Positions 1-21,542 of a stretch of DNA of 21,542 bases are shown piece after piece. The notes below the pieces were generated by a model, which was given only the letters and a program-made list of their open reading frames with translations, did not search any database and was not told the DNA's origin. The stretch is from an uncultured archaeon (lineage in GTDB: Archaea; Asgardarchaeota; Lokiarchaeia; Sigyniarchaeales; Promethearchaeaceae), in contig CAYRPF010000059.1 of NCBI GenBank assembly GCA_964426185.1, positions 1-21,542 of the forward strand, read 5' to 3'. Numbering within the stretch: the stretch's first letter is position 1; each line of letters begins with the position of its first letter. The position numbers were made by a program, and so were the translations under genes.

Positions 1-2
1 AG

Positions 3-374
3 GGCTTATGGACTATTTATCAGATTATTGCATGGGGATTTATAGGTATTGTGGGTGGATTGTTCCAAAATTTAAGGAAAAAACTGTTTATTCGCCGAAA
101 TTTATACTTTATGGCATTTACTGGATTTATTTTGGGTTTTATCTATGGAGCTATCATGAATATTTGGACATGGATGCTAAATCCTCCGTTAACTCTTTTA
201 TCCTTTTTGGCTCTATATAGTTCGAGTTTCTTTTTCGATTTGGCTCATGCAATTTCTAACTTTTTGTTTATCATATATTTTGGAGAAAAGGTGGTAAATA
301 TTTTGAATAGATATCATGATAGATTCTTTTTATTGAAATTTGATGGAAAAGCTAAGAATTTAGAAGGAGTATAA
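3..374 (+). CDS. ECF transporter substrate-binding S component (CbrT/cobalamin-type-like), 5'-truncated by the window
   Basis: The frame is open from position 3 (GLWTIYQIIAWGFIGIVGG...). It has hydrophobic helices, a WTxYQxxAWG motif and a later FDLAHAISN motif, both typical of this S-component group. The GTG at 51 is internal, not the true start. Substrate is inferred only. Confidence 0.7.
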   Translation, partial: GLWTIYQIIAWGFIGIVGGLFQNLRKKLFIRRNLYFMAFTGFILGFIYGAIMNIWTWMLNPPLTLLSFLALYSSSFFFDLAHAISNFLFIIYFGEKVVNILNRYHDRFFLLKFDGKAKNLEGV

Positions 375-413
375 ATTAAAATATAACAATAAAAAAATAA
401 TTCTGAGTAAAAA

Positions 414-1769
<1,356 letters not shown>

Positions 1770-1962
1770 TTAAGATTTTTTAACTTAAATAAGCACATTT
1801 TTCTATAAATATTCACATAAATGCAGTTGATATAGAAAAAATTAAACACCAAATTTTATTAAGTTAAATAATCAATTTTAAAATAAGAATTATTAACTGT
1901 ATTGTTTTGATTTATTTAAGAGATGCTCCTTGATTAAAGTATGAGAATCCAATAAAAACGAG

Positions 1963-2709
1963 ATGTTTCGTGTGGTCAAAGATAAACTTACTCAAATCAT
2001 TAAATTTCTATCGGAAGGAATGGAAGAACTTTCTGAATCGTTGGAAGCAACTGTAAGTGCTATATCTGCTTTCCAAAAATCGTTATCTAAAGTTAAAAAG
2101 GATTTAAAGCGAGTTAAAGAGATCAAAGTTAAAGAAGGTACTACTGCAGTTGCTGTAGAAAAGCCATCTCCCATACTTTCCCGCTCTAAAGGTAAAGACT
2201 TTGCCAAAGAAAAAGCCGCTTCTTTATTATTTAATATGCTTGCTGGAGGTAAAGCAGAGGGAACAGCCAATTCAACAGTTGGAGCCGCACCCTCATCTGG
2301 AACGACATCTGCACCTCCCAGTGGACCACCAAAAGGACCCCCAAAGGCAGGACCTCCCAGTGGACCACCAAAAGGACCCCCAAAGGCAGGACCTCCTGGA
2401 AGTGCTCCAAAACCTCCTAAAATGCCTCCAACTTCGTCAGGTGGTTTACCTTCACCACCTAAAATGCCTCCCGCTGGGGCACCAAAAGCACCACCATCTG
2501 GACCGTCAGGTGGTTTACCTTCACCACCTAAAATGCCTCCCACTGGGGCACCAAAAGCACCACCATCTGGACCGCCAAGTACACCTGCTTCTCCATCTGC
2601 ATCAGCTCCAGCAACTGCTACAGCAGCGTCAGGTCCAGGCTTAGGTGGCTTAAGAGAAGAAATGTTGAAGGAATTGGATCGCTTGAAGAAGATTATGCGC
2701 GGGACTTAA
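1963..2709 (+). CDS. Hypothetical protein: N-terminal coiled coil, long Pro/Gly/Ser-rich linker, C-terminal amphipathic helix ending RLKKI (WH2- or MIM1-like)
   Basis: 248-aa ORF with ATG start, an AT-rich upstream region and in-frame internal repeats. Heptad-like helix at aa ~1-57, PP-rich region at aa ~115-210, terminal GLGGLREEMLKELDRLKKIMRGT. Confidence 0.85.
   Translation: MFRVVKDKLTQIIKFLSEGMEELSESLEATVSAISAFQKSLSKVKKDLKRVKEIKVKEGTTAVAVEKPSPILSRSKGKDFAKEKAASLLFNMLAGGKAEGTANSTVGAAPSSGTTSAPPSGPPKGPPKAGPPSGPPKGPPKAGPPGSAPKPPKMPPTSSGGLPSPPKMPPAGAPKAPPSGPSGGLPSPPKMPPTGAPKAPPSGPPSTPASPSASAPATATAASGPGLGGLREEMLKELDRLKKIMRGT
2313..2396 (+). repeat. Perfect 39-bp tandem repeat x2 (plus 6 bp) encoding PPSGPPKGPPKAG
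   Basis: acctcccagtggaccaccaaaaggacccccaaaggcagg occurs at 2313-2351 and 2352-2390, followed by acctcc. Confidence 0.95.
2436..2573 (+). repeat. 69-bp tandem repeat x2 encoding SGGLPSPPKMPP(A/T)GAPKAPPSGP
   Basis: Units at 2436-2504 and 2505-2573 differ by one substitution (gct/act). Confidence 0.95.
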
Positions 2710-2835
2710 TTTCTCTTTAAATTCATGTTGAAAATATTCCGAATTATTGAATAGAACCAGTAGATAGCATTTATTAAATGGTTTTCATCACCTTAATCGA
2801 AAATCCCAATATCTAAATGGTCAAATAGAAGTGGA

Positions 2836-2881
2836 AAATAAAAAAATAAAAATTTATCTCTAAAGAGGGGCACTACTCCTC
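2836..2881 (-). terminator. Putative terminator of the methyltransferase gene: short hairpin followed by oligo-T tracts
   Basis: Imperfect GC-rich stem gagggg-cacta-ctcctc at 2865-2881 lies ~28 nt past the MTase stop. On the minus strand it is followed by T-runs (A-runs on + at ~2836-2852). The region lies between convergent genes. Confidence 0.4.
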
Positions 2882-2908
2882 AAGCTAAAATTTTTTTCCT
2901 GAATTCTT

Positions 2909-5647
2909 CTAAGAATATTTTGCTTTCTTTATTCTCAAATTTTGAAGATGTAATAGATCTTTGTAAAAATCAGATAAGGAAATTTGACAATCAAGAATTG
3001 AGAGGATTTTTCGATCTAGTTTTATTTTTTCTTCTTGGAATATATTTTGGTTTATTGGCGAAAAATTACACTTAAAAAGATTTTCAGCCATTTTTTTTAA
3101 TTCACTTTTCTGTTTATTAGTTAGATTTTCTATATTCAATACGTATATCTTCGCAATATCAAATGTGGCTGTATCTAGGGCACCTCCCCCAAAATTTGTT
3201 CGTCCATGTAACTCTAAACTAAAAGGGACAAATGAACTCTGTAGTAGGGCTGAAAGCAAGATATAATCATCCTTTGAAATGGATAGAGGTGTGAGTTTGT
3301 AAAAAGTATTGTTTGCAATTATTAAAGGTGAGGCTAGAATCACTCTAAATATTTCATTGAATATTTTTTGAATATATATTATTGGAAGGTCTTTGTTGGT
3401 TTCTTTTTGAAAATCCATATTTTCTGTTAATTTGGGTTTAAGACAATACCATGTATCAGGAGATTTTCGAAATTTCTGGGAAAAAGATGCTAAATACTGA
3501 ATTCCATGGATTATTTCGCCCTTTCTTGCACCTTTTTTTATAGAAATCTGCTTGCTCTCAGCATATTCGATATACTTTAATGCATTGATATATCTTTTCC
3601 TTTTTAATTCAGTTTTAGATAGATTTGTGTAAAATAGATAAGTATTCAATTGATTGGGTTTAAGAATCGGAAAATTCACTTGACGAGGTGAAGCAAGAAA
3701 AGGTTGAACGACTTCTGGTTCAAGAACTACTTTATCACCATAACCATTAATATATGAATCTCTAGAAATTTTTTTTAAAACAAAAAAGTCATTACAATTG
3801 GTGGTTATTCCTCGTGTTATTTTCATATATTTACCAAGATACGATAGTTTTGAACCTAATAAAGAATGAAAAACAAAAAAACTGGATGGTGCTAAGAGAA
3901 AGTAATTTCCCCAATTATATCCTTTATAGGGTGTAGAATATAATGCGCTATTCTTTGCATGAGTATGATTTTGGGTGTTCGGTTTCATCCATGAATATAA
4001 TTCAGATGGTGATATTTGAAGTAATCGCAATAAATCATCATTTTGTAGCAGTTTTGGTGTTTTATTTGCGCTATTTGGTGAAATTTCCTGTCTGACATAA
4101 AAATTTTTCTCGATATTGCCCAAAAATTCGAGGATTTCCGTAATTTTTAAAGAATTAAATGATTTCTTCCAACGAATGAAAGAAACTGGAATTCCATTTG
4201 GATTTTGAAAATTTGAATTTTTTTTGCTCAGAAACGAAATAATCGTGTTAATTTCAGCATATTCGAAGGATCGAGCAGAATTGTCTGCAATTTGCCATAG
4301 ATTAGTGAACTTTAACAAAAATTCTTGAAAGGCATAGCCATATTTTACGTTCATCCAAGAATTTGAAGTAATAAAGGATAATACCCCGTTGGGTGATAAG
4401 TATTTAAAGCTCTGCAAAAAAAAGTATAGACTATAGTCCATGTGATTTGAAAAATCGATTTTGTATTCTTTTTTGATTTTTTTCAAGTTTTGAGACATCC
4501 TTGCTCGATATTGCAATGAAGATAATAAAGGTGGATTTCTGCAGTCGCGTAGATTTCGATGTCTAATATATGGAGGATTACCTATGATAAGGTCAAATTC
4601 GGTATTTTCTGAAATTTCTTTGTTAAAATCAAGGAGAAAATCCCCATGGATAAAATAGATTGAATTTTCTAAGAATAACTGAACTTGATTAATATCAGGG
4701 ACAAAAAAATTAAAAATTTCGCACCAAATACGGAATTTTGCTATTTGTATAGCTGTTTCTCGCACATCACAACCAAAAAGCTGAATTTTTCCCAGATTAT
4801 CTTTTAAGCTGAAATCTTCCTTTATTGCAGTCAATAAAATTTGGAGAAAGCGAATTAAAAATGTTCCAGAACCACAAGCAGGATCTAAAATTCTAATTGG
4901 AGAATTAGAACAGTTTTTTGATGTCAGTAGGCATTTAATAGAATCTACTAAGTATTTAGGTAATGCTTTTCCATTTTCAAAAAAATTTTGTGATTTTTTC
5001 GGATTTTTACCAGAATTATTAAGAGTGAGATAGTTCAATGCATTTAGAATGGAATAGGAAACTTCAGCTGAAGGAGAAAAGAAGGTTCCACTGTGGGATT
5101 TATCCTTTTCTTCATGAAGAATAACATTTTGATAGAAATAATCCATGAATGCAGGTGTAATGTGATTTTCTCTTTTGGTTTCATTTGAAAATTCTAATCC
5201 ATCTTCTTTAAGGCAAAAATTGTTTGAATTTCTTTCCAATTGCTGGAATGATCGAATTATTTCGTGGTTTGCATAAATAGGTGTTTTTTCATTATAATTT
5301 TTTTCATTTATTACAAATAATTCTGGAATAAGGCATTTTTCACACTGAAAGAGAGACGCGATTTCTTCTTCAAATGCTTTTTCATCTACCAAAAAAAGAT
5401 TCTTTTCGGTACTAACCTTTAGAAATAAGAAGGAGGTGATTCTGACTTCTTTTTTAGCATCAGTTAAAGATGGAGTAATTTTAACCCGCAAAATTTGAAA
5501 TCCAATGAATTTTAACAAAATATGATTAATTCGAGAGATTGTTTGGTCTAATATGGATTGACTATTGTGTTGGATTATAGACTTCTGAAAACTTATCCAT
5601 TTTTCATGAATATGAAATAACTTGTCAATCCATTCCATTATTTCCAT
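2909..5647 (-). CDS. N6-adenine DNA methyltransferase, gamma class (Eco57I/TaqI-like MTase-TRD), apparently orphan
   Basis: Motif X-like GTFFSP, motif I ILDPACGSGTFL and motif IV IIGNPPY (NPPY at 4568-4579) occur in gamma order. They are followed by FITSNSW, ITRGITT and a C-terminal ELHGRTNFGGGALD TRD-type segment. Confidence 0.88.
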   Translation of the reverse strand: MEIMEWIDKLFHIHEKWISFQKSIIQHNSQSILDQTISRINHILLKFIGFQILRVKITPSLTDAKKEVRITSFLFLKVSTEKNLFLVDEKAFEEEIASLFQCEKCLIPELFVINEKNYNEKTPIYANHEIIRSFQQLERNSNNFCLKEDGLEFSNETKRENHITPAFMDYFYQNVILHEEKDKSHSGTFFSPSAEVSYSILNALNYLTLNNSGKNPKKSQNFFENGKALPKYLVDSIKCLLTSKNCSNSPIRILDPACGSGTFLIRFLQILLTAIKEDFSLKDNLGKIQLFGCDVRETAIQIAKFRIWCEIFNFFVPDINQVQLFLENSIYFIHGDFLLDFNKEISENTEFDLIIGNPPYIRHRNLRDCRNPPLLSSLQYRARMSQNLKKIKKEYKIDFSNHMDYSLYFFLQSFKYLSPNGVLSFITSNSWMNVKYGYAFQEFLLKFTNLWQIADNSARSFEYAEINTIISFLSKKNSNFQNPNGIPVSFIRWKKSFNSLKITEILEFLGNIEKNFYVRQEISPNSANKTPKLLQNDDLLRLLQISPSELYSWMKPNTQNHTHAKNSALYSTPYKGYNWGNYFLLAPSSFFVFHSLLGSKLSYLGKYMKITRGITTNCNDFFVLKKISRDSYINGYGDKVVLEPEVVQPFLASPRQVNFPILKPNQLNTYLFYTNLSKTELKRKRYINALKYIEYAESKQISIKKGARKGEIIHGIQYLASFSQKFRKSPDTWYCLKPKLTENMDFQKETNKDLPIIYIQKIFNEIFRVILASPLIIANNTFYKLTPLSISKDDYILLSALLQSSFVPFSLELHGRTNFGGGALDTATFDIAKIYVLNIENLTNKQKSELKKMAENLFKCNFSPINQNIFQEEKIKLDRKILSILDCQISLSDFYKDLLHLQNLRIKKAKYS

Positions 5648-5854
5648 ATATGTTGGAATTCTTTAAGAGGTTAACGAGATTTCTAAGTGTGAAAAAATTT
5701 ATCATCGTTCCATATGAAAAATAAAGTAGAAAGAAAATTTATGTATATTATTTTCCAATAATAATCAATATCTCCTTTTAAGTTATTTAAAATTCTTGAT
5801 TTCTCAAAATTATGGAGAGTTAACATTATAAAGGATAAAACAAAAATTTTCCTA

Positions 5855-7336
5855 ATGGAAATTGCCATAAAATCATTCAAGACTAAACACAATAAACCTG
5901 ATTTACACACACTATTTTATCCCAAATCCATAGCTATAGTCGGAGCATCCAAAAATCTAATTGGGGGCTCAAAATACTATATGGCATTAAAATCTTCGGG
6001 ATTCTTTCCGATTGAAGGTAATGTTTATCTTATTAATCCAAAAATTGAGAAATTATTTGGTGAATCCGTATACCCCAGCATTAAAGATGACCGAATTCCC
6101 AAACCCATTGATTTAGTAATAATCGCTGTTTCTGCTACAACAGTTCCTAAAATTCTTGATGAGTGTAATAAGAGAGCAAAATTTGCAGTAATATATACTT
6201 CAGGATTTGGAGAAGCTGGAAATGAAGAATTAGATCGCCAATTAAAAGCTATAATAACCCAAATTGATACTCGGATCATTGGTCCCAACGGATTGGGCGT
6301 TTTAAATCCATATTCCAAGCTTCAGATTTATCCTAATTGGAAGGAATACAAAGGAAATCTATCATATATTGCCCAGTCAGGAGGGACTATGGCCAGATTA
6401 TACTTATGTTTAGGACCGCTTGGGATTGGATTCCATAATGTAGTTTCAATTGGTAATGCGTATGATCTCTCAATTACGGAATTGATCTCTTATTTTCATG
6501 ACGATCCAATAACTAAAACTATAGCGCTTTATTTAGAATCCATTCCAAACGGTCGGGAATTCATGAAAACGGCACAAAAAATTACACCCGAAAAACCAAT
6601 CATATTATGGAAGGGAGGCCAGACCAATCGTGGAATAAGGGCAACCGCTTCACATACAGGTGGATTAGCTGGAAGCTACGATATTTGGAAAGCTATGTGC
6701 AAGCAATCTGGTATAATGCTTGCTGACCATTTCGAACTTTTTCAAGATTTAGTTCAAACTATTGTTGTTCGCCCTAGACTCCCAGAAGGTTTAAATGTTG
6801 CAATTTTAGTGGCAGGTGGTGGAATTGGAGTGGAATTTACCGATACATTTGAGAAATTTGGGTTGATTATTCCCGATTTTGAACCTAAAACAATCCAAAC
6901 ATTGAGTTCTTTATTTCCCAGTGTAAATACCAATTTTAAAAATCCAGTTGATTTAGGGGAATGGGGTTATAATCCTCAATTATTTGAAAAAGCCTTGAAA
7001 GCAGTCTTAGAAGATTCTAATATAGATGTTGTGGTATTTGTGAGGGAGCCCGAACGATTTGGGATTATTTCGGAATTGCTAAATATTCCAGATGCCCAAA
7101 AAGCAACTATAGAATCATTAGAAAAAATTGCTAAAGATACACAAAAACCTCTTTTTTGCAATCCCAGTATGAATAAGGATGATGAAAAATCCTATAAACA
7201 AAGGCATGAGTTCCAAATTGCGATGATCAAGGCTGGAATTCCCGTAATTAATTATATGCTAAATATACCTAAAATAATTCTCCAATTGTGGAACTATCGG
7301 AATTATTTAGTTAAGCAAAAATCAATTCAGGTGTAA
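5855..7336 (+). CDS. Acyl-CoA synthetase (NDP-forming) alpha subunit / CoA-binding protein
   Basis: PKSIAIVGAS CoA-binding fold, IIGPNGLG, IAQSGG, VSIGN, LYLES, ASHTGGLAG (phospho-His loop) and NPVDL. No ATP-grasp domain. Confidence 0.9.
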   Translation: MEIAIKSFKTKHNKPDLHTLFYPKSIAIVGASKNLIGGSKYYMALKSSGFFPIEGNVYLINPKIEKLFGESVYPSIKDDRIPKPIDLVIIAVSATTVPKILDECNKRAKFAVIYTSGFGEAGNEELDRQLKAIITQIDTRIIGPNGLGVLNPYSKLQIYPNWKEYKGNLSYIAQSGGTMARLYLCLGPLGIGFHNVVSIGNAYDLSITELISYFHDDPITKTIALYLESIPNGREFMKTAQKITPEKPIILWKGGQTNRGIRATASHTGGLAGSYDIWKAMCKQSGIMLADHFELFQDLVQTIVVRPRLPEGLNVAILVAGGGIGVEFTDTFEKFGLIIPDFEPKTIQTLSSLFPSVNTNFKNPVDLGEWGYNPQLFEKALKAVLEDSNIDVVVFVREPERFGIISELLNIPDAQKATIESLEKIAKDTQKPLFCNPSMNKDDEKSYKQRHEFQIAMIKAGIPVINYMLNIPKIILQLWNYRNYLVKQKSIQV

Positions 7337-8237
7337 TTTCTGGGCTAATCAAATATTTCAGTGTTTTTTTTAATATAACAATACTTTTCTTCATTTTATG
7401 AGAATTTGAATCCATCGTTTTCCATACTACGTAGAGGGGATATGATTTCTTATTCTTTTCAATATAGAATTTTGAAAAATAAATTTTGTTATCATTTAAA
7501 GAGATCTCCATTTCATCAATTATGTTAAGAGTCTCATCTATCTTTTGAAGATATCGAAAAATGTCATTAATGATTTCATCTTCTAAAGATGTTTCATCAT
7601 TAAAAACTGCTCCCAATTTGTAAAAATTGGAGGTAAAAACGTAAATCTGATTTATTTGCCAATTTGTAGCGAAATTTCTTAATAGAATTTCTATTGGTTT
7701 TTTGAATTTCATTTCCTCAAATAGCGGATCTGAAAACGCTGAAATTATGGAAAAGGATTGATAGATTGATGTTTTGAAAAATTGGACATTTACTCCGAAG
7801 TTATTCATTAAAAGGTTGATTTGGGATTGATATTTGGCCATTAACTTGTTATGCGATGTGTTTTTAAAATTATCCCATTTATGAAAGAGAACGGAGATCG
7901 ACTTTAAAGTGGTAACATCTGAAATTTCAATAATTTGAGTTAAAAACTGAAGATTTTCATCAAATTTACTGGAATCTTTAATATCTATTACATAAATTAC
8001 TAATTCAATATTTTGTAGTGCCGAAAAATTCTCACTTAGTATTTCATGGCTTGAGAAAATTTCTCTTGGAATTTCCCAAATTGTTAGATAGTTTCCTAAA
8101 TACTCTGAGAAATAGCGATCAACTGTATTCGTTTTTATATTAGCAAAAAGGGGTTGAAAATCTCCCCGAATTCTCTGGATTATTGAAGTTTTACCTGCAT
8201 TTTCTAATCCAAGAAATGCAACATTTCGAAGTGTCAA
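7311..8237 (-). CDS. Asgard-type Rag/Arf-like small GTPase with C-terminal roadblock/longin-like domain; G3 degenerate
   Basis: G1 GLENAGKTS (8184-8210), IYVID strand, G4 HKWD (7872-7883) and G5 TSI. The G3 position reads WEIPRE. TTG at 8237 (MTLRNVAFLG) is preferred because a TTTAAATA box lies ~20-25 nt upstream; the ORF is open to 8306. The 3' end overlaps the convergent gene by 26 nt. Confidence 0.8.
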   Translation of the reverse strand: MTLRNVAFLGLENAGKTSIIQRIRGDFQPLFANIKTNTVDRYFSEYLGNYLTIWEIPREIFSSHEILSENFSALQNIELVIYVIDIKDSSKFDENLQFLTQIIEISDVTTLKSISVLFHKWDNFKNTSHNKLMAKYQSQINLLMNNFGVNVQFFKTSIYQSFSIISAFSDPLFEEMKFKKPIEILLRNFATNWQINQIYVFTSNFYKLGAVFNDETSLEDEIINDIFRYLQKIDETLNIIDEMEISLNDNKIYFSKFYIEKNKKSYPLYVVWKTMDSNSHKMKKSIVILKKTLKYLISPEITPELIFA

Positions 8238-8354
8238 TTTTGAGTACCAATTATATTTAAAAAACAGGTAGATTTGAATTGAAGTTCTTAGGAATATTCC
8301 AAGCAAATTTCTAAAAAAATATAAAAAATATTCAGAGAAAAAATTGTAATCGCA

Positions 8355-9665
8355 CTATCGTATTTTCTCATATTCAGAAAATAGATTAGAAAATAATTCT
8401 GGAATTAATCGCATGTTTTCAGGACTTTCTACATATGCGATACGCATTTGAGTTCTTCCAGGATTTTCTTCAGAATTATCCACGCTGTAAAATCCAGCCA
8501 TTGGTGCTATTAAGAGAGTGTAATTTTTTCCATCGATTAACACTTTTCCTTCAGAAACACAAAATTTAACAAAATCTGAAGCATTAAATCCAGTTTTGGC
8601 AATATTCCGAACATCGATTACTGAATAAATTGATGCATCGGGGCTGGATACAATTAAACCTGGCATCCATTCCGTAAATTCTTCTTTCAAAGTTTTCCCA
8701 ATATTTCGGTAATATTCTCTCTGTTGCTCAAACCATTGTTTTAATTGTTTGTGAGACTCATGAGCCAGAGCTCCAAACACATATTGAGCTAAAACGGGTG
8801 CACATAAATTTGCTGTTTGCTCAAAAACACATCTTTGATGAAATTCAAAATTATCCGTGATAATAGCTCCAATTCGCAATCCACAAGCATTCCATACTTT
8901 GCTTGCAGTTTCGATACTAATGCGTCGACCTTCAATTCCTGGGACTAAATCATTTGTTAGAGCCCAAATACTCGAAGGTTTGCTATCAAGATAATACAAT
9001 TCTCGGTATGCTTCATCACTTATCATCCATAAATTATATTTTACGCAGAGATTTCCTAATTCAATCATTGCATCCATATCTAAAAAGTGACCAGTAGGAT
9101 TATCATAAGGAATAACTACTAATGCACCCGGGTGATATTTCTGGATTTTTTTTTCAATTTCTTTAATATCAGGTAGAGCAAACTTTCCATTTTCTTGCAA
9201 CCTACGTGAAATTGAGACGGTGGCCCGTCCTGTTCGATTGCACATGGATTTGTAATTTGTATAAGCGGCATCAATAAGAAACAAAGGCTTTTCATTAGTG
9301 CCAGGATTACCACAAGTCCCCACTATTACTAATTCCATTGCATGACTTCCGCCATCTGTAATTTGAGAGTATAAATTGTGGGTTTGAAAACCACTCGTTC
9401 CAATAATATTTAAGAAAGCTTTGTTGGTTTCTTCCAATCCAATTGTAGCGGAATATTTTACCACCCCGTTATGGAATGGGCTTTCTTTTACAGTCATATT
9501 TTCCAATCGATGTATCATTGCGGGATGCATTGGGAGACTTACATTTCCAATGGCAACATTTATAGGTATTACATTATCTTTTCGCTTTTTGAATTCAATT
9601 TGAGCCATGCGAATATCCGAAGGTCTCCGATCTTTAAAGAGATCTGAAAGTTGCGGTTTATCCAT
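8355..9665 (-). CDS. PLP-dependent aminotransferase, class I/II (aspartate aminotransferase-like)
   Basis: ITDGGSHAM, YTNY, NPTG, ISDEAY, TASKVWNACGLRIG (PLP lysine) and terminal RIAY. Confidence 0.93.
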   Translation of the reverse strand: MDKPQLSDLFKDRRPSDIRMAQIEFKKRKDNVIPINVAIGNVSLPMHPAMIHRLENMTVKESPFHNGVVKYSATIGLEETNKAFLNIIGTSGFQTHNLYSQITDGGSHAMELVIVGTCGNPGTNEKPLFLIDAAYTNYKSMCNRTGRATVSISRRLQENGKFALPDIKEIEKKIQKYHPGALVVIPYDNPTGHFLDMDAMIELGNLCVKYNLWMISDEAYRELYYLDSKPSSIWALTNDLVPGIEGRRISIETASKVWNACGLRIGAIITDNFEFHQRCVFEQTANLCAPVLAQYVFGALAHESHKQLKQWFEQQREYYRNIGKTLKEEFTEWMPGLIVSSPDASIYSVIDVRNIAKTGFNASDFVKFCVSEGKVLIDGKNYTLLIAPMAGFYSVDNSEENPGRTQMRIAYVESPENMRLIPELFSNLFSEYEKIR

Positions 9666-9694
9666 AAGATTTCATGTAAAAAAAAGCGTCATTC

Positions 9695-9742
9695 TTATTA
9701 AATATTTTATCGAATTTCGTTGGAAGACAATTTTTATATAAA
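9695..9742. promoter_or_regulatory. Divergent archaeal TATA boxes for the aminotransferase (-) and histidine kinase (+) genes
   Basis: Minus-strand TTTAATAA (9702-9695) lies ~30 nt before ATG 9665. Plus-strand TTTATATA (9733-9740) lies ~35 nt before ATG 9775. Confidence 0.5.
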
Positions 9743-9774
9743 TTTAGGTTATTAATAAATAAGGATCACTTAAC

Positions 9775-12486
9775 ATGGTGAATATATCAAATTTAGATAG
9801 TCAAAAATCAAACTTGACAAAATATCCATATATTGAATCAATTTTAGGCAAGTTTGGGTTAGTTCTTTTTATTTTTTCGATAAAAAAAGGTACATATACT
9901 TTAGAATATATTTCTGAAAGTATCCATATTTTTGGTTATGAACCAAAAGATTTCATTAAAGATAAGAATCTGCTAACCTCATTATTTTATAGTAAAGATT
10001 ATTCTTCTGCCAAAGCGAAATTGGATATGGCAATTAGTAAAAAGCAAAATCTATTTCAGAGTGAATATCGAGTTTATACAAAAGATCATAAAATTCGGTG
10101 GGTTCATGATGAAACCCATTTAATTTATAATTCCGATGGTCAATTAATTAGAAATGAAACGATTTTAAGAGACATTACTCGAGAAAAAGAACAGCTATTT
10201 GAATTTCAAGACCTTTCTAATATGAATCAAAATATATTAGAATTGATGAATGAAGCTAGTGCAATTACAAACAAAGATTATAAACTTATATTTATTAACC
10301 CCGCTTTCTCTAAACTAATTGGAAGTAATTCAATCAATCTTTTAAATAAAAATTTCGTTTCTTTAATTGTTCCTGAATGTAGAAATTTGATTGATCACTT
10401 TTTGAAATCACCAGATCGCGTTCAATTAAAAAATTTGGAAACCAAAATTTTCAACTCAAAACAAGAAAGAAAAGATATCAATATCTCTATTTTAAAATTG
10501 CATTCTCATTTACATGAATTTATTGGAGTTTTTCTGGTAATAAATGATATTTCTGTTTTAAGAAAAGCTGAACAAGATTTAATGAAAACTCAAATTCGTT
10601 ATTGGTCATTGTTTGAATCAGCAAATGAAGCTTTTCTGGTAATCAAAGAAGGTAAAATTGAAGAATGTAATAAGAAAGCAAGCGCTATTTTCAAGTGTTC
10701 TAAAGAAGATCTGATTGGAAGGCATTTGTGGGAATTATCCACTGATTACAAACCAAACATTTCGAATGAAAATAATAAATTCAATCAAATTTTTGAAAAC
10801 TTAGCTATTGGAGACGAAATTCAATTTCAATATGCATTTAGACGTTTTGATAAAACAACTTTTGAAGCAGATACCAAATTTTCTCATATCCGAATTTTAG
10901 AGCAATCATATATATTTTGTATTCTAAATGATAATAGTTTTCAAAGGAAACTTCAATTGGCATTGACTCGTGAACGAAATCTTTTAAATACCACATTGAA
11001 TCATATTCAAGATGCTGTTTTTTCTCTGAATTCAGAAGGAGAAATCTTGCTTTTCAATCCTATGGCTGAAAATATTACCGGTTTCTCAAGAAATGAGGTC
11101 ATATGTAAAAAACTAAGTGAAGTATTAACATTTTATTTTTTTGATAGAAATTCTATTTCTTTTTCGCTTTTTGATGAAATTAAGGAAAAATATCTTCAAA
11201 CGCAATCAAAGTTTTTCGAAGATCGGGTTATAATGCAGACAAAATCAAATTTGAAGAGAAAATTATCATATCATTGCTCTGTTATGATTCAAATTCCTAA
11301 TCAAATTCAAGGGTATGTTTTTGTTTTTCGAGATATCACCGTCCAAGAAAAAATTAGAGAAGAAAGGCTTAAAGCTCAAAAAATGGAATCAATTGGTTTA
11401 TTGGCTGGAGGTATTGCTCACGATTTCAACAATATTTTAGCTTCCATTTTAGGAAATGTCTCCATCGCAAAACTCGAATTAGAATCTGAAAACTCTGAAG
11501 TATGTCAACTTCTTAATGAAACTGAACATGCAATAAATCGAGCGAAGAATTTAACTAAACAATTACTAACATTTTCTAAAGGAGGAGCTCCAATTAAGAA
11601 AGTAATTTCTCTAAAAAATTTGATTGAAGAATCCACCAAATTTGCTTTGAGAGGGACCAATATTCGATATTTTTATCATTGTTCACCAAATCTGTGGAAT
11701 GTTGAAGTAGACGAAGGACAAATAGGGCAATGTCTTCACAATCTTATTATAAATGCCAAACAAGCCATGCCCGAAGGGGGAAACATTATAATTGAAGCTT
11801 CTAACGTTGAGAATCCAGAGAAAATTCCTGTTTTACGATCAGATAAAAAATATATTATGATTTCCATTCTAGACCAAGGCCAAGGAATTCCTTTAAAAAT
11901 TCAATCAAAAATATTTGATCCCTATTTCACTACAAAAGAACATGGAAGTGGTTTGGGATTGGCTATTGTTTATTCCATAATCACTAATCATGGAGGAAAC
12001 ATTGATTTTGATTCAAAACCGGGAGAAGGTACAATATTTTATATATATTTACCTGTTGCGGAAGAAAAAAGTATAAACCAGAAAAAAGAAACTCAACAGA
12101 ATATTTCTCAAAAAACTGGAAGAATTCTTATTATGGATGATGAAAGGCCAATCAGGATGATTTTTGATAAAATGCTGAGCAGGATTGGTTTTAAAGTTGA
12201 CTTAACTAAAGAAGGTCATGAATTGCTTGCTCTTTATAAAAATAATTATGAGAAAGGGATTTTCTATGATTATTTGATTTTGGATCTAACCATTCCAGGA
12301 GGTATTGGTGGAAAAGAGGTTGCAAAAAAGATCAAGGATATAGATAAAAATCAAAAAATAATTGTTACTTCTGGATATTCAAATGACCCTATCATGTCGA
12401 ATTATCAAGATTATGGGTTTATTGCGCGTTTAGAAAAACCATTCACAATTTATGAATTAAATAAGATTTTCGAAAATTATAACTAA
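9775..12486 (+). CDS. Cytoplasmic hybrid sensor histidine kinase: about 4 PAS/PAC, HisKA, HATPase and receiver domains (CckA-like)
   Basis: PAS/PAC ends RDIT, NDIS, NDNS and RDIT. H-box AGGIAHDFNNIL, N-box NLIINAKQAM, DQGQGI, FDPYFTTK and GSGLGL. Receiver ILIMDDE / ILDLTIPGG / SGY / KPF. No transmembrane segment seen. Confidence 0.96.
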   Translation: MVNISNLDSQKSNLTKYPYIESILGKFGLVLFIFSIKKGTYTLEYISESIHIFGYEPKDFIKDKNLLTSLFYSKDYSSAKAKLDMAISKKQNLFQSEYRVYTKDHKIRWVHDETHLIYNSDGQLIRNETILRDITREKEQLFEFQDLSNMNQNILELMNEASAITNKDYKLIFINPAFSKLIGSNSINLLNKNFVSLIVPECRNLIDHFLKSPDRVQLKNLETKIFNSKQERKDINISILKLHSHLHEFIGVFLVINDISVLRKAEQDLMKTQIRYWSLFESANEAFLVIKEGKIEECNKKASAIFKCSKEDLIGRHLWELSTDYKPNISNENNKFNQIFENLAIGDEIQFQYAFRRFDKTTFEADTKFSHIRILEQSYIFCILNDNSFQRKLQLALTRERNLLNTTLNHIQDAVFSLNSEGEILLFNPMAENITGFSRNEVICKKLSEVLTFYFFDRNSISFSLFDEIKEKYLQTQSKFFEDRVIMQTKSNLKRKLSYHCSVMIQIPNQIQGYVFVFRDITVQEKIREERLKAQKMESIGLLAGGIAHDFNNILASILGNVSIAKLELESENSEVCQLLNETEHAINRAKNLTKQLLTFSKGGAPIKKVISLKNLIEESTKFALRGTNIRYFYHCSPNLWNVEVDEGQIGQCLHNLIINAKQAMPEGGNIIIEASNVENPEKIPVLRSDKKYIMISILDQGQGIPLKIQSKIFDPYFTTKEHGSGLGLAIVYSIITNHGGNIDFDSKPGEGTIFYIYLPVAEEKSINQKKETQQNISQKTGRILIMDDERPIRMIFDKMLSRIGFKVDLTKEGHELLALYKNNYEKGIFYDYLILDLTIPGGIGGKEVAKKIKDIDKNQKIIVTSGYSNDPIMSNYQDYGFIARLEKPFTIYELNKIFENYN

Positions 12487-12542
12487 ATATTTTGGATTCT
12501 GAAATTATTATATTATTTTAAGAATTAAAAAAAAAAAATTAG

Positions 12543-13523
12543 ATGATAACCATGGAAAAAATGCAAAACTTGCTTAAATTGAAAGAAGAAGAGATTGAAA
12601 AGCAAAAATCTATTCTCTACGAGCTAAAACGTAAATTAATTGAATCAAACGATAAACTTTCCCTAAAAGATATGAAGATTTCAACATTGCTGCAAGAAAA
12701 TCAAGAATTAAAAGAAAAAATAAAGTCCGTGTTAGAAAATCATTCAGAAGATGGTGATTTGACAACTTCTGCAGAATCTTCAAGCCAAATATCACCTGAT
12801 ATGAATCAATTTATGGAAACTTTCTTAGAGAAGTTCGAAGAAATAAATAAAACATTAAATGCTCAATATCTTAATTTAAATAATAAAATCGAGAAAATTG
12901 AAGAAGAAATTTCAAGTATCAGAAATAATTCACTTCTTGCTCAGAAAAACACCATTAATTCAAATAAAAAAATCACTCCCAAACCTCATCCTCAAGATAT
13001 TAATATACCCCAAGGTAGAAAACCATCGCAAATATCTAAAATGCAGGTAAATTCTTTCCCAAAACCATCAGAAACAATCAAGAAGAAGATGATTCCACCG
13101 GTGGTAAATATCGTTAAAGTAAATAAGAATTTTTCTGAAACGCCACAAATCGAACCAGAAATCCCCAAACCTTCTTCTGCTAAACCCGTGTCACAAGGAG
13201 CTTTGGAAATTCCAGATGAATATCTTGATACCAGTGTATCTTCTTCTCCAAATAAGAACGTTTCTCAAACACCCACAAAATCGACAGAATCAACAGGTAA
13301 GGCTAAGATTGGTCCTGAATCTCACTCTTCTTTGACTATGGGGCAATTTGGCGTTCCCACCATACCATATCCAGACGATGGTCTAATTAAGTGCCCCAAA
13401 TGTGGTGGAAATAAAATTCAAGAAATGGAAAATAAAAAGAAAATCGTGATGTATAATCCCCGCAAATATGGAAAAAAGTACTATTGTAGAGAATGTCGAG
13501 CGGAATGGGATTATGAGTATTAA
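12543..13523 (+). CDS. Hypothetical protein: coiled coils, S/T/P-rich disordered linker, C-terminal Zn ribbon (CPKC...CREC)
   Basis: Heptad-rich segments at aa ~5-65 and ~88-128, low-complexity aa ~130-275, terminal CPKCGG-x-NPRKYGKKYYCRECRAEW. The start could be ATG 12552. Confidence 0.85.
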   Translation: MITMEKMQNLLKLKEEEIEKQKSILYELKRKLIESNDKLSLKDMKISTLLQENQELKEKIKSVLENHSEDGDLTTSAESSSQISPDMNQFMETFLEKFEEINKTLNAQYLNLNNKIEKIEEEISSIRNNSLLAQKNTINSNKKITPKPHPQDINIPQGRKPSQISKMQVNSFPKPSETIKKKMIPPVVNIVKVNKNFSETPQIEPEIPKPSSAKPVSQGALEIPDEYLDTSVSSSPNKNVSQTPTKSTESTGKAKIGPESHSSLTMGQFGVPTIPYPDDGLIKCPKCGGNKIQEMENKKKIVMYNPRKYGKKYYCRECRAEWDYEY

Positions 13524-13615
13524 TAGAAAAAGAATATTTTCATTAGAAAAATTCAATCATGAATTTAGTTAATAATCAATCCAATTTGACTTAAAAATAC
13601 GGAGATAGAGAGAAA

Positions 13616-14611
13616 ATGCCGATTACTGTAGGAAAATCCATAACAATTGATGGAGAAATATATCATATTGAAAAAATACTGGATGTTGGGGGTCTCTCTC
13701 GTGTTTATTTAGGAAAAAATAGCGAAACTCAAGAAAAAGTGGCCATAAAAGAGTTTATTTACCAGAATTTCTATAATAAATTTACCCGTGCAAATGATAT
13801 TGATGAATTCTTTGATAATGAAGTGATAAATACTCAAGCTCAAGCCCGCAGCCCCTATAAAACCATGAAAGTACTACATTATGAAAAAAGATTAGATCTG
13901 GAAACTCCCGAGTATTATTTAGTTCTCTCTTATATTGAAGGAATGACATTCCTTGATTTTTATCGACATTTTGTGCAATCTTGTCGTGGTTTAGCTCATT
14001 TAGATCTTACCAGTATAGTTCGATATATTTTTCTCCCATTGATCGATCTATTGGATTATTGTCATAATGAAGAATACATCGTTCATCGTGATTTTTCTGT
14101 TAAAAATATCATGATTCAAGCCAATGAAGAAGGTGATTTTTGGCCGATTTTAATTGATTGGGGTGTTTCTAAATATGTTGGTCCAGAATGGATTTATTTT
14201 ACTCCGAAACCATACATAACTCCTGATATGCCTCGAGATATTCCCATTAATCAGAAAGGTGCACCTCCGGAAATAAAATTTGGATATATGCCGACAGCTG
14301 CATCCGATATATATTATCTTGCCCATTTAATGTATTTTGTTTTTACTGGTGGCATTATGCGGGAAGATTCAGAGATAATTAATGAAAATGCCTATGTACT
14401 ATCACCTAAAAAAGTTAATTGGTTTATTCCCGATGAATATGATAAAATAGTTCAACAAATGACCCAGTTCGAACCAGCAGATAGACCTAAAAATATGAAA
14501 GAAGTTCGAAAAATGCTGGAAGAATTAATAAACATTCGGCATATCCATTTTGATTTTGATTTTTTTATGGAAAACCCTGATACAGATGAAATCACTGGAG
14601 AACGGATTTAA
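13616..14611 (+). CDS. Stand-alone Hanks-type protein kinase with atypical catalytic and P+1 loops
   Basis: Gly loop DVGGLSRVY, VAIKE, alphaC NEV, HRDFSVKN (14084-14107), DWG (14156-14164), APPE, ASDIY and DRP. A GGAGA purine-rich RBS sits at 13601. Confidence 0.92.
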   Translation: MPITVGKSITIDGEIYHIEKILDVGGLSRVYLGKNSETQEKVAIKEFIYQNFYNKFTRANDIDEFFDNEVINTQAQARSPYKTMKVLHYEKRLDLETPEYYLVLSYIEGMTFLDFYRHFVQSCRGLAHLDLTSIVRYIFLPLIDLLDYCHNEEYIVHRDFSVKNIMIQANEEGDFWPILIDWGVSKYVGPEWIYFTPKPYITPDMPRDIPINQKGAPPEIKFGYMPTAASDIYYLAHLMYFVFTGGIMREDSEIINENAYVLSPKKVNWFIPDEYDKIVQQMTQFEPADRPKNMKEVRKMLEELINIRHIHFDFDFFMENPDTDEITGERI

Positions 14612-14623
14612 TTCATCCAATTA

Positions 14624-15820
14624 TTATGCCTTTGGTGGGATTCGTTTTTCGAAGTAATCACAGAGTTTTTCTGGGGTTATGTCAGTTAACTTGATTTGAA
14701 TTTGTCTTCCTTTTTTTTCTGAGGTGGGATTCAAATATTCCTTGTAAATCGCCTTAACACTCGATAAATTCCGGATATATTTCCGAAAACTCATTTGCAC
14801 ATGCGGTTTGTAACCCAATTCTTCACATTTCATTTTATAAAATTCAAAAGATTCATCCACTTTGGTAAAAGGATTACCTGTATGTTTTAAAGCAGCTGCA
14901 ATTGCCCACAGTGTGAGATGCTCATGGAGTGACAAATTATCTAAAATATCTGCTCGAAAACTTGGACTCACAGATTCTCGAGATTGCAGAACCATTTCTG
15001 GCGTAATTGTAGAAGTCATCTGTTCATCTGCATGTAATCCGCATGATCTCATGATATCTATTCCAGTTCTCATGTTTTTTTGTTCATATACAATATCAGC
15101 GATAAGTTCTAACACGTCATCTTCTAAAACACCATCGCGAAATGCAAGATTTCGCCGGTATTGGAGGATTTCAAAGCTTTCCTCTTTATTATATGGTTGC
15201 ATTTTTATAACTTCTTGAATACGGCTGGAAATCTTTTCATTATCCACTTTAAACCAATCAGATTCCCGGGATATGCAAATTATGCAAAATCTTGTATTCT
15301 GTTCTCCAAATCCTATCGACGCATTTAATAGCGACAAGATATCGTCTGGTGGTAATTTATGCACTTCATCCAAGATAATCAGAAGAGATTCCTTTCGCTT
15401 AATTAATTCTTTGAGAATTTGTTCCATAATTTCATTGTCTGAATAACCATGACCTGCACTATAGTGTAATCTTTCAGAAATATTCCGTAAAATACTACTT
15501 TTGGTCCGGTGTTGAAGGCAATCATAATATTCAATGGTTAGCTTAATGTCTTCTTTAAGAACTGCTTCTCGAAAGCGCTTGCCGAAATATCGAATGGTAA
15601 CTGTTTTTCCAATTCCACCCTTACCTAGCACCAAAGTGTTCGTGGAAAATTCACCTTGAGTTTGTATGATTGGGCGATGGATTAACAAGAGTTTCTTAAG
15701 TTCATTTTGGCGACAAATTATTTTTTGTTTGCTGGTAGGAACCCAAGCTTGATTTAAACTCTGTTGATCTTTAAAAACACTTTCAGTTTTCAGGTATTTT
15801 GAAAAAATCTCGTCATCCAT
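14624..15820 (-). CDS. cdc6: Orc1/Cdc6 family replication initiator AAA+ ATPase
   Basis: N-terminal VFKDQQSLNQAWVP..CRQNE, Walker A GKGGIGKT, Walker B IILDEVH, ISSRI arginine finger, PYNKEE, sensor-2 NMRTGIDIMR, and a C-terminal winged helix with a KKGR wing. Confidence 0.93.
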   Translation of the reverse strand: MDDEIFSKYLKTESVFKDQQSLNQAWVPTSKQKIICRQNELKKLLLIHRPIIQTQGEFSTNTLVLGKGGIGKTVTIRYFGKRFREAVLKEDIKLTIEYYDCLQHRTKSSILRNISERLHYSAGHGYSDNEIMEQILKELIKRKESLLIILDEVHKLPPDDILSLLNASIGFGEQNTRFCIICISRESDWFKVDNEKISSRIQEVIKMQPYNKEESFEILQYRRNLAFRDGVLEDDVLELIADIVYEQKNMRTGIDIMRSCGLHADEQMTSTITPEMVLQSRESVSPSFRADILDNLSLHEHLTLWAIAAALKHTGNPFTKVDESFEFYKMKCEELGYKPHVQMSFRKYIRNLSSVKAIYKEYLNPTSEKKGRQIQIKLTDITPEKLCDYFEKRIPPKA

Positions 15821-16040
15821 GATAATTCGTTTCCTATTGTGATGATAGAAAAGATTGCTCTATATTTCTACTACTAGTGAAATCGTTTCAGACTAAAAAT
15901 TTATCTTTTTCTTTTATCATTTCTTTTAATACTTAAAATCTATCGTCCATCCCGTTAATGCTTGGTAAGGCTCTAATTATCGCTAATTAAATTAAAAAGT
16001 AAAAAACAAGAAATAAAAATAATGATTTGAGAATATTTAA

Positions 16041-16244
16041 TTAGTGTTTCTTACTGCTTTCGTACCATTTCAGATATTCCCGATTTCTACGATGTCGAAA
16101 ATTATCTTCATCTTTTGAAAACTCTCTTACTTTATCCCATGCTCGATCATATTCAGGACCAGTAAGGGATAATCCACAAGTTTCACAAATCTTTCTTTTC
16201 ATACGAGAAATCATATTTCCACCACATTCAGGACATTTTGCCAT
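16041..16244 (-). CDS. Small Zn-ribbon protein (CPECGG...CETCG) with a charged C-terminal helix ending REYLKW; resembles a conserved uncharacterised TACK/Asgard family
   Basis: Two CxxC pairs, a GGTGA SD 7 nt upstream of the ATG, and a TTTTAAAA box ~25-30 nt upstream. The family resemblance is recalled, not searched. Confidence 0.8.
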   Translation of the reverse strand: MAKCPECGGNMISRMKRKICETCGLSLTGPEYDRAWDKVREFSKDEDNFRHRRNREYLKWYESSKKH

Positions 16245-16584
16245 AGCTATTTCACCGTTGCTTTTTTTTTTAAAAAAGCATATTATCTGAATAAAATAAA
16301 TGAACCATATTTCAAAAAATTCACCTTTTTCAACTTTGATATCATCATGGTAATATCTCGATGTTTTTCAAAGAATATATTATTCATAAAAAAAAAGGTG
16401 ATATTCTATTGTATAGATAATTGGATAATGTATTCTTGGGATGTTATTTTACCTTTTCTTATGTATTAAAATTATACATACATCATCCAAGTGAAAATAT
16501 AGAAAAATTTTTAGATGGAAAAAATGAGAGAAAAAAATACCGAGAATTCTCTTTATAGTGTGTTGATTATTCACTATTTTGTGA

Positions 16585-17343
16585 TTATGGGTATTTCTTC
16601 GTAGATTTCTTTAATGTTTTCTTAGTCGATTTCTTTACGGTTTTCTTGGCTGATTTCTTTATGGTTTTCTTGGCTGATTTCTTTATGGTTTTCTTGACCG
16701 ATTTCGTTGTGGTTTTTTTAGGGGATTTTTGGAGGGTTTCATTCTCCCTATTTTTTCTTTCGCCAGATGAAGTTAAAAGAATTCGATCAATTCGCCATTG
16801 GATTTGTCCTGGTGCAAGAAATATTAGTAAAATTGCAGGAATTAATAGTAATATCCCTCCAATCCAATATAAACCTATTGAAATTCCTAATATCACCAAC
16901 AGAAATTTTGGTATTCGAATTTGACCGATGGTAACTGCATCATTCTTTAAGAAGTGATAATTTCTTGCATGTATTTTTTCATTATATAGACTAAAATACA
17001 TCGCAACAAGTAATAATGCACCTGAATTTAAAAGAAAGTAAATCAATCGTCCAAATCGAAATTGAAAAAGCCTTATGAACGAAAATATCCACAATCCTAT
17101 ACCAATCAATATGGTTACTAAGCATAACCAACTCCAGCTGGAAATAATTAATGGTTCTATTTTTTGCCATTTTTCTGAACCTAGATTAATTTGGATGTAT
17201 CCTTCCTTTGATGAACCTTTTTCGTTTTCCAAGGTTGCTGATATTTTTTGAGAACTCTTTAAGTCATAATTGCATAATGGGCAATGTTCCTCTGTAACCA
17301 CCATGGTACCACATACTGGGCAATAGAAATTTGATGAAGACAT
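16585..17343 (-). CDS. Membrane protein with N-terminal Zn ribbon (CPVC...CPLC), about 4 TM helices and a Lys-rich histone-H1-like C-terminal tail
   Basis: ATG 17343 (MSSSNFYCPVC) is preceded by AGGTGA SD; the ORF is open to 17373. Four hydrophobic stretches are followed by the tail KKTTTKSVKKTIKKSAKKTIKKSAKKTVKKSTKKTLKKSTKK. Confidence 0.85.
   Translation of the reverse strand: MSSSNFYCPVCGTMVVTEEHCPLCNYDLKSSQKISATLENEKGSSKEGYIQINLGSEKWQKIEPLIISSWSWLCLVTILIGIGLWIFSFIRLFQFRFGRLIYFLLNSGALLLVAMYFSLYNEKIHARNYHFLKNDAVTIGQIRIPKFLLVILGISIGLYWIGGILLLIPAILLIFLAPGQIQWRIDRILLTSSGERKNRENETLQKSPKKTTTKSVKKTIKKSAKKTIKKSAKKTVKKSTKKTLKKSTKKYP
16604..16723 (-). repeat. Five imperfect 24-bp tandem repeats encoding the 8-aa unit xKKTxKKS
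   Basis: On + the unit gatttctttatggttttcttggct (or variants) starts at 16604, 16628, 16652, 16676 and 16700. Confidence 0.93.
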
Positions 17344-17499
17344 TTTTTCACCTGATAATTTTTTCATGAACATGTTGAATAAGTAATATATCTTTTTTAT
17401 CTTTGAATCTTAAATATTTTCTTCTAACTTTCTTCACTTCTGTTTCTATGAGAAAAGCTGCAATAAATTTTTATGTAATCTACATTTGGAGTACGTAAT

Positions 17500-18957
17500 A
17501 TGACTGTTCCAGCCCATCTTACCTTTTTAGATGCATTCTTTCATCCAAAATCGGTAGCGATTTTTGGCGCATCCACCAATCCCAACAAAAGTGGCTATAA
17601 AATTGTAGAAAATCTATTGAATCATCAATATCCAGGAAAAATATTTCCTATCAACCCTCGTGGAGGGAGTATTTTAGGAATGTCCTTGTATAAATCCGTT
17701 TTGGATGTGGCTGAACCAGTCGACTTAGCTATTATTTTTGTACCAAATTTGCATGTGGTTAAGATTATTGAACAATGCATCCAAAAAGGCGTGCGAGGTG
17801 CAATAATCGAAGCAGCAGGTTTTGGAGAGGTTGGACTTGAAGGTAAACAACTTCGTGAAAAATTACGGAAGGTTACTGAGAATTTCACCAAAATCCATAT
17901 TATAGGGCCGAATTGTACTGGAATCACAGCCTTGGATGAGGATGGTGTGGGTTTTTTCTCTTCCTTTATTCCCATGGCAAACACAAAAGCAGGAAGTTTG
18001 GCCATTGTGTCTCAATCAGGGTTTATTAATGGTGCTTATTATCCAGATTTTACTGGGCGAAATCCCCAAATGGGTCTGAGATATGTCGTTGCAATTGGGA
18101 ATAAGTTGGACGTTAATGAAAATCATCTTTTGGAATATTTTCTTTATGATGATAATGTTTCGACCATTGGAATCTATATTGAATCATTTTATGATGTTCG
18201 GCAATTCATTCTATTAACACGTCAAGCACATCAGCTCCAAAAAGATGTGATATTACTGCGCAGTGGATTTTCTCCCTTAGGGGCAAAAGCAACTGGGTCT
18301 CATACCGGTGCTTTGGCAGAAAATTCCGCGCTAATTGAAGCCGTAATTAGGCAAAGTGGTTGTATTTTAGCAGATGATTTCTGGGAATTATTTCTAATCT
18401 CACGAACCCTCACTTTTATGAAGGATACTGGAACTAATAATCTGGTTTTGCCAAACATTGGAATAATAACAATTTCTGGTGCAGCAGGGGCCATAATGAC
18501 AGACTGGAGTGCCAAAATGGGCTTAAGCGTTCCTGATTTGGATGAAAATTCATATAGTAGATTAAAAGAATTATATCCACCGTGGATGAATCCTAATCCC
18601 TTCGCTCTTGTAGATTACTGGCCAGCAGTTGAACATATGAAATCTTATGAAAAAGTGATTTTATCATCTACTGATATTTTGCTTTCGTGTCCAGATATTC
18701 AAGTAGTTTTCTTGACAGTATATTATAGTGCCAGTTCTTGGATAGTAGATTGGGCGAAATTAAAGGATACTGTTGAAAAACACAAGAAACCTATTTTTGT
18801 TTGGCTTTTTGGAGATTATCAGGAAATTTTACAAGGCGAATCCATTTTTCAGTCTATAGAACTTCCAGTCTTTTATTCTGAAAAATCATTAGTTCAAACA
18901 TTCAGTAAGATATTTACTTCATACAGTTTTCGAGATCGACTGAAAGATTTCAAATGA
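17500..18957 (+). CDS. Second acyl-CoA synthetase (NDP-forming) alpha subunit / CoA-binding protein
   Basis: PKSVAIFGAS, FPINP, AGFGE, IIGPNCTG, VSQSG, IGNKLDV, YIES, GSHTGALA (phospho-His) and SGAAG. A TTTATGTA box ~25 nt upstream suggests a leaderless transcript. Confidence 0.92.
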   Translation: MTVPAHLTFLDAFFHPKSVAIFGASTNPNKSGYKIVENLLNHQYPGKIFPINPRGGSILGMSLYKSVLDVAEPVDLAIIFVPNLHVVKIIEQCIQKGVRGAIIEAAGFGEVGLEGKQLREKLRKVTENFTKIHIIGPNCTGITALDEDGVGFFSSFIPMANTKAGSLAIVSQSGFINGAYYPDFTGRNPQMGLRYVVAIGNKLDVNENHLLEYFLYDDNVSTIGIYIESFYDVRQFILLTRQAHQLQKDVILLRSGFSPLGAKATGSHTGALAENSALIEAVIRQSGCILADDFWELFLISRTLTFMKDTGTNNLVLPNIGIITISGAAGAIMTDWSAKMGLSVPDLDENSYSRLKELYPPWMNPNPFALVDYWPAVEHMKSYEKVILSSTDILLSCPDIQVVFLTVYYSASSWIVDWAKLKDTVEKHKKPIFVWLFGDYQEILQGESIFQSIELPVFYSEKSLVQTFSKIFTSYSFRDRLKDFK

Positions 18958-19068
18958 ATATTTAAATAAAGCTAATTACTTTACAAATTAATTGTGAATA
19001 AGTTTTAACATTTTCTTCATTCTTGTTCCCTGGAAAGAAAAACATCAGCTTAAAAAAACAAAAATGTA

Positions 19069-19143
19069 ACTATGTAGATACAACAATAAACTTTAAATAT
19101 TCTTTCAGACTATATAGATATAACAATATATAGATTTAACAAT
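19069..19143 (+). promoter_or_regulatory. Promoter with TATA box (TTTAAATA, 19092-19099) flanked by three direct repeats TATRTAGATWYAACAAT
   Basis: Repeats at 19071-19087 (tatgtagatacaacaat), 19111-19127 (tatatagatataacaat) and 19127-19143 (tatatagatttaacaat), upstream of ATG 19163. Confidence 0.65.
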
Positions 19144-19162
19144 CTTAAATTAATTGATTATC

Positions 19163-20545
19163 ATGAAACGTTTCCATGCGCTTGATATCCTCCGGGGATT
19201 TATGATGACATATATCATCATACTTCATGCCCTTATCCAACGGGTATTTGTTTCGGATCCATCAGCGTTTCCCACCACCATTGCGAAATTACCACTTGCA
19301 TTGGTTTTAGTTATTTCCCCTTTGATTATAATTTCATTATGGGGTTCAGTTTTTAGTTTTATGACTGGTATTGCCAGCGCTTATCAACTTGGAAGTTTAA
19401 GTCGAGAATATCCGCAAGATAGTTCCCGTCAAAATCGATTTCTTACAAAACGATTGGCTACAAGTATTATGATTTATATCATTTACCTATTGAACAATCT
19501 CTTATTTTCTACTCGATCGATTGAACACGGTTTTTCTACACAATCTCTTTTAACTGGATCACTTGAAAATTTAAGCGTGAAAGCACCCACTTTCTTCACT
19601 TTAACTGCAACAAGCACTTTGGAAACAATTGCGATTACAGGAATTATTGTTTCTCTCGTTGTTCGAGCTGCGTTGAAAAAGCATGCTAATAATCCTTATC
19701 AAATCATTAAAAAGTTATCTACAATTTCCTTAATCATTTTGGCAATAAGTGCATTTTTAAGACAATATATTGGAGATCCCATGCCAGTGCAAGAATATCT
19801 TCTTTCAAAAAATCAATACGTGTTATATTTCTTTTTTATGAGGTTATATTCTGCACGGTTTGCACTTCTTCCAGTATTAGGATTTGGATTTATGGGTGCC
19901 AGTTTAGGTTTATTGCTCAGTCAAAAAGTTTCTTTTAAAGAATTTGCTAAATATGCGTTTTCTCACGCTGCATTACTATTTGGGATCTTTGGATTATATT
20001 TATTGAATGGTTTTAAAATAATTGATCACTTTGCTGAAGAACAAACACCGATTCCCTTGCAGTTTATGAATTTGGGATTACAAATTTGCACAATTGCAGT
20101 ATTAGCATGGTTATTTGATTACGCCAGTCCTAAAAAAAGAGAAAAACGATTAAAAAGGGTGAAATTTCTGGAAAGATTTAACAATTCATCATTATCAATA
20201 TTTGTTCTCGAACCATTCATAGCTAGCGCATTATACTTAGGATATCACTCAGTATTTGGTGATTTTTCGGAGAATTTTATAGTTGTTATTAGTTTTATGA
20301 TTAATTTAGGTGCTATTTGGTATGTAATTCTTCGATTTTGGCAGAAAGTAAACTATAAAGGCAGCTGCGAATGGATTGTAAAAAATGGCAAACAATGGAT
20401 TGCAAATTGGTCATTATGGAATAAATTGATATCCGATTCACAAGAAAAACAAAGAAACTTGTTCTATTTAACGAAAAGAAATACTCAAAAACCCATTTCC
20501 ATTACAACACCGTTATATGAAATTAATGGATATAATCAACATTAA
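19163..20545 (+). CDS. Polytopic membrane protein, HGSNAT/DUF1624/DUF418 acyltransferase-like
   Basis: N-terminal RFHALDILRG...IILH motif, about 10-11 hydrophobic helices, and C-terminal SLSIF...W.....GSCEW resembling the DUF418-type end. ATG 19163 is preferred over TTG 19154. Confidence 0.7.
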   Translation: MKRFHALDILRGFMMTYIIILHALIQRVFVSDPSAFPTTIAKLPLALVLVISPLIIISLWGSVFSFMTGIASAYQLGSLSREYPQDSSRQNRFLTKRLATSIMIYIIYLLNNLLFSTRSIEHGFSTQSLLTGSLENLSVKAPTFFTLTATSTLETIAITGIIVSLVVRAALKKHANNPYQIIKKLSTISLIILAISAFLRQYIGDPMPVQEYLLSKNQYVLYFFFMRLYSARFALLPVLGFGFMGASLGLLLSQKVSFKEFAKYAFSHAALLFGIFGLYLLNGFKIIDHFAEEQTPIPLQFMNLGLQICTIAVLAWLFDYASPKKREKRLKRVKFLERFNNSSLSIFVLEPFIASALYLGYHSVFGDFSENFIVVISFMINLGAIWYVILRFWQKVNYKGSCEWIVKNGKQWIANWSLWNKLISDSQEKQRNLFYLTKRNTQKPISITTPLYEINGYNQH

Positions 20546-20573
20546 GATTTTCAATTTTGAAAATCATTTTTCT

Positions 20574-21491
20574 TTATTCTTCTGATTGGATTGTGAAGAA
20601 AATTTGAATCAGCTCTTTTAAAATACCTAAATTTAATAAATAATCCCATTGTCTTAAGAAAAAGGGCATGATTTGTGCATTTAGAAAATTATACCAACTA
20701 ACTTGTTCAGGTTGTTTTTTACTAACTTCCTTTATTGAATTCACAAATTGTCGAAAGATTATATAAAATATTTCCTTCACCATAGAATACTCCAAACCGA
20801 TTTTTGGATTGGATTGTAAGATATTTTGCCCATCTGAAGGATGAAATACAATTTGTTCTATAACCATATCAATTTTTGGCAAGAATAGTTCCAATACTTC
20901 AAAAGCCTTGTGATTTACATAATTTCCATAACGTTCTTTTAAATGAGGAGAATTTTGGTGAAGATCAAATAGAAGGCGCCGATAGTTAGCTCCTTTTATA
21001 TTATTTTTTATGTAATCGCATAAAATTAGAATAATATTTTGAAATATCCTTAAAAGATCAAGAATTTTTGCTAAATCCATACTTTTATCTGCAATTTGCC
21101 ACTCTATGCTTAATTCTTCTAAGACAGCCCCAAAATCTAGAAATATATCCAAGTCTATTGCCGAATAATCCCAAAATTCTGATGTGATATTGTAATGCTC
21201 AATAAACATTGAATTAATAACTGCTAACCGAGCTTGCATTACATTTGCATTACTATCACGATCATCTGCTCCGATTAAAAGCAAATTATGTTTAGGATCG
21301 TTTAAATAAACCCATCGAAGGTCGTACATATCTATTGATTGAATTCCACGCTTTTGAATTTCAATTTCAGAAAAAGAATTCATTGCGGATAGTAATCCTG
21401 AGACTAAAATCGCCTTAAAAGGAGTATTGTTGTAAGAATAGTAAAATAACATAGTGGATGAATCTTTTTTCACAATCCAGACATGTTTCAT
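20574..21491 (-). CDS. Longin-like domain protein (N-terminal ~135 aa) with helical C-terminal domain
   Basis: Longin beta-beta-alpha-beta-beta-beta-alpha-alpha pattern: VWIV / MLFYYSY / LVSGLLSAMNSFS / IQSIDM / RWVYL / LLLIG / LAVINSMFIEHY / FLDFGAVLEEL. A TTTATATT box lies ~20-28 nt upstream. Confidence 0.72.
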   Translation of the reverse strand: MKHVWIVKKDSSTMLFYYSYNNTPFKAILVSGLLSAMNSFSEIEIQKRGIQSIDMYDLRWVYLNDPKHNLLLIGADDRDSNANVMQARLAVINSMFIEHYNITSEFWDYSAIDLDIFLDFGAVLEELSIEWQIADKSMDLAKILDLLRIFQNIILILCDYIKNNIKGANYRRLLFDLHQNSPHLKERYGNYVNHKAFEVLELFLPKIDMVIEQIVFHPSDGQNILQSNPKIGLEYSMVKEIFYIIFRQFVNSIKEVSKKQPEQVSWYNFLNAQIMPFFLRQWDYLLNLGILKELIQIFFTIQSEE

Positions 21492-21542
21492 AAATATGTA
21501 TTAACCTATATTAATATAAAATGATTATTTTTTCTTGATCAA

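Follow-up and report, generated by a model that had tools for sequence, protein, structure and literature searches.

An unannotated Asgard protein family that carries a nearly invariant amphipathic helix at the end of a proline-rich arm: a possible ligand of the Vps4 MIT domain

No known relatives of eukaryotes are closer than the Asgard archaea, whose ESCRT and actin systems offer the best windows on the origin of eukaryotic membrane remodelling. Yeast Vfa1 and IST1 are reportedly ligands of the MIT domain of Vps4 that do not belong to ESCRT-III, and IST1 combines a C-terminal MIT-interacting helix with a proline-rich element. The protein described in this work would share with Vfa1 and IST1 the concept of a non-polymer protein presenting a C-terminal MIT-interacting helix, whereas the N-terminal parts are unrelated and no sequence relationship is expected. 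As for the archaeal proteins, Lu et al. (2020, PMC7240154) described the tails of Asgard ESCRT-III subunits as MIM1-like and modelled them on the Vps4 MIT domain. Concerning actin, Asgard archaea possess profilins and gelsolins, with WH2-like motifs embedded in the latter (PMC9433394), and in the literature searched the WH2-like motifs of these archaea are known inside gelsolins only (PMC9433394; 10.1101/2025.11.30.690169). Polyproline motifs are common in Asgard archaea, and the family reported here is not described in the work that documents them (PMC8410842).

The window (the whole stretch of 21,542 nucleotides analysed) contains an open reading frame that the original prediction had regarded as a candidate WASP/VASP-like actin regulator, on the grounds of an N-terminal coil, a proline-rich tract and a terminal amphipathic helix followed directly by LKK. 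The features of the encoded protein are listed in Table 1; its gene is present in a single copy in its own genome (3.26 Mb, 92% complete). The three-part organization is indeed recognizable both in the translation and in an AlphaFold2 (AF2) monomer model built on a 49-sequence alignment, and it is conserved across Asgard archaea. The model has a pTM of 0.24, with the short conserved helix at a pLDDT of about 72 and residues ~94-227 disordered, while the C-terminal helix, which belongs to a chain ending in LKKIMRGT, reaches a pLDDT of about 90 and is predicted in the monomer to run unbroken through LKKIM. The absence of the usual linker between helix and LKK, already noticed in the sequence, is borne out by this continuous helix, in which no Gly or Pro linker is found. 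A continuous predicted helix is also what MIM1 exhibits, and we counted it for the MIT reading discussed below. Both Pfam and PDB searches of the N-terminal part, including a PDB search with the first 100 residues, returned weak coiled-coil-type similarities alone; the N-terminal helix probably oligomerises.

Table 1. Features of the 248-residue protein and their positions in the window
Feature	Residues	Position	Strand	Basis or remark
Whole ORF, ATG start, 248 aa and stop	1-248	1963..2709	+	Translation; member of an Asgard-only family
N-terminal long helix	2-58	1966..2136	+	AF2, pLDDT 85-96; presumed coiled-coil/oligomerisation element
Short conserved helix, AASLLFNMLAGG block	77-93	2191..2241	+	AF2, alignment; L89 and L93 invariant
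Proline-rich disordered spacer with PP doublets	~110-225	2290..2637	+	Translation, alignment, AF2
LPSPPKMPP, copy 1	162-170	2446..2472	+	Corresponds to the family-conserved LPPAPKLPP block
LPSPPKMPP, copy 2	185-193	2515..2541	+	From the 69-bp duplication
C-terminal amphipathic docking helix (candidate), GLREEMLKELDRLKKIMRG	228-246	2644..2700	+	AF2, alignments, tail comparisons

The proline-rich tract spans roughly 115 residues and is made up of PP doublets, as had been stated; both the length of the spacer and its repeats differ among homologues. This length changes fast because of two near-perfect DNA tandem duplications lying within the tract, one of 39 bp (2.2 copies, 100% identity, 2313-2396) and the other of 69 bp (2.0 copies, 98% identity, 2435-2574). 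The GC content of the gene region (0.48-0.56, against a background of ~0.30) is high because of the codons for proline and glycine.

A word-indexed search retrieved 48 homologues of 177-267 residues (E down to 8e-59), which puts the feature well outside what chance would produce; all of them are unannotated, and those with a taxonomic name are all Asgard archaea (Promethearchaeota/Lokiarchaeia, Odin or Hermod). Their alignment revealed four conserved blocks: the N-terminal helix; AKTAAASTLFxLLSGG; LPPAPKLPP and AFAKRP, both embedded in the proline-rich region, with P169 invariant and P166 and P170 conserved in at least 90% of the sequences; and the nearly invariant C-terminus GGGLSSLRDEMLxELNRLKKIMRGE. 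The terminal helix is thus conserved among Asgard homologues, one of the points on which the original prediction could be judged. Within it, L230, E233, M234, E237 and K242 are invariant in the family alignment (A1); in a deeper alignment (A2) the invariant residues are L230, M234, E237, R240 and L241, with E233, L235, L238 and K242 conserved in at least 90% of the sequences.

The family is widespread. With one genome taken per species, the full-length profile matches 272 of 400 Asgard genomes and a 34-column profile of the C-terminus matches 339 of the 400, usually once per genome; the C-terminal motif is found in 83 of 90 high-quality Asgard genomes. A scan of named genomes yielded 80 loci, including those of Ca. 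Lokiarchaeum ossiferum B35 and Promethearchaeum syntrophicum MK-D1, which belong to the same GTDB family as the genome of the window. The remaining loci come from labelled Asgard MAGs, with the exception of one contig (L083), which is filed under a bacterial MAG and whose gene cluster is that of the Asgard loci. Proteins with unrelated N-termini bear this C-terminal motif at their end in other Asgard classes: most of these possess a single N-terminal TM segment with basic residues, then a coiled coil and a proline-rich tract, and one genome encodes tandem multi-TM forms of ~560 residues. The basic residues after the N-terminal TM segment place the C-terminus of the TM-anchored forms in the cytoplasm. 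No Pfam family matched these membrane-anchored forms, a homologue search with the C-terminal region of the window's protein (205-248) returned no longer proteins bearing it, and searches of protein atlases returned Asgard hypothetical clusters alone. On the whole, we consider it solidly established that the family is real and Asgard-wide and that its three-part architecture is conserved across Asgard archaea; we found neither an annotation nor, in the literature searched, a description of it.

The terminal helix resembles the tails of the ESCRT-III proteins of the same organism more than it does an actin-binding WH2 motif. The four Snf7-family ORFs of the genome end in ...DLEQEIKKLKEKNKI, ...DLEAEIKKLKQQRD, ...DLEKELARLRKKRQG and ...TLKKEIEKLKKELDM, with the common pattern L-x-x-E-[IL]-x-[KR]-L-[KR], and this pattern recurs in 12 ESCRT-III tails from five other Asgard genomes (L. 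ossiferum, MK-D1, a genome of the GTDB family f3, an Odin-like genome and one of f21). One of these 12 ends in ...AELEKELNRLKSDE, whose ELNRLK is also found in the f3 form of the docking-helix family. The pattern written as [LM]..E[LI].[KR]L[KR] and ending within 10 residues of the C-terminus, a form set down after the sequences had been seen, occurred in exactly 5 of the 6002 ORFs of at least 60 aa in the window's genome, namely the four ESCRT-III ORFs and the protein of the window. As in the MIM1-bearing ESCRT-III proteins (Vps2/24/46 class), a flexible, proline-containing linker leads to an amphipathic helix at the very C-terminal end, according to both translation and AF2. The canonical MIM1 (D/E)xxLxxRLxxL(K/R), in contrast, is not reproduced, the corresponding residues being M234-x-x-E237-L238-x-x-L241-K242, with Glu for Arg and Met for the first Leu. 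Asgard ESCRT-III tails likewise have Glu where eukaryotic MIM1 has Arg, which corresponds to the invariant E237 of the family.

The statistical tests of this resemblance gave mixed results. An HMM trained solely on the 12 tails of the five other genomes, with no information from the target, placed the organism's own four ESCRT-III ORFs at ranks 1-4 and the protein of the window at rank 6 of 6002 (8.5 bits, E 0.99); shuffled versions of its last 20 residues reached this score in 40 of 20000 cases (p 0.002). The alignment of the two tail alignments by hhalign gave P 8e-4 and a probability of 24.6% over 19 columns. The reverse test was not significant, since the family HMM ranked one ESCRT-III tail third (E 1.4) and left the remaining three below rank 14, and a PDB profile search returned no CHMP or Vps2 chain. 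Moreover, L230, L235, I244 and M245, all conserved in the docking-helix family, have no counterpart in ESCRT-III tails. We therefore regard the similarity of the terminal helix to ESCRT-III tails, as read from sequence, as suggestive and not significant. The two kinds of protein also differ in the length of the spacer, ~115 residues against ~10-20 in ESCRT-III. The possibility that the protein of the window might itself be an ESCRT-III subunit was rejected: Snf7 (PF03357) has no match in it, the Snf7/ESCRT-III helical core is absent, and the genome's own four Snf7 ORFs are found at other loci.

On these grounds, we propose that the protein presents a docking helix on a tether, with the Vps4 MIT domain as its most likely target, a reading that we hold at a probability of about 0.4. 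The family would represent an Asgard-specific cytoplasmic "tethered ligand" made up of three parts: at the N-terminus, a long helix that would oligomerise, its place being taken in other Asgard classes by a TM anchor and a coiled coil; a long and fast-evolving proline-rich spacer that may act as a flexible arm; and the near-invariant C-terminal amphipathic helix, which would be the functional end and dock into a partner that is itself conserved. For this partner, the likeliest candidate appears to be the MIT domain of Vps4, the ESCRT ATPase, because both the position of the helix and its residue pattern are those of the organism's own MIM1-like ESCRT-III tails; an MIT-domain ORF of 434 residues is encoded in the genome of the window (G000:C14, around 29818-30009). 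If so, the protein might recruit, concentrate or regulate Vps4 at a scaffold or membrane without acting as an ESCRT-III subunit. Gene order and phyletic distribution speak against the MIT reading. The gene was not found inside any ESCRT cluster; in one genome (G117) it lies ~10 kb from ESCRT-III genes, and this locus is not an ESCRT cluster because unrelated genes (HerA, RNA methyltransferase, TauE, PfkB, ProRS and LarA) separate them. Some lineages keep ESCRT-III without the motif, as in the family f24, where the motif is present in 0 of 7 genomes and Snf7 in 4 of 4; the phyletic profile of Snf7, found in 263 of 268 genomes including lineages devoid of the motif, is therefore non-discriminating.

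A different proposal, closer to the original one, takes the ligand of the terminal helix to be monomeric actin, or the actin paralogue adjoining the gene in family f3, the helix being WH2-like in function and not in ancestry; we consider this unlikely, though worth weighing in full. In this scheme, to which we likewise grant a low probability, the oligomerised or membrane-anchored protein would deliver or sequester monomers in the manner of the non-homologous WASP, VASP and MIM/MTSS1. The idea is in agreement with several features shared with WH2 proteins (WASP/WAVE, WIP, MIM/MTSS1): an amphipathic helix followed by L-K-K, with a hydrophobic spacing (L230/M234/L235...L241-K-K) roughly like that of WH2; the pairing of a proline-rich region with an oligomerising or membrane-binding N-terminus, so that the succession of coil, proline-rich tract and C-terminal helix recalls WAVE and MTSS1; and, in one family, the proximity of the gene to an actin paralogue. 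It also fits the fact that Asgard archaea have profilins, and gelsolins in which WH2-like motifs are embedded (PMC9433394).

However, membership of the WH2 family is not supported by the comparative analysis. A search by hmmscan at E<=10 matched PF02205 neither to the full-length protein nor to its 34 C-terminal residues or any of 17 homologous C-termini, Pfam's model being the one WH2 profile used for this comparison, and a PDB profile search with the C-terminal alignment A2 returned GCN4-type coiled coils alone and no WH2 chain. The LKK itself is only partly conserved, with L241 invariant and K242 present in at least 90% of the sequences, but with the second K position being K/S/E/A across lineages; the following residue, which is T or V in WH2, is the hydrophobic I/L/F/Y. 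The order of helix, linker and extended LKK(T/V) that defines WH2 differs from the AF2 monomer prediction, in which the helix is continuous, and the invariant E237 and R240, foreign to WH2, recur in the ESCRT-III C-terminal tails of the organism. The domains that accompany WH2 in WASP/WAVE and MIM/MTSS1 are also missing: Pfam detected no EVH1, WH1, SHD or I-BAR in the 248-residue protein, and its end (...LKKIMRGT) has no acidic CA or Trp element. Ena/VASP proteins are comparable for their proline-rich centre and short oligomerising helix, whereas the protein of the window has no EVH1, bears its coil at the N-terminus and not at the C-terminus, and shows no G- or F-actin-binding blocks detectable by Pfam. 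Of the WASP/VASP-like regulator originally envisaged, what stands is the architecture, and the f3 gene order described below speaks for it too, while the tests of kinship with WH2, WASP and VASP failed.

The gene neighbourhoods were compared by clustering the ORFs of 20 fetched loci and annotating the recurring neighbours. The order in family f3 is c3 (on the opposite strand), the gene, an optional PIG-L deacetylase gene, actin and a gene for a protein of 112-130 residues. Counting at the species level, an actin-family gene (PF00022, E 1e-90) lies downstream on the same strand in 71 of the 80 named loci, all of them belonging to f3. Measured from where the match ends, its start is ~0.1-3.4 kb away; the gaps are ~0.1-0.3 kb, or as wide as ~3.4 kb where the PIG-L gene or other ORFs intervene. 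This synteny is new evidence favouring a link with actin, limited to one family. The neighbouring actin is, in each genome, the second-best paralogue (~295 bits) and not Lokiactin (433-441 bits). The linkage is absent from the genome of the window, from L. ossiferum and MK-D1, from the Odin-like genome and from every membrane-anchored form examined. In genomes of the window's own family, the gene has adenylosuccinate synthase and a 912-residue restriction/methylase-like gene beside it, and in the window's genome the gene, the actin paralogue at G000:C35:27709-28818 and c3 at G000:C109:6500-6760 are located on three different contigs; Lokiactin lies at G000:C29:7984-9093. The conserved neighbours of the membrane-anchored forms are ribose-5-phosphate isomerase (RpiA), a PIN/KH ATPase and a tRNA-intron endonuclease; such equally deep synteny with unrelated housekeeping genes makes conserved gene order weak functional evidence here.

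Two further observations concern the f3 cluster. Its conserved downstream neighbour is an actin paralogue and not an ESCRT gene, which we counted against the MIT reading. The 112-130-residue protein encoded downstream of the paralogue was considered as a possible profilin and rejected on its sequence, having no PDB or Pfam match; by eye, it looks winged-helix-like.

The actin proposal could also be compared with a 2025 preprint reporting a Lokiactin co-immunoprecipitation and the proteome of L. ossiferum (10.1101/2025.11.30.690169). The L. ossiferum orthologue (CP104013.1, ~729.4-730.2 kb) was mapped to the locus tag GNAMCCOK_00620 by gene order anchored on molecular weights: the tags 00613 (50.04 kDa) and 00629 (37.04 kDa) are exact ORF matches, and 00638, 00647, 00673 and 00722 are consistent with the mapping. 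GNAMCCOK_00620 was not found among the listed rows of Supplementary Table 2 of the preprint, which take in roughly two-thirds of the detected proteome, from the top down, and co-IP log2 ratios from about +5 to below -0.5. In these rows, then, the proteins enriched with Lokiactin do not include the orthologue, which tells against the binding of actin as weak negative evidence, because the rows cover only this part of the table, the protein is of low complexity and the antibody targets canonical actin only.

Another explanation, to which we assign a similarly small share of the probability, is that the partner of the helix is a different conserved Asgard protein, such as the one that we call c3 or a trafficking factor of the GTPase or longin type. 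No neighbour of the soluble form is more widely conserved than the c3 protein (~88 residues), which occurs beside it in f3, f1 (L042), f7, f19, f21 and the Odin-like f27; its predicted fold is confident (pLDDT 92) and matched no known structure clearly in the searches made (best E of 0.16 with Foldseek, best Z of 4.1 with VIA). However, c3 adjoins neither the gene in the window's genome nor the genes for the membrane-anchored forms, and no longer proteins with the C-terminus of the window's protein were found.

A more far-reaching version of the actin proposal is that the family represents an archaeal functional forerunner of WH2/WASP/MIM-type factors, in which an oligomeric or membrane-anchored tether would capture actin or its paralogue with the helix and engage profilin with the proline-rich arm. 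We consider this doubtful; according to a variant of it, the protein may physically bridge the Vps4/ESCRT and the actin-paralogue systems.

It is improbable that the terminal helix is purely structural, packing on the N-terminal helix in an intra- or inter-chain bundle with the proline-rich region as a loop. The pLDDT of about 90 that this isolated helix of 19 residues reaches in the monomer model would be in agreement with such a bundle, as would the amphipathic nature of all the helices; against it, the pTM of 0.24 gives a packed fold no support, and the same motif is kept on unrelated N-terminal parts, including single-TM and multi-TM forms, which indicates an external, conserved partner. 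Lastly, a membrane-targeting role for the helix seems very improbable: the membrane anchors of MinD and of the FtsA type are C-terminal amphipathic helices in the same position, but the helix considered here is highly charged, with the acidic E233 conserved and E237 invariant, and is kept in forms that already carry TM anchors.

What is already at hand is a family present in most of the sampled Asgard genomes, usually in a single copy and with a strongly conserved end motif, that has nonetheless gone unannotated. If the terminal helix bound actin or its paralogue, the family would provide the first stand-alone WH2-like factor outside eukaryotes, and, if the forerunner reading were true, a membrane-proximal Asgard actin assembly factor predating eukaryotes. 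If, as we tentatively prefer, the helix is a ligand of the MIT domain, the protein would give archaea their first Vps4 adaptor outside ESCRT-III, and its soluble and membrane-anchored forms would mark where Vps4 is deployed.

Near-perfect in-frame DNA tandem duplications lie inside the Pro-rich spacer of the window's putative docking-helix family protein, and imply that the length of its tether has changed recently. At another Asgard locus (L148), two tandem paralogues each carry a large multi-TM N-terminal domain and share with this protein its terminal Pro-rich tract and C-terminal motif. When the ESCRT-III-tail pattern, common to the ESCRT-III proteins of the window's genome and the family protein, was loosened, the sole additional match in that genome was a 203-aa ORF, by its C-terminus.

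As regards the surroundings of the family gene, a 912-aa ORF of the window is kept beside it in L. ossiferum, MK-D1 and a closed genome of the window's genus; its DLIIGNPPY motif is of the kind usually seen in N6-adenine methyltransferases and in type IIG restriction-modification enzymes. In L. ossiferum, two giant ORFs lie at most about 25 kb from the orthologue. In a closed genome (G188) of the Lokiarchaeial GTDB family f3, about 3 kb separates an ESCRT-III gene from a divergent actin-family gene.

The small neighbour c3 is Asgard-specific and adjoins the soluble form of the docking-helix family in several classes. Its AF2 model has a pLDDT of 92 and a pTM of 0.82, and comparison of this fold with known structures gave no assignment (best Foldseek E 0.16, best VIA Z 4.1). 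A complete Asgard cluster (c3, docking-helix family, PIG-L, actin and wHTH genes) was also observed in L083 (DATKTW010000083.1), filed under a "Nanopelagicaceae bacterium" MAG, a contig that is probably mis-binned.

Coordinates of the features discussed
Feature	Location	Strand	Details
Tandem duplication, in-frame	window:2313-2396		39 bp, 100%
Tandem duplication, in-frame	window:2435-2574		69 bp, 98%
912-aa ORF	window:2909-5647	-	DLIIGNPPY
203-aa ORF	G000 (window's genome):C29:27945-28556	+	C-terminus …GEIEKIRTLKKL
c3	G000:C109:6500-6760		
c3	L033:7444-7707	-	about 88 aa
Actin paralogue/small-gene pair	L033:8001-10513		also L070, L099, L127
Tandem paralogues	L148 = G066:C1:1329677-1332177		two, 556-566 aa
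Giant ORF	G137 (L. ossiferum):712448-722710		3420 aa
Giant ORF	G137:752843-781642		9599 aa
ESCRT-III and divergent actin-family genes	G188:C1:623795-628314		actin-family gene: PF00022, E 9e-43

The actin paralogue of f3 (371-375 aa) is the second-best PF00022 match per genome, and is always followed, at L033 and 70 other loci, by a gene for a 112-130-aa protein, of which no homologue was found in the window's genome. This small protein looks like a winged helix, and the two genes together, one actin-like and the other small and DNA-binding-like, recall ParM/ParR.
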